DNA of 64,000 nt from Anaerolineae bacterium (GTDB lineage: Bacteria > Chloroflexota > Anaerolineae > UBA1429): positions 352,001 to 416,000 of the forward strand of contig OY776562.1 of assembly GCA_963675785.1 (NCBI GenBank), given 5' to 3'. The notes below the pieces were generated by a model that did no database searches, had not been told where the DNA came from, and saw nothing but the letters and a program-made list of their open reading frames with translations. The position numbers were made by a program, and so were the translations under genes. Shown here one piece after another: positions 1 through 64,000 of this stretch. Numbering within the stretch: the stretch's first letter is position 1; each line of letters begins with the position of its first letter.

Positions 1-57
1 GCTTCATTAAGCACACTGCACATGAACGTTTTGGATCGAGTGTGCACCCTTAATAAG

Positions 58-92
58 AAAGGCAGGTTCACAATAGACGTGAACCTGCCTTT
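58..92. terminator. Likely bidirectional intrinsic terminator downstream of selD
   Basis: 14-bp perfect inverted repeat AAAGGCAGGTTCAC / GTGAACCTGCCTTT with A/T-rich flanks, 19 nt past the selD stop. Confidence 0.75.
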
Positions 93-111
93 GAATCCAA
101 ACCGGTTATCC

Positions 112-1161
112 TTAGGGAATGACTCTGACGCCGCACCCTTTGTAAGCGCTACCTACCACCCAGAAAGATTGTCCTTCTTCATCAAGCGCTTTTGCAAGCG
201 CATTGGCACGGTCAGGGGCTACAGCAATGAGCAAGCCTCCCGATGTTTCGGGTGTAAACAGCAGAGTGCGCATTTCCGCCGAGATGGATTCATCAAAAGT
301 GACATGTTTTGTGTAAAAGTTCTCATTGCGGCAGGCCCCGCCGGGGAAGAGCATGTCGTCTGCATACTGAATGGCCCCTGAAATGAAAGGTAGCTTGGAG
401 AACTCGAACTCCAAGCCGATATTGCCCTTTTCGGCCATCTCCCAGGAATGCCCCAGCAGGGCAAAGCCGGTGATATCGGTTACGGCGTGCACGCCAACTC
501 TACGAATGGCCTGAGCAGCTTGTTTGTTCAGGCGTTTCATGCTTTCGGTGGCTTCGGCAATGTGTTCTTCGGCGGCCAGCTGGGCTTTGGCAGCCGTGTT
601 GATAACACCCACGCCCAATGGTTTGGTGAGGAGAAGAATGTCGCCTGGTTTTGCGCCGCCCTTGGTAAATATCCTGTCGGGGTGAACTGTGCCCATCACT
701 GATAGGCCATACTTGGGCTCTTTATCGTCAACGGTGTGTCCGCCAGCAAGAACGCCACCTGCTTCACGTACCTTTTCCCCGCCGCCCCTGAGGATTTCCG
801 AGGCAACTTCTGTAGGCATATCTTTGGGGAAGCAGAACACGTTGAGCGCAAGCACGACCTCACCGCCCATTGCATAGATGTCACTTAGCGCATTGGCAGC
901 AGCGATCGCGCCATAGTCATAAGGGTCATCTACTATGGGTGTGAAAAAGTCCAGCGTTTGAACGATGGCCAGCTCGTCACTGATTTTGTAGACGGCAGCA
1001 TCATCCGACACACGCAGCCCAACCAACAGGTTGGGGTAGTCTTCAGCTTGGAAAAGAGCTTGCAAGGGACGCAGTACCTGCGCCAGGGTCTCAGGACCCG
1101 TCTTGGCCGCTCAACCTGCTGCAGTTGTCATGGCGGTAAGGCGAATTCGCTTATCATCCAT
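112..1161 (-). CDS. selD: Selenide,water dikinase (selenophosphate synthetase), selenocysteine-containing (Sec17)
   Basis: SelD motifs DDAAVY, QTLDFFTP, GGHT, DITGFAL. The frame extends past the ORF-track start through an in-frame TGA (1111-1113) to ATG 1161 with RBS GGGGGAG, giving MDDKRIRLTAMTTAAG-U-AAK, the canonical G-(C/U)-x-x-K active site. Confidence 0.95.
1082..1107 (-). promoter_or_regulatory. Bacterial SECIS element of selD
   Basis: Just 3' of the UGA: lower stem GCCA/UGGC, 5' bulge AGAC, upper stem GGGUC/GACCC, loop CUGA; the loop starts 16 nt after the UGA. Confidence 0.8.
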
Positions 1162-1201
1162 GTGTTCTCCCCCTTTCGAATACAGTGTTGCCCTGGTCAC
1201 C

Positions 1202-1423
1202 CTACAGATCGTGGATCCCCTCTATCTCTAGCTTTTGCTTGGTCAATTCTGCCAGCGCTCTCTCTTTATCATCCGTGGCAATGCTCACGCAAATGCCGCA
1301 TTCAGAGGAGAGTGTTCTGGGGACGGGTATCAAGCGACAAGGTATTCTTACTCGCGTGAGCAGATGTTCTGCCCGCACGGCATAATTCGTACCATATACC
1401 AAAATGACGGTCTGCTTGATCAT
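1202..1423 (-). CDS. DUF3343 family protein (putative Se/S carrier-like)
   Basis: 73 aa with LIPVPRTLSSECGI motif; overlaps the upstream stop (ATGA); a usual selD neighbour. Confidence 0.85.
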   Translation of the reverse strand: MIKQTVILVYGTNYAVRAEHLLTRVRIPCRLIPVPRTLSSECGICVSIATDDKERALAELTKQKLEIEGIHDL

Positions 1424-2580
1424 CGCCTAGAGGCCTCCTGGGCAAGCGACCGCACGGCGTTCAGTGTTTCCAATATCTCTTGCTCTGTGGTTAGGGCGCT
1501 CATGCCCAAGCGGACTGTGCCCTCTGGGAAAGTACCCATGGTGTGATGTGCTGCTGGAGAACAATGTAGCCCGACACGGCAGGCGATGCCAAATTCCGTA
1601 TCAAGGCGTAACCCCACCTCTGAACAGGGCATGTTAACGATGTTGAACGACACGGTTGCCGTTTGGCATGTTGCATCATGCGTGCCATAGACCTGAATAT
1701 ATGGCATATCGTACAGGCCTTGGATGAGCAGTTGTGTGAGCTGCATTTCGTGAGCACGGATACTATCGATTCCCCTATCAAGCAGCCAGTCGATCCCTGC
1801 TACAAGCCCGGCTAGCCCCACCACATTGAGCGTGCCACTCTCGTACTTGTCGGGGCAACGGGTGGGCTGGAATTCCTCTTCTGATCGACTTCCCGTGCCG
1901 CCGCGTTTGAGCGGCTCAAATTCATCAATGTCAACACGAGGGCCAATAACGAGACCGCCAGTGCCCATAGGTCCGCATAGGGCTTTGTGGCCGGTAAAGG
2001 CGAGCAAATCAATGCTGCTGGTTTGCATATCGATGGGAACGGAGCCAGCAGTTTGGGCTGTATCGACCACAAAAAGAGCCTGGGTGCTGCGCACGATTTG
2101 ACCGATTTCGTCGATAGGCTGAATGGTGCCCACCACATTCGAAGCGTGATTGACGATGACGAGACGGGTGTTGGAGCGAATAGCCTGGCGAATGGCTTCA
2201 GAGGCGACGAGGCCTTCTGGCGTGCAAGGAACGACGGTCAGCTCTATGCCCTGGCTTTCCACATAGCGCAAAGGCCGCATGACGGCATTATGCTCCATGC
2301 CTGTTGTAACAACGTGATCCCCAGGCTTGAGCAGACCATGGATAGTCAAGTTCAAGGCCTCGGTAATATTGGCTCCAAAAACCACGCGCATGGGATCTGG
2401 GGCTCCAAAAACCCTGGCAATGCTCTCCCGTGTGCGGTAAATGAGGCGCCCCGACTCAATGGCGTTGTGATGTGCAGCACGCCCTGGATTGGCCCCGACG
2501 TTCTTGATAAACTCGCACATTGCCTCAGCTACGCCGGGAGGCTTGGGCCACATGGTTGCCGCGTTATCCAAATAGATCAA
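1420..2580 (-). CDS. Class-V PLP aminotransferase, cysteine desulfurase / selenocysteine-lyase-like
   Basis: IYLDNAAT, NPGR, HASNV, DTAQTAG, FTGHK (PLP Lys), RVGLHC (catalytic Cys). Start placed at TTG 2580 behind RBS AGGAG, not at 2706. Confidence 0.9.
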   Translation of the reverse strand: MIYLDNAATMWPKPPGVAEAMCEFIKNVGANPGRAAHHNAIESGRLIYRTRESIARVFGAPDPMRVVFGANITEALNLTIHGLLKPGDHVVTTGMEHNAVMRPLRYVESQGIELTVVPCTPEGLVASEAIRQAIRSNTRLVIVNHASNVVGTIQPIDEIGQIVRSTQALFVVDTAQTAGSVPIDMQTSSIDLLAFTGHKALCGPMGTGGLVIGPRVDIDEFEPLKRGGTGSRSEEEFQPTRCPDKYESGTLNVVGLAGLVAGIDWLLDRGIDSIRAHEMQLTQLLIQGLYDMPYIQVYGTHDATCQTATVSFNIVNMPCSEVGLRLDTEFGIACRVGLHCSPAAHHTMGTFPEGTVRLGMSALTTEQEILETLNAVRSLAQEASRR

Positions 2581-2592
2581 GAAACTTCTCCT

Positions 2593-2646
2593 ATCGGGGC
2601 GAGCTCCTGGAGGAATTTTCCCCTCCTCCAGGAGCTCGCCCCCGAT
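2593..2646. repeat. GC-rich intercistronic inverted repeat (22-bp stem)
   Basis: ATCGGGGCGAGCTCCTGGAGGA - 9 nt - TCCTCCAGGAGCTCGCCCCCGAT (one bulged base); no U-tract. Confidence 0.85.
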
Positions 2647-2648
2647 CT

Positions 2649-2855
2649 CTACTTGCTGATAGTCAGTGCAAATCCATCGTTCTGTTCGATGGCAGAGACG
2701 ATGCAACCCTGTTTTTCAGCGATGCGGCGGACATTCTCTCGTGAAGTTACTGTATCGACGAGAACGACAAATGGAAACTCACCTTCATCAATCGCTTTGC
2801 GTGTAAGGATAACGGGTTGAGGGCAAGAGAGGCCCTGTGCATCTACCGTTTTCAT
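2649..2855 (-). CDS. TusA/SirA (YedF-like) sulfur/selenium carrier
   Basis: MKTVDAQGLSCPQPV, the TusA-family CPxP motif; ATG 2855 overlaps the yedE stop. Confidence 0.9.
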   Translation of the reverse strand: MKTVDAQGLSCPQPVILTRKAIDEGEFPFVVLVDTVTSRENVRRIAEKQGCIVSAIEQNDGFALTISK

Positions 2856-3982
2856 GCTTCTACCCTCCCGGGTTTTTCTCTCATTGTAAAACCAATAATC
2901 AGGCATATGGCAATGCCTACAAATACTGCGATCATGCCCCAAGTGGAGATGCCACCGACTTTGACTATGCCATCGACGACCGAGTCGGGCGAAGCAGCCA
3001 AGCTAAAGTTGTGCGCAAAAGCAGCGCCGGCGATCATTCCCAGTACAAAAGTAGCTGCATCGCTATCACCTTCACCCGAAAGGATGAGTTGCCGTCCTGG
3101 GCAACCGCCAGCCAGAGAAAATGCTAAACCAGCGAGTACCATGCCAGCAAAGTTCCAGAGCGTGTTGCTGTGAGCAATAGGCTGACCAGCAAAGCCGAGA
3201 TTGAACTGTCCGAGGATAAGGTTCATGAGGAACGCGACCACGACAAGGGATCCGAGACCACTGATAAGGTGCGTATCGCCCATGAGGATAACATCACGGA
3301 TGGATCCCATGGTGCAGAAACGGGTACGCTGGGCCAAAAAGCCAATGAGCAGACCAGCAGCAAGGGATATGGCGATAGGTGCGGCCATCGAGCCCGGCCC
3401 TGATTCGCTGGAAAAAATGGCACCGCCTTCGGAGAATTGCGGTTGCCAAATAGCCAGAATGAGCAGAAACACCATGATGGAAGGCATGATCCAGCCTACA
3501 GTGGCGCGTTGTGTATGCGCTCGCCCCAGAGTATAACCGTGCTTGAGGAACCACACGCCACCGGCAATGCCAACTGCTAGGCCGACAAGACCGACGATGG
3601 CGTTCATATCTCCGCCAGCCAGACGCAGCAGTGCTCGCCAGGGGCAGCCGAGAAAGACGAGGGCACCGATCATGGCCAGCATACCCAGGATAAAGCGGAT
3701 GATGGGGGCAGAACCACCGCGTGCTTTCCACTCTCTAAAGAGCAATGCGGCGATAACGGAGCCAAGAACAAAGCCCATAATCTCAGGGCGCAAGTATTGC
3801 ACAACACTGGCCCTGTGAAGTCCCAATGCTCCGGCGATATCGCGCTCAAAGCAAGCTACACAGATGCCCATATTGGGCGGATTGCCCCAGTACTGGAGTA
3901 GGGAAGCGAGAATGCCGATGACTGCACCGGCAACGATGATCCCCCATCGAGAGGCGAAAAAGCGAGTCAGTCGTTGGCGCAT
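2852..3982 (-). CDS. yedE: YedE/YeeE family putative selenium transporter
   Basis: Polytopic membrane protein with GNPPNMGICVACFERDIAG, FLGCP, RTRFCTMG and AGGCPGRQ motifs; RBS AGGAGGA. Confidence 0.9.
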   Translation of the reverse strand: MRQRLTRFFASRWGIIVAGAVIGILASLLQYWGNPPNMGICVACFERDIAGALGLHRASVVQYLRPEIMGFVLGSVIAALLFREWKARGGSAPIIRFILGMLAMIGALVFLGCPWRALLRLAGGDMNAIVGLVGLAVGIAGGVWFLKHGYTLGRAHTQRATVGWIMPSIMVFLLILAIWQPQFSEGGAIFSSESGPGSMAAPIAISLAAGLLIGFLAQRTRFCTMGSIRDVILMGDTHLISGLGSLVVVAFLMNLILGQFNLGFAGQPIAHSNTLWNFAGMVLAGLAFSLAGGCPGRQLILSGEGDSDAATFVLGMIAGAAFAHNFSLAASPDSVVDGIVKVGGISTWGMIAVFVGIAICLIIGFTMREKPGRVEA

Positions 3983-3986
3983 GGGT

Positions 3987-4041
3987 TCCTCCTGTGCATG
4001 TTGGGCTGCGCTGGAATGACAGCCCGTTGTGCACGAGGAGA
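3987..4041 (-). promoter_or_regulatory. Putative hairpin sequestering the yedE Shine-Dalgarno
   Basis: UCUCCU(C)GUGCA (4041-4030) pairs with UGCAC-AGGAGG (3998-3988); inner stem GGGCUG/CAGCCC (4025-4020 / 4008-4003). Confidence 0.65.
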
Positions 4042-4152
4042 CTATTTGAGCAGGGAAGGGTCATTCCAGAGGAGCCGTTTGATTTGGTGAGAGCAGAGAG
4101 TGCCGTCCGGCACCCGATTTTTCCGCTCTCAGATTCGATGTTGAATTGGCAT
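4042..4152 (-). CDS. Putative selenocysteine-containing leader peptide (36 aa, MPIQHRI-U-ERKNRVPDGTLCSHQIKRLLWNDPSLLK)
   Basis: RBS AGGAGGA (4164-4158), ATG 4152, in-frame TGA 4131-4129 followed by a SECIS-like hairpin, open to TAG 4044-4042, 59 nt before the yedE ATG. Confidence 0.65.
4088..4131 (-). promoter_or_regulatory. SECIS-like hairpin in the leader ORF
   Basis: Lower stem UGAGAGCGGA/UCUGCUCUCA, 5' bulge AAAAUC, upper stem GGGUGCC/GGCACUC, loop GGAC 20 nt after the UGA. Confidence 0.7.
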
Positions 4153-4204
4153 CACGATCCTCCTAGCGACATGTTGCCAGTATACTCCAAGTGTCAAGAG
4201 TCAT

Positions 4205-4249
4205 AAAGGAAAGAAGAGGGGGGGGCAAGCTTACGCTTGCCCCCCCCTC
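4205..4249 (-). terminator. Intrinsic terminator of giant surface protein A
   Basis: 15-bp G/C-rich stem with GUAA loop, then UUCUUUCCUUU on the minus strand. Confidence 0.85.
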
Positions 4250-6126
4250 GGTCATGCCAAGTTCTAGTAGTTACAAAAGATCAGGGGGAAAGCAATAGTC
4301 GTCGTCGGAGTTCGAAGGGGCTGGTAACTATAGTTACCAAAGGTAGCGCTGCCAGAATCACCATCCAGTAGCTCGACAGAGACAGAAGATTCAGTCGTGC
4401 AGGTCAGGCTACTAGGCGTGACCTCGACGATGCGATAGTTACCGGCACCCAGGCCAGCGATTCGCCAAGAGCCATCTGCGCCGGTCTTGGTGGTAGCCAC
4501 GAGATCTTCCTGGCCGGTTTCCGGATTAACAGCATAGACCTGGATTGTGAGGCCAGCGATACCGGCCTCATTCTGGTCCTGGGCACCGTTCTTGTTGCTA
4601 TCGTTAAAAGCCGTGCCCGAGAGAGAGCCAGGGAAAGAGCAGCCAAAGGAGACATCTGCGGCGATGCCGTCGGCGACAGAGATGTCCTGATAGAGGAGAT
4701 CACAGGTAACGCCGTCGGGGAAATCGGGCACGACGCGGTAGTCGCCGTCGGCCAGGCCGCCGAACTGATAGACACCGGCTGCGCTGGTGGTAGACGTGGT
4801 GATGAGCTCATCATCGCCAGTACCCAGGAGGCCATCAGAGCCAGGGCCATAGATACTGACAAGAATACCAGCCAGAGGAGTCTCGCCATAGTCAGGGAGA
4901 TCATCCTGATCGGCATCATCCCAGATAACGCCAGTGGTTTTGCAAGTCATGGTATCGCCAAAGTTAATGATACTGGGTGTTTTGGTGTTGACCGTAACCT
5001 CGACCTGGCCAGGAGTTGTGCTGACATGACCTTCAGGGTCGATCTCGACGAGAGCGAAACTGGCATAGCCCATGTTATCAAAGACATAGGTACCGAGTTC
5101 AAGCTGAGAGAAACTGTAGAAGCCGTCCTCGTCGGTAATACCTTCAACGAGAAGGAGATCAGCGTTGGGAGAGACGACCTCACTGCGGGCATAGACCTGG
5201 ATGAGGACACCGGCGATACCCTGTTCGGTAGCATCCTGGAGGCCATTGGCATTGGCGTCTTCAAAGACAGTACCAGCGATAGTACCGGTAGGCTGAGCGC
5301 CGACAGAGATAGAGCTGGCGCCGTCGCTACCGATATAGACATCGCGTGTGAGAGGCGATTCGCCGACATAGCCATCGGGATAGTCGATGATGATGCGATA
5401 GTAACCCTCGGGGAGATCACCGAGAGAGACATTGCCGTCCTCATCGGTGGTCAACTCGGTGATGAGGACATCGTCATCGGTACCGAGGATGCCGTCGGGA
5501 CCAGCGGAGATAACGGTGACGGAGGCTCCCGGGAGAGGCTCGTTGTCATCATTCGGCTTATCGCCGAGTTGAGGATCGATACAGGTATGGACATAGAGGG
5601 TGCCTGTTTTGAGATAGCCAAAGGCAGGCTGGGTCATAGATTGACCTTCGCTGATAGAGATTTGGCGTTGAGCGACACCGCTCATAGCGTAGCCATCGAC
5701 ATTGGCAGCGCAGACCATATAGCTACCGTCGGCAAGGCCGGTAAAGACATAGGCACCGTCGGCTTCGGTAGAGCCTGAGGCAACGACGACATCGTCAGCA
5801 GTACCAAAGCGGGCGTCGGCACCGGGTCTGAGGAGAGAAAGGGACACATCGGCCAGTGGGGAGCCGCTTTCCGCGTCCTGCCCCACATAGGCCTTGACGC
5901 GGAGCTGAGCGATGGACTGACAGCCAAAGTTCTTGGAGAGCACGTTACCGGCGATGACATTGACGGTAGCCGGGTTGGCGGTGGTCACGGTACTGCCAGT
6001 GGGAGCAGTGACCTGGATAAGATATGTGCCAGCGAGCAGATCTTCAAAGGCATAGGAGCCGTCGGCTGCAGTCGTGAGAGAACTCAAAGTAGCATCATCG
6101 GCTGTGTAGGCGATGCCGTCGGAGCC
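4230..6126. repeat. Direct repeat copy 1 (~1.9 kb, near-identical to 11571-13467)
   Basis: Matches at offset 7341 with only scattered substitutions (e.g. near 4311, 4350, 4634, 6108); includes the terminator. Confidence 0.95.
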
Positions 6127-9100
6127 TAAAGAGACTAGCTTGACCGAAGCATTTGCTACAGCAGCTTCATCAGTCCCCAACTTGCCGTTTCCATTAGTGT
6201 CTGTATAGATCACACCACTGATATCGCCTGTGGTGGGAGCCGGCGTAGGAGTTGCTTGAGGCGGGACGGTGGGCACCGGTGTAACAGCAGGATTGGGCGT
6301 AGGTGTAGTAACGGCACGATTACTCTCGATAGAGAGGGTAACGGTACAAGTATCGGTGAGGCCGCCCAGATCGACGACGGTATAGGTAAAGGCGTCGTGA
6401 GTAGTGACGGCATAGCTAGCCGAGTAGGCGATGGTGTCGTCGTCTAGGAGAGAGACAGAGCCATAAGTAGAGTCGCCGACGGAAGCGATGGCGAGGTCAC
6501 CGACTTCGATATCTGTATCATTGGCGAGAACGTCGATGATGACCTGTTCACCAGCGCGCACCTCAGCTTCATCCTCCACGGCATCAGGTGAGTCGTTTAC
6601 GGCTATAACGGTCATGCTGATGGTATGGCTGTCACTCAAAGGAGTTCCCGTGCCAGAGTGCCCCAGATCATTTACATCAAGACTGATTGATTCAGGACCC
6701 TCATAGTTGAGATTTCCTTGATAGTAAAGTCCGCTATCGAGCAGAGCGTTGAGGTCTTGGAGACTATCTGTAATGGTTAGTGTACTAGCAGCGTCGATAT
6801 CATTTGTCCCAAGTGTTCCATGTTCTACACTGGCTACCAGTTCAAGATTCTCAGAACCCGAATCGACATCGCTCAATTGAATAGCCAAGGCATCCACGAG
6901 ATTGAGCGTTTCATCTTCATTGACTGAAGCATTTGCAGGAGCCGTGACGACAGGGCTATCGTTGATGGGTGTGATGCTGATGTTGATTGTGCCTGTTACG
7001 ACACCACCCCTACCGTCTGAGACGGTATACACCAATGCATCAGTCCCCGAATCGCCAGGAACAGGATAGTTTGTTGCAGGCGTGTAGACGACTGCTGTTT
7101 TGTCATTCGATACAGCGGCTACGCCATGTTGTGCTGTTGTGACAGAGATAATGATCAGTACTTCATCATCATCTACGTCGCTGTCATTGGACAGAGCAGA
7201 AAATGTATTGCCCACTGAGTCTTCATCAACGGTATAGTCGTCGTCGACCACAACCGGATCATCGTTCACTTCAGTGATAGTAATAGTCAGACTATATGGT
7301 GAAGCAGAGTCTCTACCGCCATTGCTGGTACCACCATCGTCCTTTAGAACGACAGCAACGCGTGTCGTACCATAGGCATTGAGTGCAGGTGTAAAGGTCA
7401 GTGTGCCATCGGCCGATACGGAGGGTTGTTCAGAGAACAGGGCAGTGTCTTCGGCAGTGGCTTCAAAGTGCAGCTCTTGATCGCTTTCATCACTGGGGCC
7501 GGTGGAGAGGTTCGTAGCCCAATTGGCGACGGTTTGAGCGGAAGCATCCTCCAACAGAGTCTGGTCTTCACCGGCATCAAAAGAAGGAGTATCGTTCACG
7601 GGTGTGATATTGATGGTAAAGGTAATAGCATCTGACTCGTCATCACCACCATTAGCAGTGCCGCCGTTATCAGAAAGTATCACTGTAACAGTAGCCGTGC
7701 CATTCATATTGGCTGCTGGCCGATAGGTGAGAGCACCAGTTGATGAGATGGCTGGCTGAGAGCTAAAGAGCGTCGAGTTATTGCTAGAGACCTCAAAGGA
7801 GACGCTTTGGCCACTCTCATCACTGGGACCGGCGGAGAGGTTAGTAGCCCAATTGGCGACGGTTTGAGCGGAAACATCCTCCAACACGGTCTGGTTTGCG
7901 CCAGGGGTGAAGGACGGCGTATCGTTCACGGGTGTGACATTGATGGTAAAGGTAATAGCATCTGTCTCGTCATCACCACCGTTGGCAGTGCCACCGTTGT
8001 CAGAGAGAGTAACAGTAACAGTGGCCGTCCCATTCATGTTAGCAGCAGGCGTAAAGGTGAGCGTGCCGTTGGAAGAAATAGCAGGCTGAGAGCTAAAGAG
8101 TGCCGAGTTATTGCTAGAGACCTCAAAGGAGACGCTTTGGTCACTCTCATCACTGGGGCCGGTGGAGAGGTTCGTAGCCCAATTGGCGACGGTTTGAGCG
8201 GAAGCATCCTCCAACACGGTCTGGTTTGCACCAAGGGTGAAAGAAGGCGTATCGTTCACGGCTGTGACATTGATGGTAAAGGTAATAGCATCTGCCTCGT
8301 CATCACCACCGTTGGCGGTGCCACCGTTGTCAGAGAGAGTAACAGTAACAGTGGCCGTGCCATTCATATTGGCTGCTGGCCGATAGGTGAGCGCACCAGT
8401 TGATGAGATGGCTGGCTGGACGCTAAAGAGTGTCGTGTTGTCATTGGATACGACAAAGGAAACCGTTTGGCCGCTCTCGTCACTGGGGCCTTTGGAGATA
8501 TCTGTGGCCCAGGTAACAGATTGTGAGACTGCATCTTCTAGCACCGTCTGGTTAGCGCCTGGCGTGAAAGAGGGCTCGTCGTTGACTGCGGTTACAATAA
8601 TAGACCATGTTGCTGGTGCACTCCACAATTCGCCATCATAGAGCGAAAAGGTAAAGGAGGTAGAGCCATTCCAGTCTACATCAGGAGCCAGTCGGACATC
8701 GTCAAAATCGGTGTAGGCATAAGCTTGGGATTCATCAACAGCCTCATCATTTCCAAACAAAAGACGGGCGTTAGCGGGCAAGGTGTCGATACGTACAGAG
8801 ACGAGGGCATCTCCGCTATCTGGATCGGAAAAGACGCCGGTGAAATCGCTGCCAGCCAGACCGAAGAAGGTATCCTCCAGTGTTGTTTTTGAAATGCCGG
8901 ACGCGGAGGGTTGCTCGTTGGCATCTATGATGCTGATTGTGAACGTGTGATCATAGTAGAGCCCGCCAGCATCGGTGGAACGCACAGTCACCGAGTAGCT
9001 GTTGTCAGCTTCGTAGTTGAATACAGTTGCTGCTTTTAACGAGTTTCCAGAGATGCTAAAGGCAGAGGTGTCGCCGCCAACTATTGAGTAAGTGAAGCTA

Positions 9101-11193
9101 TCACTGCTGTCTGGGTCAGTACTGCTCAAAGTACCAATTGTAATGTCCAAAGTCTGGTTTTCAACTATAGAGCTGTTTGTAATGCTCAAAGCAGTAGGTG
9201 CTTCGTTGACGTTGGTGACACTGATGGTGAACGCACGGTCATAGTAAAGACCGCCAACATCGGTGGAACGCACGGTCACCAAATAGCTGTTGTCGGTCTC
9301 GTAATTGAACACGGCCGCTGTCTTGAGCGAGCTGCCCGAAATGCTAAAGGCAGAAGTATCTCCACCAACTATTGAGTAAGTGAAGCTATCTCCAGAATCT
9401 GGATCAGTGGTTGACAGCGTGCCAACTGTAGTGCCAGATGATACATTTTCTGCTACGGCATTGTTGGACAAAGCGATCGCCGTGGGTGTCTCGTTGGCAT
9501 TTGTGATACTGATAGTAAAGGCACGGTCATAGTAGAGGCCGGCCGCGTCGGTGGCACGAATAGTGATGGAATAGCTGTTATCAGACTCATAATTGAAGGA
9601 AGTTTCCGTGAGTAGCGTACTCCCCGAGATACTAAAAGCCGAGGTATCGCCACTGACGAGCAAATAGCTAATGGTATCATCGCTATCAGGATCGACGCTG
9701 CTTAGCGTGCCTACTGGCGTTCCAGAAGTCTGATTTTCAGCTAAAGATGTATTTGAAAGAGTAACGGTTGTGGGTGCTTCGTTTAAATCGGTAACGCTGA
9801 TAACATATGTTCGATCAAAATAGAGACCGCCGGCATCGGTAGAACGCACGGTGACCGAGTAGCTGTTATCAGCCTCATAGTTTAATACAGATGAAGTGCG
9901 TAACGTGCTACCAGAGATGTTAAAGTAACCAGTATCTCCACTAACGAGTGAATAGGTAAATGTATCGCTACTATCCGGGTCGGTTGTGGAGAGCGTGCCT
10001 ACTGTGGTGTTTGCAGAGGCGTTTTCTGCTACAGAGTTGTTGGACAGGCTCATCGCCGTTGGCGACTCGTTTACATTTAGGATGGGCACAGTGAGCCATT
10101 CACTGTAGGTATTGGCGTAGCTGTCGGTGGCTTGAATCTGTACCTGATAAGAAGAGATTTGTTCATAGTCAAAGCTTGAACCTAAAGCCGTCACGAGAGA
10201 ATAGGTACCTTCGGATTCGGTGATGGCAAACTGACCGTCAGCATCATTGAGCAGGATAAAGGTATGTGTATCGTTGAGGTCAGCATCTGTGGCGGCCAAG
10301 GGGCCGATTTCTGTGCCAGGAGCGCTATTTTCAGGCAGGCCTACTTGCCAATCAGAGACTTGGCCATCATGCACGAGCCAAAGCCAGACGCCCGCATGAT
10401 CGATATTGGTAGCATCCGAGGCGGTATCGAGAGCCAACATGGCGGCGTTGTCGCCAGATTGAGGCAACTCGGAATAGTTGGTCTGGTCGCCAGCGGTCCA
10501 ACCTGCGGTTGCCGTAGTCGATGTGTCAGTGAGAATCCATTCAATAGCTTCATAGCGGATTTCGATGGCAAAGTCACCACCGCCGATATCCCAGAGGCGA
10601 ATCTGGAAGGCGTTGGACTTGTCATTGTGTGAAGAGTAATAGCCGGTGTCATCAAAAGTGATGGTGACACAGTCATTGACGGTATCGATGTCGTACCAGA
10701 TTTGGTTACTGCCTTGCGAGTTACCCGTTGTATCGTAGGTAATGCTGGAAGCACGAGTATCGACATCGCCAAAGTAAGCGGCGATCATGGGAACGGTGGA
10801 ACCGGCGATACCCCAGGGACTGTAAGAGCTAGAGCCTTCACCAAAAGTGACATAGCCGTTACGTCCAATAAAGAACTCAGTAGCGGCGTCGTAAGGGGTC
10901 TCTCTAAAGTAGTTGAGGCCATTCTCAAAAACGGCAGAGATATCGACTTGCTGATAGCCATCGTCTCCTTTGGAGACACTGCCCTCACCAAAGCCATAGG
11001 TACCACCGAGACCATTGACGAGATAGTGACCGGATTCGATGTATAGACTACCGTTGCCGCTTGTGGAGAGGCCGAACTTGATTTTAGTAGGTGCTACGCC
11101 TTCGGCGGATACGGTTGGCACAAGTCCTAGCAAGGCCGTGGCTAGAAGCAAGAATGCTGCAAGAATGAGAGTAAGTCGATGTGGCGATTGCAT
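4264..11193 (-). CDS. Giant secreted/surface protein A (2309 aa): signal peptide, nidogen-like (NIDO) domain, cadherin repeats, Ig-like repeats, P/T linker, SdrD-B-like repeats, C-terminal FPLIF motif
   Basis: Signal peptide ending VSA; NIDO-like IAAYFGDVDTR and NAFQIRL; cadherin motifs DxD, FNYE, NEAPT; ISGxVFxDxNxNG and GxDGxxGTxDD repeats; RBS GGAGG. Confidence 0.85.
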   Translation of the reverse strand: MQSPHRLTLILAAFLLLATALLGLVPTVSAEGVAPTKIKFGLSTSGNGSLYIESGHYLVNGLGGTYGFGEGSVSKGDDGYQQVDISAVFENGLNYFRETPYDAATEFFIGRNGYVTFGEGSSSYSPWGIAGSTVPMIAAYFGDVDTRASSITYDTTGNSQGSNQIWYDIDTVNDCVTITFDDTGYYSSHNDKSNAFQIRLWDIGGGDFAIEIRYEAIEWILTDTSTTATAGWTAGDQTNYSELPQSGDNAAMLALDTASDATNIDHAGVWLWLVHDGQVSDWQVGLPENSAPGTEIGPLAATDADLNDTHTFILLNDADGQFAITESEGTYSLVTALGSSFDYEQISSYQVQIQATDSYANTYSEWLTVPILNVNESPTAMSLSNNSVAENASANTTVGTLSTTDPDSSDTFTYSLVSGDTGYFNISGSTLRTSSVLNYEADNSYSVTVRSTDAGGLYFDRTYVISVTDLNEAPTTVTLSNTSLAENQTSGTPVGTLSSVDPDSDDTISYLLVSGDTSAFSISGSTLLTETSFNYESDNSYSITIRATDAAGLYYDRAFTISITNANETPTAIALSNNAVAENVSSGTTVGTLSTTDPDSGDSFTYSIVGGDTSAFSISGSSLKTAAVFNYETDNSYLVTVRSTDVGGLYYDRAFTISVTNVNEAPTALSITNSSIVENQTLDITIGTLSSTDPDSSDSFTYSIVGGDTSAFSISGNSLKAATVFNYEADNSYSVTVRSTDAGGLYYDHTFTISIIDANEQPSASGISKTTLEDTFFGLAGSDFTGVFSDPDSGDALVSVRIDTLPANARLLFGNDEAVDESQAYAYTDFDDVRLAPDVDWNGSTSFTFSLYDGELWSAPATWSIIVTAVNDEPSFTPGANQTVLEDAVSQSVTWATDISKGPSDESGQTVSFVVSNDNTTLFSVQPAISSTGALTYRPAANMNGTATVTVTLSDNGGTANGGDDEADAITFTINVTAVNDTPSFTLGANQTVLEDASAQTVANWATNLSTGPSDESDQSVSFEVSSNNSALFSSQPAISSNGTLTFTPAANMNGTATVTVTLSDNGGTANGGDDETDAITFTINVTPVNDTPSFTPGANQTVLEDVSAQTVANWATNLSAGPSDESGQSVSFEVSSNNSTLFSSQPAISSTGALTYRPAANMNGTATVTVILSDNGGTANGGDDESDAITFTINITPVNDTPSFDAGEDQTLLEDASAQTVANWATNLSTGPSDESDQELHFEATAEDTALFSEQPSVSADGTLTFTPALNAYGTTRVAVVLKDDGGTSNGGRDSASPYSLTITITEVNDDPVVVDDDYTVDEDSVGNTFSALSNDSDVDDDEVLIIISVTTAQHGVAAVSNDKTAVVYTPATNYPVPGDSGTDALVYTVSDGRGGVVTGTINISITPINDSPVVTAPANASVNEDETLNLVDALAIQLSDVDSGSENLELVASVEHGTLGTNDIDAASTLTITDSLQDLNALLDSGLYYQGNLNYEGPESISLDVNDLGHSGTGTPLSDSHTISMTVIAVNDSPDAVEDEAEVRAGEQVIIDVLANDTDIEVGDLAIASVGDSTYGSVSLLDDDTIAYSASYAVTTHDAFTYTVVDLGGLTDTCTVTLSIESNRAVTTPTPNPAVTPVPTVPPQATPTPAPTTGDISGVIYTDTNGNGKLGTDEAAVANASVKLVSLGSDGIAYTADDATLSSLTTAADGSYAFEDLLAGTYLIQVTAPTGSTVTTANPATVNVIAGNVLSKNFGCQSIAQLRVKAYVGQDAESGSPLADVSLSLLRPGADARFGTADDVVVASGSTEADGAYVFTGLADGSYMVCAANVDGYAMSGVAQRQISISEGQSMTQPAFGYLKTGTLYVHTCIDPQLGDKPNDDNEPLPGASVTVISAGPDGILGTDDDVLITELTTDEDGNVSLGDLPEGYYRIIIDYPDGYVGESPLTRDVYIGSDGASSISVGAQPTGTIAGTVFEDANANGLQDATEQGIAGVLIQVYARSEVVSPNADLLLVEGITDEDGFYSFSQLELGTYVFDNMGYASFALVEIDPEGHVSTTPGQVEVTVNTKTPSIINFGDTMTCKTTGVIWDDADQDDLPDYGETPLAGILVSIYGPGSDGLLGTGDDELITTSTTSAAGVYQFGGLADGDYRVVPDFPDGVTCDLLYQDISVADGIAADVSFGCSFPGSLSGTAFNDSNKNGAQDQNEAGIAGLTIQVYAVNPETGQEDLVATTKTGADGSWRIAGLGAGNYRIVEVTPSSLTCTTESSVSVELLDGDSGSATFGNYSYQPLRTPTTTIAFPLIFCNY
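7270..8586 (-). repeat. Four tandem ~330-bp coding repeats (110-aa Ig-like units)
   Basis: VND codons recur at about 7261, 7591, 7921, 8251 and 8578; unit PSFTxGANQTVLED...DNGGTANGGDD. Confidence 0.9.
8923..10074 (-). repeat. Four tandem 288-bp coding repeats (96-aa cadherin units)
   Basis: NExP codons recur at about 8914, 9202, 9490, 9778 and 10066. Confidence 0.88.
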
Positions 11194-11273
11194 AGAGCTT
11201 TTCCCTCCGAATGATTGGATAATTATCTATTCTCAACCTACTGGTGAATGATTTTCAATTGGCTATTACATAA

Positions 11274-11317
11274 AGTCTAGACGGGCAAAAGCGAAGAGAC
11301 ATAAAGAAAACGTAAGT
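11274..11317 (-). promoter_or_regulatory. Conserved upstream/promoter motif of giant protein A
   Basis: ACTTACGTTTTCTTTATG-N20-TAGACT; the same arrangement occurs upstream of protein B. Confidence 0.55.
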
Positions 11318-11546
11318 TAGCCTCTTGTATAAAAGGTTGATTGGAGTTGATGGAGGCTTGTTTTCATGTGGACTGTACCGAAAGAGTTGACGGCTGGATT
11401 TGGGGCGTCTTAGAGGTTATATCCCTGTATAAACACAAATTTATCTGATAGTTGTACCCGTTAGTTCAAGAGATAATGATTTTCTTATCTCACATCAGAT
11501 GTGGCTCAACAGGGGATTGTCTTGCTGGATTAAAGGTCTTTTCTTA

Positions 11547-11590
11547 GGAAAGAAGAAGGGGGGGGCAAGCTTACGCTTGCCCCCCCCTTC
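11547..11590 (-). terminator. Intrinsic terminator of giant surface protein B
   Basis: Same hairpin as 4216-4249, followed by a U-rich tract. Confidence 0.85.
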
Positions 11591-13467
11591 GGTCATGCCA
11601 AGTTCTAGTAATTACAAAAGATCAGGGGGAAAGCAATAGTCGTCGTCGGAGCTTGAAGGGGCTGGTAACTATAGTTACCAAAGGTAGCGCCGCCAGAATC
11701 ACCATCCAGTAGCTCGACAGAGACAGAAGATTCAGTCGTGCAGGTCAGGCTACTAGGCGTGACCTCGACGATGCGATAGTTACCGGCACCCAGGCCAGCG
11801 ATTCGCCAAGAGCCATCTGCGCCGGTCTTGGTGGTAGCCACGAGATCTTCCTGGCCGGTTTCCGGATTAACAGCATAGACCTGGATTGTGAGGCCAGCGA
11901 TACCGGCCTCATTCTGGTCCTGGGCACCGTTCTTGTTGCTATCGTTAAAAGCCGTGCCCGAGAGAGAGCCAGGGAGAGAGCAGCCAAAGGAGACATCTGC
12001 GGCGATGCCGTCGGCGACAGAGATGTCCTGATAGAGGAGATCACAGGTAACGCCGTCGGGGAAATCGGGCACGACGCGGTAGTCGCCGTCGGCCAGGCCG
12101 CCGAACTGATAGACACCGGCTGCGCTGGTGGTAGACGTGGTGATGAGCTCATCATCGCCAGTACCCAGGAGGCCATCAGAGCCAGGGCCATAGATACTGA
12201 CAAGAATACCAGCCAGAGGAGTCTCGCCATAGTCAGGGAGATCATCCTGATCGGCATCATCCCAGATAACGCCAGTGGTTTTGCAAGTCATGGTATCGCC
12301 AAAGTTAATGATACTGGGTGTTTTGGTGTTGACCGTAACCTCGACCTGGCCAGGAGTTGTGCTGACATGACCTTCAGGGTCGATCTCGACGAGAGCGAAA
12401 CTGGCATAGCCCATGTTATCAAAGACATAGGTACCGAGTTCAAGCTGAGAGAAACTGTAGAAGCCGTCCTCGTCGGTAATACCTTCAACGAGAAGGAGAT
12501 CAGCGTTGGGAGAGACGACCTCACTGCGGGCATAGACCTGGATGAGGACACCGGCGATACCCTGTTCGGTAGCATCCTGGAGGCCATTGGCATTGGCGTC
12601 TTCAAAGACAGTACCAGCGATAGTACCGGTAGGCTGAGCGCCGACAGAGATAGAGCTGGCGCCGTCGCTACCGATATAGACATCGCGTGTGAGAGGCGAT
12701 TCGCCGACATAGCCATCGGGATAGTCGATGATGATGCGATAGTAACCCTCGGGGAGATCACCGAGAGAGACATTGCCGTCCTCATCGGTGGTCAACTCGG
12801 TGATGAGGACATCGTCATCGGTACCGAGGATGCCGTCGGGACCAGCGGAGATAACGGTGACGGAGGCTCCCGGGAGAGGCTCGTTGTCATCATTCGGCTT
12901 ATCGCCGAGTTGAGGATCGATACAGGTATGGACATAGAGGGTGCCTGTTTTGAGATAGCCAAAGGCAGGCTGGGTCATGGATTGACCTTCGCTGATAGAG
13001 ATTTGGCGTTGAGCGACACCGCTCATAGCGTAGCCATCGACATTGGCAGCGCAGACCATATAGCTACCGTCGGCAAGGCCGGTAAAGACATAGGCACCGT
13101 CGGCTTCGGTAGAGCCTGAGGCAACGACGACATCGTCAGCAGTACCAAAACGGGCGTCGGCACCGGGTCTGAGGAGAGAAAGGGACACATCGGCCAGTGG
13201 GGAGCCGCTTTCCGCGTCCTGCCCCACATAGGCCTTGACGCGGAGCTGAGCGATGGACTGACAGCCAAAGTTCTTGGAGAGCACGTTACCGGCGATGACA
13301 TTGACGGTAGCCGGGTTGGCGGTGGTCACGGTACTGCCAGTGGGAGCAGTGACTTGGATAAGATATGTGCCAGCGAGCAGATCTTCAAAGGCATAGGAGC
13401 CGTCGGCTGCAGTCGTGAGAGAACTCAAAGTAGCATCATCGGCTGTGTGGGCGATGCCGTCGGAGCC
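11571..13467. repeat. Direct repeat copy 2 (~1.9 kb, near-identical to 4230-6126)
   Basis: See copy 1; further identical patches at 13851-13944 vs 6510-6603 and within the NIDO domain. Confidence 0.95.
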
Positions 13468-16400
13468 CAGAGAGACGAGCTTGACCAAAGCACCGGATAC
13501 GGGAGCTTCAGTTGAGCCCTTTTTGTTATTGCAGTCGGCATCCATATAGATCACACCACTGATATCGCCTGTGGTGGGAGCCGGCGTAGGAGTTGCTTGA
13601 GGCGGGACGGTAGGAGCAGGTGTTAAATCAGGATTGGGCGTAGGTGTAGTAACGGCACGGCTGCTATCAATTGTGATGGAAACCTCGCAAGTATCTGTCA
13701 AACCACCTTGGTCAGTGACAGTATAAGTAAAGCTATCATGCGTGGTAATGACATAGCTAGCTTCGTACAAAATTGTGTCGTCATCTAGGAGAGAGACAGA
13801 GCCATAGGTTGATTCGCCAACGGCAGCGACAGCGAGATTACCAGGCTCGATATCTGTATCATTGGCGAGAACGTCGATGATGACCTGTTCACCAGCGCGC
13901 ACCTCAGCTTCATCCTCCACGGCATCAGGTGAGTCGTTTACGGCTGTTACATTAATGGTAAAGGTAACGGGATCAGCCTCATCATCACCACCATTAGCTG
14001 TGCCCCCGTCATCCGAAAGCGTCACGGTGACGATAGCTGAACCGTTTATATCGGCGGCCGGCGTAAAGGTCAGTGTGCCAACAGAGGAAATGGCTGGTTG
14101 AGCGCTAAAGAGCGTTGTGTTGTTGTTGATTACGTCAAAGGAGACGCTCTGGCTGCTCTCGTTACTGGGGCCAGCGGAGAGGTTAGTAGCCCAATTGGTG
14201 ACCGTCTGAGCTAATGCGTCCTCCAATACAGTTTGGTTGCTACCTGCGGTAAAGGAAGGCTCATCATTGACAGTTGTAACTGAAACCGACCATGTTGCCG
14301 GATCACTCCAAAGTTCGCCATCAGAGAAAGAGAAAGTGAAAGATGTTTGGCCGTTCCAGTCGGCGTTGGGAACGAATTGAGCATCAAATGCTGAGATATC
14401 GTAGGCTTGTGATTGAACAACTGCCTGTTCATCGGCGAACAAGAGTTGTGCGTTCGCAGGTAGGCTATCTATGCGAATCTGCTCGAGCTCATCACCTGCA
14501 TCAGGATCTGAAAAAGCATTGTTGATATCTGTGCTGCTCAGATTGAGCGGTGTATCCTCATTAGTCGACTTGGAGACATTGGCAGCACTTGGTGCCTCGT
14601 TTATCGATTGAACTTGGATGTTGAACGTTTCTTCGATGGTGTTACCACCAGCGTCGGTTGAGCGAACAGTGATCGTATAAGTGTCTTTGACATCTGCGTT
14701 AAACACGGCTGCCGAACGGAGCGTGCTTCCAGAGATACTAAAGGCACTGGTATCTCCACTTACAAGAGCATAGCTAAAAGTTTCGGCATTGTCGGGGTCC
14801 GTTGTGGTAAATGTGCCCACGGTAGTGCCTGAAGCTTCTTTTTCAAGAATCGTATCGTTGGACAGAGTCAGGCTGGTTGGTGCTTCGTTGACATTGGCAA
14901 CAGGCACGTCTAGCCATTGGGTATAGATATTGCCATAGCTGTCGACTGCTTGAACCTGCACTTGATAAGAAGAGGTCTGTTCATAGTCAAAGCTGGATTC
15001 TGGCGCTGAGACCAGCGTGTAGACGCCTTCCGATTCACTGATTGCAAACTGGCCATCGGCATCATCGAGCAGAGTAAAGGTATGGGTATCGTTGAGATCG
15101 TCATCGATGGCAGTCAAGGGACCAACCTCGGTGCCAGCAGGGCTGTTCTCGGGGATACTGGCTGACCACTCTTCAACCTGGCCACCGTGCACGAGCCAAA
15201 GCCATACACCTGCATGATCGATATTGGTCGCCTCACTATCTGTATCGAGGGCCAACATAGCAGCGTTATTGCCGGATTGAGGCAGCTCAGAATAGTTAAC
15301 CTGATCGCCAGCCGTCCAACCGGCGGTAGCGGAGGTAGAAGTATCGGTCAGGATCCATTCGATAGCTTCGTAGCGGATTTCGATGGCAAAGTCACCACCG
15401 CCAATATCCCAGAGGCGAATCTGGAAGGCGTTGGACTTGTCATTGTGCTGGGAAAAATAGCCGGTGTCATCAAAAGTGATGGTGACACAGTCATTGACGG
15501 TATCGATGTCGTACCAGATCTGGTTGCTGCCTTGGGAGTTACCCGTTGTATCGTAGGTGATACTTGAAGCGCGGGTATCGACATCACCATAATAGGCGGC
15601 AATCATGGGGACGGTAGAGCCGGCTATACCTTCAGGCATGTAAGAGCCAGAGCCCTCACCGAAGGTGACATAACCATTGCGTCCGATAAAAAACTCGGTG
15701 GCAGCGTCGTAAGGGGTGTCACTAAAGTAGTTGAGGCCATTCTCAAAAACGGCAGAGATATCGACTTGTTGATAGCCGTCGTCTTCTTTGGAGACGCTTC
15801 CCTCACCAAAGCCATAGGTACCACCGAGGCCATTGACGAGATAGTGACCGGACTCGATATAGAGATTACCATTACCGCTTGTAGAGAGACCGAATTTGAT
15901 CTCTGAGGCGGCTGAGCCGTCGTCTATATCGTTAACCGTGATGGTAAAGTCTTTTTCTGTGTAAAGCTCTCCTGCGTCAGTAGAGCGCACGGTGATTGTG
16001 TAGCTGCTCGTCGTTTCGTAATCGAACTTGGCAGCGGTTATGAGCGAATCGCCAGAAATATTAAATGCGGATGTAGCACCACCTACGAGTGTATATGTAT
16101 GCGTATCACCCGTATCGACATCTGTTGTGCTCAGGGCGCCTACTGTTGCGCCGATATCCAAGCCTTCATCTATCGTGCTTGAAGATAGCGAGATATCCGT
16201 TGGCGCGCTGTTCGAAGATGCACCACCCAGATCGCCGCCATCGACAGTTACCTCTTGCCAAGAACTCCACGATGAACCATCGGAGAACTTGACGCGGGCG
16301 TAATAGTCTGTGCCAGCTTCAAGCTCTTCGCCCTCATAAGTGACACTGGTCTCTTCACCATATCCCACGGGCGGGTCCCAAAGGATTTCGCCTGTACCGC

Positions 16401-18468
16401 TCGGTTGGGTCCAGACTTCGACTTCGTATGCTACCTGAGGATCTCCCTCGGTATCATAGTAAGTCCAACTGATTTGCCCATCTCCTGCTGTAGGTTCACT
16501 ACCTTCAGGGCTTGTTGGTGGAATGTTGACTTCGAGATCTGTAAACGTGTATTGGGTGAAGCGGTCTCGCCGATACCCCGTACCACCGCTAGCTGTATCT
16601 TCAGAATAGTATGGACCATAATCGTAAGAGAAGTAGACATCGTCCGAGCTTTGGACTTGGGTAAGAATGCTGGTGCCGTCTCGGACATCAATGGCACTAC
16701 TGAGGGTGCCTGCAGATGAGCCAACGCTAAAGCCAGCATAGTCAATTTGGGCGGGTTCGTACTGATAATCCTGCCAAACGCGTATTTTGTATTCACCATC
16801 TGGGTCGGGCAAGAACAGAGAAAGATCAAAGTCATGTGTTTCGTCCGTTCCGGGGAAAGTAAATCCATCCCTCATGACCCACTGGTCGCCATCCCAGGTA
16901 TAAACAAAGTATGTGCTGCTCTTGGGGATATAATATCCTTCACTCTCAAACAAGAACTCACGGACAGGGAGTGTCTGCTCAGGGACATCAAAGGTCATGG
17001 CGTACTTTTCGCCTGTATCCATCTGCACATAGACATCATCGGCTGTGGCGAGTTCAGAGAGAACATCAACTGTTTCATTAAAGACAGCTGTTGAGGGCGC
17101 AATAGAATTGACGATAAACTCTGGTTGGGCGCCAGCATACAGAGCTACATAGTCAATCTCATGGTATTTGATCGAGTGGGAAATGCAGCTAAGGCGCACT
17201 TTGAGATCACCCTCATGATCAGGCAGATAAGATGAAAGATCAAAAGCGGCCACCGAGTATTCGTAACGCGGATCAATACGGCCAACTTCAAACCAGTCGC
17301 CGTTTTCATCCTGAATATTGACCACAATGGCTGGCGGGCCGATGTAGGGCATCTCTTCGCCCTCTCCAACAAGGTAGCCATGTACCCGAAGGTACAGTAC
17401 GGCTCCTTGCGAAACGTCCAGGCTGCTGCTGAAATCCAAATCGATATAGTCTTCGCTATATGCTTCTACGCCGGAATCATCCAGCGTACTCAGATCAGCG
17501 ATGACATTTTCACCATCATCTGTAACGGCTGTGATAGGGCCAACCAGTTCATCTACAACAAAAGAAGAGATATTACCATCCGAGTCTGGAGCAATGCCGA
17601 CACCTTCTTCATGGTCTACGGTGATAAGCCCCACCATATCTGTCCATGATATTTCGGACTCTACTTCTCGCACTTCGAGTGGATAGACGCCATCCTGTTC
17701 GACAAGCGTCTCTTGTAACAGATACCAGTCATGCTGCTCTTGATGGGCGTATCGAGCCACCGAGTAGATATCATTATCTCGCACGTACTCTGTACCATTC
17801 CAGGTGTAGATCCACGGGCAAGATGCGTAAGAACTGGCATCCTCTTGAGCTTCAAAAGTGAAAATCTTGGAATCGCCAGGAGAGTCGTAAACGGTGATAG
17901 CGACGTCGTCGATATAAAAGCCGGGATCTGGAGCGCCATAGGAGGTATAATTGGAAATGTAACAGCGCCATTTGAGATAGATATCGCCGCCAGCATAATC
18001 AGATACATCGAACTCGTACAGCTGCCAGCCACCATCCATTTCACTGAACAATTGGGCGAGGGATTGCCAATCGGTGCCGTTAGAAGAAACAAAGAATTCA
18101 CCACGGCTGTACATCCATGGGATCTGGATCCAACCATAGAAACGGACACGAGCGACTTGACCTTCTGACAAGGCGGGGATTGAGATGGCTGAGGAAGTCA
18201 AATAGCCTTCCTTGTTCTGTAATTCGCCATCCAGATCGGTTCCCCAGCACATGGAACCGGAATGTGCTGAATCGGGGCCTACAGTAGTGGGGGTTCCCCA
18301 TTCCCACAGTGCGGTCCCATCGACGGTATAGCCTCCGTCTCCTGTCTCAAAGCCGATTGAGTAGATGACGGTTTCATCGGCTGAAACAGCTGGGGCTAAC
18401 CCCAGCCAACTCGTAACCAAAAGCATGAGTGCGATAAGAGCGAGTGTGCTTTTGTGTGGCGAATGCAT
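11605..18468 (-). CDS. Giant secreted/surface protein B (~2287 aa): unique acidic N-terminal region, cadherin, NIDO, Ig-like and SdrD-B-like repeats, C-terminal FPLIF motif
   Basis: Start placed at ATG 18468 (RBS GGGAGG; MHSPHK parallels MQSPHR of paralog A); signal peptide ending VSA; shares domains with A. Confidence 0.85.
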   Translation of the reverse strand: MHSPHKSTLALIALMLLVTSWLGLAPAVSADETVIYSIGFETGDGGYTVDGTALWEWGTPTTVGPDSAHSGSMCWGTDLDGELQNKEGYLTSSAISIPALSEGQVARVRFYGWIQIPWMYSRGEFFVSSNGTDWQSLAQLFSEMDGGWQLYEFDVSDYAGGDIYLKWRCYISNYTSYGAPDPGFYIDDVAITVYDSPGDSKIFTFEAQEDASSYASCPWIYTWNGTEYVRDNDIYSVARYAHQEQHDWYLLQETLVEQDGVYPLEVREVESEISWTDMVGLITVDHEEGVGIAPDSDGNISSFVVDELVGPITAVTDDGENVIADLSTLDDSGVEAYSEDYIDLDFSSSLDVSQGAVLYLRVHGYLVGEGEEMPYIGPPAIVVNIQDENGDWFEVGRIDPRYEYSVAAFDLSSYLPDHEGDLKVRLSCISHSIKYHEIDYVALYAGAQPEFIVNSIAPSTAVFNETVDVLSELATADDVYVQMDTGEKYAMTFDVPEQTLPVREFLFESEGYYIPKSSTYFVYTWDGDQWVMRDGFTFPGTDETHDFDLSLFLPDPDGEYKIRVWQDYQYEPAQIDYAGFSVGSSAGTLSSAIDVRDGTSILTQVQSSDDVYFSYDYGPYYSEDTASGGTGYRRDRFTQYTFTDLEVNIPPTSPEGSEPTAGDGQISWTYYDTEGDPQVAYEVEVWTQPSGTGEILWDPPVGYGEETSVTYEGEELEAGTDYYARVKFSDGSSWSSWQEVTVDGGDLGGASSNSAPTDISLSSSTIDEGLDIGATVGALSTTDVDTGDTHTYTLVGGATSAFNISGDSLITAAKFDYETTSSYTITVRSTDAGELYTEKDFTITVNDIDDGSAASEIKFGLSTSGNGNLYIESGHYLVNGLGGTYGFGEGSVSKEDDGYQQVDISAVFENGLNYFSDTPYDAATEFFIGRNGYVTFGEGSGSYMPEGIAGSTVPMIAAYYGDVDTRASSITYDTTGNSQGSNQIWYDIDTVNDCVTITFDDTGYFSQHNDKSNAFQIRLWDIGGGDFAIEIRYEAIEWILTDTSTSATAGWTAGDQVNYSELPQSGNNAAMLALDTDSEATNIDHAGVWLWLVHGGQVEEWSASIPENSPAGTEVGPLTAIDDDLNDTHTFTLLDDADGQFAISESEGVYTLVSAPESSFDYEQTSSYQVQVQAVDSYGNIYTQWLDVPVANVNEAPTSLTLSNDTILEKEASGTTVGTFTTTDPDNAETFSYALVSGDTSAFSISGSTLRSAAVFNADVKDTYTITVRSTDAGGNTIEETFNIQVQSINEAPSAANVSKSTNEDTPLNLSSTDINNAFSDPDAGDELEQIRIDSLPANAQLLFADEQAVVQSQAYDISAFDAQFVPNADWNGQTSFTFSFSDGELWSDPATWSVSVTTVNDEPSFTAGSNQTVLEDALAQTVTNWATNLSAGPSNESSQSVSFDVINNNTTLFSAQPAISSVGTLTFTPAADINGSAIVTVTLSDDGGTANGGDDEADPVTFTINVTAVNDSPDAVEDEAEVRAGEQVIIDVLANDTDIEPGNLAVAAVGESTYGSVSLLDDDTILYEASYVITTHDSFTYTVTDQGGLTDTCEVSITIDSSRAVTTPTPNPDLTPAPTVPPQATPTPAPTTGDISGVIYMDADCNNKKGSTEAPVSGALVKLVSLGSDGIAHTADDATLSSLTTAADGSYAFEDLLAGTYLIQVTAPTGSTVTTANPATVNVIAGNVLSKNFGCQSIAQLRVKAYVGQDAESGSPLADVSLSLLRPGADARFGTADDVVVASGSTEADGAYVFTGLADGSYMVCAANVDGYAMSGVAQRQISISEGQSMTQPAFGYLKTGTLYVHTCIDPQLGDKPNDDNEPLPGASVTVISAGPDGILGTDDDVLITELTTDEDGNVSLGDLPEGYYRIIIDYPDGYVGESPLTRDVYIGSDGASSISVGAQPTGTIAGTVFEDANANGLQDATEQGIAGVLIQVYARSEVVSPNADLLLVEGITDEDGFYSFSQLELGTYVFDNMGYASFALVEIDPEGHVSTTPGQVEVTVNTKTPSIINFGDTMTCKTTGVIWDDADQDDLPDYGETPLAGILVSIYGPGSDGLLGTGDDELITTSTTSAAGVYQFGGLADGDYRVVPDFPDGVTCDLLYQDISVADGIAADVSFGCSLPGSLSGTAFNDSNKNGAQDQNEAGIAGLTIQVYAVNPETGQEDLVATTKTGADGSWRIAGLGAGNYRIVEVTPSSLTCTTESSVSVELLDGDSGGATFGNYSYQPLQAPTTTIAFPLIFCNY

Positions 18469-18548
18469 AGATCTTTTCCTCCCAGTAGTCTTCACAGTTA
18501 TCTAGTCTTAGCCAGCAGGGCCTATCATTACATGTTGGTTCTATGTCG

Positions 18549-18592
18549 AGTCTAAACTCTTGAGAGAAAAGAACCATAAAGAAAGCGTAAGT
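18549..18592 (-). promoter_or_regulatory. Conserved upstream/promoter motif of giant protein B
   Basis: ACTTACGCTTTCTTTATG-N20-TAGACT. Confidence 0.55.
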
Positions 18593-18673
18593 ATGGCGGA
18601 GTGGAATAGCAATCCTTGACCGTAGATGGGCAGTTCTATAGAATGCAATGGAATTCTGAAAGAGAAGGCAAGG

Positions 18674-19774
18674 ATGCGCTACAAATCTGCGTTACTTGGT
18701 GCAATTCTCCTCGCAAATACGGTGTGTGTTGGTTTTGGCCCCGCTGTTCTAACCAATGCAGATGTGCCCACTTCGGTAGTTGCTCCAGAGCAGATTCAGC
18801 TTCCTGTGGGTGTGCCCTGCCTCGAGCTGACGGCGGCTGCCTGGATTCTCGTGGACGAACCAACGGGACAGATACTTTGTGCCAATAACGAGCATGAACA
18901 ACGAGCGCAGGCCAGCCTGGTCAAGTTAGCTACTGCCCTCGTTGCGCTTGAGCGCGGCAATCTGGATGACAAGCTCACAGTGGCCTGGGCGGATCTCACG
19001 GTGGGCACCAGCGTTCCCATTGTTCAGAATGAAGAGTATTCTTTGTATGAGCTACTGGTGGCGCTGCTTATGGCTTCAGACAATGCTGCTGGCGTTACGA
19101 TTGCCCGGAGTCTTGCCGGTGATGAGACTTTGTTCGTAGAGTGGATGAACGAGTTTGTCTCTGGTTTGGGGCTGCAAGATACCCATTATGCCAATGCCCA
19201 CGGCCTGGATGAAGATGGTGGCTACTCTAGCGCCTACGATACGGCCATTTTGACGCGATACGCCATGCAGAACGAGATTTTTGCTGGCATTGTGGCCAAA
19301 CAAAATGCCGCTGTAGGTGACTATCTTGCCTTTACTACGAATGAGCTTTTTACCGAATATCCCGGTGTAATAGGCGTTAAAACAGGCACAACAGACAATG
19401 CGGGGGATTGTCTAGTGGCTATGGTGGATCGAGCTCAGGGTCGAGCCCTTACCGTGGTGTTAGGTTCTGAGGATCGTTATGCCGATACGCGGCAACTGCT
19501 GGATTATTATTACGGGAGTTATGCTGAACTCGATGTTTCGTTGGCTGTCAACGATTTAAACCGTTACCAGGACGAATACGGCGAGTGGCACACGCTTTAC
19601 ACGCAAGACGAGGCTATTTTGTTACTCCCGGTAACAAAAGTGCGAGATATCAAGATTTTCCGGAATTTAACGAACCCTATTCCAAATCCCAATTCGACGA
19701 CCCCTGTAGGTACGCTTGATGTATACCTCGGGGGAGAACTCTATATGCAGGTGCCCATGTATGCCCACCAATAA
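18674..19774 (+). CDS. D-alanyl-D-alanine carboxypeptidase (peptidase S11)
   Basis: SxxK (ASLVK), SDN, NAHGLD and KTG motifs; signal-like N-terminus from ATG 18674. Confidence 0.9.
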   Translation: MRYKSALLGAILLANTVCVGFGPAVLTNADVPTSVVAPEQIQLPVGVPCLELTAAAWILVDEPTGQILCANNEHEQRAQASLVKLATALVALERGNLDDKLTVAWADLTVGTSVPIVQNEEYSLYELLVALLMASDNAAGVTIARSLAGDETLFVEWMNEFVSGLGLQDTHYANAHGLDEDGGYSSAYDTAILTRYAMQNEIFAGIVAKQNAAVGDYLAFTTNELFTEYPGVIGVKTGTTDNAGDCLVAMVDRAQGRALTVVLGSEDRYADTRQLLDYYYGSYAELDVSLAVNDLNRYQDEYGEWHTLYTQDEAILLLPVTKVRDIKIFRNLTNPIPNPNSTTPVGTLDVYLGGELYMQVPMYAHQ

Positions 19775-20531
19775 TGAGAATACTAGCCTGGAGCGCTTGC
19801 AAAAGTATCTTGCTCGCTCGGGCGTAGCTTCGCGTCGTGCTTCTGAAGAACTTATTAGCCAGGGCAAAGTCACGGTTAATGGCAACATTGTTCGGGAGAT
19901 GGGTTTTCAAGTAAACCCTGATACGGACCGCGTAGCCGTGGGCGGTAGGCTCATCGAGCCGGTGCAATATGAATACTGGGCTGTTTACAAGCCCATAGGT
20001 TATGTTTCTACTACAAGTGATACGCACGGTCGACCGACAGTGGTGCAACTTGTCAAGGGAAACACTCGTCTCTACCCTGTAGGGCGCCTTGATGCTGACA
20101 GCGAAGGGTTGATGCTGCTTACGAACGATGGGCCCCTCGCTCAAAAACTGATGCATCCAAGTTTTCAGCATGAAAAGGAATATCTGGTGCTGATTCGCGG
20201 TGACCTGACCAATGCTGCTATACGGATGCTAGAACGCGGCGTGCAGTTGGAGGGGGAAGAAACGCGTGCCAGAGCCCAGGTTGAACGGTCGCCGCGAGAT
20301 TGGGCCTGGCGCAGGCATCGACCTGTGCGGGGCGATATCTGGGCACGATTTGTGCTACAGCAAGGGCAAAAGAGGCAAATTCGGCGTATGCTGAACATGG
20401 TTCATTGTCATGTGCAGCGTATTGTGCGCGTTCGTATTGGCACACTGGAAATAGGCAACCTGGTATCCGGCGAGGCCCGGCGTCTTTCTGCAGATGAGAT
20501 CATCGCTTTGCGAGAATTGGCCGGTCTTTAG
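19761..20531 (+). CDS. rluB: rRNA pseudouridine synthase (RluB/RsuA family)
   Basis: S4 domain ERLQKYLARSGVASRR; catalytic GRLDADSEGL. Confidence 0.88.
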   Translation: MPTNNENTSLERLQKYLARSGVASRRASEELISQGKVTVNGNIVREMGFQVNPDTDRVAVGGRLIEPVQYEYWAVYKPIGYVSTTSDTHGRPTVVQLVKGNTRLYPVGRLDADSEGLMLLTNDGPLAQKLMHPSFQHEKEYLVLIRGDLTNAAIRMLERGVQLEGEETRARAQVERSPRDWAWRRHRPVRGDIWARFVLQQGQKRQIRRMLNMVHCHVQRIVRVRIGTLEIGNLVSGEARRLSADEIIALRELAGL

Positions 20532-20546
20532 TCAAGGGGTTATGTT

Positions 20547-21242
20547 TTGAAGAATCTTTGCATCGCGATTGATGGCCCAGCTGCATCCGGCAAGAGCACG
20601 GTGGGTTCCAAGTTGGCCGACCGATTGGGCTTTTTGTTTTTTGATACGGGCGTCATGTACCGCGCGGTGACCTGGGCAGCTCTGGATCGGGGGATCGCCA
20701 TCGCCAATGAAGAGGCGGTTTCTGAACTAGCCGCGATGATCAAAATCGAGGTCACCAAGCCCGAGATAGAGGATGGCCGCCAATACACAGTGTGGGTGGA
20801 TCATCAGGATGTAACATGGCAACTGCGCAGCAACGCTGTTAATGGCGGTGTCTCACCTGTATCCACCTATGCCGGTGTTCGCCGTGCGCTTACAGAACAA
20901 CAGAGGCGCATCGCTGATTCTGGGGCAATAGTGATGGTGGGGCGAGATATTGGCTCGGTTGTCGTGCCGAATGCCGATGTCAAAGTGTATTTAGATGCCA
21001 CCATCGAAGAACGCGCTCGCCGCCGCTTGGTGGATATGCAGGCTCGTGGTCAAAAGGCAGATATGGATGCCGTGGTAGAAAACCTCTGTTCTCGCGACCG
21101 TATTGATAGTACTCGCAAGGTGGCCCCCCTTAGCATCCCCGTGGGGGCTACAATTATCGATTCTACCGAGCTCTCTATCGATCAGGTCGTGGACAAGATC
21201 GTGACTCTGGTAGCGACTGCGCAAGAAAAGGCCGATTGCTGA
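20547..21242 (+). CDS. cmk: Cytidylate kinase
   Basis: IAIDGPAASGKST, DTGVMYRAV, VGRDIG. Confidence 0.95.
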   Translation: MKNLCIAIDGPAASGKSTVGSKLADRLGFLFFDTGVMYRAVTWAALDRGIAIANEEAVSELAAMIKIEVTKPEIEDGRQYTVWVDHQDVTWQLRSNAVNGGVSPVSTYAGVRRALTEQQRRIADSGAIVMVGRDIGSVVVPNADVKVYLDATIEERARRRLVDMQARGQKADMDAVVENLCSRDRIDSTRKVAPLSIPVGATIIDSTELSIDQVVDKIVTLVATAQEKADC

Positions 21243-22558
21243 TGGACTGCCCTCATGGCGGTGTGATCAAGGATGTTGCGTCGGGGAGTCTTGGCGAAGA
21301 AATCGGCATAGAACCAGGGGATATTCTACGTTCTATCAATGGGCATTGTTTGCGGGATGTGATCGACTACCAGTTCTATAGCGACGACGAGGAACTCGAA
21401 CTGGTTTTGGAGCGTTCTGGCAAACAGCACGTAATAGAGGTCGAGCGCGATTTAGACGAGCCTCTGGGCCTCGATTTTACAGAACTCGTTTTTGATGGCA
21501 TGCGCCTTTGCCGCAACCGCTGCGAGTTTTGTTTTGTAGCCCAATTACGACCCGGTTTGCGCCGTTCACTGTATGTGCGCGATGATGACTATCGCTATTC
21601 TTTTCTTTCGGCCAGCTATGTTACCCTCACCAATCTTACGCAGGATGACTGGGATCGGCTTGAAGAACAGCGTCTTTCGCCGCTTTACATCTCGGTGCAT
21701 GCCACCAATCTGACTGTACGGCGGCAATTATTGGGGCGTCCAGATGCGCCAGACATCATGGAGCAGCTCAAGCGCTTGAGAGAACTGAGTATCCAGGTGC
21801 ATTGCCAGATTGTCATATGTCCGGGACGTAACGATGGAGAGGTACTCAAACGCTCTATTCGCGATCTGGCCTCGCTTTGGCCCACCGTACAGACTTTGGC
21901 ACTTGTCCCCGTCGGCCTGACACGTTTTCATCAGGGAGATGTGCGCCGTGTGGATGTGACTGAGGCAAAGGAGATCATCACCGCGACTGATTGTGCCGCA
22001 CAGGATATCCGGCATCTCATTGGCAGAACTTGGGTTTATCCTTCAGATGAGCTTTATCTTTTGGCAGGGGTAGATATACCATCACAGACGTTCTATGATG
22101 ATGATGCTCAGTATGGCAACGGCGTTGGCATGGTACGCGATTTGCTGGAAGACTGGGCGGATGCCAGACCAGCTCTGGAGAACAAGAACTCTCGCTTCAC
22201 GCGAGTGGTTATTGTAACAGGAGAACTGGTTGCTCCCATTTTGGCCAAGGTGGCTGCCGAAGCAGCACGTCTGCTGGATATTGATCTGATGGTGTTGCCC
22301 GTCACCAATCATTTTATGGGTGAGATGGTTACCGTCGCTGGATTGCTCACTGGCGTGGATGTGCTGAGCGCGCTGGCAGATGTGGATGCCGAAGCGGTGT
22401 TTCTCCCGCGTTCCATGTTCGACCAGGATGGCGTATTGACGCTGGATGGTATGACCTGGGATCAGTTAGTTGAGGCAATTGGTCGTCCCACATTCTGCGG
22501 GAGAGGCTTTTCCGGCATCGTTGCACAGCTTGTCAAGGAGGATGCGATCGAACAATAA
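21242..22558 (+). CDS. PDZ-domain putative radical SAM protein (DUF512 family)
   Basis: N-terminal PDZ-like region, CRNRCEFC, DDDYRYSF, SPLYISVHAT, NGVGM. Confidence 0.88.
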   Translation: MDCPHGGVIKDVASGSLGEEIGIEPGDILRSINGHCLRDVIDYQFYSDDEELELVLERSGKQHVIEVERDLDEPLGLDFTELVFDGMRLCRNRCEFCFVAQLRPGLRRSLYVRDDDYRYSFLSASYVTLTNLTQDDWDRLEEQRLSPLYISVHATNLTVRRQLLGRPDAPDIMEQLKRLRELSIQVHCQIVICPGRNDGEVLKRSIRDLASLWPTVQTLALVPVGLTRFHQGDVRRVDVTEAKEIITATDCAAQDIRHLIGRTWVYPSDELYLLAGVDIPSQTFYDDDAQYGNGVGMVRDLLEDWADARPALENKNSRFTRVVIVTGELVAPILAKVAAEAARLLDIDLMVLPVTNHFMGEMVTVAGLLTGVDVLSALADVDAEAVFLPRSMFDQDGVLTLDGMTWDQLVEAIGRPTFCGRGFSGIVAQLVKEDAIEQ

Positions 22559-22571
22559 GGATACTGGGGAG

Positions 22572-22777
22572 TATAGCGCAAGGCCTGCCATTGTGGCAGG
22601 ATACGAGGAGGAGGTTCCTCGCTGCAAAGCGAGGTTAATTCCGCCCACCCGGGTGGGAGAAAATCGACAGATCTGCGGATGCCTCCAAGAGTGCGCACCA
22701 CTCTTTACTTCCCCTCCAAGAGGACCATGTCAAAACCCGCCGGTAACGGCGCGACAGCACATGGCGCCAGTGCACGA
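22572..22777 (+). ncRNA. glmS ribozyme (GlcN6P-activated), variant with core insertion
   Basis: A|GCGC cleavage motif (22575/22576), P1 CCUGCCA/UGGCAGG, ACGAGG, P2 GGAGG/CCUCC, AUCGA...UCUGCGGAU, P3 AAGAGUG/CACUCUU, P4 with AAAAC and GUAA tetraloop; lies in the glmS 5' UTR. Confidence 0.85.
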
Positions 22778-22863
22778 ATCATTCTGTTACATCATCATTT
22801 TTCGGTCGTGTTCGCACGGCTGTGGTTGTGCGCATGTGTGCGTGCGACCTTGGAGGGAGTGTT

Positions 22864-24711
22864 ATGTGTGGAATCGTTGGTTATGTGGGTTACAAACAGG
22901 CCGCTGATGTCGTTGTCAAGGGCTTGCAACGCCTTGAATATCGTGGGTATGACTCGGCTGGTTTAGCCGTCGTCATACCTGATGGCAGCATAGAGCGCCG
23001 CCGCAGCGTCGGCAAGCTCATCAACCTCATGGACAGGATGGAACAGGAACCCGTTGAAGGTACTGTGGGTATGGGCCATACGCGTTGGGCTACCCATGGA
23101 GGTGTGACCGAGGCTAACTGCCACCCTCATGTGGATGCCAGTGGTCAGGTTGTGGTCATTCAGAACGGCATCGTTGAAAATTATCTCGAGCTCAAACAAG
23201 AACTGGAGCAAGAGGGTGTAGTATTCTCCTCTCAGACCGATACCGAAGTTATTGCCCAACTCATTGGGCGCATCTATGACGGTGGAAAATGTGACTTGGC
23301 GGAGGCAGTGAGGGAAGCAATGCAGCAGCTAGAGGGCGCCAGTGCCATTGTGGTGCTCAGCGCACTCCAGCCGGATCGCTTGGTGGCAGCACGGTTGGGC
23401 AATGCCGGGGGCATCGTCATCGGTGTCGGTGAGGGAGAAATGTTTATCGCCTCGGATATGCCGGCCATCCTCGATCACACGCAAGAGATGATTTTTGTAA
23501 AAGACCACGAGATAGCTGTAGTTACGGCAAATGGTGTCGAGATCGAAACTTTCGATCGAATGCCTGTCGAACTTGAGATAACGCATGTGGCCTGGAACCC
23601 GGTGTTGGCTGCCAAGGATGGCTACAAGCATTTTATGCTCAAAGAGATCCACGAGCAATCCCGCTCGGTGACAGACGCTATTCGCGGTCGGGTGGATTTT
23701 GACAGCGCTCGAGTCATCTTGCAGGATTTGGATTCGATCAAGCCCGTTATCCCGCATTTGCGCCGCATTCATGCTGTGGCCTGCGGAACTGCATGGCATG
23801 CCTGCCTGCTGGCCAAATTCCTCATCGAGGATTTGGCCAAGATTCCGGTTGAGGTTGACTATGCCAGCGAATTTCGCTATCGCCAACCCCTGCTCGAACC
23901 GGGCAGTATTGTGCTGGTCATCACCCAATCGGGCGAGACGGTGGATACGCTGGCGGCGATGGAAGAGGCCCGCGATCATGGCATGCAGTCTATTGCCCTG
24001 GTAAATGTGGTGGGCAGCCAAGCGGCCCGTGTGGCTGATGGCGTCATCTATCTCAATGCCGGACCGGAGATCGGCGTAGCCTCGACCAAAGCCTTTACCT
24101 CCCAGGTAGTGGCGGCATATCTATTGGCTTTATATCTGGCACAGGAGCGAGGCACGTTATCTTTTGAGCAGCGGCGCACGTTGCTGCGTGAACTCGCTGA
24201 ACTACCGGCCCGTGTGGGAACTGTGCTCAAGAATGGTAACGACTATGAAGCCATTGCTCGCAAATACATGAATTGCCGGGATTTTCTTTTCCTTGGCCGC
24301 GGCATTAACTATCCCGTGGCGCTCGAAGGGGCTCTCAAACTCAAAGAGATTTCCTACATTCATGCTGAGGGATATCCCGCCGGTGAGATGAAGCATGGTC
24401 CCATCGCCCTCATCGATGAAAAGATGCCGGTGGTGGCCATTTGCCCACAGGATCATGTGCGTGACAAGATGCTTAGCAACATCGAACAGGTACGCGCTCG
24501 CGGTGGGCGCGTAATCGCTGTGGCGACTGCTGGGGATGAGCAAGTTGCTCAAAAGGCAGATGATGTCATCTTTGTGCCTCAGGCATCCCATTACCTAACG
24601 CCCATTCTTTGCGTGATCCCCTTGCAACTGCTGGCGTATCACATCGCCGTATTGCGCGGCTGCGATGTGGATCAACCACGTAACCTGGCCAAGAGCGTCA
24701 CAGTAGAATAA
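22864..24711 (+). CDS. glmS: Glutamine-fructose-6-phosphate aminotransferase
   Basis: MCGIVG N-terminal nucleophile start, LEYRGYDSAG, GHTRWATHG, C-terminal PRNLAKSVTVE. Confidence 0.98.
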   Translation: MCGIVGYVGYKQAADVVVKGLQRLEYRGYDSAGLAVVIPDGSIERRRSVGKLINLMDRMEQEPVEGTVGMGHTRWATHGGVTEANCHPHVDASGQVVVIQNGIVENYLELKQELEQEGVVFSSQTDTEVIAQLIGRIYDGGKCDLAEAVREAMQQLEGASAIVVLSALQPDRLVAARLGNAGGIVIGVGEGEMFIASDMPAILDHTQEMIFVKDHEIAVVTANGVEIETFDRMPVELEITHVAWNPVLAAKDGYKHFMLKEIHEQSRSVTDAIRGRVDFDSARVILQDLDSIKPVIPHLRRIHAVACGTAWHACLLAKFLIEDLAKIPVEVDYASEFRYRQPLLEPGSIVLVITQSGETVDTLAAMEEARDHGMQSIALVNVVGSQAARVADGVIYLNAGPEIGVASTKAFTSQVVAAYLLALYLAQERGTLSFEQRRTLLRELAELPARVGTVLKNGNDYEAIARKYMNCRDFLFLGRGINYPVALEGALKLKEISYIHAEGYPAGEMKHGPIALIDEKMPVVAICPQDHVRDKMLSNIEQVRARGGRVIAVATAGDEQVAQKADDVIFVPQASHYLTPILCVIPLQLLAYHIAVLRGCDVDQPRNLAKSVTVE

Positions 24712-24733
24712 GCACCAGATGAGGTAGAACGAG

Positions 24734-24781
24734 TGACGGGCTTTTTCGATCTGGCATTTGCCAGAGCGAAAAAGCCCGTCA
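24734..24781. terminator. Hairpin between convergent glmS and cbiO/nikO
   Basis: TGACGGGCTTTTTCG..TCTGGC / GCCAGA.CGAAAAAGCCCGTCA long inverted repeat. Confidence 0.7.
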
Positions 24782-24815
24782 TGGTATATAGGATAGCATT
24801 GTATAAGGATTGAGC

Positions 24816-25538
24816 CTATCGACCAGCGCAGCTCAGCGGAAGCTCTAATCCACAAGCTTCCATGGTGGCTTTGTCTCGCAGAATACTTTGGGCATCTCCA
24901 TCGGCAAAGAGGGATCCGTTCTGCAGCACAATGACGCGATCGCATAAATCCAGTGCCATGTCTAAATCATGGGTGGCAATGACTTTGGTCAGCTTGAGCC
25001 CTGCCAAAAGCGCAATGATGTTGCGACGTGCCCGGGGATCAAGAAAAGAGGAAGGCTCGTCTAGCAGCATGATTGAGGGCCGCATGGATAGAACACTGCC
25101 GAATGCGGCAATACGCTTTTCCCCCCCAGATAATTTGTGGGGCATTTTGTTCCTGAGGTGCTCGGCATTCAACACTTGAAGCACTTCGGAGACGCGCTCC
25201 TCCACCTCTTGCTCAGAAAGGCCATAGTTTCTTGGTCCAAAGGCGATATCGTCATATACATTGGGCATAAAGAGTTGATCATCTGGATTTTGGAATACCA
25301 TCCCCATTTGTGCCCTTATCTCGGGCAAGTTGTCCTTTTTCACTTCCAGGCCGTTAACCTGCAGCTTGCCACTGGCTGGCGCGATGATGCCCAAAAACGC
25401 CAAAAGCAGGGTAGACTTTCCTGCTCCGTTAGCACCCACGATGGCTACACTTTGCCCATCATCGATCCGAAAGCTCAGATCATGAATCGCTCGAGTGCCA
25501 TCTGGATAGGTTATGCCGAGTTCTTCAACCTCTATCAA
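24816..25538 (-). CDS. ECF Ni/Co transporter ATPase (CbiO/NikO)
   Basis: GANGAGKST, FQNPDDQLF, LSGGEK, LLDEP; TTG 25538 behind RBS GAGGGGG. Confidence 0.9.
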   Translation of the reverse strand: MIEVEELGITYPDGTRAIHDLSFRIDDGQSVAIVGANGAGKSTLLLAFLGIIAPASGKLQVNGLEVKKDNLPEIRAQMGMVFQNPDDQLFMPNVYDDIAFGPRNYGLSEQEVEERVSEVLQVLNAEHLRNKMPHKLSGGEKRIAAFGSVLSMRPSIMLLDEPSSFLDPRARRNIIALLAGLKLTKVIATHDLDMALDLCDRVIVLQNGSLFADGDAQSILRDKATMEACGLELPLSCAGR

Positions 25539-25548
25539 AAATTCCCCC

Positions 25549-26319
25549 TCAGACAAACATCTGCCCCAATAATTGGCTGAGATCAAAGAATCGAAAGCCA
25601 ATGACAAGTAGACAAAAAAAGACCGCATAGACGAAATCGGTAATTTGAAGGCTATGCTTTTGAGCAAAGCCCATCGCGCCGTGAAAACCTCTGCATTTCA
25701 TAGCGTAATAGACGCGTTCAGTGCGGTCGATGCTTCGCAATAAGAGTTCCCCTATAAAACTGCCCATATGATGCAGCTGAATCCCCTTGTTCCGTGGGGA
25801 GCGAAGCAGGTATGCGGTATACATGGTAGACGCCTCGTTCAGCAGAATGCTGAGATAGCGGTATGTCATTGTGATTTGCATCACGAGAATGGGCGGGATT
25901 TTGAACCTTATGAGTTGGTTGGAAAGATCTCGCAATGGGGTGGTGGAAACGAGGATCAACACAGCCATGACGGTAAGGTATGTCTTTAGAAGGATCGTAA
26001 AAAGCGAAAGTACGCCAGCGCTTATGGCAATTCCACCAATAACAAAAGCTGTCTCTGTATCAAAAATGATGTTCGATACACCTGCCAGCAAACTAAAAGG
26101 AAGTGCTAGCACGAGTCGTTTGAGAAGTTGGTTGTAAGGCGTTTCGGAGACAGCCATAGCCACAAAAGGGTAAAAAAGATATGGAAAGAGCTTGCTCAGA
26201 GCGTAACGATCAAAGGATATGACGACTATTAGATAGACAAAAGTTGCCAAGAGCTTGACAGATGGGTGAATACGATGAATCGCAGTATCCCCATTGGCAA
26301 GCTCTTCCAACGTATACAT
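25549..26319 (-). CDS. ECF Ni/Co transporter T component (CbiQ/NikQ); true start may be ATC 26349
   Basis: IHRIHPSVKL, YRYL, AYLLR, AMKCRGF motifs; membrane protein. Confidence 0.88.
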   Translation of the reverse strand: MYTLEELANGDTAIHRIHPSVKLLATFVYLIVVISFDRYALSKLFPYLFYPFVAMAVSETPYNQLLKRLVLALPFSLLAGVSNIIFDTETAFVIGGIAISAGVLSLFTILLKTYLTVMAVLILVSTTPLRDLSNQLIRFKIPPILVMQITMTYRYLSILLNEASTMYTAYLLRSPRNKGIQLHHMGSFIGELLLRSIDRTERVYYAMKCRGFHGAMGFAQKHSLQITDFVYAVFFCLLVIGFRFFDLSQLLGQMFV

Positions 26320-26430
26320 ATCGGAAAGACTACTCGTTATGTTAGCGATCTTGTTCCCCCATTGCTACACAAAACTTGCAGCAACCCCTACGCGCTGTAG
26401 AGGCTGCTGCATTTTGAGTCCCCAGTCCTT

Positions 26431-27450
26431 CTATGCGCTGGCTTCTGTTCGGCGCTTCTTTTTTGTGGCTGATATAACCAAGCCAGTTGCACCAGCCAAT
26501 GCAAAAGTGAGTGTCCCCCCCACAATTCCGGCTACAGAGGTGCCAACTGCAGAACCTTCCTCTCCATCAGAGGCAAAGGTGTAATCAGGCATGAATGCAG
26601 TTGTTTCTTGTACAGAGGCGGCCGTGTCATAGACACTGCCCTCCGCCTCTAGCTCTGTCGTCCCGCTAACGCCCTCCATAGACCATTCAAGGCCGTCAGG
26701 ATATGAGGAGGCAAAGAGCGAAAGCCCACCACCCACCACCAGCGTGGCAACGATGAGAACGGTGAGCACCTTTTTGGTCGAGATGCCCCCCATTTTAGTC
26801 CTGTTGTATGAGCTAGCCAGAATCTCGGGGCGTGCTGAATACACGTAATAAAGAACGCCTGCTGTAACGATACCCTCCACAAGACCAATAGCTAGGTGGA
26901 TAGGCTGCATAAGAGCAACAAATGCACCAAAAGGTAGTTCGGTAATACCCGATGCCAGGGTCTCTAGTACGACAGAAAATGCACCTGCCTGCAAACCAAT
27001 AACGACAGATGCGATAGAAGCAATGGAAATAGTTTGAAGATTGAGCCCCTTTTTGATCAGCGGTTTAAAGATGAGCGGATAAGACAAGAAGCAAGAGATA
27101 AAGCCCATATTAAAGATGTTACAACCTAGGGCCAGCAGTCCTCCATCGGCAAAGAATAACGCTTGAATAATGAGGACTGCCGTAATAGTGAGAAAGGCGG
27201 GGAATTCTCCAAGGAGGGCGGCGAGTAGGATGCCGCCACCAATATGGCCGCTAGAACCTGTGCCAGGGATAGTAAAGTTGATCATCTGAGCTGCAAAGAC
27301 AAAGGCGCCCATGATGCCCATGAGCGGTATTTTTTTCTCGTCCAGCTCGTCCTTTTTGATTTGTGCTACGGAATAGGCTACGGCGCCAGCGCTGACGGCA
27401 TACATCACGCCACCGACTGCAGGAGACAATAAAGCATCTGCCATGTGCAT
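26431..27450 (-). CDS. ECF Ni/Co transporter substrate component, CbiM/NikM fused to PDGLE (NikN-like) domain
   Basis: MHMAD metal-binding N-terminus, GSSGH, FASSYPDGLEWS, MPDY. Confidence 0.9.
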   Translation of the reverse strand: MHMADALLSPAVGGVMYAVSAGAVAYSVAQIKKDELDEKKIPLMGIMGAFVFAAQMINFTIPGTGSSGHIGGGILLAALLGEFPAFLTITAVLIIQALFFADGGLLALGCNIFNMGFISCFLSYPLIFKPLIKKGLNLQTISIASIASVVIGLQAGAFSVVLETLASGITELPFGAFVALMQPIHLAIGLVEGIVTAGVLYYVYSARPEILASSYNRTKMGGISTKKVLTVLIVATLVVGGGLSLFASSYPDGLEWSMEGVSGTTELEAEGSVYDTAASVQETTAFMPDYTFASDGEEGSAVGTSVAGIVGGTLTFALAGATGLVISATKKKRRTEASA

Positions 27451-27573
27451 AGTTTGTGCTCTCCCTTATGAGTCACAAAGACATGTTCATCTCCAGATGT
27501 CGGCCGTCATCTAGGAGGTATGGTGTCAGAAAGCGAGTGTCATGCATGTCTCTGTAACGTCAAATCCGGGCAA

Positions 27574-27602
27574 ACTATAATGCGCATAATGAAATTTGTC
27601 AA
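27574..27602 (-). promoter_or_regulatory. Sigma70-type promoter of the Ni/Co ECF operon
   Basis: TTGACA (27602-27597) - 17 nt - TATAGT (27579-27574). Confidence 0.75.
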
Positions 27603-27634
27603 TGTTATTGCGAATATTTGCAATAACATTGACA
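27597..27634. promoter_or_regulatory. 38-bp palindrome overlapping the -35 box; NikR-like operator candidate
   Basis: TGTCAATGTTATTGCGAAT|ATTTGCAATAACATTGACA (18/19 symmetric); contains ATGTTA-N16-TAACAT. Confidence 0.6.
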
Positions 27635-27689
27635 GGCAACAATATGATATGCTTGATTTTGTGCTGGGCGTGTTCGACTGAGAGCTCTC

Positions 27690-29978
27690 TTAGAATTGAC
27701 CTAACCCCGGCAGTTGTTTTTCCAGCGCCTGCTTGACCAGCCCTTTCATCTTGTTCATGCTGGTTTCGCTTTCGCCTTCAAAACGGAGAGATAATTTGGG
27801 CGAAGTGTTGGAAGCGCGGATGAGCGCCCAGTCGTGTTGGCCAAAATAGATGCGGGCCCCGTCAATATCAATGACGCGATAGTCGGGAGCAAACTCATCG
27901 CGCACGGCATTCACTATATCTGCCTTTAGATAATCAGGGCAGTCTATGCGCAGCTCTGGCGAACTGACATAAGCAGGCAGACCGTCTACCAGTTCTTTGA
28001 GCATCTGGCTAAAGGGAACTCCGTGGTTATCCAAATAGCTGAGCAGTAAGGCGCCGGCATATAGAGCATCGTCATATTCGATGGGTGGATCATTGAAAAA
28101 GACGTGGCCGCTCAATTCGCCGCCAATGACGGCTCGCTCATGGCGCATACGCGGCAAGATTGAAGTATTGCCGCAACGCGCCATCACCGGAATGCCGCCG
28201 TATTTGCGTACACCATCAAAGAGCGATTCGGAGCAGCGCACCTCAAAAACGGCTTTACCTGGGCCGTTGCGCAGCGCTTCGCGCGCATATAGCAGCAGCA
28301 TCGTGTCAATAGGGACGATGCTGCCGGTTTCATCCACCAGGCCAATGCGGTCACCGTCGCCATCAAAGGCGACTCCTGCTGCACATTTGTGCTCTACAAC
28401 CGTCTGGCAGAGATCGAGCATGTTCTCTTCTTCGGCAGGATCGGGCTGATGGTTGGGAAAGGTGCCGTCCGGTTCACAATAGAGAGGGATAACCTCGCAG
28501 CCTAACTCGCGGAAGAGTTTGAGTGCCAGCGGCCCGGCGGAGCCGTTACCAGCGTCGATGGCGATCTTGAGCGGTTTACTGAGGCGAATGCGATGGGTGA
28601 TATAGTTCAGATAAGGATAGATCACATCTCGTGCCAAGCGGCGGCCTTCCCCGCTGGCAAAGAGACCGCTGGCGATGAGACGTTCCACCTTTTGCAGTTC
28701 TTCTCCAGCCAAGGCTTCTGTGCCCACCTGAAGTTTGAGGCCGTTGAATTCGGTGGGGTTGTGGCTGGCCGTTACCTGAACGGCACCATCCACCCAAAAA
28801 TGATTAAGGGCAAAGCTGGCCAACGGCGTGGGTACCTGGCCAATATCGATGACCTCACAGCCTGTGGCGATGAGTCCCTTGGTGACAGCCTGGGCAAAGG
28901 CCGCTGAACTGGGCCGAACATCGCGCCCCAGGACGATTTGATTGCGGCCGGTTCTGCGCTGCATATAGGTGCCAAAAGCTCTACCCATGCTTTCTAGGGC
29001 GGTGGCTGTGAGCTCCGATCCTACCATGCCGCGGATATCATACTCTCGAAAAATGGCGCGGCTCACCGAAAGCTGTTCTTGCAAGGCGTAATCGTGCAAT
29101 ACGGCCCTCAGCAACCGCCCCAGTTTGTCGGGATCGTGGCGGATGACAATACGCTCCTGATCGGTCACACGATCTATTTCCAGTACTTCGGTAGCCAGGC
29201 TCTGGCGGATGAGAATGGCGCCTTCAACCAATTCCATTTCCTGAGGTGTGCCCGGGAAAATGACCACGTGCGAATCGTCATCATGTACAATCTCTGGTTC
29301 AACGATGCCAGCAAGACTATCTCGGTAGCGCTGCAGCACGGAATCGCTAAAGGAGCCATTTTGATGGACCAGTACATAATCAAGACGAAAGCCGCAATGC
29401 CGCTGGATGACGCGCACGTGGTCTGCAATGGTATAGCCCACGGTCTGGTTTGGCTGGGTCATCAGGTTACAGACAAAGATCTTGCGAGCTTTGCTCTTGC
29501 GAATGGCCTCGTTGATCTCTTTGATTAGCAGTGCGGGGATAAGGTTTGTGTAGAGGGACCCGGGGCCAATGACGATGGCGTCGGCTCGGGCTAGGGCATC
29601 AAGTACTTCTGGGGTAGGTCTGAAATCTATTGTTGCCTGAGTTGCATCATCAGAAACTGCGTCTTCTGCCGTAAGAAATACACGTTCTAATGTGGTACCG
29701 GCTGGGGCCAGTGAGATGGCCCGCTCTCCCACCAGCGTTTCACCGGCCGAAGTAACAGCACAAACTTGCACCCGATCCAGTGTTGGGATGAGTACTTCGT
29801 CGGCACTAACGCCCATGATGCTGTGTAGTTGGGCAAAAGCGGCACCAGCGTTAGCGGGTGGAACAACGCCGATGGTGTCCCAGGGTTCGTCGCGGCAAGC
29901 GTTTAGCAACATGCCCAATCCCAGTGTTCCGGCAAATGCAACGACAGTAGACTTGTGAGTTGTGATATTATCTGACAT
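27690..29978 (-). CDS. Fusion: YvcK/GlmR/CofD (UPF0052)-like domain + phosphomannomutase/phosphoglucomutase
   Basis: N-term GPGSLYTNLIP, CNLMTQP, RHDPDKL; C-term IFREYDIRG, TASHNP, DGDGDR, GELSGH, RASNT. Confidence 0.88.
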   Translation of the reverse strand: MSDNITTHKSTVVAFAGTLGLGMLLNACRDEPWDTIGVVPPANAGAAFAQLHSIMGVSADEVLIPTLDRVQVCAVTSAGETLVGERAISLAPAGTTLERVFLTAEDAVSDDATQATIDFRPTPEVLDALARADAIVIGPGSLYTNLIPALLIKEINEAIRKSKARKIFVCNLMTQPNQTVGYTIADHVRVIQRHCGFRLDYVLVHQNGSFSDSVLQRYRDSLAGIVEPEIVHDDDSHVVIFPGTPQEMELVEGAILIRQSLATEVLEIDRVTDQERIVIRHDPDKLGRLLRAVLHDYALQEQLSVSRAIFREYDIRGMVGSELTATALESMGRAFGTYMQRRTGRNQIVLGRDVRPSSAAFAQAVTKGLIATGCEVIDIGQVPTPLASFALNHFWVDGAVQVTASHNPTEFNGLKLQVGTEALAGEELQKVERLIASGLFASGEGRRLARDVIYPYLNYITHRIRLSKPLKIAIDAGNGSAGPLALKLFRELGCEVIPLYCEPDGTFPNHQPDPAEEENMLDLCQTVVEHKCAAGVAFDGDGDRIGLVDETGSIVPIDTMLLLYAREALRNGPGKAVFEVRCSESLFDGVRKYGGIPVMARCGNTSILPRMRHERAVIGGELSGHVFFNDPPIEYDDALYAGALLLSYLDNHGVPFSQMLKELVDGLPAYVSSPELRIDCPDYLKADIVNAVRDEFAPDYRVIDIDGARIYFGQHDWALIRASNTSPKLSLRFEGESETSMNKMKGLVKQALEKQLPGLGQF

Positions 29979-30105
29979 TCATTACCTCTTGCATGTTCAA
30001 GTCTGGTCTATCTTGTCATCGTCGACGACTTGAGCGGTACATCTTATGGTCAAAGGTTGAGGTCAACCTTTGCTTTCTGCAGTGGTTTGTATATTAGTTC
30101 ACAGA

Positions 30106-30134
30106 ACTATAACATTGGCTTGATAAAGGGTCAA
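30106..30134 (-). promoter_or_regulatory. Sigma70-type promoter of the yvcK-pmm fusion gene
   Basis: TTGACC - 17 nt - TATAGT with TG upstream of the -10. Confidence 0.55.
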
Positions 30135-30170
30135 CGTTCATGGATATGGTTTTTATAACAGAAGGCATAG

Positions 30171-30338
30171 ATGGATAAAAAAGCAATGCTTCGGGAACTG
30201 TTCATACGGGTATCAGTGACGACTATTTTTGTGGCTATTGCCATTATCTTTCTTCATGCAGATCTCTGGCTGCTGATCTTCCCGGTGGTCATTGGCCTGA
30301 CAATTTGGCTCAAATACCGCACGGGGGATGTTGACTGA
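30171..30338 (+). CDS. Small two-helix membrane protein (55 aa), not in ORF track
   Basis: MDKKAMLRELFIRVSVTTIFVAIAIIFLHADLWLLIFPVVIGLTIWLKYRTGDVD; two hydrophobic segments with basic flanks; GAAGG upstream. Confidence 0.55.
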   Translation: MDKKAMLRELFIRVSVTTIFVAIAIIFLHADLWLLIFPVVIGLTIWLKYRTGDVD

Positions 30339-30414
30339 TTTTCACGCCGTTTTGATGTTCAGATGCTCAGCGTACGTTACACTATCCTCAGAATCCCCGT
30401 CTGAGGAGTGTTGT

Positions 30415-31197
30415 GTGCGCCTGACATACCGAGCTATAGTGACCAGCTTTATAATGATCCTGGGGGTGGTTCTGGCCAACTCTTTGGTCGAGGCTGCGCC
30501 TGTACCCAATACCATAGTGATCCCCTTGGTGTTGAACGTGGGGCCTCAGTGGATTTATCCTCAGGAAACATTTGAGACATTGCCGGTTGAATCTGCGCCA
30601 ACCGATCGACCTGCTGAAGATCATGCCGATCTCAATCTGTCCCTTCGTTCCTATGAAGAGACCCAGGCTTATATAGGTCTGGTAAACTATAACGGCGGTG
30701 TAGATGGTAACGCCCCTGATTTGCGTGGGTTATTGGCGGGCTTTGCAATACCTTCTTTTACAAGCATATACCGCGTGTATGATTGGAATTGGGATACCAA
30801 CAGCTGTGGTGAGCTTATCACGTATCCCGATGTAACCTTGTTGGGCTTGGCCGTAGATCCAGGGGCTGCTGTTTTTGTACCACCCTCAGGCTATTCCATC
30901 AGCGGCGATTATGGGTTCGAGGTGTTAGTACTCTATGCTTCTGAATCTCGCATCACACTGAAATACACGGGCGAAGACAATGTCGTGAGCGGCTATACGC
31001 TGCATATTGAGAATGTGGCGGTGCACCCTGATTTGCTGGCGTTGTATGAAGCGTGTAATGCAGAGGGAAGAGAAACACTGCCGGCACTGAGGGAAGGCCA
31101 ATGTTTTGGCGTGGCGAACGGAGACGAACTGGGTATAGCCATACGAGATAGCGGCACTTTTATGGATCCGCGTTCACTCAAGGACTGGTGGCAATAA
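30415..31197 (+). CDS. Secreted hypothetical protein with N-proximal IVIPLVLN motif
   Basis: GTG 30415 behind GAGGAG; signal peptide; C-terminal DPRSLKDWWQ. Confidence 0.7.
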   Translation: MRLTYRAIVTSFIMILGVVLANSLVEAAPVPNTIVIPLVLNVGPQWIYPQETFETLPVESAPTDRPAEDHADLNLSLRSYEETQAYIGLVNYNGGVDGNAPDLRGLLAGFAIPSFTSIYRVYDWNWDTNSCGELITYPDVTLLGLAVDPGAAVFVPPSGYSISGDYGFEVLVLYASESRITLKYTGEDNVVSGYTLHIENVAVHPDLLALYEACNAEGRETLPALREGQCFGVANGDELGIAIRDSGTFMDPRSLKDWWQ

Positions 31198-31209
31198 ATC
31201 CCCGCGACT

Positions 31210-31821
31210 TTAAAGTAGCTCTGGCTGCCTGGATACCTCTTGACCCTTTCCCCAATAGTTGAGTACCATCGCTGGAATTTTGTGCTTTTGGCTCAATTGG
31301 CGCACGCGTGTCGCGTCGCTTTCGAGCTCCTTGTAAGCAACAATCACCAGATACACAAGCGGTGCCCCCTGGCTTTGAACCAGTCTCGTCAATGACTCGA
31401 GGTCTGTTTCAACTTTGAATGTGCGGCTGACCTGAATGATGGCCGCTGTTTCTGCGTTTGCCTCAGCATTGCTGGGGTTTAGAGAATGAGGAACCAACAA
31501 GGCGACATCTGCGCGGAAGGATCGGGGATGCTTTGTTCCTTTGGCTTGGGGAAACGGGGGAAGAGCTACCTGTATTTGGCTGTGTACTGCGCTGGCAGCA
31601 ATGCCGTGTTGTGGCAAATCCTGCCGCAATACAGAAAAGAGCAGGCATTGCAAATCGGTTTGCGATAGCCAGGCACGAGGGTCTTGTCTACATACCTCAA
31701 AGAGGCGTTCAATGCTTTCTCTGATGAGCACATCAACCACACGCCTTTCGGGCCATCCGGGCAGTTCTGGCATGTTCCCAAAGGCAGCAATAGAGGAACT
31801 CACATCAGGAAAGTCGGACAT
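31210..31821 (-). CDS. Hypothetical protein
   Basis: 203-aa ORF with RBS AAGGGG; no recognised family. Confidence 0.55.
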   Translation of the reverse strand: MSDFPDVSSSIAAFGNMPELPGWPERRVVDVLIRESIERLFEVCRQDPRAWLSQTDLQCLLFSVLRQDLPQHGIAASAVHSQIQVALPPFPQAKGTKHPRSFRADVALLVPHSLNPSNAEANAETAAIIQVSRTFKVETDLESLTRLVQSQGAPLVYLVIVAYKELESDATRVRQLSQKHKIPAMVLNYWGKGQEVSRQPELL

Positions 31822-31968
31822 ACGTTTCCCCTTATCCTAGACACTTGATATTCTACCTTGCCTGTCAAGACTGTCAATCATATTGCCCCCAAGATTGGGG
31901 TTGCTCTATCGGATACTTTGGGATTATTATGGATCAGGTCATTGTATGAACGAACCCGGGAGGACACC

Positions 31969-33309
31969 TTGGAACTGCTCGATCAATCGAACAAGATCAA
32001 TAGCCTGAATTATGATGAACGACAGTCGGCTTTTGTGGAATTTCTAAAAAATGTCCGCCCCGCCGAGCGCGATGACTCCGTTTTTAATCTTCATTGCCAT
32101 ACGTTCTTTTCCTATAACGGGTACGGTATGTCTCCACAGGGGCTCGTGGCACTTGCCCGTTCAGAGGGGTGGTATGCCCTGGGCACGGTGGATTTTGATG
32201 TTTTGGACGGCGTAGATGAGACACTAGAATCTGCCGATCTAGCAGGTGTTCGCGCGGTAGCCGGTATGGAGACACGGACCTTTGTTCCCGAGTTTGCTGA
32301 CGATGAGATCAATTCTCCGGGCGAGCCCGGTGTGTGCTATCACGTAGGGCTGGGTTTTTGCTCTCGGCAGGTGCCCCCAAAGGCCGGTAGGGTGCTCGCT
32401 CAGATGCGTGCTGGCGCAGAGCAGCGAAATCGCGCAATGTTTGAGCGTATTATGCCTGCGCTTGCCCCATTGACACTCGATTACGATCGGGACGTTCAAT
32501 CGCTCACGCCAGCGGGTAATGCCACTGAGCGCCATATTCTTGTGGCCCTCGATGCTGCTGCGCGCGAACTCTATCCCGATCGTTGTGATCTGCTGGCTTT
32601 TTGGACCGCAAAGTTGGGTCTGAGCCCGGAAAAGGTAGAAGCGGGCATTGGCTTGGAGCCGGGGCCTAGCGACCTGGTTCGTTCGCGCTTGATGAAGCGG
32701 GGTGGCGTTGGCTATGTGCAGCCTGGTCCCGACACATTCCCCATGTTTGCGGATGTGGCTCAGGCTATTATAGCCGCTGGGGCCATTCCCACCCTCGCCT
32801 GGCTGGATGGTTCTACATCTGGTGAGCAGCGCCTGCCCGAGATGCTGGAACTGATGGTTGCACGGGGTGTCGGAGCATTTAACATCATTCCAGATCGAAA
32901 CTGGAACTTCGCCGATGCGGCATTGCGTAAAACCCGTGTGGCCGCGCTTTACGAGGCGGTTGAACTGGCTCGTGAGTTCTCGTTGCCTGTGGTAGTTGGC
33001 ACAGAGCTAAACAAACCAGGCCAGCGCATCCTCGATGATTTCAATGCAGAACCGTTGGTGCCGCTTCATGACGAGTTCACCAGAGGGACGGATTTTTGCT
33101 ATGGCCACACTGTTATGGAGAGAGCTTGGGGAATAGGCTATCAAAGTGACTGGGCTGCGCGCTATCTTGGTTCGCGCCAGGAACGCAACGCTTTTTATAT
33201 CGAGGCTGGGAGACTGATTCCTCCAGGCGCCGAAACACTGGCACGACTTCGAGCCGTATCTGTCCCCGAGTTGCCGGATCGGGTTTTGGGAGTTCTTGCC
33301 CAATTGTAG
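31969..33309 (+). CDS. PHP-domain metal-dependent phosphoesterase-like protein
   Basis: NLHCHTFFS, GTVDFD, GMET, GTE motifs; TTG 31969 behind GGGAGG. Confidence 0.75.
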   Translation: MELLDQSNKINSLNYDERQSAFVEFLKNVRPAERDDSVFNLHCHTFFSYNGYGMSPQGLVALARSEGWYALGTVDFDVLDGVDETLESADLAGVRAVAGMETRTFVPEFADDEINSPGEPGVCYHVGLGFCSRQVPPKAGRVLAQMRAGAEQRNRAMFERIMPALAPLTLDYDRDVQSLTPAGNATERHILVALDAAARELYPDRCDLLAFWTAKLGLSPEKVEAGIGLEPGPSDLVRSRLMKRGGVGYVQPGPDTFPMFADVAQAIIAAGAIPTLAWLDGSTSGEQRLPEMLELMVARGVGAFNIIPDRNWNFADAALRKTRVAALYEAVELAREFSLPVVVGTELNKPGQRILDDFNAEPLVPLHDEFTRGTDFCYGHTVMERAWGIGYQSDWAARYLGSRQERNAFYIEAGRLIPPGAETLARLRAVSVPELPDRVLGVLAQL

Positions 33310-33311
33310 AA

Positions 33312-33340
33312 AAAAGGCCCGACAAAAAGTCGGGCCTTTT
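33312..33340. terminator. Bidirectional intrinsic terminator
   Basis: AAAAGGCCCGAC-AAAAA-GTCGGGCCTTTT between convergent genes. Confidence 0.85.
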
Positions 33341-33348
33341 ACTATGTA

Positions 33349-33999
33349 CTACTGTTGACGCAGGTTTACATTTTCATAGCAGCCTGCCTGTGCGTGGAAT
33401 ACCTGGTTTTCGTTGCCGGTCAGTGGCATTTCTTCACCGCCGATGACGAGTTTGGCGATCTGAATGTCAGTGTTGTTCTCGACATAGAATTCATACCAGC
33501 CTTGGGCATTTGTTGTGGCGGGTACGTCATAGTACCAATCATCGATGGTGATATAAACGCTAGCTCCTGCAACTACGTTGTTCTCACGGTCAAAGACCTG
33601 CCCCTTGACGGTTCCTTGGCTAGAACCGTGTTCAATGCAACCGTTGTACTCGACAACATAGTAACCCTCGAGTGGATCAGGGGTGGGTGTGTTGGTTGGC
33701 AAGGGAGCCAGTGTAGATACCTGGGTTGGGACAACATAAGGCGTCAGGGTGGGCACAAGTGTTGCTGTGGCGACAAGGCCGTTCTGAGTTGGCTGTGGCG
33801 TGAGTGTTGGGATGAGTGTATTAGTTAGCGTTGTTTCGGCACCAGCCACGCCTGTCGCTGTTGCAGTTGTGGCGCGTGTGCCCAATATGGCGTCAAGGGC
33901 CCCCTCACGATAGATGAGGTAGCCTAGTGTTACTACGACCATGATGACAATGATCAGAGCGGCGAGAGCAAGATAGAAGGCAGTTTTCTGTTGCGACAT
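33349..33999 (-). CDS. Membrane-anchored protein with Pro/Thr-rich linker and carboxypeptidase-regulatory-like beta domain
   Basis: N-terminal TM helix, PT repeats, VKGQVFD...TTNAQGWYEF. Confidence 0.7.
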   Translation of the reverse strand: MSQQKTAFYLALAALIIVIMVVVTLGYLIYREGALDAILGTRATTATATGVAGAETTLTNTLIPTLTPQPTQNGLVATATLVPTLTPYVVPTQVSTLAPLPTNTPTPDPLEGYYVVEYNGCIEHGSSQGTVKGQVFDRENNVVAGASVYITIDDWYYDVPATTNAQGWYEFYVENNTDIQIAKLVIGGEEMPLTGNENQVFHAQAGCYENVNLRQQ

Positions 34000-34089
34000 G
34001 TAACTCTCCAGATATCCAGATCAGACGGCGCGAAACAATGAGCCGCCCGTTGCGTATAGATAGTACGCATATACAGCCAGGAGGTAGCG

Positions 34090-34659
34090 ATGGCTGATGT
34101 CCTCAAGATGTTCCAGGATCAGGCGCAGAAAATGATCGAGCAGATCAATGACAAAGGTGGCTTGCGCGGCATGATAGATGGACTGCGCAATCGCATTGAA
34201 GAAGCAGACCGCAAGCGCGATGTGAATCGTGTCAGGGTGGAGCTAGAACGGCTTGATACCCAATATGCCGATCTGACGCGAGCGATAGGTCTCGAAGCGG
34301 TTTCACTTTATGAGCGCAATATGCTCAAGACGCCAGAACTCGAGCCTTTGTGCCAGCATGTTTCAGATATACACAAAATGTTGGAATCGAAAAAGCAAGA
34401 GCTCGCCCAACTAGAGGCAGAGGCTGCTGCGGAACAGGCCGCGCGAGCTGCGCAGGCTCAAGCCCAGACTCGGTGCAGTGTTTGCGGCAACCCTCTCCCC
34501 GAAACAGGCGCCTTTTGTGCGAGTTGCGGAGCCCCAATCCATGGCCGCACCACACCTTCGCCAGCAGGGCCTTCTCATTGCCCAGTGTGCAATGCGGAAA
34601 TCCGCCTGGGCGCCAAGTTCTGTGGACGCTGTGGAGCTGATGTATCCACCAGCAACTAG
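34090..34659 (+). CDS. Coiled-coil plus double zinc-ribbon protein
   Basis: RBS AGGAGG; CSVCG/FCASCG and CPVCN/FCGRCG. Confidence 0.8.
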   Translation: MADVLKMFQDQAQKMIEQINDKGGLRGMIDGLRNRIEEADRKRDVNRVRVELERLDTQYADLTRAIGLEAVSLYERNMLKTPELEPLCQHVSDIHKMLESKKQELAQLEAEAAAEQAARAAQAQAQTRCSVCGNPLPETGAFCASCGAPIHGRTTPSPAGPSHCPVCNAEIRLGAKFCGRCGADVSTSN

Positions 34660-34777
34660 CCTCCTCATTCTATCCACAGCCTTTGACATTGCAACTGGAT
34701 GCATAATTTACCGTTGACCGGCGTTCTACCAGTTGCTAGAATGGGTTGGATGCTGCGGATGAATGTTAGGAGGAGAT

Positions 34778-35539
34778 ATGGCTTGGCTTCCCGATGGAAC
34801 ACCGCTGAAAGGCAAGCTCTTTATCGTTGAGGGCATTGATGGTTCTGGCAAAAGTACGCAGCTCGACCTGGTTTACAAATGGTTGCGTACAGAAGGATAT
34901 GTCGTTTCATTTAGCGAATGGAACTCTTCTCCTGTCGTCCGGCAGACGACAAAACGTGGCAAGAAAAAGCAGATGTTGACGCCAACCACGTTCAGCATCA
35001 TTCATGCGGTGGACCTTTCTGACCGCGTGCAGCAGCAAATGATTCCTGCACTCAAGGCTGGAGCCGTTGTATTGGCTGATCGGTATATCTATACGGCGTT
35101 TGCTCGCGATGGTGCCAGAGGGGTTGATCCTAGCTGGGTCCGCGATATGTATGCCTTTGCCATCCGCCCCACGATGGCCTTTTATTTTCGCGTAACCCTG
35201 GAAGAATCACTCAAGCGCATTATTACAGGGCGCCCCTCGCTCAAATACTATGAAGCAGGGATGGATTTGGGACTTTCGGATGACCCTTATGAGAGCTATC
35301 GGCTCTTTCAGGGGCGCATTCTTGAAGAATATGACAGTATGATTAACGAATTCGGGCTTACTGTCATCGATGCCACGCTTCCCATTGTCGATCAACAGGA
35401 AACGCTGCGCTCTTATATCCGCCCCCATCTCAAGGATGTGCTCAAAACCTCTCCCAGCCCTTGGGACGGTGTTCTTGCCCAAGAAGGTTTGTCGGGGATT
35501 TATCTGGACGAGATAAACCGGGGAGGGCCGCAGGAATGA
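34778..35539 (+). CDS. Thymidylate kinase-like protein 1
   Basis: EGIDGSGKST P-loop, DRYIYT; RBS AGGAG. Confidence 0.85.
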   Translation: MAWLPDGTPLKGKLFIVEGIDGSGKSTQLDLVYKWLRTEGYVVSFSEWNSSPVVRQTTKRGKKKQMLTPTTFSIIHAVDLSDRVQQQMIPALKAGAVVLADRYIYTAFARDGARGVDPSWVRDMYAFAIRPTMAFYFRVTLEESLKRIITGRPSLKYYEAGMDLGLSDDPYESYRLFQGRILEEYDSMINEFGLTVIDATLPIVDQQETLRSYIRPHLKDVLKTSPSPWDGVLAQEGLSGIYLDEINRGGPQE

Positions 35540-36243
35540 CTCTGGCACATTTCTATGGCAAAGGATTGCCCGGATATGAGGGTGTGATGCTGCCTGGCAA
35601 GCTGTTGGTGCTGGAAGGGCCAGATGGCGTAGGTCGTTCAACGCAGATCGCTCTGCTTCGCGAGTGGCTGGAAGCAAAGGGTTTTGCGGTATCTTATTCA
35701 GGACTCAAGCGCTCCGAACTGGCTAGCAAAGGGATTGCCTCAGCCAAACAGGGGCATACGCTTGATGAGCGTACTATGAACTTGTTTTATGTTGCTGATC
35801 TTGCCGACCGTTTGGAGCGAGAGATTATTCCGGCGCTGAAAGCCGGTTTTGTTGTGGTTACCGATCGGTACATGTACTCGCTCATCGCTCGTTCGGTTGT
35901 GCGCGGTGTGAATGCCGAATATATCCGGGCTGTGTTGGGCTTTTGTCTAATCCCCGATGCTGTGTTCTATCTCAAAACTAATCTTGACCATCTGATTCCG
36001 CGAGTTTTGCGCAAAGGCGGTTTTGATTATTGGGAAGCAGGCGTCGATTTTCAACATAAATCTGATTACTATGATTGTTATTGCCAGTACCAATCACAGA
36101 TGCTGGCCGAGTTCGATCGGCTTGGTAAGGAATATGCTTTCAGGAATATTGATGCAACGCGCTCTATTGATGCCGTATTCACTGAACTGAAAGATGAAAT
36201 TGGTCAGATCGTTCTAGAGCTCAAACCCTCGAACAGCATCTAG
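35536..36243 (+). CDS. Thymidylate kinase-like protein 2
   Basis: EGPDGVGRST, DRYMYS; ATGA overlap with the preceding gene. Confidence 0.85.
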   Translation: MTLAHFYGKGLPGYEGVMLPGKLLVLEGPDGVGRSTQIALLREWLEAKGFAVSYSGLKRSELASKGIASAKQGHTLDERTMNLFYVADLADRLEREIIPALKAGFVVVTDRYMYSLIARSVVRGVNAEYIRAVLGFCLIPDAVFYLKTNLDHLIPRVLRKGGFDYWEAGVDFQHKSDYYDCYCQYQSQMLAEFDRLGKEYAFRNIDATRSIDAVFTELKDEIGQIVLELKPSNSI

Positions 36244-36326
36244 TTCTTCAATGGAACCCTGTTTTCAGATAGAAGGTCAGTACTGTATGTGTGCTGGCCT
36301 TTTTGTCATACACCGGAGGCTTGGTT

Positions 36327-37793
36327 ATGGCACTGTTGGGCATCTCGATAAGTGGGACTTTGTGCAGCGCTGATATCTATAGCGAAGACGGCCGGTTACT
36401 ATCCAGAAAAAGGGCGGCATTCCCGGTCGAAAGATATCAGGATGTACAGGCAGCACTGCCCGCCAGAATCTGGGAAGCGTTTTGCACGGCTATCAAGGGC
36501 GCTGTCTCTGAAACAGATCAGGCAAATCTATCAGCCCTTTGCATTACGGGCGGTGGCGATGGTCTTGTAGCCCTTGATCGTGCCTCAGTGCCGCTTGGCC
36601 CCTGTGTCTTTCGCACTGCGTCGGCTATGCACTGCGCCTCTTCTGAGTTGCCCCCAGATATTTTTTTCGAGATGACGGGGCGGTTCGCCACGGATCTGAC
36701 TGGGCTGGATACACTCTCTTGGTATAACCAGAAATACCGCGGATTCTTTGGGCAGTTGTGGCGTTATGTGCCAGTGGAGACCTGGCTTCAAGTCAAACTC
36801 GGTGGTCAGGCTATCGTCGATGCCTCACTCGGTTCTAGGGCCTTGTGTCTGGATATTCGCGATAACACTTGGTCTCGGCAGCTATTGGATCCCTGTGGCA
36901 TTCGAGAGGCGCATTTGCCGCCTATTGTGCAATCAGCTAGTTTGGCCGGACGGCTCTCTGCAGATGCCGCTTCTGAACTGGGTTTGGATTCTCACGTCCA
37001 GCTGGTAGTTGGTGGTTGGGATCGAGCGTGTGAGGCTCTGGGGGCTGGCGTATTGGAGCCGGCCAAAAGTGCGCTCTATTGCATGCAATCGTCCTTTGAT
37101 TTGATCCCCTCTTTTGCGGCTATCTCGCTTACCGCGCTTTTGCTCAAAAACGGCATCAGTATGACGCCGCATGTACAGAACGAAGCCTTGTTGGGCGTTT
37201 GGCAAGTGCGAGAAGGAGGGGCCATGCTACGCTGGTTCCGCGACCAGATCGCTAGGCAGGAGACGGCCGAGGCCCGCAGCCGTGGCTACAATGTTTATGA
37301 GAGGTTGTTGGCAGAAATGCCGGATTATCCTACCGAGCTGCTGTATCGGCCTCCTGCGCAAGATCGTTCAACCTCTGTACTGGAGGGTCTCAAGTCCGAT
37401 ACATCGCGGAGTGAACTATTACGCGGGTTGGTGGAGGGTATAACTGAAGAAATGACCGAGGGGCTTGAACGTTTTGGGCATGTAGGTATTCCCGTGGAGA
37501 CGCTGCATACGACGGGAATAGGCGCTTACTCCGATGTGCTTTTGCAGCTTACAGCCGATATTTCTGGGTGTGAGATCCTCAAAATGGAACAGCCCAACGC
37601 CGACACACTCGGCGCAGCCCTGATTGCCGCATGTGGCGCTGGGGTTTATGAGAGCCTGGAAGAAGCTGTGGCCAATGCCGTGCGGGTGGCCGCTCGTTAC
37701 GAACCACGGCCAGCATTGCACGAGGTTTATGTCGCGAGGCGCGAATCCCGTCGGGGAAATCGGCCTCGCGGTGAGATGCTTCAAGAGATCTAG
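36327..37793 (+). CDS. FGGY-family carbohydrate kinase-like protein (degenerate motifs)
   Basis: FGGY fold features VVGGWDR, LRWFRD, TGIGAYS, LGAALIA; N-terminal motif altered to LGISISGT. Confidence 0.7.
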   Translation: MALLGISISGTLCSADIYSEDGRLLSRKRAAFPVERYQDVQAALPARIWEAFCTAIKGAVSETDQANLSALCITGGGDGLVALDRASVPLGPCVFRTASAMHCASSELPPDIFFEMTGRFATDLTGLDTLSWYNQKYRGFFGQLWRYVPVETWLQVKLGGQAIVDASLGSRALCLDIRDNTWSRQLLDPCGIREAHLPPIVQSASLAGRLSADAASELGLDSHVQLVVGGWDRACEALGAGVLEPAKSALYCMQSSFDLIPSFAAISLTALLLKNGISMTPHVQNEALLGVWQVREGGAMLRWFRDQIARQETAEARSRGYNVYERLLAEMPDYPTELLYRPPAQDRSTSVLEGLKSDTSRSELLRGLVEGITEEMTEGLERFGHVGIPVETLHTTGIGAYSDVLLQLTADISGCEILKMEQPNADTLGAALIAACGAGVYESLEEAVANAVRVAARYEPRPALHEVYVARRESRRGNRPRGEMLQEI

Positions 37794-39856
37794 TGTCCAG
37801 CTGCAAGCTCGGTGATCTGCCGCAGTTGCCTTGTGAGAGCTGCAAATGCTGCGGTATAGGTTTCTTCCCATGTTTGAAGCGATTTGTCATCCCCCGTTTC
37901 AAGCTCGTATCGCAACCCGGGCAGTAGCCAGGCTTCATACCCGCTATCAGGGTCTTCACAAACATAAAGCGAACGGGCCCAAGCGCTGTGTTGCAGGCCT
38001 TCTGAGCGGGTCAGGTTGCGCTCCAGTGTAAGCAACTGCTCGTTGATCTGCCCTTTGATGTCCTCAGATAGCGCAGTTGCAGCATCCTCGGCCAGAGCGG
38101 TTTCCATGGCGTAGGCAGCCCCCGCCAGCTCTTGGATGGCGGCGCGTAGTGGACTGGCGTCGAGCTTGCGACCGAGTTCTTGGGCGCGCTGAACCAAAGT
38201 CCCCAGGTGTCTGCTGAGATCAGCACCGTAACGCGAAACATCCAGGGGCAGTAGGTCAGCATCGGCCAGCCTGGTAGCAATGATGCCGTTCCAAACAGCT
38301 ACAGCCGGCCCGAACTTGAACTCGGTGTCACCAAAACGCTCGTACCAGGCCATATCGTCATAATTTGTGTGGTAAAGAGGCATCGGATTGGACATGAATA
38401 CTTGGGCTGCCGGAATGCCCAGATGGCTGTAGAACCCCACGTGATCCGAACCGCCGCCCAGATCGCCCATACGTGGTTCGCCGCCCGTCTTGGATTGTTC
38501 TTGCCACACCTCCAGCAGGCTCTTCTTAGTGCCGGGGTAGGCTGTATCGGCGGCGGCTTCGAGCAGCAGTTTTTTAAGCGAAGGAGCCGATTCGGCGGCG
38601 ACGTTGGGACCGGTAACAGCCATGTCGGCGTTGAGATAGGCGATGGCCGAGGTCGCCAGCTTGCTTTCAAACTGTTCAACCCACTCTGTCGAGCCAATAA
38701 TGCCGTATTCTTCGGCGTCCCAATGGGCAATGGCCAATGAACGACGCGGGCGCCAACCCTCGGTTAGCATCTGCCCCAAGGCATCAGCCAATACCAACAG
38801 CATAGCGTTGCCGCTGTTAGGGTCGGATGCGCCAAAGTTCCAGGCATCATAATGGCAACCGAGGTATAGCGTCTGCTCGGGGAATTCAGAGCCCTGGATG
38901 ACACCGACAACGTTCGTTGCTCGCTTGATGCCGAGTGGCTGATCCACGCGAACGCGAACCTGAAGCAATTCGTCGCCCTGTAGGCGGTAGGCAAAAGGCA
39001 ATCCGCCTTGCCAACCCTCGGGTACGCCCTGACCGGTCATTCTTTTAAGGATTTCTTGCGCCGAGCCGTAGGGCAGGGGTGCGACTGGGATATTCAGTAG
39101 GCCGTCGACATCTGCAGGATCAAGGCGTTCAACGAGCTCATCCGAATCCAAGGGCAGGGCAGGGCCATTGGGCGTGAGCGGGTCGCCAGAGTAGCCCAGG
39201 GTCAACAGAGAACCGCGCTGCACGCAGCTATCATTGATAGCCGGCCCTTCGGGATAAGGCAATGCCTTGACATAACCAGAATCCGCAGGATCCGAGTAGA
39301 TGATCAAACCGAGAGCGCCCCGTTCTTGGGCATATTTGGCTTTATAGCCGCGGAAATTGCCGCCAAAACGGGCAATAACGATCTTGCCAGCCACGGAGAT
39401 GCCCAACGCATCAAGTTGCTCGTAATCTTCCTTGCGAGCGTAATTGGCATAGACGACGGTACCGGTAACGTCACCCGATCCTGAATAGGCGTTCCATCCT
39501 GGCCCGAGGTCCGCATGGGCTGAATAAGGATCCTCAGCCAGAATATCTTCTTGGTTGTTGAGCGCCATGCGTTTGGGCTGCACCAGATCGACACGCACTG
39601 AACAATCTGGCGAGGGCATGAGCACATCGTAGGGATATTCAGTCACTTGCAGACCGGCCGCTTTCATGCTCGTGGTGAGGTATTCGCGTACTCGGTCATT
39701 AGCAGGGGTGCCAGCGGGGTGGGGCTCCTGAGCGAGTGCTTGAAGGTGCTTTTTAAAGCCTGCTGCTGTACACAACTCGCAGAGGCGGGCTTCAAACTGG
39801 TATTGCGCCTGGCTGCGGGTAGTAGAGAATCCTCGAATTGCCTTGGTGTCAGTCAT
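37790..39856 (-). CDS. M28 family peptidase (glutamate carboxypeptidase II/TfR-like, PA domain)
   Basis: HYDAW, GASDPNSG, WDAEEYG, GGGSDH, YHTNYD; ATG 39856 behind CGGAGG. Confidence 0.88.
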   Translation of the reverse strand: MTDTKAIRGFSTTRSQAQYQFEARLCELCTAAGFKKHLQALAQEPHPAGTPANDRVREYLTTSMKAAGLQVTEYPYDVLMPSPDCSVRVDLVQPKRMALNNQEDILAEDPYSAHADLGPGWNAYSGSGDVTGTVVYANYARKEDYEQLDALGISVAGKIVIARFGGNFRGYKAKYAQERGALGLIIYSDPADSGYVKALPYPEGPAINDSCVQRGSLLTLGYSGDPLTPNGPALPLDSDELVERLDPADVDGLLNIPVAPLPYGSAQEILKRMTGQGVPEGWQGGLPFAYRLQGDELLQVRVRVDQPLGIKRATNVVGVIQGSEFPEQTLYLGCHYDAWNFGASDPNSGNAMLLVLADALGQMLTEGWRPRRSLAIAHWDAEEYGIIGSTEWVEQFESKLATSAIAYLNADMAVTGPNVAAESAPSLKKLLLEAAADTAYPGTKKSLLEVWQEQSKTGGEPRMGDLGGGSDHVGFYSHLGIPAAQVFMSNPMPLYHTNYDDMAWYERFGDTEFKFGPAVAVWNGIIATRLADADLLPLDVSRYGADLSRHLGTLVQRAQELGRKLDASPLRAAIQELAGAAYAMETALAEDAATALSEDIKGQINEQLLTLERNLTRSEGLQHSAWARSLYVCEDPDSGYEAWLLPGLRYELETGDDKSLQTWEETYTAAFAALTRQLRQITELAAGH

Positions 39857-39924
39857 TGCGGGCCTCCGTGTTGATGCAATAACATTCGCTTCTCTGGCAT
39901 ACCTGTGATAAAGTGCGCCCACGT

Positions 39925-39957
39925 AAAAACAGACCCGCAGCATTGCTGGCTGCGGGT
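39925..39957 (-). terminator. Intrinsic terminator after tRNA-Arg
   Basis: ACCCGCAGC/GCTGCGGGT stem followed by CUGUUUUU. Confidence 0.75.
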
Positions 39958-39961
39958 AAGG

Positions 39962-40034
39962 TGCCCCAGGAGGGAGTCGAACCCCCGGCACAAGGTTTAG
40001 GAAACCTCTGCTCTATCCTCTGAGCTACTGGGGC
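39962..40034 (-). tRNA. tRNA-Arg (anticodon CCT)
   Basis: Acceptor GCCCCAG/CTGGGGC, D arm GCTC/GAGC, anticodon loop TTCCTAA, T loop GTTCGAC; 3' end reads ACCT, so full CCA is not encoded. Confidence 0.95.
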
Positions 40035-40075
40035 GCGAGCAGGAGTATACCATAGACACAGGAGAGCGACAAGAA

Positions 40076-41200
40076 TTGTCACCCCGACGCGTATGTAATC
40101 TGGTTCTGCGTGCTTTCATTCTGTTTGCACTGGTCTATGTGACTAGTGCGCCTGTTCAGCGTCTGGTTACCGTTGGGGAGCAGCAGCAGGTTGAGACAAA
40201 TAATCCGGTGGTTGGTGTGCATACGCGCCTGACCGATGAAGTGGAAGAATGGAAGATTCAGCAGACGCTGGTGATGGTGCGCGAGATGGGCGCCAGCTGG
40301 ATTGTCGAGTATTTCCCCTGGGCCTATTACGAGCCAGAAAAGGGTGTTTACGATTTTGGCCACGCCGATATGGTGATAGAACATGCTCTGGCACAGGGTC
40401 TGAAGGTCATCGCCCGGGTGGATTATGTACCTGACTGGGCTCGTCCCGAGGATACAACGGCGCGCTATCTCGATGAAGACCATTATCAGGATTACGCCGA
40501 TTTCATCTATGCTTTTTGTGAGCACTTTGAGGGGCAGCTAGATTCCATCATCATTTGGAACGAACCTAACCTGGCCTTTGAATGGGGTTATCGTATGCCC
40601 GATCCTGAGAGCTATGTTGAGCTGCTCAAGGTAGCCTACGAGGCAGCCAAAGCAGCGGATCCTGATATTCGTGTGTTGGGTGCTGGATTGGCTCCTACGT
40701 TGGCTCCTGAAGGCAGCGAGTGGGGTATGGATGATCTACTCTACCTGGAGCGCATGTACCAGGCGGGCGCTGCTGATTATATGGATGGTTTGGCTGTCCA
40801 TGCTTACGGAATGACGGCTTCTGCCGATGATCCTGCGGATCCGCAGGCCATCAATTTCAGACGAACCGAACTTGTTCACGAGATCATGGTGACCTATGGA
40901 GACGGTGACAAGCCCTGCATCATCACCGAGGGCGGTTGGAACGACCATCCTCGGTGGACCAAGTCGGTTAGCCCGTATCTGCGCATTCAGCACACCATCG
41001 ATGCCTATGATCTGGCCATGAACGAATGGGACTGGTGCGAGGCGGTTTGTTTGTGGGTTTTCCGATTCCCCTGGCCTCAAAATACCTACCAGGACTATTT
41101 CGCCTTTGTCTCGACGGATTTTATTCCCAAACCCATCTATACCGAGATACAACACTATGCCCACGATGAGCCCTATGATTATCTGGAGAATACGCCATGA
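40076..41200 (+). CDS. Secreted clan-A glycoside hydrolase (GH5/GH39-like)
   Basis: IWNEPN acid/base motif, AVHAYG, ITEGGW nucleophile motif; N-terminal hydrophobic segment. Confidence 0.8.
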   Translation: MSPRRVCNLVLRAFILFALVYVTSAPVQRLVTVGEQQQVETNNPVVGVHTRLTDEVEEWKIQQTLVMVREMGASWIVEYFPWAYYEPEKGVYDFGHADMVIEHALAQGLKVIARVDYVPDWARPEDTTARYLDEDHYQDYADFIYAFCEHFEGQLDSIIIWNEPNLAFEWGYRMPDPESYVELLKVAYEAAKAADPDIRVLGAGLAPTLAPEGSEWGMDDLLYLERMYQAGAADYMDGLAVHAYGMTASADDPADPQAINFRRTELVHEIMVTYGDGDKPCIITEGGWNDHPRWTKSVSPYLRIQHTIDAYDLAMNEWDWCEAVCLWVFRFPWPQNTYQDYFAFVSTDFIPKPIYTEIQHYAHDEPYDYLENTP

Positions 41201-42021
41201 TGCACCATTACCATAGGCTGAAAGACTTGCCCGTGTGGGGGCGCGTTGTATTTGTGGTGGCACTGGCGGCGGTGGTGCTGGGCCTGATTATTTCTGCTGC
41301 GCAGCAGCCGCAGACGGATGAAACCTGGGAGGGCGTTCTGGAGCGTGGAGCACTGCGCGTTGGCATGGATGCCAGTTATCCGCCTTTTGAAGTGGTGGAT
41401 GCCAACGGCGACTTTTTCGGGTATGATGTTGACTTGGCCCGATCGCTCGGCGAAAGGTGGGGCGTCGAGGTGCAGTTTGTGAACGTATCCTTCGACGGCC
41501 TGTATGATGCGCTTTTAGCAGATCGTTTTGATATCATCATCTCGGCTTTACCATACGACCAAACGCGAACGCAAGACGTTAGTTATACGCAATCGTATTT
41601 TAATGCGGGAGAAGTGTTGCTGGTTCGCGAGGGTGGCGGTATAGCTTCTGTAGATGATTTGAACGGTAATTGTGTTGCTGTAGAATTAGGTTCTGAAGGG
41701 CACCAACAGATTTTGCTTCAAGTGCGTAACAAGGGACTCGAACTCGAGATTATGACATTGCAGTCCTCGGATGAGCTAGTGTTAGCTTGTGCGGATAGCG
41801 GTGTGGATGCAATTGCTTGTGATCGTGTCAAAGCCTTGGAACTCTTGTCTACTTGTTCTGGCTGGTATGTGGTTGAGAGCCTGACAGAGGAGCCTTATGT
41901 GATCGCTGTATTGCCTGAGGCGGCGACGTTATTGGAAGAAACGGATATCGCTCTGGAAGCCTGGCTGGCTGATGGGTTTGTCGATGAGCTGGCTGGCAAA
42001 TGGTTTAGCACAGGAGGATAG
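41197..42021 (+). CDS. Amino-acid ABC transporter substrate-binding protein (family 3)
   Basis: LRVGMDASYPPFE, GYDVDLA, DIIISA. Confidence 0.85.
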   Translation: MMHHYHRLKDLPVWGRVVFVVALAAVVLGLIISAAQQPQTDETWEGVLERGALRVGMDASYPPFEVVDANGDFFGYDVDLARSLGERWGVEVQFVNVSFDGLYDALLADRFDIIISALPYDQTRTQDVSYTQSYFNAGEVLLVREGGGIASVDDLNGNCVAVELGSEGHQQILLQVRNKGLELEIMTLQSSDELVLACADSGVDAIACDRVKALELLSTCSGWYVVESLTEEPYVIAVLPEAATLLEETDIALEAWLADGFVDELAGKWFSTGG

Positions 42022-42025
42022 CACC

Positions 42026-42529
42026 GTGTTCGCGTTGAGACGTGACGCTGTGCGTCTGGCATCAGACTATGATGCGATACTCACCATGCACAAGATCAGT
42101 CTGACTATCAACTTTGCCGATCCACGGCTGAGTGAGACGGCTTTTCAGAGCAGTTTGGCTGATGCAATCGAACGTGGCGTTGTCTTTGCCTATCGGATTG
42201 GCGAAGAGCTCTACGGTTGGCTTTGGCTTGCCTATATGGACGAGAGCAGAGTTCACGTTCGTCAGATCGAGGTAGTCAAGCGCTATTGGGGGCAGGGCGT
42301 GGGCAAGACCATCATGCGTGATGCCATCGCTATGGCCATTGAGCAAGGCTGCCGTATGATGACGTTGAATGTAACCAAATCAAATCAACGCGCTGTCGGC
42401 CTCTACTCAGGTTTAGGATTCGAGGTTGTTGAAGACAAGGGAGCCAGACAGCTCATGCGGCTCGACTTGGCTTCTATAGCTGAGAGAGATCCGCTTCTTC
42501 TACAGGTACGGTCACATCCCCAAGCGTAA
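42026..42529 (+). CDS. GNAT family N-acetyltransferase
   Basis: YWGQGVG, NQRAVGLYSGLGF; GTG 42026 behind AGGAGG. Confidence 0.85.
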   Translation: MFALRRDAVRLASDYDAILTMHKISLTINFADPRLSETAFQSSLADAIERGVVFAYRIGEELYGWLWLAYMDESRVHVRQIEVVKRYWGQGVGKTIMRDAIAMAIEQGCRMMTLNVTKSNQRAVGLYSGLGFEVVEDKGARQLMRLDLASIAERDPLLLQVRSHPQA

Positions 42530-42686
42530 TAACGTCCCCCGGGCGTATCTTTTTGCTGCGCTGCGTGCAGATTTCGCCATTTAACAGCACCTCGCCATCT
42601 TGAATGAGATGTTTTGCCTCGCCACCGGAGAATACCAACCCTTTGAGCTTGAGGAACTGGTCCAGACGAATGTAGCTATCGTCCAT
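42474..42686 (-). CDS. S4-domain RNA-binding protein (YaaA/YbcJ-like)
   Basis: IRLDQFLK...SGGEAKHLIQDGEV..NGE...RSKKIRPGD; ATG 42686 behind GGGAG. Confidence 0.88.
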   Translation of the reverse strand: MDDSYIRLDQFLKLKGLVFSGGEAKHLIQDGEVLLNGEICTQRSKKIRPGDVITLGDVTVPVEEADLSQL

Positions 42687-42705
42687 TTTTTTCTCCCTTG
42701 AAAGA

Positions 42706-42736
42706 AGCCGGGTATCGCTTTCTGCGATACCCGGCT
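42706..42736 (-). terminator. Hairpin after pckA
   Basis: AGCCGGGTATCGC/GCGATACCCGGCT 13-bp stem, short U-rich tail. Confidence 0.7.
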
Positions 42737-42753
42737 CTGTGTTTATAAAGCGC

Positions 42754-44403
42754 TTATTTGCCAGGGCACTGGGCTTCGACGGCAGGGTCGATGCCCTTGT
42801 CGCCATAGGCCTTGTCAAAGTGCGTAGCAAAGTCAGCGGCCAACTTGTTGGCGCGCTTGTCATAGGCGTCCTTGTCAGCCCAAGTGTTCCTGGGGAAGAG
42901 CACCTCAGACGGGACATTGGGGACGGTGGTTGGGACCTGAATGTGGAAAATTGGGTCCTCTTTGTACTCGACATCAGAGAGCTGGCCACTCAGCGCAGCA
43001 GTCACGATGGCGCGGGTCAAGGTGATGTCCATACGAGAGCCAATGCCGTAAGGGCCACCGCTCCAGCCGGTATTGACCAAAAAGACCTCGGTGCCATGTT
43101 CGCGCATCTTTTCACCCAGCATGTTCGCATAGATATCCGGGTTGAGCGACATGAACGGCTCACCAAAGAAGCGGGAGAAGGTCGAAACAGGATCGGTGAT
43201 GCCTGTCTCAGTGCCGGCCAATTTGCTGGTGTAACCCATGAGGAACCAGAGCATGGCTTGCTCAGGAGAGAGCTTGGCAACTGGCGGAAGCACGCCAAAG
43301 GCGTCTGCCGTCAGGAAGAGAATGGTGCTCGGATGATCGCTAGTGGAGCTCTTCTTGATGTTGGTCAGGAAAGAGAGCGGATAAGAACCACGCGAGTTTT
43401 CCGTGAGGCGGCCATCGTCGAGGTCAAAGGTGCCATCGGGCCACATCATGGCGTTTTCAACGATAGAGCCGTGCTCAAGGTAGCAAGCCTTGTGGAACAT
43501 GGCCTTGTAGATCTCGGGCTCTTTGGCTTCGCGCAGGTTGATGAGCTTGGCATAGCAGCCATTCTCAAAGTTGGCGATACCTGCGTCGCTCCAGCCGTGC
43601 TCGTCGTCACCCAGCAGGGCGCGATCGGGGTCGGCGGAGAGGGTGGTCTTGCCTGTGCCAGAAAGACCGAGGAGCAATGCGCTCTTGCCATCACTGCCTT
43701 CGTTTGCTGAACAGTGCAATGGCAGAATGCCTTCGAATGGCAGCAAATAGTTCATGACGCTAAATATAAGCTTTTTGATTGAGCCACAATAGGCCGAGCC
43801 GTAAACAATGCCCATGCCACGATAGGGATCCATTACGACGGCCATATTGGAGGTCTTGCTGCCGGCTTTGCGCAGGCGGCCGTCATACTTGGAGGCCTCT
43901 ACTTTATCATAAGGAAGCGCGATCAGCGTAAATGGCCGATCTGCAAAGCAGCTCTTGGCAATGTCGTCAGGAATCGGGCGGAACATGTTGTCGACAAAAG
44001 CGATGTGTAGGGCCTTGTCAGAGACGACCTTGACCGGGAGGGCGTAGGCGGAATCTGCGCCGACTACGCGATCGACCACGTAAACCTTGTCCTTGCCGCC
44101 GAGGGCAGCCAGGGCATCTTCCCAGAGCATATCAAAGGTATCGGGGGTCATGGGGATGTTATTGGGTGAATCCCAGTCGATCTGGCTGGCAGTGGCCTCG
44201 TGGCGAACCACATAGGTGTCCTTGGGGCTACGACCAGTGGACTCGGGTGGAGTCCAAGTGACGAGTGACCCATTCGCCGAAACGAGCGCCTCTTTATTCT
44301 CTACGGCAGCCCTGATCAATTCCTTTCGATCGAGGTTGTCGAACACATTCGAATGTCCCTTTAGAACAGAACTTAGTGCCTCAGTATGCTTTGACGCGGC
44401 CAT
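42754..44403 (-). CDS. pckA: Phosphoenolpyruvate carboxykinase (ATP)
   Basis: TGRSPKD, LHCSAN, GLSGTGKTTLS, GDDEHGW, ENGCYAK, LVNTGW. Confidence 0.97.
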   Translation of the reverse strand: MAASKHTEALSSVLKGHSNVFDNLDRKELIRAAVENKEALVSANGSLVTWTPPESTGRSPKDTYVVRHEATASQIDWDSPNNIPMTPDTFDMLWEDALAALGGKDKVYVVDRVVGADSAYALPVKVVSDKALHIAFVDNMFRPIPDDIAKSCFADRPFTLIALPYDKVEASKYDGRLRKAGSKTSNMAVVMDPYRGMGIVYGSAYCGSIKKLIFSVMNYLLPFEGILPLHCSANEGSDGKSALLLGLSGTGKTTLSADPDRALLGDDEHGWSDAGIANFENGCYAKLINLREAKEPEIYKAMFHKACYLEHGSIVENAMMWPDGTFDLDDGRLTENSRGSYPLSFLTNIKKSSTSDHPSTILFLTADAFGVLPPVAKLSPEQAMLWFLMGYTSKLAGTETGITDPVSTFSRFFGEPFMSLNPDIYANMLGEKMREHGTEVFLVNTGWSGGPYGIGSRMDITLTRAIVTAALSGQLSDVEYKEDPIFHIQVPTTVPNVPSEVLFPRNTWADKDAYDKRANKLAADFATHFDKAYGDKGIDPAVEAQCPGK

Positions 44404-44499
44404 CTACGATCTCCTTTTCGACCACTAGTGCGAGTACACCTCGCGCAAGGGCAGGCTATAGCACCAACATGCCATAGTCCCCCATTGTATATTGTTACT

Positions 44500-44528
44500 A
44501 GGATACACGGTTTCGTTGTGCACGTCAA
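44500..44528 (-). promoter_or_regulatory. Candidate sigma70 promoter of pckA
   Basis: TTGACG - 17 nt - TATCCT. Confidence 0.45.
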
Positions 44529-44630
44529 CTCTTTTTGATAAACAGAATCAACAAGAGCTTATCGGGTACTAGTCATCGTTTCATGAATCGATTATGATAG
44601 CGCCGAGAGCTGCGGATTAGGAGAGAATAC

Positions 44631-45686
44631 ATGCGCGAATCGATGACACCTCGTGAACGTTGGCTTGCTGTACTGCAGGGCGATCTTCCTGATCGGATCC
44701 CCATGGACTATTGGGCAACAGAGGAGGTCAGCGTCAAGCTGGTAGCACACCTTGGCGTGCCCGATCTGGACGCAGCACTCGACCAACTTCATGTGGATCG
44801 ACCTCGGACTGTGGCTGGACACTATATTGGCCCGACATGCCCTGCGGATACCGACGTGTTTGGCATTCGCCGCCGTTCGGTCAGTTATGGTGCGGGTACC
44901 TACGACGAGGTAATGACTCATCCTCTGGCCGAGTTCAAGACGGTAGAAGAAATCGAGGCCAATTATTGCTGGCCCGATCCCGATTGGTGGGATTACAGCA
45001 AGGTGGCTGAGCAGCTCGTGGGGTGGGAGGACTATCCCATTCGGGGTGGCGGTTCGGAACCTTTCTTACTTTACAAGGCATTGCGCGGCGACGAGCAGGC
45101 TTTTATGGATTTGGCACTCAACCCCGCGATTGCCCATTATTGCCTTGATAAGCTCTTTGAGCTGGCCTATCAGAATACACTGCGCATCTATGAGGCCATC
45201 CCCAGTCGGGTGGATATAACCTATGTGGCCGAGGATATGGGCAGTCAGGAGGGGTTGCTTTTTTCGCCCAAGCAGATCAAAACTTTTCTAATCCCGCGGA
45301 TGAAGCGCATCATCGATCTGGCTCATTCTGCGGGGGCCTATGTGTTCCATCATAGCGATGGTGCCGTTCGCAAGATTCTCCCCACTATGATCGAGACCGG
45401 CATCGATGTACTCAATCCCATTCAATGGAAGTGTGTGGGCATGGAGCGTGAGGGGCTCAAACGCGATTTCGGCCAGGACCTGGTCTTTCACGGTGGTGTA
45501 GATAACCAATATACCTTGGCCTTTGGATCAGTGGACGAGGTGCGCCAGGAAGTGCGCGATGACATCCGCATCCTGGGTGCTGGCGGGGGCTATATTTTGG
45601 CGCCCTGCCATAACATTCAGGCGGTCAGCCCGGCGGAGAACATCGTGGCTATGTACGAAACGGGCTACCAAGAGGGCTGGTACTAG
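44631..45686 (+). CDS. Uroporphyrinogen decarboxylase-fold protein (MtaA/CmuA methyltransferase-like)
   Basis: MTPRER, PDRIP, HHSDG, LNPIQ, FHGGVD, GGYILAPCHNIQ. Confidence 0.85.
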   Translation: MRESMTPRERWLAVLQGDLPDRIPMDYWATEEVSVKLVAHLGVPDLDAALDQLHVDRPRTVAGHYIGPTCPADTDVFGIRRRSVSYGAGTYDEVMTHPLAEFKTVEEIEANYCWPDPDWWDYSKVAEQLVGWEDYPIRGGGSEPFLLYKALRGDEQAFMDLALNPAIAHYCLDKLFELAYQNTLRIYEAIPSRVDITYVAEDMGSQEGLLFSPKQIKTFLIPRMKRIIDLAHSAGAYVFHHSDGAVRKILPTMIETGIDVLNPIQWKCVGMEREGLKRDFGQDLVFHGGVDNQYTLAFGSVDEVRQEVRDDIRILGAGGGYILAPCHNIQAVSPAENIVAMYETGYQEGWY

Positions 45687-45714
45687 AAAACAGAACGAGA
45701 TTGAGGAGATTTGC

Positions 45715-46323
45715 ATGTACATTGGTCGATTTGTGGTGTTGGGCAAAACGAGTGCGGATGAATGGTACCTGGGCTATCGCGTGTCCTCGCGCTCCTTTCC
45801 CAACCGCTTGATTCGAACCCTGGCTGACCGGGCCATGGTGGTACCCACCAGCGATGCGCCGCCGACGGATAATCCCTACATTAGCTACAACTGTTTACGT
45901 CGGAATGGTGATATCTGGGTGCTGGGCAATGGCTCACAGGTGGACCCCATCATCGATAAAGTGAGTTTGGGCTATGGCTTGCGTGACGCCCTGGCGCTCT
46001 CGCTGTTGGCTCTGGATTACGAGCATGACCAGTACAATACGCCTCGCGTAGTGGCTGCACTGGACCGGGACGCGGATAGCGGTTACCTTGGCATTGTGGC
46101 CGACAATCAGTTGAGCGTACGCGAGATGGCCGTAGAGCCGGGAGAAGCGCTATTGGTCGCCACGTATGAGGCGACACAGCCTACATCCGTCCATCTGGTA
46201 GGGGATGATGCGGCGACTTTGTGTGACGCGCTGTTCACTTGCGAATATGAACTACCTGTGGCGGCTCTGGTGGTGCATTTTGGCAACGAGGTGGATATAG
46301 CCTCACGTTCTGCCCGCGAATGA
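45715..46323 (+). CDS. purO: IMP cyclohydrolase, archaeal type
   Basis: MYIGRF, YRVSSRSFPNR, NPYISYNC, NGSQVD, DYEHDQYNTPR, ATYE; RBS GAGGAG. Confidence 0.88.
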   Translation: MYIGRFVVLGKTSADEWYLGYRVSSRSFPNRLIRTLADRAMVVPTSDAPPTDNPYISYNCLRRNGDIWVLGNGSQVDPIIDKVSLGYGLRDALALSLLALDYEHDQYNTPRVVAALDRDADSGYLGIVADNQLSVREMAVEPGEALLVATYEATQPTSVHLVGDDAATLCDALFTCEYELPVAALVVHFGNEVDIASRSARE

Positions 46324-46331
46324 GCCAAGAG

Positions 46332-46366
46332 AATAGCGGCCCTGTCTATGTGGACGGGGCCGTTTT
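46332..46366. terminator. Terminator between convergent genes
   Basis: GCGGCCCTGTC / GACGGGGCCGT stem with T tail. Confidence 0.65.
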
Positions 46367-46368
46367 CT

Positions 46369-47877
46369 TTAGAGGAGGGCGATCAATTGGGCGACAAGCA
46401 ATCCGCCCAAAACGATAAACAGAATAGCCATAGCCAGTTTGGTAGCAGCCACATGCTCGGTGAACCAGCTTTGCAGTTTTTTGATGCTCAGACCGTAAAC
46501 GGCCATTAGCAGCACGATCAGCAGAGGAAGGATAAAAGCCAGATTATAAAGCAGCAGGTAGAGCACGCCCCGAGTGCGCATGCTGTCCAGGCTGACCACA
46601 AAAGAAATGGTGGGCAGGTAAACCTGGCCGGTGCAGGCCAGTTCTAGCAGTGATACCACCAGACCAGTGACAAAGGCGGCGCCCACAAAGGCCTTGCTGG
46701 AATCGCGGATGCGCAGACGAATGCGTTCGCGCAGTTTATCGGGCAAAGTCATCTGCATGTCATGCAGGTACCCCTGGCGGGCTAGCACATAGTCGCGGAT
46801 GCTCAACACAGCCATGACGATACAGGCGGCGGCCATCAGACCATAGAGGATGCTGGCCACGATGTGAATAGAGGTGGCCAGGCTTAGCAGGTTCATGAGG
46901 CCCAAACCAACGAGAAAATAAGCTACGAATACGCCCAAGGCAAAAGCTAGGCCCACAAAGAGCATCTCGCGGCGCTTGCGTTTGCCAATGGCCAAATAGG
47001 AGACAAAGAACAGGATAGTGGCAAAGGCGCAGGGGTTGATGCCGTCAATCAGGCCGGCGCCGATGATAGCCAGCGGGCCGATCTCTTCAAAGCGCTCGAC
47101 GATGCTACTACCGCCTGCCTCAGAGTCCAATTTCTCCCAAAAGGCCGGTGCACCTGATGAAACATACTGGGAGAGCACTGCCCGCACGTTCTCACTGGTG
47201 ATCTCGTCAGCGATAATGGCATCGCTTCCCACGTAAATCGAGGGAGCAATGAGCCGGCGATCCTCCGCCAACCCCATAGCTTCACCCATGGCTTCAACTA
47301 TGGCTGCATCATCCACGTGATTGAAGGTGGTTACCTCCATGCCGGGGAATTCGAAAGCGAGGGCATCCAGCACCAGCTTGGCGCGGGCACAGTCGCTACA
47401 GCCATCGCGTTCTATATAGGCAACATGGAGGGGGGCGCCATCATAAGGTTGTGTCGTAGCAGTAGGCACAAGGCCTAACGGATCCAGTGTATCGCTTGAG
47501 GTGTTGATCGCAGCCGAGCTGATAGCAGCGCGCACCGCCTCATCTAGTGCAGCGATGGTGGTTGTAGAGTACAACATCTGGTCACCAATGATGACGGTGG
47601 GCACGCTGGGCGATTTCTGATCGAGGCGTTCTTCTTGTGCTTCAAGCTCGGTCAGCCCCTCGGTCGAGGAGACATCCACCAGTACGACATCGATCGGTGC
47701 CTGAGCATCTGCTACGATACCCGGCAGGTACTCGTCGATAAAAGTGTGGCAATGCGAACAAGTTGGTGAGTAATAGACCCTGACCTCGATAGTATCATCT
47801 GCCAATACGGGCAATAGGCTTGGCCAGGCCAGGATCAGCAACATTAGGGCAAGAAAAAGAGCGATCCGTCGTCTCAT
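46369..47877 (-). CDS. CcdA/DsbD-like membrane protein with two extracytoplasmic thioredoxin-like domains
   Basis: Signal peptide, CSHC, CSDC, DGINPCAF, LELACTGQVY. Confidence 0.82.
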   Translation of the reverse strand: MRRRIALFLALMLLILAWPSLLPVLADDTIEVRVYYSPTCSHCHTFIDEYLPGIVADAQAPIDVVLVDVSSTEGLTELEAQEERLDQKSPSVPTVIIGDQMLYSTTTIAALDEAVRAAISSAAINTSSDTLDPLGLVPTATTQPYDGAPLHVAYIERDGCSDCARAKLVLDALAFEFPGMEVTTFNHVDDAAIVEAMGEAMGLAEDRRLIAPSIYVGSDAIIADEITSENVRAVLSQYVSSGAPAFWEKLDSEAGGSSIVERFEEIGPLAIIGAGLIDGINPCAFATILFFVSYLAIGKRKRREMLFVGLAFALGVFVAYFLVGLGLMNLLSLATSIHIVASILYGLMAAACIVMAVLSIRDYVLARQGYLHDMQMTLPDKLRERIRLRIRDSSKAFVGAAFVTGLVVSLLELACTGQVYLPTISFVVSLDSMRTRGVLYLLLYNLAFILPLLIVLLMAVYGLSIKKLQSWFTEHVAATKLAMAILFIVLGGLLVAQLIALL

Positions 47878-47952
47878 ATCGTTCCTGTCTGTCGCACAGT
47901 AATAAATACTTTTGGCAAGTATAGCCTCTGGAAGAACTCGCCGCAAAGATAC

Positions 47953-47976
47953 ATCTGTCAGATACATCTGACAGAT
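47953..47976. promoter_or_regulatory. Palindromic operator candidate between divergent genes
   Basis: ATCTGTCAGAT-AC-ATCTGACAGAT; each half is itself palindromic. Confidence 0.5.
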
Positions 47977-48044
47977 AGACGAACAACGCCAAATGCGCTA
48001 AAATGGACAAACGTGCATTGCGCATATATACAAGGAGATGCCTC

Positions 48045-49856
48045 ATGCCTTCGGAGATAAAATCGCGTAGCGAGTTGAACCCCGCTGACCAATGGAATCT
48101 GGGCGCCCTCTATGCCTCACCTGATGCTTGGGAGAGCGAAATGATCGCTGCCCAGAACCTCGGAGAATCGATTGTGCGCTACGCGGGCCATCTGGCCGAC
48201 TCGCCCGAGGCCCTGGCGCAGGCGCTCACTGACTGGTTTGCCGCCATCCGCCAGGTCGAAAAACTCTATGTGTATGCCCATCTGGTCCATGATCAGGATT
48301 TGGGTAACGCCGTTGGCCAGACCAAGTTCGATCGTGCTCAATCCTTTTTCATTCAACTGGATGCGGCAGGCTCGTTCATTGCTCCCGAGATTTTGGCCAT
48401 TGAAGAAGAGACGGTTCGTGGTTGGCTGGTGAACCCCTCGTTGGTGCCCTACCGCTTTTGGCTGGAGGACTTGCTGCGGGGTAAACCGCATACCCTCTCT
48501 GCCTCGGAAGAGCGGCTGCTCTCCATGGTCTCAGAGCCGCTTGCCGCGCTGCACCAGGTGTACAGCGTGCTCAAGAACGTGGATATCACTGCGCGCTTGC
48601 CGCGTGTTGCTGGCGAATCGGGCGAGCCCGAGCAGTTGAGCCATGCCGCCTTTATCCGTATGCAGGAAAGCCACGATCGCTCGTTGCGCAAGGCCGCTTT
48701 TGAGGCCTATTACGTCGAATGGCAAGGCAATTGCCAGACGGCTTTGGCTGCACTGGATGGCGCCATCAAGGCCAATATTTTCGAGGCCCAGGCCCGCAAT
48801 TTTGACAACGCCCTGGCCAGCGCCCTTTTCCCGGACAATGTTTCTTCAGCAGTGTACGATGCCCTCATCGAGGCCGTCCACGGCGCACTACCCGCTTTTT
48901 ATGACTATGTGGCTCTACGCAAGCGGCTTCTCGGTTTGGACGAGATGCACATGTACGACAACTATGTGCCTGTGGTCTCTGAGGTGAGTGCCGAGTATAC
49001 CTATGACGAGGCTGTGGAGATTATCTGCGAGGCTCTGGCTCCCCTGGGTGAGGACTATGTGCGGATTGCCCGGGAGGGCATGACCACAGGTTGGGTGGAC
49101 CGTTACGAGAACAAGGGCAAGCGCAGCGGCGCCTATTCCTCGGGCTGCTATGATTCGTTGCCTTACATTCTGATGAACTTTACGGGCACATTGGATTCTG
49201 TGTTCACTCTGGCCCACGAACTGGGCCATTCCATGCACAGCTATCTTTCTAATGCAAACCAACCCTATCATTTGGCGGATTACCGCATTCTAGTGGCCGA
49301 AGTAGCCTCCACCACCAACGAGAGCCTGTTGACCCACTATTTGCTCAATAAAGAGACCGATCTGCGCCGCCGGGCCTATCTGGTGGATCGCTACCTGGAC
49401 AGCTTTAGAGCTACTTTATTCCGCCAAACCATGTTCGCCGAATTCGAAAAGATGCTCTATGAGATGATCGAGGGGGGCGAGCCGCTCACGGTGGATGCGT
49501 TGAACGAGCGCTATCTGGCGTTGGTCAAGCTCTACTTTGGTGATAGCGTGGCCTTTGACGAGGAAGACAAGCCCATCTCTTGGGAATGGGCGCGCGTGGA
49601 TCACTTTTTCTACGATTTCTATGTCTACAAGTACGCTACGGGCATGGCTTCGGCCGTGGATATTGCCCAGCGTATTTTAGACAAGGAACCAGGCGCCCTA
49701 GAGAATTATATGGTTTTTTTGAGCGGTGGCGGCAGCGATTATCCGCTGAATCTGCTCAAGGGTGCGGGGGTCGATCTGGAGACGCCCGAGCCGGTGGCCA
49801 ACGCTCTGCGTGAGTTCGGCCAGTTCGTACAAGAGCTGGACAGACTTCTCTCTTAA
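48045..49856 (+). CDS. pepF: Oligoendopeptidase F (M3B)
   Basis: GKRSGAYS, HELGHSMH, AEVAS, FYVYKYATG; RBS AAGGAG. Confidence 0.95.
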   Translation: MPSEIKSRSELNPADQWNLGALYASPDAWESEMIAAQNLGESIVRYAGHLADSPEALAQALTDWFAAIRQVEKLYVYAHLVHDQDLGNAVGQTKFDRAQSFFIQLDAAGSFIAPEILAIEEETVRGWLVNPSLVPYRFWLEDLLRGKPHTLSASEERLLSMVSEPLAALHQVYSVLKNVDITARLPRVAGESGEPEQLSHAAFIRMQESHDRSLRKAAFEAYYVEWQGNCQTALAALDGAIKANIFEAQARNFDNALASALFPDNVSSAVYDALIEAVHGALPAFYDYVALRKRLLGLDEMHMYDNYVPVVSEVSAEYTYDEAVEIICEALAPLGEDYVRIAREGMTTGWVDRYENKGKRSGAYSSGCYDSLPYILMNFTGTLDSVFTLAHELGHSMHSYLSNANQPYHLADYRILVAEVASTTNESLLTHYLLNKETDLRRRAYLVDRYLDSFRATLFRQTMFAEFEKMLYEMIEGGEPLTVDALNERYLALVKLYFGDSVAFDEEDKPISWEWARVDHFFYDFYVYKYATGMASAVDIAQRILDKEPGALENYMVFLSGGGSDYPLNLLKGAGVDLETPEPVANALREFGQFVQELDRLLS

Positions 49857-49912
49857 CGAGGAAATGCCACGGGGCGCAAGTTTATAGCTTGTGCCCCTTT
49901 TGTTTGCAGTTG

Positions 49913-50398
49913 TTATTTCTTGTAGCCAATCATTCGTAAAAAGCCGCGGCGCCACGCAACGCCCGTCTCATCCTCAATACCCAGAGGCGATTCGCCATCG
50001 ATGACGCCCATGATGCCGCGTCCTTGTTCTGTTTCAGCGATAACCACCTGCGTGGGGTTGGCTGTGGCGCAAAAGATGCGGCAGACTTCTGGCACCATCT
50101 TGATGGTGTTGAGCACGTTGATGGGGAACACGCCATCGCCTAGCATGATGATGAAACTGTGCCCGGCGCTCAAAGCCATGGCGTTCCGTTCGGCCAATGC
50201 TTTGAGCGTGTCGTCGGTGCCCTCAGAGCGGATCCAACGCTGCCCCGAGGCCTCGCAAAAGGCCAGGCCAAAAGCAATGCCGGGGACACTCTGCACCAGC
50301 GCTTCATAGAGATCCTCGACGGTCTTGATAAAATGGCTCTGTCCCAAAATGAAATTCGTATCTGCCTCTTTTTCGATGGCAACGAGCTTGAGTTCCAT
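49913..50398 (-). CDS. Adenosine-specific kinase family protein (DUF355)
   Basis: ILGQSHFIKTVEDL, FCEASG, FCATANP, GRGIMGVIDG, IGYK. Confidence 0.88.
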   Translation of the reverse strand: MELKLVAIEKEADTNFILGQSHFIKTVEDLYEALVQSVPGIAFGLAFCEASGQRWIRSEGTDDTLKALAERNAMALSAGHSFIIMLGDGVFPINVLNTIKMVPEVCRIFCATANPTQVVIAETEQGRGIMGVIDGESPLGIEDETGVAWRRGFLRMIGYKK

Positions 50399-50562
50399 GT
50401 GCACTCTCCTCGAATTCTGTTCTTATTCGTAATGCTAGTTATAGTAGTCCTTTGCCGAGATCTCGGTCAACTGCTGCGTGCGGGTTGTGCTGGTGGCATT
50501 GAGCTCTATCCTTTCAACAGGTATAATTGACATATGTACATAACTATAGGCAAAGGTGAGTC

Positions 50563-53500
50563 GTGCCCAACATCATAAAGAGACTTTTAATCGCTCTCTG
50601 CGTTCTGATTCTTTCAATAGGTATCTCCTCAGCTGTTGAGACAGATGCTGGTGCCCTGGTAGTGCCGGAGATTCCCACTGTTGTAGATCACGGCAAGCTG
50701 TCGACGGCTCTTTACGCGCGTTATGTGGCGAACACAGCAAACGGCATGGCATTGCAGGCGCAAGAGACTGTGCAAATTGTGGTCGAGTGTGATGATGTGC
50801 AGACACTTTTGAAGAGTATCCCTTCGCTTGTGGTCGAATCTTCGCAGGCTCGCTTTGTACAAGCCCAGGTTGCCATAACCGATCTGCAAACCCTTGCTTG
50901 CCTCGATGGCGTCGCGTATGTGCGTGAGCCCATGACGCCCCTTTCCAGCGCTATCTACTATGAGGGCACCTATTTGATTGGGGCTACGGTCTGGCAGGAT
51001 GCTGGTTATACTGGCGCCGGTACGCGCATAGCTATTATCGATACGGGCTATGAGGGCTATGCAGATTTACTGGGTGATGAACTACCCGTTTCAGTTGAAC
51101 TGTTGAACTATCGCGCGGATGGCAGTGACACAACTGGCGGCCCCCACGGCACGGCTATGGCTGAAGTAGTGCACGACATCGCCCCCAACGCCGAGTTGGT
51201 GTTGGTCAGCATCAGTACAGAGGTCGAGTATCTGGAGGCGTTGCAGGGCCTGGCCGCCGAGGATGTCGACATGGTAGTTTGCGGCTTGGGCTGGCTTCTT
51301 TCCGGCGCAGGTGATGGCACCGGCTTTATCAATGAGGCCGTGGATGCTGCTATACAAACTAATGGGTGGCTGTGGGTACAACCGGTTGGCAATCAAGCTC
51401 AGCGACATTGGCTGGGTGATTGGACCGACGCCGATGCCAATGACTGGCTGGATTGGAATGGCGAGGCCTATAACGCCGTTTACGTGAACGGTGGCGACAC
51501 GCTACGCCTTGGCTTGGTTTGGGAAGATGCCTGGGGTGCTGCTCAATCCGATTTTGAATTGGTAGTGACGGATTCCTCGGGCGAACTGGTGGCCTGGACG
51601 GATTCTCCAGCTGCTTCTACGGGCGATCCCACGCGCTATCTCAAGATCGAAGGGTTAACTGCTGGTGAGTACCGTATCTATATTTTTCGGCGTGATGGTG
51701 GCTATGATACGCCCACCTTGCAGCTCTATGGGTACGACCACGACTTGGATGTGGCCGTGGCGTCACAAAGCCTAATGGAGCCGGCCGATCTCGATAGCGT
51801 ATTGACAACAGGAGCGGTCGAGGCCGCTGAATATGTAACCTCTGTTGAGGGTTACAGTAGCCGAGGCCCCACAACAGACGGCCGCTGCAAACCAGATTTG
51901 GTCAGCTATGATCGCGTTTCTACAGTTTCATTGGGCGAGCGCACCTCTTCGGAAACTACTGGCTTTGCAGGTAGTTCAGCAGCATCGGCGCATGTGGCTG
52001 GTGTGGCGGCGCTGCTTTGGGAGGCCCATCCCGCCTGGACCAACGAGCAGCTCTATGCTGGCCTGCTCGATCTTTGCACGGATATCGATGTCCCGGGACC
52101 CGATAATGCCTCTGGCTATGGGCGTTTAGAACTGCCTGATACTGCCGATCCAACGCCAGCGGCTACGGTGGCAGTGACGCCGACCTCTACGCTGATGGCA
52201 ACATCGACGCCGCAACCTACTTCCACACCTACCATGACGCCGGTTCCCGATGCGCTGTCTAGTACATGGTATCGCATAGGTCTGGATGACAAAATCGTGC
52301 GTACTCTGGTGACGACGGGGGGCAGCACCTCTGAACTCTGGGCGGCAACCAATTCGGGCGTGTATTATTCGGCCAATTCAGCAAGCACCTGGCAACTAGA
52401 TATTGCCGGTCTTGCGGATACCAACGTATACCGCCTGGAGACGGGCACTCTGAACGACACTGCGGTGCTGTATGCTATGACGGCCAGTACAGTTTGGCGT
52501 CAATTAGAGGGTTATTGGCAAGAAATTCCCTTGCGCAGCGCAGCATTGAGCATGTTGACTACCTTTGGTACTGACGGCGGCACGAACCTTTATGCTGTGG
52601 CCTCTAACCCCTGTAGCTCGATCTTTGTATCTAACAATAGCGGCAGCGATTGGCTGCAATTCTCTACACAGAACCTGTGCGGCAGCTATTATGCCGCAGG
52701 CCGTATTCTGGTCAACGGCGATACGCTTTATCTCTCTCGTGGGGCCAGCTATGCCTCGGTGCTTGTTTCTACCAACAATGGCATCAATTGGAATTCCCTG
52801 GCGACGCCGTCTGTTGGGGTGGTGGATATGTCCCTATCTTCCGACGGCATGTTGTACGCAAGCTTGAGCGGCCGCGGCGTATGGCGGCTCAATACCTCGG
52901 GCGGTAGTTGGCAATCTCGCAGCATTGGCCTGCCCGGCGATGGTATTGGAACCAACATCACTGCCGTGACCGTGCATCCTACTCAACCAGAGACGGTTTA
53001 TGCGGCGGTGAGTGATGGGCGTGTCTATAGGAGCAAAGATGGCGGCGCCAGTTGGGAGCTGTTCGGCGAAGGCTTTCCGCCCGACCTGACGGTGAACGCC
53101 CTGGTCGTACTGCCTTCATTCCCTACGCGCCTTTGGGCAGCGACCAGCGACGGCCTTTGGGCGCTGGATGGTGCGGTGGATATTTGCCTGCCGCTCATTC
53201 TCAAGAATCGTTATCTACCGCCGGTGTATGCTTCGCCCACGGCGACGCCTATAGGCTGCTATGATACGGTGGCTAACGGCGGCTTTGAAACAACCAGTAT
53301 CTGGTATACCACCAACGCCGCCTATACCCGCGACGATTCCTTTGAAGGATTATGGAGCATGCGTGTTGGCCCCGAGCCGCCGCTAACCAATAGCTCTGGC
53401 GAAAGCTATGTGCAGCAGGCGCTCATTCTGCCGGATGATGCTTCGTCAATTCAGTTGCGTTTCTGGTGGCAGCGCTTTGGTCAGGATGAAGGCGATCGTT

Positions 53501-53712
53501 ATGCGGTGCGCCTCTACAATAGCTCATGGGAACTGCTCGATGAGCTGATTGCAACTTCGGATAGAGGCCCTTATTGGGAGCAGGAAACTGCCGACCTCAC
53601 CGAGTGGGCTGGCCAGCAGGTGTATCTGCGCTTTGCCGTGGTGAATGATGGCAATGAGGATGCAGCCTGGTTCCGGTTGGATGAGGTGGCCGTGCAGGTT
53701 TGCATGGATTGA
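50563..53712 (+). CDS. Secreted S8 (subtilisin-like) peptidase with P/T linker, beta-propeller region and C-terminal beta-sandwich
   Basis: IAIIDTG, HGTAMA, GFAGSSAASAHVAG; Asp-box repeats SxDGGxSW; internal ICLPLILKN. Confidence 0.85.
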   Translation: MPNIIKRLLIALCVLILSIGISSAVETDAGALVVPEIPTVVDHGKLSTALYARYVANTANGMALQAQETVQIVVECDDVQTLLKSIPSLVVESSQARFVQAQVAITDLQTLACLDGVAYVREPMTPLSSAIYYEGTYLIGATVWQDAGYTGAGTRIAIIDTGYEGYADLLGDELPVSVELLNYRADGSDTTGGPHGTAMAEVVHDIAPNAELVLVSISTEVEYLEALQGLAAEDVDMVVCGLGWLLSGAGDGTGFINEAVDAAIQTNGWLWVQPVGNQAQRHWLGDWTDADANDWLDWNGEAYNAVYVNGGDTLRLGLVWEDAWGAAQSDFELVVTDSSGELVAWTDSPAASTGDPTRYLKIEGLTAGEYRIYIFRRDGGYDTPTLQLYGYDHDLDVAVASQSLMEPADLDSVLTTGAVEAAEYVTSVEGYSSRGPTTDGRCKPDLVSYDRVSTVSLGERTSSETTGFAGSSAASAHVAGVAALLWEAHPAWTNEQLYAGLLDLCTDIDVPGPDNASGYGRLELPDTADPTPAATVAVTPTSTLMATSTPQPTSTPTMTPVPDALSSTWYRIGLDDKIVRTLVTTGGSTSELWAATNSGVYYSANSASTWQLDIAGLADTNVYRLETGTLNDTAVLYAMTASTVWRQLEGYWQEIPLRSAALSMLTTFGTDGGTNLYAVASNPCSSIFVSNNSGSDWLQFSTQNLCGSYYAAGRILVNGDTLYLSRGASYASVLVSTNNGINWNSLATPSVGVVDMSLSSDGMLYASLSGRGVWRLNTSGGSWQSRSIGLPGDGIGTNITAVTVHPTQPETVYAAVSDGRVYRSKDGGASWELFGEGFPPDLTVNALVVLPSFPTRLWAATSDGLWALDGAVDICLPLILKNRYLPPVYASPTATPIGCYDTVANGGFETTSIWYTTNAAYTRDDSFEGLWSMRVGPEPPLTNSSGESYVQQALILPDDASSIQLRFWWQRFGQDEGDRYAVRLYNSSWELLDELIATSDRGPYWEQETADLTEWAGQQVYLRFAVVNDGNEDAAWFRLDEVAVQVCMD

Positions 53713-53776
53713 TCTCCCTACTTTTGGTTGCGCGCGGCCGATAGCCTACAATAACTAGACCAACGCGAGGGGGACT

Positions 53777-54547
53777 ATGCGATTTGATATTCTCTCGCTG
53801 TTCCCCGAGATGTTTGAGAATGTCTTTGGGGCCAGCATCGTGCGGCGAGCCGTCGAGGCCGACCGCATCGAGATCTATACACACAATATTCGGGATTGGA
53901 CCACCGACAAGCACCATGTGACCGATGACACGCCGTATGGCGGGGGCGGGGGCATGGTAATGAAGCCGGAGCCCATTGTCTCGGCTGTGGAAGAGCTGTT
54001 GGGCGCCGAATTGGTTCGCGAGCAAAAGGTGAGCGGTCGCGTTCAGGTGCCGGTGGTGATGATGTCGCCTGCCGGGCAGGTGTTCAACCAGCATATGGCG
54101 CGAGAGTTCGAGTGCTATGGTCGTATGCTGATCATCTGTGGGCGCTATGAGGGCATCGACGAACGCGTGACAGAGCTGGTGGTAACCCATCAGGTTTCCA
54201 TTGGTGACTATGTGCTTTCGGGCGGCGAGATACCGGCTATGGCCATTGTTGAGGCGGTGACGCGCTTGGTGCCCGGCGTGCTGGGCGATATGCGTGCGGT
54301 CATTGAGGATTCTCATTCCAGCGGGCTGCTCGAATATCCGCAATATACGCGCCCGCCAGAATACCGCGGTTTGGGCGTGCCAGAGGCACTGCTTTCTGGC
54401 AATCATGCTCTCATTGAGCGCTGGCGCCGAGAACAAGCCTTGGCTCGCACGCACTCACATCGTCCAGATATGTTGGACAAGGCCGAATTGTCCAAGGCAG
54501 ATATAAAATATCTCCAAAAGCTGGAAAACAAAGACAGCTCTGAGTAG
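53777..54547 (+). CDS. trmD: tRNA (guanine37-N1)-methyltransferase
   Basis: [35 protein letters not shown]. Confidence 0.97.
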
Positions 54548-54616
54548 ATTTTGCGTCCGGCGCAGTCTGTGCTAGAATGATTCGCCGTGAGCTTGACTGA
54601 AAGGTGGAATGCCATA

Positions 54617-54976
54617 ATGGATACTATAATCGCATCGCTGGCTCCCGAGTCCAACCCTAATATTCCCAATATTCGTAGCGGCGATACGGTTCGCGTCCAT
54701 CAGCGCATTGTTGAAGGTACTCGCGAGCGAATTCAGGTACTGCAGGGAGTAGTTATCGCCATTGGCGGTTCGGGTGTATCTCGGACGTTTACGGTTCGCC
54801 GTATTGCAGCAGCCAATATCGGTGTAGAGCGAACGTACCTCTTTGCTTCGCCGCGTATCGAGCGGGTTGAGATCGTACGTCGATCCAAGGTTCGTCGTAA
54901 GCAGCTTTACTTCCTTCGCAAGTACCGCGGCAAGGCGGCACGCCTCAAGGAAGATCGTACAGCTTACGCCAAGTGA
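54617..54976 (+). CDS. rplS: 50S ribosomal protein L19
   Basis: GDTVRVH..IVEG..ERIQ, GVERT, KVRR..LYFLR. Confidence 0.95.
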
Positions 54977-55662
54977 TTCCGTCAGACCAGCGTACGGGCC
55001 GTGATCCTCATCTCGTGCTCGAACAAAGGCTCTGGAATCAAGGCTACAAGTTTGTTACAGGTATAGATGAAGCCGGTCGCGGCGCATGGGCAGGTCCCGT
55101 GGTCGCGGCCGCTGTTGTTTTACCCACCAATGATGCCCAGATCGAGAGGCGCTTGGCACCCGTTCGCGATAGCAAACTGCTGAGCGCCGCTTGCCGAGAG
55201 GTTTGTTATGCACTGGTGATGACCTATGCGTTAGCCTGGGGTGTGGGCAGTGCCTCCTCGCAAGAGATCGACCGTTTGGGCATTGTGCCGGCCACGCGCC
55301 TGGCTATGTGTCGGGCCGTCCAAGCCATGCCAGTGCCGCCGGATTATCTGGTCATCGACGCCGTTCGCCTCAAGCAGTTGCCTATTCTTCAGTATTCGGT
55401 GGCCAAGGCCGATTTGCATCACCTTTCGGTGGCTTCGGCCTCGATCTTGGCCAAGGTGGCGCGAGATCATTGGATGATTGATCTGGCTGAGCAGGCACCA
55501 GCTTATGGCTTTGCCCGACACAAGGGCTATGGTACACGTTTTCATCAGCAAGCCTTGCAGGCCTGCGGTGTCAGCCGTTGGCATCGCTTTTCTTATCGTC
55601 CCATTGCTGAATTGCTGCTCAACGCTCAGGAAGCGAAAGATGGACTCACTTTTCCTAAATGA
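54973..55662 (+). CDS. rnhB: Ribonuclease HII
   Basis: [33 protein letters not shown]. Confidence 0.95.
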
Positions 55663-56515
55663 GGCTCCCCTGGTATTCCTGGATGTCGAGACGACTGGCC
55701 TTGCTCCGAGCAACGGCGATCGCGTCGTCGAGATTGCCCTCCTCAAGACCATGGGCTCTACCCCTGCCGATCAGGTGCATCATCTGGTCAATCCCCAACG
55801 TACGATTCCTCATGAAGTGGTGCGCGTGCACCACATCACTGACGCGATGGTGAGCGATAAACCCACCTTTGCTGATGTTGCCATGCAAGTGCAGACCATT
55901 GTGGATGGCGCCATTCTGGTAGGCCACAATGTCCTTTTCGATATTGCCTTTATCTCGCGAGAATTCGAACTGGCAGGAAAAAAGTTTGCCTGGGATTCGG
56001 CTCTGGACACCCTGCGCCTCTCGCGTCGTACGCTGAATCGCGGTCGTAATTCGCTGCAATCGTTGGTGAAAGCGTTGCCGCTGGATATCTCGGCTCAAGC
56101 CCACCGCGCCATGGGCGACGTACTGGCCACCTGGCGCTTGTTCGATTACATCATCAGCGGCTTGGGTGAGGATGTAGCGATTGCTCAATTGGAGGCGCTG
56201 CAAGGTGGGCGGATTCTGCCGGGAGCTGAGATTCGCCAAACCTTTGGCCGACGCCCCGAATCAATCCGACCTCTCGATCCCCCTGAACACCTTCAGGGGA
56301 TGGTGGCGCTGGTGCAGGATGCTATCGGTCGCGGCTTGAATATCGAGATCGAGTATGAGGCCCAGCGCGGCACAGTGAGTAGGCGGATCATTACGCCGCT
56401 GCGCCTGGAGCAGATGAGCAAGAATTACGTCTGCCTACGGGCTTTTTGCCACGCCCGGGGCGACAAGCGTACCTTCCGCCTTGACCGCATCAAGACCTTG
56501 CGCGTCATGGGCTGA
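55640..56515 (+). CDS. DEDDh 3'-5' exonuclease (DnaQ-like) fused to a WYL domain
   Basis: FLDVETTGL, GHNVLFD, HRAMGD; C-term IEY...RIITPLRL...AFCHARGDKRTFRLDRI. Confidence 0.85.
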   Translation: MDSLFLNEAPLVFLDVETTGLAPSNGDRVVEIALLKTMGSTPADQVHHLVNPQRTIPHEVVRVHHITDAMVSDKPTFADVAMQVQTIVDGAILVGHNVLFDIAFISREFELAGKKFAWDSALDTLRLSRRTLNRGRNSLQSLVKALPLDISAQAHRAMGDVLATWRLFDYIISGLGEDVAIAQLEALQGGRILPGAEIRQTFGRRPESIRPLDPPEHLQGMVALVQDAIGRGLNIEIEYEAQRGTVSRRIITPLRLEQMSKNYVCLRAFCHARGDKRTFRLDRIKTLRVMG

Positions 56516-58895
56516 CGGGTGTAAAAGCGTAAATACGTACCGGTCCCGACACATAGATGGCTGTATAGTTCTCCGAATAATCCAACTCGGCAGGCTGCAT
56601 GGGCCCCGCTTTGGTACCCACAAAGACGTGTGTTACTCCTGCCTCTTGGAGCAAGGCCAGTAGTTCTGGGTCGTCGGGCGAAGGCGCGTTTTCTACGGCG
56701 TTTGCCAGGGCGTTGACCGCATCGCGATAGCTGCCATCATCCTGGTGATACAAGATACAGGGCAGGGTGGTGTCACGTTGGGCCACCAGCGGCAGCCACC
56801 AGCCAGCATCACTTCCGGCGTGAATAGTGCCCTGCCAGGTCATCGAATTCACCAGGAATAGACTGTCCTCCGGTGTATTTTCTCCAGCCCATTCCAGAGC
56901 TTGCAAGTCCTCAGGTTCCGCCAGCACCGTTACTGGATTGATGATGTCCAGATGGTGCCACAACCCCAGGCAAGTTAGCATGAGGCTAACCACGGTCAGC
57001 GTCGCAGCGGCGTAGGTCCTGCTTGACCGCCAAGGGATCACCCGGTACAGCCACTGTAGGAGGTAAACGCCCAGCCAAGCATCCAACACAGCCACAGGCA
57101 GCCACAGGGCAATCATCACCGCCGGGTTGTCGAGAAACCAGGTGTCGGGTAGGCCGATCCAGCGCAGATTGGCAGCCAGCAGCCACAATCCGCCCCATAA
57201 CCCCAAGCCCACCATGGCCCAGCGGCGATTGAGCACGGCCACAACCACGGCGGCCAGGGCAATCCACAGCAGAGTGCCAAACCAATAGCTGGTGATGAGG
57301 CCGGTGGAAAAAGCGTTGCTGCCCGAGACCGGCGACCACGAACCATAGGTAGTGCCCGCCGTCGGGAGGACTGCCAAGGCAAAGCGCAGTATCCAGGGCA
57401 GGATCAGCAGAGCACCAGTCAAGCCAGTAGCTAGCAATCTACCTGCCCGCGCACCCAGGTTCTTCTTCGCCAGCAATAAAAAGGGCAAAGCTAACAAATA
57501 GAGCACGAACACGCGGTAATGCACCAGGCAGAGACTGGCTGTTGCCAGCGCCGCAGGCAAGAGGCGTCGTGGACGGTCGAGGGCCGAGCGTGTCAGCAGC
57601 AAAACCGCTGGCAAGAGCACTAGCCCAGCCAGTTCGGTATAGCGTCCCCAGGTAACCAGATAGGCCGGCAGATAGGAGAGGGCTCCCGTGACCACTGCGG
57701 CCAGTACGCCGGTCCAACGGCTGCAAGTGAGCTGTTCGGCGAGGTAATAGGCGGCCAGCGGCGCCATTATGTTCATCACCTGGCCCATCAGCAGCACCGC
57801 TTGTTCGGAAGGCAGGTCGCTGAACCAGGTTAATGCAGCGCAGAGGCTGTGAAAGCCAAAATGATAGTGGAAATTACCCACCGGCATATAGGGTTCATAG
57901 GTGGTGGGCACACCGCCAAGGTGGCTGATAATATCAGTGATGACCGAATGGTGTACAGAATCAACCCACAGGGGTAGCACCACATTACGGATATCGTGGA
58001 GGCGGGCCAGCACGATGAGGATCATCACCACCGTCATGACCAGCTCGGGGGTGCCAAAGCGAAGGCGTAACGAACGCTGGCGGGGACGCTGCAAAATAGC
58101 CCACACCACCAACAGGGCCACCAGCACCCAGACCACGGCGCCGCCAGCATTGAGGCTTAGAGTGCCGCTCCAGAGGATGAGCAGCGGCCAGAAAATCATG
58201 CTCAATGCGGCAATGAGATACAGGCGCCCATAGAGGCTCTGGTGTGCGTTCAGTCCCAGTAGGTGCGTCAAGGCCCAGCCCGGTGCAAAGAGCACGAGCA
58301 ACAGAGCGGCCAGATAGGGCAGCCAGCGGCCTGTTACAGTGAACGCGTCGCTCAGGGCATCCAGCCAATTGTAATCATAATAAGTCACGAACCACAGGTC
58401 GCCGGAGAGTATCGTATCGCCCTGCTGTATGCCGCCATAGGCATAGGCCTCGGTCTGGGTCTGCCAAAAGCCCATCGAGAGATCTTCAGGGGTGCTGATG
58501 GAGAGGGTATAGGCGTTACTGGCCGAATCAGCGATGGGTTCCCAGCTAACTCGCAGGTGTTCATTATGTTCGAGGGTATCGGCCTGTAGGGAGACACTGC
58601 GCAGGGGTGTGCTTTGTCCCTCGGCGTACACCTCAAAAGTGATGATGGCCTCGACGGGCAGCAACGCTTGGCTGAAGCGGGCCACCACCAGTTCGACCCC
58701 CGAGAGGCCATCGTGGTTGGCATAAAAGGTTTGCATCAAGGACTGGTCGGCTTCTAGTGGCGATCCCGCCACTTCCATTCGTTCCTGGCGCTCGTCGGCA
58801 GTGGTGCGCGTCGGGTTCACGAGGACGACCATCAGCAGCCCGCCCAGCAGCAGGCCGAGGACAACCAGCCAGGCGGTTCGCTTTGCCCTGTTCAA
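56505..58895 (-). CDS. Polytopic membrane protein, probable GT-C fold glycosyltransferase
   Basis: Many TM helices, extracytoplasmic N-domain, WVDSVHH, YHFGFH, WGRYT, GSDAGWW. Confidence 0.65.
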   Translation of the reverse strand: MNRAKRTAWLVVLGLLLGGLLMVVLVNPTRTTADERQERMEVAGSPLEADQSLMQTFYANHDGLSGVELVVARFSQALLPVEAIITFEVYAEGQSTPLRSVSLQADTLEHNEHLRVSWEPIADSASNAYTLSISTPEDLSMGFWQTQTEAYAYGGIQQGDTILSGDLWFVTYYDYNWLDALSDAFTVTGRWLPYLAALLLVLFAPGWALTHLLGLNAHQSLYGRLYLIAALSMIFWPLLILWSGTLSLNAGGAVVWVLVALLVVWAILQRPRQRSLRLRFGTPELVMTVVMILIVLARLHDIRNVVLPLWVDSVHHSVITDIISHLGGVPTTYEPYMPVGNFHYHFGFHSLCAALTWFSDLPSEQAVLLMGQVMNIMAPLAAYYLAEQLTCSRWTGVLAAVVTGALSYLPAYLVTWGRYTELAGLVLLPAVLLLTRSALDRPRRLLPAALATASLCLVHYRVFVLYLLALPFLLLAKKNLGARAGRLLATGLTGALLILPWILRFALAVLPTAGTTYGSWSPVSGSNAFSTGLITSYWFGTLLWIALAAVVVAVLNRRWAMVGLGLWGGLWLLAANLRWIGLPDTWFLDNPAVMIALWLPVAVLDAWLGVYLLQWLYRVIPWRSSRTYAAATLTVVSLMLTCLGLWHHLDIINPVTVLAEPEDLQALEWAGENTPEDSLFLVNSMTWQGTIHAGSDAGWWLPLVAQRDTTLPCILYHQDDGSYRDAVNALANAVENAPSPDDPELLALLQEAGVTHVFVGTKAGPMQPAELDYSENYTAIYVSGPVRIYAFTPVSP

Positions 58896-58896
58896 C

Positions 58897-61548
58897 CTAG
58901 TCGATCTTTTTTTGCAGCTCGTAGAGGCGGTTGAGCGCTTCCATGGGCGTCATATTGGTCAGGTCCATCTCTTTGATCTCTTCTAGTACGGGATCGGGTT
59001 TGTCAAAGAGGCCGAGTTGGTGGGGCTCAGAGAGCTTGTATTTGGTGGGCGCGGGTAGACGCTGCTCTTCGCTCTCTAACTCTTGGAGGATGTCGTTGGC
59101 GCGGCGCACCACAGCATTGGGCATGCCGGCCATCTGGGCTACGTGAATGCCATAACTGCGATCGGCGCCGCCTGGGCTGATGTGGTGGGTAAACACGGGA
59201 TGGTCGCCATCCTGCACCACGGTGACGTTATAGTTGGCCACCCGCGGCAACAGGTTTTCCAGCTCGGTTAGCTCATGGTAGTGGGTGGCAAATAGGGTTT
59301 TGCAGCGCAGATCGGGGTGATTGTGGATGTATTCGACCACGGCCCAGGCGATGGAAAGGCCGTCATAGGTGCTGGTGCCGCGCCCAATCTCGTCAATGAT
59401 CAACAGACTGCGGTTGGTGGCGTGGTTGAGGATGTTGGCCATCTCTACCATTTCCACCATAAAGGTGCTCTGGCCGCGGTGAATCTGATCTTGGGCGCCG
59501 ACACGGGCGAAAATGCGATCGACGAGGCCGATGCGTGCATAGCTGGCTGGCACAAAAGAGCCAATTTGGGCCAGCAGGGTGATGAGAGCCACCTGCCGCA
59601 AAAAGGTGGATTTGCCGCTCATATTGGGCCCGGTGATGACGTGAATGGTATGTTCGCCATCCAACAGTACATCGTTGGGTACAAAGGTGGCATCAGAGGG
59701 CAGCAGGTGCTCCACCACCGGGTGGCGCCCTTCACGAATCTCGATCTCGCTGTCGGCACACAGCTCAGGGCGGCAGCACTTGTCGCGGATGGCGTATTCA
59801 GCCAGGCCAGCAGCCACATCCAGATGGGCTACGGCGCGGGCTGTATCGAGCAGGGCCGGTGCATGGGCGGCCAGCTCACTGAGCAGTTCTTTGTACATCC
59901 TGCTCTCTAGCTCTTGGGTGCGCTCGGCGGCGTTGAGGATGAGCGCCTCTTTTTCTTTGAGCTCGGGCGTAATATAGCGCTCGGCGTTCACCAGCGTTTG
60001 TTTGCGAATATAATCCTCGGGTACCAGGTCACCGTTGGCCTTGGTGATCTCTAAATAGTAGCCAAAGACCTTGTTATAACCGACTTTGAGCGATTTGATG
60101 CCGGTACGTTCGCGCTCGGTTTGTTCCAGCTCGGCCACCCAGGTTTTGGCAGCGCGAACTGAGGACTCGATCTCATCTAGTTCCTGCGAGTAACCCTCTC
60201 GAAAGATGCCGCCGTTGTTGAGCGTGGCAGGAGGCTCCTCCACCAAGGCGGTACGGATGGTTTGAGCTATAGCAGTGTTGGGATTGATGGCATCATCAGC
60301 CAACGGATAGACTTCTCCGGCGCCTTCGATTTCGCTGTTTTGGGCGCTCTCGTGTACTTGAACGACCAGGCTTTGCACACGCTCCAGACCTTCGGCGATG
60401 GCGGCCAGTTCGCGAGGGCCTAGTACGCCCTGCACGAGCCGGTTGGTGAGGCGCTCCAGGTCGGGAATGCCGCCAAGTAGTTGGCGAATTTGACCTCGTC
60501 CCAATGTATCCTGATAGAGGGTATCAACCACAGTCAGACGGGTATTGAGTGCGGCCTGATCCAGTAGGGGTTGGCCGATCCACTGACGCAGCAAACGGCC
60601 GCCCATAGCCGTCAGCGTCTCATCGATGACACCCAACAGTGAACCTTGGGTGCTGCCGTCGCGCATCGTTTCGGTGAGTTCTAGGCTCTTGCGCGTGGCC
60701 GTATCCAGGTTCATGTAGGTATCGACGGAATACGTGTGCAGCGAGACCAGTTGAGCTAGCGAGGCTTGCTGATGCTCGCGGATGAACTGCAAGAGCACAC
60801 CGGCAGCCGTTGCTGCTGCAGGCATATCCTCACAGCCGAAACCCTCCAGGGTAGAAACCTTGAAATGGGCATAAAGCGCCTGCTGACAGGCAGATAAATC
60901 AAAGTGCCATTCCTCGTAAGGCGTCAACATGGTTTCGAGCTGGTTCAGGTCGGGGTAGAGCTCGGTCAGCGCCCGGGCGGCGTTAGGCCCTTGCAGATTA
61001 AAGGCTTCGCCGCGATCGTTGACAATGATCTCTGCCGGGTTCAGGCGATCTAATTCATGGGCGGCGTCGTTGCGAGATTCGGGACCGGTCAGCTCTGTAG
61101 TAGCAAATTCACCCGTGCTAATATCGGCATAGGCTACGCCAGCGCGGCGAGCGCCAAATACCACAGCAGCCAAATAGTTGTTGCGTTTGTCGGCCAGCAT
61201 AGTGGGTTCGGTGACGGTGCCGGGTGTCACCACACGAATGACCTGGCGGGGCATCAGACCATCGACGGTCTGATTGCCCATCTGCTCGCACACGGCCACC
61301 TTGTAGCCTTGGGCGATGAGTCGGGCGATATAGCCCTCAGCGGCATGAAAAGGCACGCCGGCCATGGGAACACGGTCTCCCTTGGCGACGTTACGTGAGG
61401 TCAGCACGATATCGAGCTCGCGCGACACAATTCTGGCATCCTCGTCAAAGGTCTCGTAAAAGTCGCCCAGCCGGAAAAAGAGAATGGCGTGGGGGTATTG
61501 GGCCTTGATGTCGAGGTATTGCTGGCGAATGGGGGTATTTTCAGCCAT
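58897..61548 (-). CDS. mutS: DNA mismatch repair protein MutS
   Basis: FRLGDFYETF, TGPNMSGKST, STFMVEM, DEIGRGTS, FATHYHEL; start at ATG 61548. Confidence 0.98.
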   Translation of the reverse strand: MAENTPIRQQYLDIKAQYPHAILFFRLGDFYETFDEDARIVSRELDIVLTSRNVAKGDRVPMAGVPFHAAEGYIARLIAQGYKVAVCEQMGNQTVDGLMPRQVIRVVTPGTVTEPTMLADKRNNYLAAVVFGARRAGVAYADISTGEFATTELTGPESRNDAAHELDRLNPAEIIVNDRGEAFNLQGPNAARALTELYPDLNQLETMLTPYEEWHFDLSACQQALYAHFKVSTLEGFGCEDMPAAATAAGVLLQFIREHQQASLAQLVSLHTYSVDTYMNLDTATRKSLELTETMRDGSTQGSLLGVIDETLTAMGGRLLRQWIGQPLLDQAALNTRLTVVDTLYQDTLGRGQIRQLLGGIPDLERLTNRLVQGVLGPRELAAIAEGLERVQSLVVQVHESAQNSEIEGAGEVYPLADDAINPNTAIAQTIRTALVEEPPATLNNGGIFREGYSQELDEIESSVRAAKTWVAELEQTERERTGIKSLKVGYNKVFGYYLEITKANGDLVPEDYIRKQTLVNAERYITPELKEKEALILNAAERTQELESRMYKELLSELAAHAPALLDTARAVAHLDVAAGLAEYAIRDKCCRPELCADSEIEIREGRHPVVEHLLPSDATFVPNDVLLDGEHTIHVITGPNMSGKSTFLRQVALITLLAQIGSFVPASYARIGLVDRIFARVGAQDQIHRGQSTFMVEMVEMANILNHATNRSLLIIDEIGRGTSTYDGLSIAWAVVEYIHNHPDLRCKTLFATHYHELTELENLLPRVANYNVTVVQDGDHPVFTHHISPGGADRSYGIHVAQMAGMPNAVVRRANDILQELESEEQRLPAPTKYKLSEPHQLGLFDKPDPVLEEIKEMDLTNMTPMEALNRLYELQKKID

Positions 61549-61679
61549 CAAGCTATCCTCTGTAGTCGGTGCTTCCCAGAGTATAGCGGCGGGCAGGGGT
61601 ATCGTCAATGTCGCTTGGTGCGCCGAACATTTGGGTGCGGCCTGTTGGCGCGCTATAATCACGGCGTCAAGGAGGAAAC

Positions 61680-62594
61680 ATGCTCGAACCCAAGTTTTGC
61701 CCGGTTTGCGGCGCCCGTCTGGGGATAAAGAGGGATGAAGATCGTCCTCGTCCCACCTGCCCCTTGTGCGGCTATGTGCATTACGTGAATCCCGTTGTGG
61801 CAGCAGGCACCCTCATCGAACAAGATGGTAAGGTGCTGCTCATCAAACGCGGCGTCAATCCACATTTGGGCGATTGGGGCTTTCCGGCGGGCTATGCCGA
61901 AGCGGGTGAATCGCCGGAAGAAGCCGCTGCCCGTGAGACCTACGAAGAGACGGGCCTGGTGGTCGAGACGCAGGATTTGCTGGGCGTGTTTGGCTTTCGT
62001 GAGGGTACGGGTCCCGGTGGCGTGCTGGTGTTGTACACTGGCAAGGTATTAGGGGGCACACTGCACGCTGGTTCGGATACCACAGACGTGGGCTTTTTCG
62101 CGTCTGATGAGCTGCCTGACAATATCGCTTTCGAGTTTCATCGGCGTGCGCTCGCACGTTGGTCACGTGCCAGGCTGATTACTTGTCGGCTGGCGCGTGA
62201 AAACGAGATTCCGGCAGTGCGAGCGCTAGCGACGCGTTCGGGTGTGGCGCAAGAAAAGGCCCTTTTTGCTGATTTACTCATCGTTTCGCTGGATCGCAAT
62301 AGCGTCGTTGGTGCCGCACCGGCGAATATTCAGGATGGAGTACTGACGATTGCCTGGCTGGCGGTGGATGAGGCCTATCGTCGTTGGGGTATTGCCTCAC
62401 GCATGGTGCAAGAGTTCATTGGTCAGGCCAAGACACGAAACTGCGTCGTGGTGCAGAGTCTCGTTTCTGTGGATAATCCTGCCGTGCTGTTGTTTGCCAA
62501 TCAGGGCTTTCAGGCGGCATCTGTTCGCCCTGACAGCGGGTCGGGCAAGATATTGTTTGAGTACCATGTTGGGGTGAGCGAATGCAAGATGTAA
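61680..62594 (+). CDS. Zn-ribbon NUDIX hydrolase fused to a GNAT domain
   Basis: CPVCG/CPLCG, Nudix box [23 protein letters not shown]-term YRRWGIA. Confidence 0.8.
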
Positions 62595-63322
62595 AAAGAC
62601 CGTTGATTGCTGTTACCCTGGGCACTGAAGATGCCCAAGCTCCATTCGAGCGAATTCCCGACTATTTTGCTGCACTTGGATGGACCGGCCTCGATTGGCT
62701 TATCTTGAGCCCGGCGGATAGAGCGAAATTACCAGAGGCTATCTTGCAGGTGACCGGCCTGCTGCTGACGGGTGGCGGTGATGTGGCTCCCGTATCTTAC
62801 AAGCAGCAGCCCCATGCTGGGCTGGGTGGTGTAGACGAGGCTCGTGATGCGCTAGAGCTCGATGCTGCTTCTTTGGCACGAGAAGCGGGACTACCTATTC
62901 TAGGCATTTGCCGTGGCATTCAGGTGCTAAACGTGTTATACGGGGGCACCCTGGTTCAGGATATCGCCAACGACGTGCCGGGTGCGCAGAACCATCGTCA
63001 GACGGCACGCCAGGAGGGTGTACATTGGGCACAGCTCTGCGGCGCTGGCCCAGTGATGCAAGCCTATGGTTCTAGCCCCGAGCGCCGTGCATGGGTGAAT
63101 AGCCGTCATCATCAGGCTATCGATACCTTGGGCGACGGTTTGGAGGTGGTGGCTCGCGCTGATGATGGTATCGTCGAGGCGGTGCAGGGTACAGATGGCT
63201 GCTGGATTACGGGTGTGCAGTGGCACCCCGAGAACATGGTGGGCGTCGATCACTGTGCTCAAGCCCTTTTCGAAACTTTTGCGGCACAGTGTCGGGCTAA
63301 GGACAATGCAAAGGAGCGTTGA
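62582..63322 (+). CDS. Peptidase C26 / gamma-glutamyl-GABA hydrolase family glutamine amidotransferase
   Basis: TGGGDV, GICRGIQ, NSRHHQ, GVQWHPE. Confidence 0.9.
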
Positions 63323-64000
63323 TGAACGATCGGCCTATTGTGGGCGTGTTCGATTCGGGCGTAGGGGGGCTCTCGGTAGTGCGCGAACTCTTGCGTGAGC
63401 TGCCCGAGGCCGAGATTCACTATGTGGCCGATTCGGCCCATTGTCCCTATGGGGCTCGTTCCCGCTCCGAGATCGTCGATTACAGCCTGGGCATCTCGCG
63501 CTATCTTTTAGACAAGGGCGCTGATGTGATTGTGGTGGCCTGCAATACGGCTTCGGCCGCTGCTTTGCGCGATCTCCGTACCGAGCTGGATGTGCCTTTT
63601 GTGGGTATGGTACCGGCAGTCAAGCCGGCGGTAAGTTCCACGCGCAGCGGTGTGATTGGCGTATTGGCTACGCCTACCACATTGGACGGGCGCTTGCTCA
63701 AAGAAGTGGTCGAACATTATGCCCAGGGGGTACGTGTGCTTACCAAGGCCTGTCCTGGCTTGGTTGAGGCGGTTGAGACTGGCGAGATCATGGCGCCAGA
63801 GACGCTCGCGTTGCTTCAAGCCTGTCTGACGCCCTTGCTGGACGAGGGCATTGATACACTAGTCCTTGGCTGTACCCATTATCCATTCTTAGAGCCGGCA
63901 ATTCGCGCCGTTGTCGGTGATTCTCTCGACATTGTAGAGCCGAGCAACGCCATTGCTCGGCAAACGCGCCACATCCTTCAAGAGATTGTTCCACAGGTTT
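63322..64000 (+). CDS. murI: Glutamate racemase (3' truncated by window edge; not in ORF track)
   Basis: [36 protein letters not shown]. Confidence 0.95.
   Translation, partial: MNDRPIVGVFDSGVGGLSVVRELLRELPEAEIHYVADSAHCPYGARSRSEIVDYSLGISRYLLDKGADVIVVACNTASAAALRDLRTELDVPFVGMVPAVKPAVSSTRSGVIGVLATPTTLDGRLLKEVVEHYAQGVRVLTKACPGLVEAVETGEIMAPETLALLQACLTPLLDEGIDTLVLGCTHYPFLEPAIRAVVGDSLDIVEPSNAIARQTRHILQEIVPQV

Follow-up and report, generated by a model that had tools for sequence, protein, structure and literature searches.

The window analysed here is a stretch of 64,000 nt from an Anaerolineae bacterium of the Chloroflexota (assembly GCA_963675785.1, contig OY776562.1, positions 352,001-416,000), and all coordinates below are counted from its first nucleotide. 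The genes and RNA features described are located on the minus strand. The most upstream gene of interest is yedE (2852..3982), encoding a putative selenium transporter, which scored 492.8 bits against TIGR04112 (cut-off 200) and matched Pfam Sulf_transp. Its stop codon is overlapped by the ATG of a short yedF-like gene for a TusA-domain protein (2649..2855; Pfam TusA), for which the score against TIGR03527 was 50.5 bits, below the cut-off of 110. Then follow a gene for a selenocysteine-lyase-like protein of the cysteine desulfurase family (1420..2652, start approximate; TIGR01977, 452.5 bits, cut-off 377; Pfam Aminotran_5), whose product scored 367.7 with the SclA model, under the cut-off of that model, a gene for a putative Se/S carrier protein, formerly DUF3343 (1205..1423; PF11823, 68.3 bits), and selD for selenophosphate synthetase (112..1161). 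The selD gene contains an in-frame TGA codon for selenocysteine (Sec) at 1113-1111 and reached 392 bits against TIGR00476 with the TGA read through. The segment 4164-3983 is the leader of this selenium-assimilation operon, which comprises yedE, yedF, the cysteine desulfurase family gene, the Se/S carrier gene and selD.

At its 5' end, this leader is bounded by the intrinsic terminator of the upstream gene of 2309 aa, a 15-pair stem with a T-rich tail (4216..4249) that also gave a weak Rfam match to BjrC68, under the gathering score. A -10-like TATACT can be read at 4179..4184. The sequence TTGACA at 4197-4192 is not a canonical -35 element since it is only 7 nt from TATACT, and a scan for consensus promoters called no promoter at this site. 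A Shine-Dalgarno (SD) sequence, AGGAGG (4159..4164), precedes the AUG at 4152 by 6 nt. In the minimum free energy (MFE) fold it is part of a helix, P1, in which 4163-4154 are paired with 4068-4078 (-13.1 kcal/mol). The leader ORF encodes seven amino acids (MPIQHRI) followed by UGA as codon 8 (4129..4152, UGA at 4131-4129). If the UGA is read through, the frame extends for 28 further codons to an in-frame UAG at 4044-4042 (extension 4042..4128), giving a full peptide of 36 residues.

Bacterial SECIS elements are hairpins located just 3' of the UGA, with an upper stem about 11 nt away and an apical loop that opens with a G (often GU). This geometry is shared by the hairpin at 4088..4131 in the window and by the family described below. 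Its lower stem is formed by 4131-4122 and 4097-4088, its upper stem, which begins 13 nt past the UGA, by 4115-4109 and 4104-4098, and its loop is GGAC (4108-4105); the estimated energy is -25.5 kcal/mol. The UGA is in frame within the translated ORF and invariant in an alignment of 38 sequences, and natural variants at 4093 and 4124 preserve the pairs of the hairpin. The same genome encodes tRNA-Sec (64.2 bits, anticodon tca), selB (319 bits), selA (556 bits) and selD, and we infer that Sec is inserted at the leader UGA. No SECIS family was matched in Rfam, nor any family at all over 4040-4165 at E <= 10, and a scan of four related loci yielded zero Rfam matches at E <= 0.1.

Downstream of the read-through extension, the transcript folds into a hairpin that masks the SD of yedE. 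Directly after the UAG, the anti-SD strand UCUCCUCGUGCA (segment 2, 4030..4041) forms 11 pairs in the MFE fold with UGCACAGGAGG (segment 4, 3988..3998), which holds the SD AGGAGG (3993-3988) of the yedE start codon at 3982. Both this 2:4 helix and the inner stem GGGCUG/CAGCCC that reinforces it (within 4003..4025) had been recognized in the initial annotation, and both are part of the MFE fold, with an energy of -27.0 kcal/mol for the sequestering hairpin. The apex, GUCAUUCCAG (segment 3, 4020-4011), is the exact reverse complement, over 10 nt, of CUGGAAUGAC (segment 1, 4069-4060), which is located past the UGA in the leader ORF, within a strand here called B (4060..4078) whose 5' part, 4078-4068, is the P1 partner of the leader SD. 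The helix between segments 1 and 3 (1:3) can be extended through GGCU (4077-4074) and AGCC (4007-4004), which brings the duplex energy from -14.5 kcal/mol for the core to -23.2 kcal/mol. The segments, their complementarity and the extension had all been placed correctly in the initial annotation.

Shuffling tests mark the 1:3 helix as non-random. A perfect complement of at least 10 nt linking the hairpin to the stretch of the ORF past the SECIS was found in 0.3% of 1000 dinucleotide shuffles. When the complement was allowed to lie at any place within the 198-nt leader, the frequency was 0.5% (400 shuffles), and a match of this length hence turned up in no more than 0.5% of shuffles. The duplex energy was reached in 0.8% of the shuffles of the ORF and hairpin, and a separate per-sequence test of the 1:3 duplex yielded z = -3.1 (p = 0.005). 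We also compared the leader between four DNA runs, which provided two variant contigs and two identical ones. In the variant contigs, AAC is inserted between 4026 and 4025, in the internal loop, whereas segments 1-4 are unchanged, for which reason these contigs offer no covariation test of the window helices.

The helices had been described as mutually exclusive. This is correct topologically but not at the level of bases, since 1:3 and 2:4 have no nucleotide in common. The inner stem is overlapped by the GGCU/AGCC extension of 1:3 and, within segment 3, by no more than one or two bases; apart from that 4-nt extension, P1, 1:3 and 2:4 have at most 2 nt in common. With loops of 18, 9 and 12 nt, a pseudoknot could hold 1:3 and 2:4 simultaneously, with the SD closed. 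In the interval from the leader to yedE, we found no terminator-like site of the kind expected for a trp-type attenuator; this strand has a single such site, behind the upstream gene (4249-4216). Because a terminator is missing and the yedE SD is masked in the MFE fold, control in the window must be translational, as had been proposed.

To quantify the accessibility of the yedE SD, we estimated its probability of being unpaired in several states. The SD was paired in the default fold (probability unpaired 0.03-0.17), and placing a ribosome at the UGA had little effect at equilibrium (0.17 vs 0.18). The expectation that accessibility would depend on whether segment 1 is masked was not borne out by constrained folding, with values of 0.03-0.08 at equilibrium whether segment 1 was forced unpaired or left free. 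The SD was sequestered in every state tested except one: a ribosome parked at the UAG, which masks segment 2 and not segment 1, increased accessibility from 0.17 to 0.64. That such a ribosome would also cover segment 2 had been anticipated, and this keeps the opposite polarity under consideration. The probability of 1:3 was 0.000 in the full-length ensemble, and forcing it cost 5.2 kcal/mol. In transcripts ending before segment 4, its probability was 0.8-0.99 for two of the cut points and 0.37-0.995 for the third, with or without a ribosome at the UGA. A kinetic version of the initial model, in which the helix forms during transcription, is possible according to these folds.

We also examined how widely the leader occurs. 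From the yedE loci of 30 relatives, 25 leaders with an H-R-R-T-UGA sequence and a hairpin were hand-picked. The leader recurs in Chloroflexota: of 80 genome loci, 25 were matched by a covariance model, as were 49 of 80 loci from metagenomes and 36 genomes among the 151 of the class, and all 74 locus matches were on the coding strand upstream of yedE. The only match with an E-value better than 0.18 in the genome of the window was the window leader itself. Pfam scans of all long ORFs downstream of 29 genome matches identified 18 YedE-type proteins, 3 of SelD type and 1 class-V aminotransferase, and in a few genomes the leader is located upstream of selD or of a cysteine-desulfurase gene.

The whole set contained 66 unique leaders. 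Position -3 relative to the UGA is Arg in 61 of these and position -1 is Thr or Ile in 63. In the relatives, the UGA is preceded by a short ORF with its own SD and is located at a fixed distance from the hairpin. The distance from the UGA is 11 nt to the upper stem in 34 leaders and 18 nt to the loop in 48, and in 65 of the 66 the loop has a G as its first or second base. Upper-stem pairs are retained in 95-100% of the relatives, with compensatory changes indicative of covariation. These patterns support the view, from comparative sequence data, that the leader, UGA and hairpin make up a regulatory device that is conserved and associated with selenium genes.

An intrinsic terminator was called in 51 of the 66 leaders, or about 50 considering that one call (L195) is doubtful. 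Three alternative helices can be drawn in these leaders: one between strand A, which consists of the leader codons and the UGA, and strand B (A:B), one between B and strand C, the 5' arm and loop of the terminator (B:C), and the terminator itself. In 37 aligned leaders, the positions were paired at 98% and 88% for the terminator, 88% and 85% for B:C and 71% and 77% for A:B. These values were reached in 0 of 500 shuffles, and slid controls gave 30-55%. For B:C, 11 of 16 pairs showed changes on both sides of the helix, and for A:B 10 of 16. The read-through frame is open for at least 66 nt past the UGA and across B in all 51 terminator-type leaders, as compared to 73% and 63% for the other two frames. 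Judged by this covariation, the terminator-type relatives are trp-type attenuators with a Sec codon as the control codon, and segment 1 of the window sits where their covarying anti-terminator strand B sits.

When 50 terminator-type leaders were folded at equilibrium with three different ribosome masks, the states were not separated (median terminator probabilities of 0.93, 0.92 and 0.94), and in shortened transcripts the pairing partners were uninformative because these GC-rich sequences pair promiscuously. No closer relatives of the window leader were found; the best YedE identity was 79% (L128), to a protein whose leader is of the terminator type. Among the 15 leaders without a terminator, complementarity between ORF and platform was significant in 4 by per-sequence duplex tests. 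Ten sequestering-type leaders designated class 2 were too diverged to be aligned beyond the SECIS.

Taken together, reading of the leader UGA by the ribosome probably switches the operon on or off, which would make the leader a built-in selenium sensor. The ribosome would start at the AUG at 4152 and reach the UGA at codon 8, with the SECIS-like hairpin next in line. If Sec-tRNA(Sec)-SelB were available, Sec would be inserted and translation would proceed through strand B (4078-4060) and over the 28 further codons to the UAG at 4044-4042; if not, the ribosome would stop at the UGA. In most relatives, this choice would decide between the anti-terminator B:C and the intrinsic terminator. In the window, the terminator is replaced by the hairpin at 4041-3988, which sequesters the yedE SD. 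We suggest that when the UGA is not read through, the helix 4069-4060/4020-4011 with its GGCU/AGCC extension would form during transcription and hold the hairpin open, leaving the operon on at low selenium. A read-through ribosome would strip segment 1 from its partner, and once it had left the UAG the hairpin would close and turn the operon off when selenium is sufficient. This model, a Sec-decoding sensor leader in which a terminator has been swapped for an SD-masking hairpin and which is on at low selenium, is our preferred reading, although we consider it about as likely to be wrong as right.

Besides Sec insertion, two steps of this model are inferred, namely that 1:3 prevents 2:4 and the polarity, for which operon expression at low selenium is favoured. 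It counts against the model that P1 of the window involves the leader SD and not the codons adjacent to the UGA, so that strand B is not released by a ribosome at the UGA in the way seen for the relatives. The principal competitor retains the same sensor with the opposite polarity, and we regard it as the less probable of the two, though a serious contender. It takes the MFE fold, with P1, the SECIS and the sequestering hairpin, as the off state at low selenium, when ribosomes stop at the UGA. Upon Sec insertion, the ribosome would open P1, cross segment 1, park at the UAG and unmask the yedE ribosome-binding site by translational coupling, and 1:3 would be a second lock, forming a pseudoknot opened only by the read-through ribosome. 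The absence of common bases in 1:3 and 2:4 is compatible with such a lock, and the UAG directly adjoins segment 2 and is the only ribosome position that exposed the SD in the folds. Since the leader SD is sequestered by P1, read-through would also reinforce itself, and selD of the operon itself needs Sec, which provides a precedent for positive feedback.

Other points count against the opposite polarity. Among 12 sequestering-type leaders with an SD paired in the MFE fold, the footprint of the parked ribosome extended over the whole anti-SD in 4, including the window, and over part of it in 1, whereas the anti-SD was outside the footprint in 7, in an automatic test the outcome of which varied with the sub-region folded. 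In the terminator-type relatives, strand A consists of the leader codons and the UGA, and exit by Sec insertion should only shorten the time that the ribosome spends on this strand. Their parked ribosome stands between B and C, because the read-through stop follows B by 10 nt and precedes the terminator by 19-37 nt, and this should favour termination. The opposite polarity would furthermore have an uptake operon induced by its own product without negative feedback. Finally, yedE mRNA of Methanococcus maripaludis increased by 5.3 log2-fold under selenium depletion, according to the text of PMC11097638, which argues for induction at low selenium.

A different view is that the hairpin is not a working SECIS but an operator for SelB, in which case the ORF would end after 8 codons at the UGA and binding of SelB, with or without Sec-tRNA, would shift the fold, by analogy with the SECIS-like element of the E. 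coli selAB leader. The hairpin apex is the best-conserved part of the element, selB is present in the genome, and the extension peptide is not conserved beyond the demands of the RNA structure; two of the three natural changes in the extension in one variant contig (run X12) are non-synonymous with the structure kept. All of this would fit an operator, but an operator would not account for a UGA that is invariant, at a fixed distance from the hairpin and always behind a short ORF with its own SD. Moreover, at the Arg (-3) and Thr (-1) codons it is the third position that varies, the pattern that translation of the peptide would leave, and the frame across B is open in all terminator-type leaders. 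We therefore consider the operator improbable. Least probable is that the ORF, with 36 residues in the window, encodes a small selenoprotein with an independent function and that the helices are incidental. Selenoprotein genes are indeed marked by an in-frame UGA followed by a hairpin at SECIS spacing, but the extension varies in length between 57 and 123 nt, conservation of residues is confined to the RNA helices, terminators and anti-terminators covary with the ORF, and the leader sits directly upstream of selenium genes.

Extending the preferred Sec-decoding model from the window to the phylum, we tentatively propose a cis-acting selenium sensor in Chloroflexota, a generalization that may well be wrong. 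The ribosome would gauge Sec-tRNA(Sec) at the UGA-SECIS, the nascent H-R-R-T end would hold or release it, and either of two interchangeable outputs, a terminator or a mask of the ribosome-binding site, would control a regulon of yedE operons, selD and a desulfurase/lyase gene. Selenium sensing and the regulation of selenium uptake in bacteria are largely unknown, as far as the literature consulted goes. For selenium regulation, Lin et al. 2015 (PMC5322559) name no factor other than a putative one of the LysR type, and the text of a 2026 review of prokaryotic selenoproteomes contains no mention of a leader, attenuation or riboswitch. We found no description of a Sec-codon leader in Rfam or in the article texts searched.

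If confirmed, this would be the first attenuator with a recoded stop as its control codon. Classical attenuation would gain a new kind of control codon, with two output modules attached to the same sensor, and selenium homeostasis a direct and testable mechanism through Sec decoding. YedE, YedF, the Se/S carrier protein and SelD would then be a single regulated unit, backing the roles proposed for them. For annotation, the leaders caution that a UGA with a SECIS upstream of genes need not signify a selenoprotein gene. The leader also offers a compact selenium-responsive genetic part.

The trp, his, leu and thr attenuators have a short ORF with a ribosome-binding site, a control codon in strand 1 and helices 1:2, 2:3 and 3:4, the last being the terminator. 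The leaders of the relatives resemble these in having a short ORF and three alternative helices, with the position of the lead ribosome being decisive. They differ in that the control codon is a stop recoded as Sec, with the SECIS hairpin in the 1-2 loop, and in that the choice is between stopping and reading on rather than between stalling and reading on; the window, in addition, lacks the terminator. In translational attenuation of ermC and cat, a leader ORF precedes a hairpin that sequesters the SD, and exposure is set by the position of the ribosome. The window leader likewise has an ORF upstream of a hairpin that masks the SD of the regulated gene, but drug-dependent stalling is not involved and the proposed anti-sequestering helix pairs with the hairpin apex and has no bases in common with the SD helix.

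The 5' leader of E. coli selAB contains a SECIS-like element that is bound by SelB. As in that case, the hairpin studied here is of SECIS type and would regulate genes of the selenium pathway rather than serve the synthesis of an enzyme. Unlike the selAB element, it follows an in-frame UGA in a mini-ORF, is joined to terminator or sequestering platforms and, in Chloroflexota, would control yedE and selD operons. A further parallel is fdhF(Sec) of Treponema primitia, the transcription of which is reported to be under selenium control by translational uncoupling (PMC3892789), with failed decoding of the Sec UGA altering downstream transcript output. In that gene, however, the effect occurs inside the selenoprotein gene, whereas here a dedicated leader would regulate other genes.

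The leader lies on the minus strand, behind the terminator of a 2309-aa gene (4249-4216, terminator scan). It begins with a strong Shine-Dalgarno (SD) sequence, AGGAGG (4164-4159), followed by an AUG at 4152 and seven sense codons (MPIQHRI) up to an in-frame UGA at 4131-4129. Directly 3' of the UGA, folding placed a 44-nt hairpin (-25.5 kcal/mol) with a lower stem (4131-4122 with 4097-4088), an upper stem (4115-4109 with 4104-4098) and the loop GGAC. Past the UGA, another 28 codons can be read in frame before a UAG (4044-4042) is reached, after which 54 nt fold into another hairpin (-27.0 kcal/mol). In this fold the anti-SD strand UCUCCUCGUGCA (segment 2, 4041-4030) is paired with UGCACAGGAGG (segment 4, 3998-3988), the SD of yedE, whose AUG is at 3982. 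The apex of the sequestering hairpin (segment 3, 4020-4011) is an exact 10-nt complement of segment 1 (4069-4060) in the read-through ORF, and GGCU/AGCC lengthens this pairing (helix 1:3). Folding also paired the leader's own SD (4163-4154) with 4078-4068, a helix referred to as P1. The segments, pairings and complementarity described in the initial annotation were all recovered, as was the lack of a terminator: the scan of the window found no terminator-like site between leader and yedE. A perfect complement of this length arose between the same two regions in 0.3% of 1000 shuffles; when the whole 198-nt leader was considered, the frequency was 0.5% (400 shuffles). The energy of the 1:3 duplex differed from shuffles by z = -3.1 (p = 0.005).

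The upstream ORF (4264-11193, minus strand), ending just before the leader, contains many tandem repeats of about 100 aa with the recurring motif 'NEAPT...LSNxSxxEN' and looks like a cadherin-like surface protein. Its terminator region (4211-4267, minus strand) matched the Rfam family BjrC68, a Bradyrhizobiaceae sRNA, at 32.3 bits (gathering score 39), most likely through a similar GC-rich terminator hairpin. Five genes in the same orientation come after the leader: yedE (493 bits to TIGR04112), a short gene of TusA/YedF type, a member of the cysteine desulfurase family (TIGR01977; below cut-off for the SclA selenocysteine-lyase model), a Se/S carrier gene (PF11823) and selD (112-1161). Since the genome also encodes tRNA-Sec, selA and selB, the leader heads a complete selenium-assimilation operon in a Sec-decoding organism. 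SelD is itself a selenoprotein here, as indicated by an in-frame TGA (1113-1111; ...AAG-U-AAK...); the hairpin after this codon has a CUGA-type loop, whereas that of the leader has a GGAC loop.

YedE homologues were found in 38 of 61 related genomes. We inspected 30 yedE loci from related genomes, hand-picking leaders from the candidates, and 25 had the same upstream arrangement as the window: a ribosome-binding site, an ORF of 5-12 codons ending ...H-R-R-T, then a UGA, then a hairpin whose loop is of the GGUU type. Two of the other five had no upstream sequence, two had other genes upstream and one was divergent. In total, 66 unique leaders were gathered, including loci of named genomes and metagenomes, and a covariance model trained on 38 of these matched 25/80 genome loci and 49/80 metagenome loci, always on the coding strand and 100-300 nt upstream of yedE. 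Across the class, 36 of 151 genomes were matched; in the genome that contains the window, this leader was the only match (30.6 bits, E = 3e-4; next best E = 0.18). Judging by the titles of named records, the carriers are Chloroflexota (Anaerolineae, Caldilineae, Thermoflexales), and about 40 loci labelled Desulfobacterota, Acidobacteriota or similar had no match to the model. A divergent leader upstream of yedE on a metagenome contig (L137), MFFFFQPHT-UGA followed by a GGUC-loop hairpin and a terminator, was missed by both the model and the filter, so the family is wider than counted.

The gene downstream was inspected for 29 genome matches and was YedE-type in 18, SelD-type in 3, a class-V aminotransferase in 1 and another gene in 7, five of which had the weakest scores and look false. 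The leaders before SelD-type genes (AIRS/AIRS_C, three) and the class-V aminotransferase (one) are found at loci L216, L217, L218 and L225 (genomes G120, G159, G051 and G085); together with G051, where the window's protein as query gave no YedE match, they suggest a small selenium regulon. In one genome (L249, G078:C76:1800-9800), two leaders with high scores are separated by 2.7 kb (model matches at contig positions 2387 and 5141). The second precedes yedE, and the first, the top score of the class search (76.6 bits), is followed by genes for a nucleotidyltransferase, chorismate mutase and DAHP synthase. A single in-frame stop interrupts some YedE matches: TGA in L035 (G047), TAG in L024, L029 and L046. 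A Sec-containing YeeE/YedE family protein is listed in a 2026 selenoproteome review, so the YedE of L035 might itself be a selenoprotein.

The leaders carry signs of translation. Arg was present at codon -3 in 61/66 (CGC, CGA, CGG, CGT) and Thr at codon -1 in 55/66 (ACC, ACA, ACG, ACT), third-position variation that is the pattern of a translated peptide. The read-through frame was open for at least 66 nt in all 51 terminator-type leaders, the corresponding shares for the remaining frames being 73% and 63%, and the second stop was exactly 78 nt past the UGA in 28/66 leaders. The hairpins were judged by the spacing and loop rules of bacterial SECIS elements: the loop begins 18 nt past the UGA in 48/66 leaders, the upper stem begins 11 nt past it in 34/66, and this stem is retained in 95-100% of sequences, with compensatory changes. 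In three sequestering-type leaders of one genus (L227, L231, L233), pairing is possible between the codons that precede the UGA and the 5' arm of the SECIS, so that the SECIS hairpin would form only under a ribosome on the leader codons; in all three the second stop is 11-13 nt before the anti-SD arm.

An intrinsic terminator was called 102-170 nt past the UGA in 51 of the 66 leaders, the call in L195 being doubtful. An alignment of 37 terminator-bearing leaders yielded a four-strand layout: strand A comprises the leader codons and UGA; strand B is conserved, about 43-66 nt past the UGA in the read-through ORF, and ends 10 nt before its stop; strand C is the 5' arm and loop of the terminator, and strand D its 3' arm and U tract. 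Cells were paired at 98% and 88% for the terminator (C:D), 88% and 85% for the anti-terminator (B:C) and 71% and 77% for A:B, with pairs changed on both sides in 11/12, 11/16 and 10/16 cases, respectively. None of 500 shuffles reached the observed helix values, and slid controls were 30-55% paired.

The window has the leader and hairpin without the terminator, and its output module is the SD-sequestering hairpin. Segment 1 is 60-69 nt past the UGA, with 15 nt separating it from the second stop; B is located there in the relatives. As with B, the partner of segment 1 is the loop of the hairpin that follows. As the closest YedE relatives (77-79% identity) have terminator-type leaders, the platform in the window appears to be a replacement specific to its lineage. 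Slight differences from the window's leader were seen in two metagenomic contigs. Both have an AAC insertion between 4026 and 4025, within the sequestering hairpin's internal loop; a synonymous change at 4051 is present in one, and the other has changes at 4093 and 4124 that keep the SECIS lower-stem pairs (G-C to G-U, G-U to A-U) and at 4120 in a loop. Segments 1-4 were unchanged in both contigs (n=2), consistent with constraint.

The initial annotation had proposed that a ribosome stopped at the UGA lets 1:3 form and frees the yedE SD. At equilibrium this switch fails: P(1:3) was 0.000, forcing the helix cost 5.2 kcal/mol, and the SD was unpaired with a probability of 0.03-0.08 whether segment 1 was free or masked. 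A ribosome at the UGA hardly moved the value (0.17 without it, 0.18 with it), and only a ribosome at the UAG, its footprint over segment 2, opened the SD (0.64). A kinetic form of the switch is possible, because 1:3 forms in transcripts that precede segment 4: P(1:3) was 0.8-0.99 for ends at 4011 or 4003, whether or not a ribosome occupied the UGA, and 0.37-0.995 for an end at 3999. Helices 1:3 and 2:4 share no nucleotide and are connected by loops of 18, 9 and 12 nt; a pseudoknot containing both seems sterically possible, and 2:4 should be excluded only by the extended 1:3, in which 5 nt remain to span the distance to segment 4.

Taken generally, the leader is very probably a regulator dependent on Sec decoding. 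For its polarity, expression at low selenium has about an even chance of being correct. In the terminator-type leaders we favour the logic of the trp attenuator. At low selenium a ribosome held at the UGA would cover A, so that B pairs with C and transcription continues; once Sec is inserted, the ribosome would pass over B and park in the stretch that separates B from C, 19-37 nt short of the terminator, whereupon A:B and the terminator would form. This logic implies expression at low selenium, which is the direction that homeostasis would require of an uptake operon and matches Methanococcus maripaludis, where selenium depletion raises yedE mRNA 5.3 log2-fold (PMC11097638). Kotini et al. (PMC4513850) report that sufficient selenium is required for recoding and that RF2 terminates on ribosomes failing Sec insertion, a fork that the leader device would exploit. 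The opposite polarity in the window, expression at high selenium, is less likely but still plausible; in its favour, the UAG adjoins the anti-SD strand, the fold of minimum energy is the OFF state, P1 would render read-through self-reinforcing and the operon's selD is itself Sec-dependent. Equilibrium folding does not decide between the two polarities. A mechanism operating without read-through is improbable.

Rfam 15 has no family matching the leader, and full-text searches of main article texts turned up no account of a Sec-codon leader or selenium attenuator. Term searches in the main texts of the 2015 comparative-genomics paper proposing YedE/YedF, of the 2026 selenoproteome review and of a 2026 preprint on intergenic features likewise returned none; the preprint mentions SECIS only within selenoprotein genes. 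We rate the element as a form of leader-peptide attenuation in which a recoded stop codon serves as control codon. The leaders of the relatives have the same architecture as the trp attenuator, but differ from it in that the loop joining strands 1 and 2 holds a SECIS hairpin and the control codon specifies Sec.

Follow-up and report, generated by a model that had tools for sequence, protein, structure and literature searches.

A candidate leader-peptide attenuator with a selenocysteine UGA as its control codon upstream of a yedE-selD selenium operon

The ermC and cat genes are governed by translational attenuators, in which the Shine-Dalgarno (SD) sequence is sequestered and the leader ribosome is stalled by the antibiotic. 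Mycobacterial polycysteine short ORFs are said to be cysteine-responsive (bioRxiv 10.1101/834739), with Cys-tRNA being sensed at sense codons, and a SECIS-like element in the 5' UTR of Escherichia coli selAB, attributed to Thanbichler and Bock in 2002, is reportedly untranslated and acts by SelB binding alone. To our knowledge, the way in which bacteria regulate selenium uptake and selenocysteine (Sec) synthesis is largely unknown. The regulators named in the literature considered here were a factor of the LysR type, autoregulation by SelB in E. coli and a coupling internal to fdhF(Sec). In Treponema primitia, failed decoding of the Sec UGA of fdhF(Sec) is reported to alter downstream transcription, which the authors liken to trp attenuation (PMC3892789). 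A full-text literature search found no description of a leader-peptide attenuator with a Sec codon, in agreement with the original prediction that no such system had been characterised.

The window, i.e. the whole stretch of 64,000 nucleotides analysed here, carries the following selenium genes:

Positions 2852 to 3982, minus strand: yedE, putative selenium transporter and proposed first gene under control (TIGR04112 seleno_YedE, 492.8 bits, cut-off 200; Pfam Sulf_transp)
Positions 2649 to 2942, minus strand: TusA/SirA-like sulfurtransferase, YedF-type (PF01206, 52 bits)
Positions 1420 to 2706, minus strand: cysteine desulfurase family protein, similar to selenocysteine lyase SclA (TIGR01977, 458.3 bits, cut-off 377; PF00266)
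Positions 1202 to 1423, minus strand: DUF3343, putative Se/S carrier protein (PF11823, 68.3 bits)
Positions 112 to 1161, minus strand: selD, with Sec at codon 17 (UGA 1113-1111) and a SECIS of its own (family match and SECIS comparison)

The true start of the desulfurase gene may be downstream of 2596. The Sec machinery was represented in the genome by selB (319.4 bits, cut-off 242.25), selA (556.5 bits) and tRNA-Sec (selC); all three genes proposed for checking were thus present, and the prediction is not refuted by a lack of selB or selC. A genome-wide scan for genes with an in-frame UGA was noisy, giving 529 candidates, of which a hairpin filter left 144; msrA, the sole candidate examined further, was confirmed as a Sec gene. 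Genes of the Fdh-alpha and FlpD families were also located in the genome by family searches, and they had no in-frame TGA.

Upstream of yedE, in an apparently empty gap, the leader region contains these features:

Positions 4157 to 4163, minus strand: Shine-Dalgarno AGGAGGA of the leader ORF (read from the sequence)
Positions 4132 to 4152, minus strand: leader ORF ahead of the Sec codon, MPIQHRI, with ATG 4152-4150 (sequence and translation)
Positions 4129 to 4131, minus strand: in-frame UGA, the proposed Sec control codon (sequence)
Positions 4042 to 4128, minus strand: read-through segment, 28 codons of the leader ORF and TAG 4044-4042 (translation)
Positions 4088 to 4131, minus strand: SECIS-type hairpin (folding, shuffles and family covariation of the upper stem)
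Positions 4216 to 4249, minus strand: intrinsic terminator of the upstream 2309-aa gene (15-bp stem, then a T-rich tail)

The AGGAGGA and the ATG at 4152 were found on the minus strand as predicted, and the in-frame TGA (4131-4129) followed by 28 codons to the TAG agreed exactly in coordinates and translation. The count of seven codons before the UGA is right if the ATG is included; it is not seven after the ATG, as had been written. A GTG at 4155, in the same frame as ATG 4152, is a second possible start. The terminator at 4216 to 4249, which is also a sub-threshold Rfam hairpin match, forms the 5' boundary of the yedE leader region. No sigma-70 promoter consensus appeared in a scan of 3900-4320, and the Rfam 15 covariance models gave zero matches to 4042-4164 at E values up to 10.

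The 44-nt hairpin (4131-4088) opens with the bases of the UGA, which belong to a lower stem of 10 bp; a bulge of 6 nt on the 5' side leads to an upper stem of 7 bp (4115-4109 paired to 4104-4098), closed by a GGAC loop (4108-4105). This anatomy, already described in the original prediction, was recovered both as the minimum free energy (MFE) structure and as the centroid. The folding energy was -26.2 kcal/mol (z of -4.93), a value equalled by none of 200 shuffles, and the 51 nt from the UGA onwards gave an energy of -26.0 and a z of -6.10. Across the family, compensatory changes occurred in seven of the seven pairs of the upper stem, so that the stem covaries as the proposed check foresaw, and the invariant columns of alignment A1 were the T, G and A of the UGA. 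A loop starting with GG or AG was located at +21 from the U of the UGA in 49 of 59 elements; the window's own loop starts at +23, off this modal position. The proven SECIS of E. coli fdhF, with a GGUC loop at +21, has the modal spacing of the family, and the Sec-MsrA gene of the window's genome has a GGUU loop at +22. The selD SECIS had been said to share the layout of the leader hairpin; the comparison holds, with the correction that the selD element has an upper stem of 5 bp and a 4-nt loop with G at +21. A hairpin 3' of an in-frame UGA, the G-loop spacing, an open frame, and selA, selB, selC and selD in the genome were all found together, and we propose hairpin 4131-4088 as a putative bacterial SECIS that would recruit SelB.

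The arrangement of SD, start codon, 5-12 codons, UGA and hairpin was present at 20 of 23 yedE loci of relatives with usable upstream DNA. A model of the element (R1) matched in the expected place and strand at 57 of 80 further yedE loci (41 seeds, 4 seed duplicates and 12 new), and the leader was absent within 350-400 nt at around 16 of these 80 loci, and also at L027, L030 and L040. Outside this set, five genomes of other lineages each had a single R1 match, and the model also found matches in one phylum-level group (4 of 8 further genomes) and in another class (3 of 39 genomes). In two cases (L132 and L138) the element precedes a TIGR01977 desulfurase and not yedE, which indicates that its association is with the selenium operon and not solely with yedE. 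The expected conservation of the RBS-ATG-UGA-SECIS order upstream of yedE and selenium operons was therefore borne out in relatives and in two other lineages. In an even sample of the window's phylum, R1 matched in only 2 of 151 genomes, the own genome included. The second of these matches (L125) was rejected, as it lies antisense inside a 454-aa ORF; this indicated that the element is limited to some lineages. Two weak matches in the own genome, L123 (E 0.1) and L124 (E 0.39), were also rejected because their stems were broken.

The expectation that the element would occur only in genomes with selA, selB and selC was answered in part: the own genome has all of them, whereas selB was found in 37 of 41 relatives, so that its co-occurrence with the element has no discriminating power and is uninformative. 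In two leader-bearing genomes, G002 (about 90% complete) and G017 (about 96%, in about 820 contigs), selB was not found. A chance hairpin, or an ordinary stabilising structure of the 5' UTR joined to a fortuitous mini-ORF, could appeal to the missing Rfam match and promoter consensus; it is hardly credible, being already contradicted by z values of -4.9 to -6.1 and by the conservation, covariation, frame and spacing statistics. Chance as the origin of the layout is excluded, mainly by its conservation in other genomes.

An SD and a start codon in the frame of the UGA were found in 47 of 52 hairpin-defined elements, as against 1 and 0 for the shifted frames. After the UGA, 61 of 64 family members had 17 or more codons without a stop in this frame, the open frame described for the window being kept in relatives, whereas frames +1 and +2 had earlier stops in 22 and 21 of the 64, respectively. 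Three members (L023, L052 and L098) have another UGA one codon further on, and their frame is open only if both are decoded. The end of the extended ORF was positionally conserved, with a mode at 25 codons and lengths from 17 to 44 codons. In 60 members, the residues preceding the UGA were Arg at -3 in 44 and at -2 in 34 (through five synonymous codons), and at -1 Thr (38 members, four codons) or Ile (12 members). We infer that the leader ORF is translated, on the grounds of its SD, its frame and this synonymous-codon pattern.

These data bear on two other readings. If the element were a SelB-binding operator of the E. coli selAB 5' UTR type, SelB with or without Sec-tRNA would alter RNA folding or initiation, and the UGA would be an ordinary leader stop that is never decoded. 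We consider this unlikely: the apical loop does resemble SelB-binding SECIS loops, selAB offers a precedent and TGA stops are common in GC-rich genomes, but the UGA is invariant and stands precisely as far from the loop as decoding requires, the frame that follows is open where the others are not, and the conserved end of the ORF and an antiterminator strand inside the read-through frame (see below) would not be accounted for. Far less probable still is a real gene for a small selenoprotein of about 36 aa, whose product would have a function of its own. SD, start, in-frame UGA, SECIS and open frame are all there for such a gene, but the conservation after the UGA showed no codon periodicity (entropies of 1.02, 1.05 and 1.12 by codon position), the post-UGA peptides are wholly different among relatives, the ORF length varies as given above, and RNA helices are what the conservation follows. 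The lack of codon-level conservation after the UGA indicates that the leader peptide is not a functional selenoprotein, in accordance with the original view that the peptide, having no redox motif or recognisable fold, probably acts as a sensor.

A terminator-like hairpin followed by a T-run was present in 50 of 64 distinct loci, and 49 of those 50 were taken into the analysis of terminators and antiterminators. In these 49 relatives the terminator apex pairs alternatively, and with covariation, with a segment inside the read-through frame. The antiterminator helix was 85.7% paired, as compared to 30-52% for a control with slid partners, and 10 of its 10 pairs had changed on both sides; the terminator helix was 91.8% paired across relatives, and the whole-structure scores were reached by 0 of 500 shuffles. 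The 5' strand of the antiterminator lies upstream of the ORF stop, inside the read-through frame, and truncated folds had at least six pairs of this in-frame strand in 37 of 49 loci. Antiterminators folded in 37 of 49 without a ribosome and in 36 of 49 with a ribosome at the stop. Blocking the stop region changed the fold from antiterminator to terminator in eight loci (L041, L059, L071, L077, L081, L093, L111 and L117) and from terminator to antiterminator in eight others (L026, L044, L045, L053, L058, L068, L106 and L108). In the predicted folds of the low-GC subfamily, placing a ribosome on the ORF stop removed the antiterminator, and the terminator formed. In the high-GC subfamily, a further hairpin, P3, was conserved (72-76% paired, with compensatory changes); it sequesters part of the antiterminator strand, and its 3' strand carries the ORF stop. 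The own copy of the window deviates from the family mode in its peptide end (HRI vs. RRT) and has neither the terminator nor the P3 hairpin.

The switch of the window's own copy was predicted from these segments:

Positions 4060 to 4076, minus strand: region 2, anti-sequester strand inside the read-through ORF, with a perfect core at 4069-4060 (folding)
Positions 4030 to 4041, minus strand: anti-SD strand adjoining the TAG (pairs with 3998-3987 in MFE and centroid)
Positions 4004 to 4020, minus strand: region 3, apex of the SD-sequestering hairpin and partner of region 2 (folding)
Positions 3987 to 3998, minus strand: yedE Shine-Dalgarno region, masked in the fold of lowest energy (folding)

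No hairpin with a T-run was present between 4042 and 3982 in the window. In the predicted fold the core of the yedE SD had an unpaired probability of 0.00-0.04. Regions 4076-4060 and 4020-4004 would form a helix of about 15 bp, which was the MFE structure at transcript lengths of 122-140 nt counted from the UGA, and forcing this helix cost 2.9 kcal/mol over the MFE. As modelled, the yedE SD is paired and the alternative fold frees it, and the predicted folds of the own copy change when ribosome footprints are blocked. The claim of an attenuator in front of yedE is thus upheld as far as a switch masking the SD is predicted, and modified in that the window is without a terminator, so that the switch would act on translation.

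Taken together, these elements suggest the following course of events. A ribosome would start at ATG 4152 and reach the UGA (4131-4129) after seven codons, where hairpin 4131-4088, acting as SECIS, would bring in SelB-GTP-Sec-tRNA(Sec). With Sec-tRNA(Sec) available, Sec would be inserted and the ribosome would continue for 28 more codons to TAG 4044-4042, crossing region 2 (4076-4060). With no Sec-tRNA(Sec), RF2 would terminate at the UGA and leave region 2 free; this strand may then pair with positions 4020-4004, the apex of the hairpin masking the ribosome-binding site of yedE. Read-through or RF2 release at the UGA would thus let the position of the leader ribosome choose between two RNA folds, and the output of yedE, tusA, the desulfurase gene, DUF3343 and selD would follow from that choice. 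Most relatives would have an antiterminator and an intrinsic terminator to choose between, with transcriptional control, and in this window the control would be translational. Sec insertion is slow in E. coli, so that transcriptional sensing would need pausing of RNA polymerase.

As regards the direction of control, we lean towards a sign in which free region 2, when Sec-tRNA(Sec) is missing, means ON and read-through masks region 2 and means OFF. This sign would correspond to a trp-type negative feedback on the selenium supply. It is favoured by the own copy, which folds the helix of regions 2 and 3 first, and by the low-GC subfamily, in which a ribosome on the ORF stop gives the terminator. 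The mRNA of yedE in Methanococcus maripaludis increased by 5.28 log2 under selenium starvation (PMC11097638), and this induction was counted toward the same sign.

The same sensor could also work with the opposite sign, a tentative possibility to which we give a lower probability. Plentiful Sec-tRNA(Sec) would then cause read-through and switch the operon ON, in that a ribosome halted on the ORF stop would melt an inhibitory strand (anti-SD 4041-4030 in the window, the P3 3' strand in relatives); without selenium the operon would be off, the Sec-dependent selD too, in a positive selenium-inducible loop. In the own copy, L032, L035, L036 and L039, the stop codon of the ORF falls within the anti-SD strand or next to it, so that a terminating ribosome would open the yedE SD, which counts against the favoured sign, as do the conserved P3 holding the ORF stop and the eight loci in which the block of the stop region flips terminator to antiterminator. 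The opposite sign would also fit an operon whose selD is itself a selenoprotein, and the transcription of T. primitia fdhF(Sec), which selenium turns on via translational coupling (PMC3892789). Conversely, it would need the antiterminator to form across a bound ribosome, and the same block flips antiterminator to terminator in the other eight loci. In addition, region 2 of the own copy is free without read-through and pairs first, which leaves no obvious OFF state, and the sole precedent found for yedE expression, the induction by selenium starvation in M. maripaludis, points in the other direction (PMC11097638).

Irrespective of the sign, we consider it quite probable that the element is a leader-peptide attenuator operated by the ribosome, with a Sec UGA for its control codon, a role that the functions of the operon genes fit, and probable that SECIS-dependent recoding is itself the signal: SelB-Sec-tRNA(Sec) and RF2 would compete at the UGA after the conserved ...H-R-R-T, and the winner would decide the entry into a switch for selenium import and selenophosphate synthesis. 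The comparative tests proposed with the original prediction all came out in favour of its Sec-tRNA(Sec)-sensing interpretation, which they support at the level of sequence. If true, no earlier leader-peptide attenuator would have served the 21st amino acid; this one would occur in at least three bacterial lineages, and its tandem-UGA variants would parallel the control codons that trp and his leaders carry in tandem. Charged Sec-tRNA(Sec) would be read out directly in a protein-free manner, a recoded stop codon would be added to the signals used in ribosome-mediated attenuation, and a compact genetic switch that responds to selenium would become available. The element could serve as an in-vivo assay for the competition of SelB with RF2, with the conserved nascent peptide HRRT as a handle. 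It is also a warning for annotation, as apparently empty leaders of selenium operons would contain a translated Sec mini-ORF overlooked by gene callers.

Compared with the leader attenuators of trp, his, leu, thr and pheA, the present element similarly has a short SD-led ORF before an operon that supplies the sensed aminoacyl-tRNA. As in the trp/his type, the ORF holds the control codon, terminator and antiterminator exclude each other and the ribosome position decides between them, and, in relatives, the ORF overlaps the 5' strand of the antiterminator. In contrast with that type, the control codon is a recoded stop that depends on a hairpin in cis and on an elongation factor of its own, competition with a release factor takes the place of simple stalling, and the window's copy masks an SD where the others have a terminator; control codons number one as a rule and two in a few variants.

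With the SECIS elements of E. coli fdhF and of its own selD and msrA, the leader shares a hairpin directly 3' of an in-frame UGA, a GG/AG loop at +21 to +23 and an open frame; it differs from the SECIS of selenoprotein genes in its mini-ORF of about 36 codons, in having no conserved post-UGA protein and in being part of a switch before other genes. A SelB-type hairpin regulating genes of the Sec pathway is common to the E. coli selAB element and this leader, which falls outside that class by its in-frame SD and start (47 of 52), its invariant UGA at decoding distance and its open frame. In T. primitia fdhF(Sec), failure of Sec UGA decoding is likewise coupled to downstream transcription, whereas there the UGA and SECIS lie within the selenoprotein gene, with no leader ORF and no terminator/antiterminator pair (PMC3892789). 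Finally, as in ermC and cat, a ribosome on the leader ORF would remodel a hairpin over a downstream ribosome-binding site and, as in the mycobacterial polycysteine ORFs, a short ORF would report the supply of one amino acid, the difference from both being that sensing here would proceed by SECIS-dependent recoding.

The leader ORF preceding yedE lies on the minus strand of the window. Reading of this strand bore out the Shine-Dalgarno (SD) sequence, ATG, in-frame UGA, hairpin and open frame to TAG described in the original prediction; its count of seven sense codons also held, although the ATG is one of them rather than preceding them. Features of the leader read from the sequence were as follows:

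4249-4216, minus strand: strong terminator of the upstream 2309-aa gene
4163-4157, minus strand: SD sequence AGGAGGA
4152-4150, minus strand: start ATG, leading into codons for MPIQHRI
4131-4129, minus strand: in-frame UGA
4131-4088, minus strand: hairpin; lower stem of 10 bp starting at the UGA, bulge of 6 nt, upper stem of 7 bp, loop GGAC
4128-4042, minus strand: read-through frame by translation, 28 codons to TAG at 4044-4042

MFE and centroid predictions both gave this hairpin (-26.2 kcal/mol, z -4.93, 0/200 shuffles as good; z -6.10 for the 51 nt counted from the UGA), and no Rfam match was obtained at the element with E up to 10. The giant 2309-aa ORF upstream (4264-11193, minus strand) is likely a surface adhesin-like protein, because SdrD_B, SpaA and CarboxypepD_reg repeats were found in its scanned part.

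A tetraloop starting with GG or AG was located at +21 from the U of the UGA in 49/59 detected elements, the same spacing as in the SECIS of E. coli fdhF (public record folded here, loop GGUC at +21), whereas the window's own copy had its loop at +23. The commonest loops among 60 elements were GGUU (16), GGUC (13) and AGUU (7). Covariation, put forward in the original prediction as a check on the hairpin, was found in the upper stem, with compensatory changes in 7/7 pairs, the lower stem being variable across the family. The likeness to the selD SECIS was retained with a small correction, the Sec codon of selD being placed at 1113-1111 (minus strand), with a G at +21. A Sec-containing msrA, a true selenoprotein gene in the same genome, was observed just upstream of the window (contig ~348661-349449, minus strand; G000:C1, L130:162-947); the GUFWG motif falls within its PMSR domain (138.7 bits), and its SECIS loop is GGUU at +22.

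The leader is followed by yedE (TIGR04112, 492.8 bits), a TusA-like gene, a SclA-like cysteine desulfurase (TIGR01977), DUF3343 and selD. The original prediction depended on selB and selC, and selB, tRNA-Sec and selA were all encoded by the genome. A perfect inverted repeat (2596-2642, both strands; 19 bp, loop of 9 nt) separates the TusA-like gene from the conserved part of the desulfurase and surfaced solely as spurious miRNA-like Rfam matches. It could serve as a hairpin for processing, stability or control between cistrons, and it points to a desulfurase start 3' of the TTG at 2706.

When elements were defined by TGA and hairpin alone, disregarding the start codon (n = 52), an SD-led start within 3-20 codons was in frame with the UGA in 47, against 1 and 0 in the shifted frames. 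Arg occupied position -3 from the UGA in 44/60 elements and position -2 in 34/60 (codons CGC, CGT, CGA, CGG and AGA), and Thr position -1 in 38/60, with four codons in use; as judged from the alignment, these residues are maintained while their codons vary synonymously, the codon periodicity before the UGA being weak (0.65, 0.80 and 1.00; 18 ungapped sequences). After the UGA the frame ran on for 17 or more codons in 61/64 distinct elements (mode 25), while frames +1 and +2 stopped earlier in 22/64 and 21/64; the three exceptions had a second UGA one codon on. Conservation by codon position after the UGA displayed no periodicity (1.02, 1.05 and 1.12) and the peptides were unrelated from locus to locus. 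The frame is therefore kept open while its product is not conserved, at sequence level the pattern expected of a sensor ORF. Two UGAs, as TGA-NNN-TGA or adjacent (L141), were seen in leaders L021/L105, L023/L114, L098, L052 and L141; such leaders may have Sec control codons in tandem, as classical leaders do with Trp or His, or may be inactivated copies. The base after the UGA was C in just 2/60 aligned elements, and a low-GC subfamily carried hydrophobic leader peptides in place of ...HRRT, possibly signs that termination by RF2 at the control codon is tuned.

YedE was present in 25/41 genomes of the relatives' sample, own genome counted. One of the 24 relatives' yedE loci (L031) had no upstream DNA; in 20 of the 23 usable ones an SD, a start, 5-12 codons, UGA and hairpin were kept, the leader not being found at L027, L030 and L040. 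A wider scan yielded 80 yedE loci, the majority in records bearing the label Anaerolineae or Chloroflexota. A covariance model built from 60 elements (R1) matched 57 of them on the correct strand and at the anticipated position (41 seeds, 4 duplicate seeds and 12 new), so the layout for which the original prediction sought conservation is indeed kept. Variant leaders were recognized by eye and with a relaxed detector at L052, L070, L098, L109, L114, L119 and L121, and around 16 of the 80 loci had no leader inside 400 nt. In the own genome, the sole convincing match was this element (E 1.7e-5; next 0.1 and 0.39). The element is restricted to some lineages, since only 2/151 genomes of an even phylum sample matched, one of them probably falsely. 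Outside the phylum, R1 matched once per genome in five genomes with other labels, in 4/8 further genomes of one group and in 3/39 of another class. There, yedE followed the element at L131, L133-L137 and L140, and at L132 and L138 the leader, SECIS and terminator lay directly 5' of a SclA-like TIGR01977 desulfurase, not yedE; what the element accompanies is therefore the selenium operon and not the transporter as such. A second match in genome G216 (L141, the copy with adjacent UGAs) looks like a decaying duplicate; the yedE-like frame after it had no tblastn match and an early stop.

A GC-rich hairpin with a T-run was found in 50/64 distinct loci, 100-140 nt past the UGA, with 30-216 nt left to the first gene. 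Leaving out L036 (terminator 4 nt from the start codon), 49 loci were aligned, and a segment ~42-62 nt past the UGA, inside the read-through frame, was complementary to the 5' arm and loop of the terminator. This antiterminator helix was 85.7% paired, with 10/10 pairs changed on both sides, and the terminator 91.8% paired; sliding the partners 1-3 columns lowered antiterminator pairing to 30-52%. Scores for the whole structure were reached by 0/500 shuffles, the tested string having been taken from the single member L044, a choice that works somewhat in the string's favour.

The window's copy has no T-run terminator. In the predicted fold, 4041-4030, which adjoins the TAG on its 3' side, is paired with the SD region of yedE (3998-3987), leaving the SD an unpaired probability of ≤0.04; SD sequestration was also predicted in other terminator-less loci. 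Region 2 (4076-4060), within the read-through frame, could pair with the apex of this hairpin (4020-4004), a fold predicted to lie 2.9 kcal/mol above the MFE (-57.5 vs. -60.4) and to be itself the MFE at transcript lengths of 122-140 nt, before the SD has been transcribed.

The element is most parsimoniously read as a putative leader-peptide attenuator whose control codon specifies Sec, a reading well supported by the comparative evidence. SelB-Sec-tRNA(Sec) would compete with RF2 at the UGA, and the ribosome would enter the antiterminator or anti-sequester segment only once Sec had been inserted. We lean towards trp-like negative feedback, read-through turning the operon off, because the antiterminator strand lies within the ORF in all subfamilies, because a ribosome placed at the ORF stop in folds of the low-GC subfamily removes the antiterminator and lets the terminator form, and because the window's anti-sequester helix forms first with region 2 free; induction of yedE by selenium starvation in M. 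maripaludis, as reported in PMC11097638, points the same way. The opposite sign, read-through turning the operon on, we regard as possible rather than probable. It is supported by P3, a hairpin of the GC-rich subfamily (~72% paired) that shares sequence with the 3' part of the antiterminator strand and has the ORF stop codon in its own 3' strand, by ORF stops in or adjoining inhibitory strands, and by folds of 8 loci in which blocking the stop converted terminator to antiterminator. Equilibrium folding of truncated transcripts gave the antiterminator in 37/49 loci without a ribosome vs. 36/49 with one at the stop. 

Leader, attenuation or riboswitch were not mentioned in a 2026 review of prokaryotic selenoproteomes, nor a leader in the 2015 yedE paper, and a SelB/tRNA-Sec paper held nothing relevant to Sec-codon leaders. 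The original prediction knew of no characterised Sec-codon attenuator, and neither a Sec-codon leader peptide nor a SECIS-linked terminator/antiterminator was described in the full-text literature searched, a scope outside which most subscription journals fall. Among the nearest known systems are the E. coli selAB operator, which is untranslated, and the classical amino-acid attenuators. To these may be added the cysteine-responsive short ORFs reported from mycobacteria and the coupling effect of fdhF(Sec) in T. primitia (PMC3892789).
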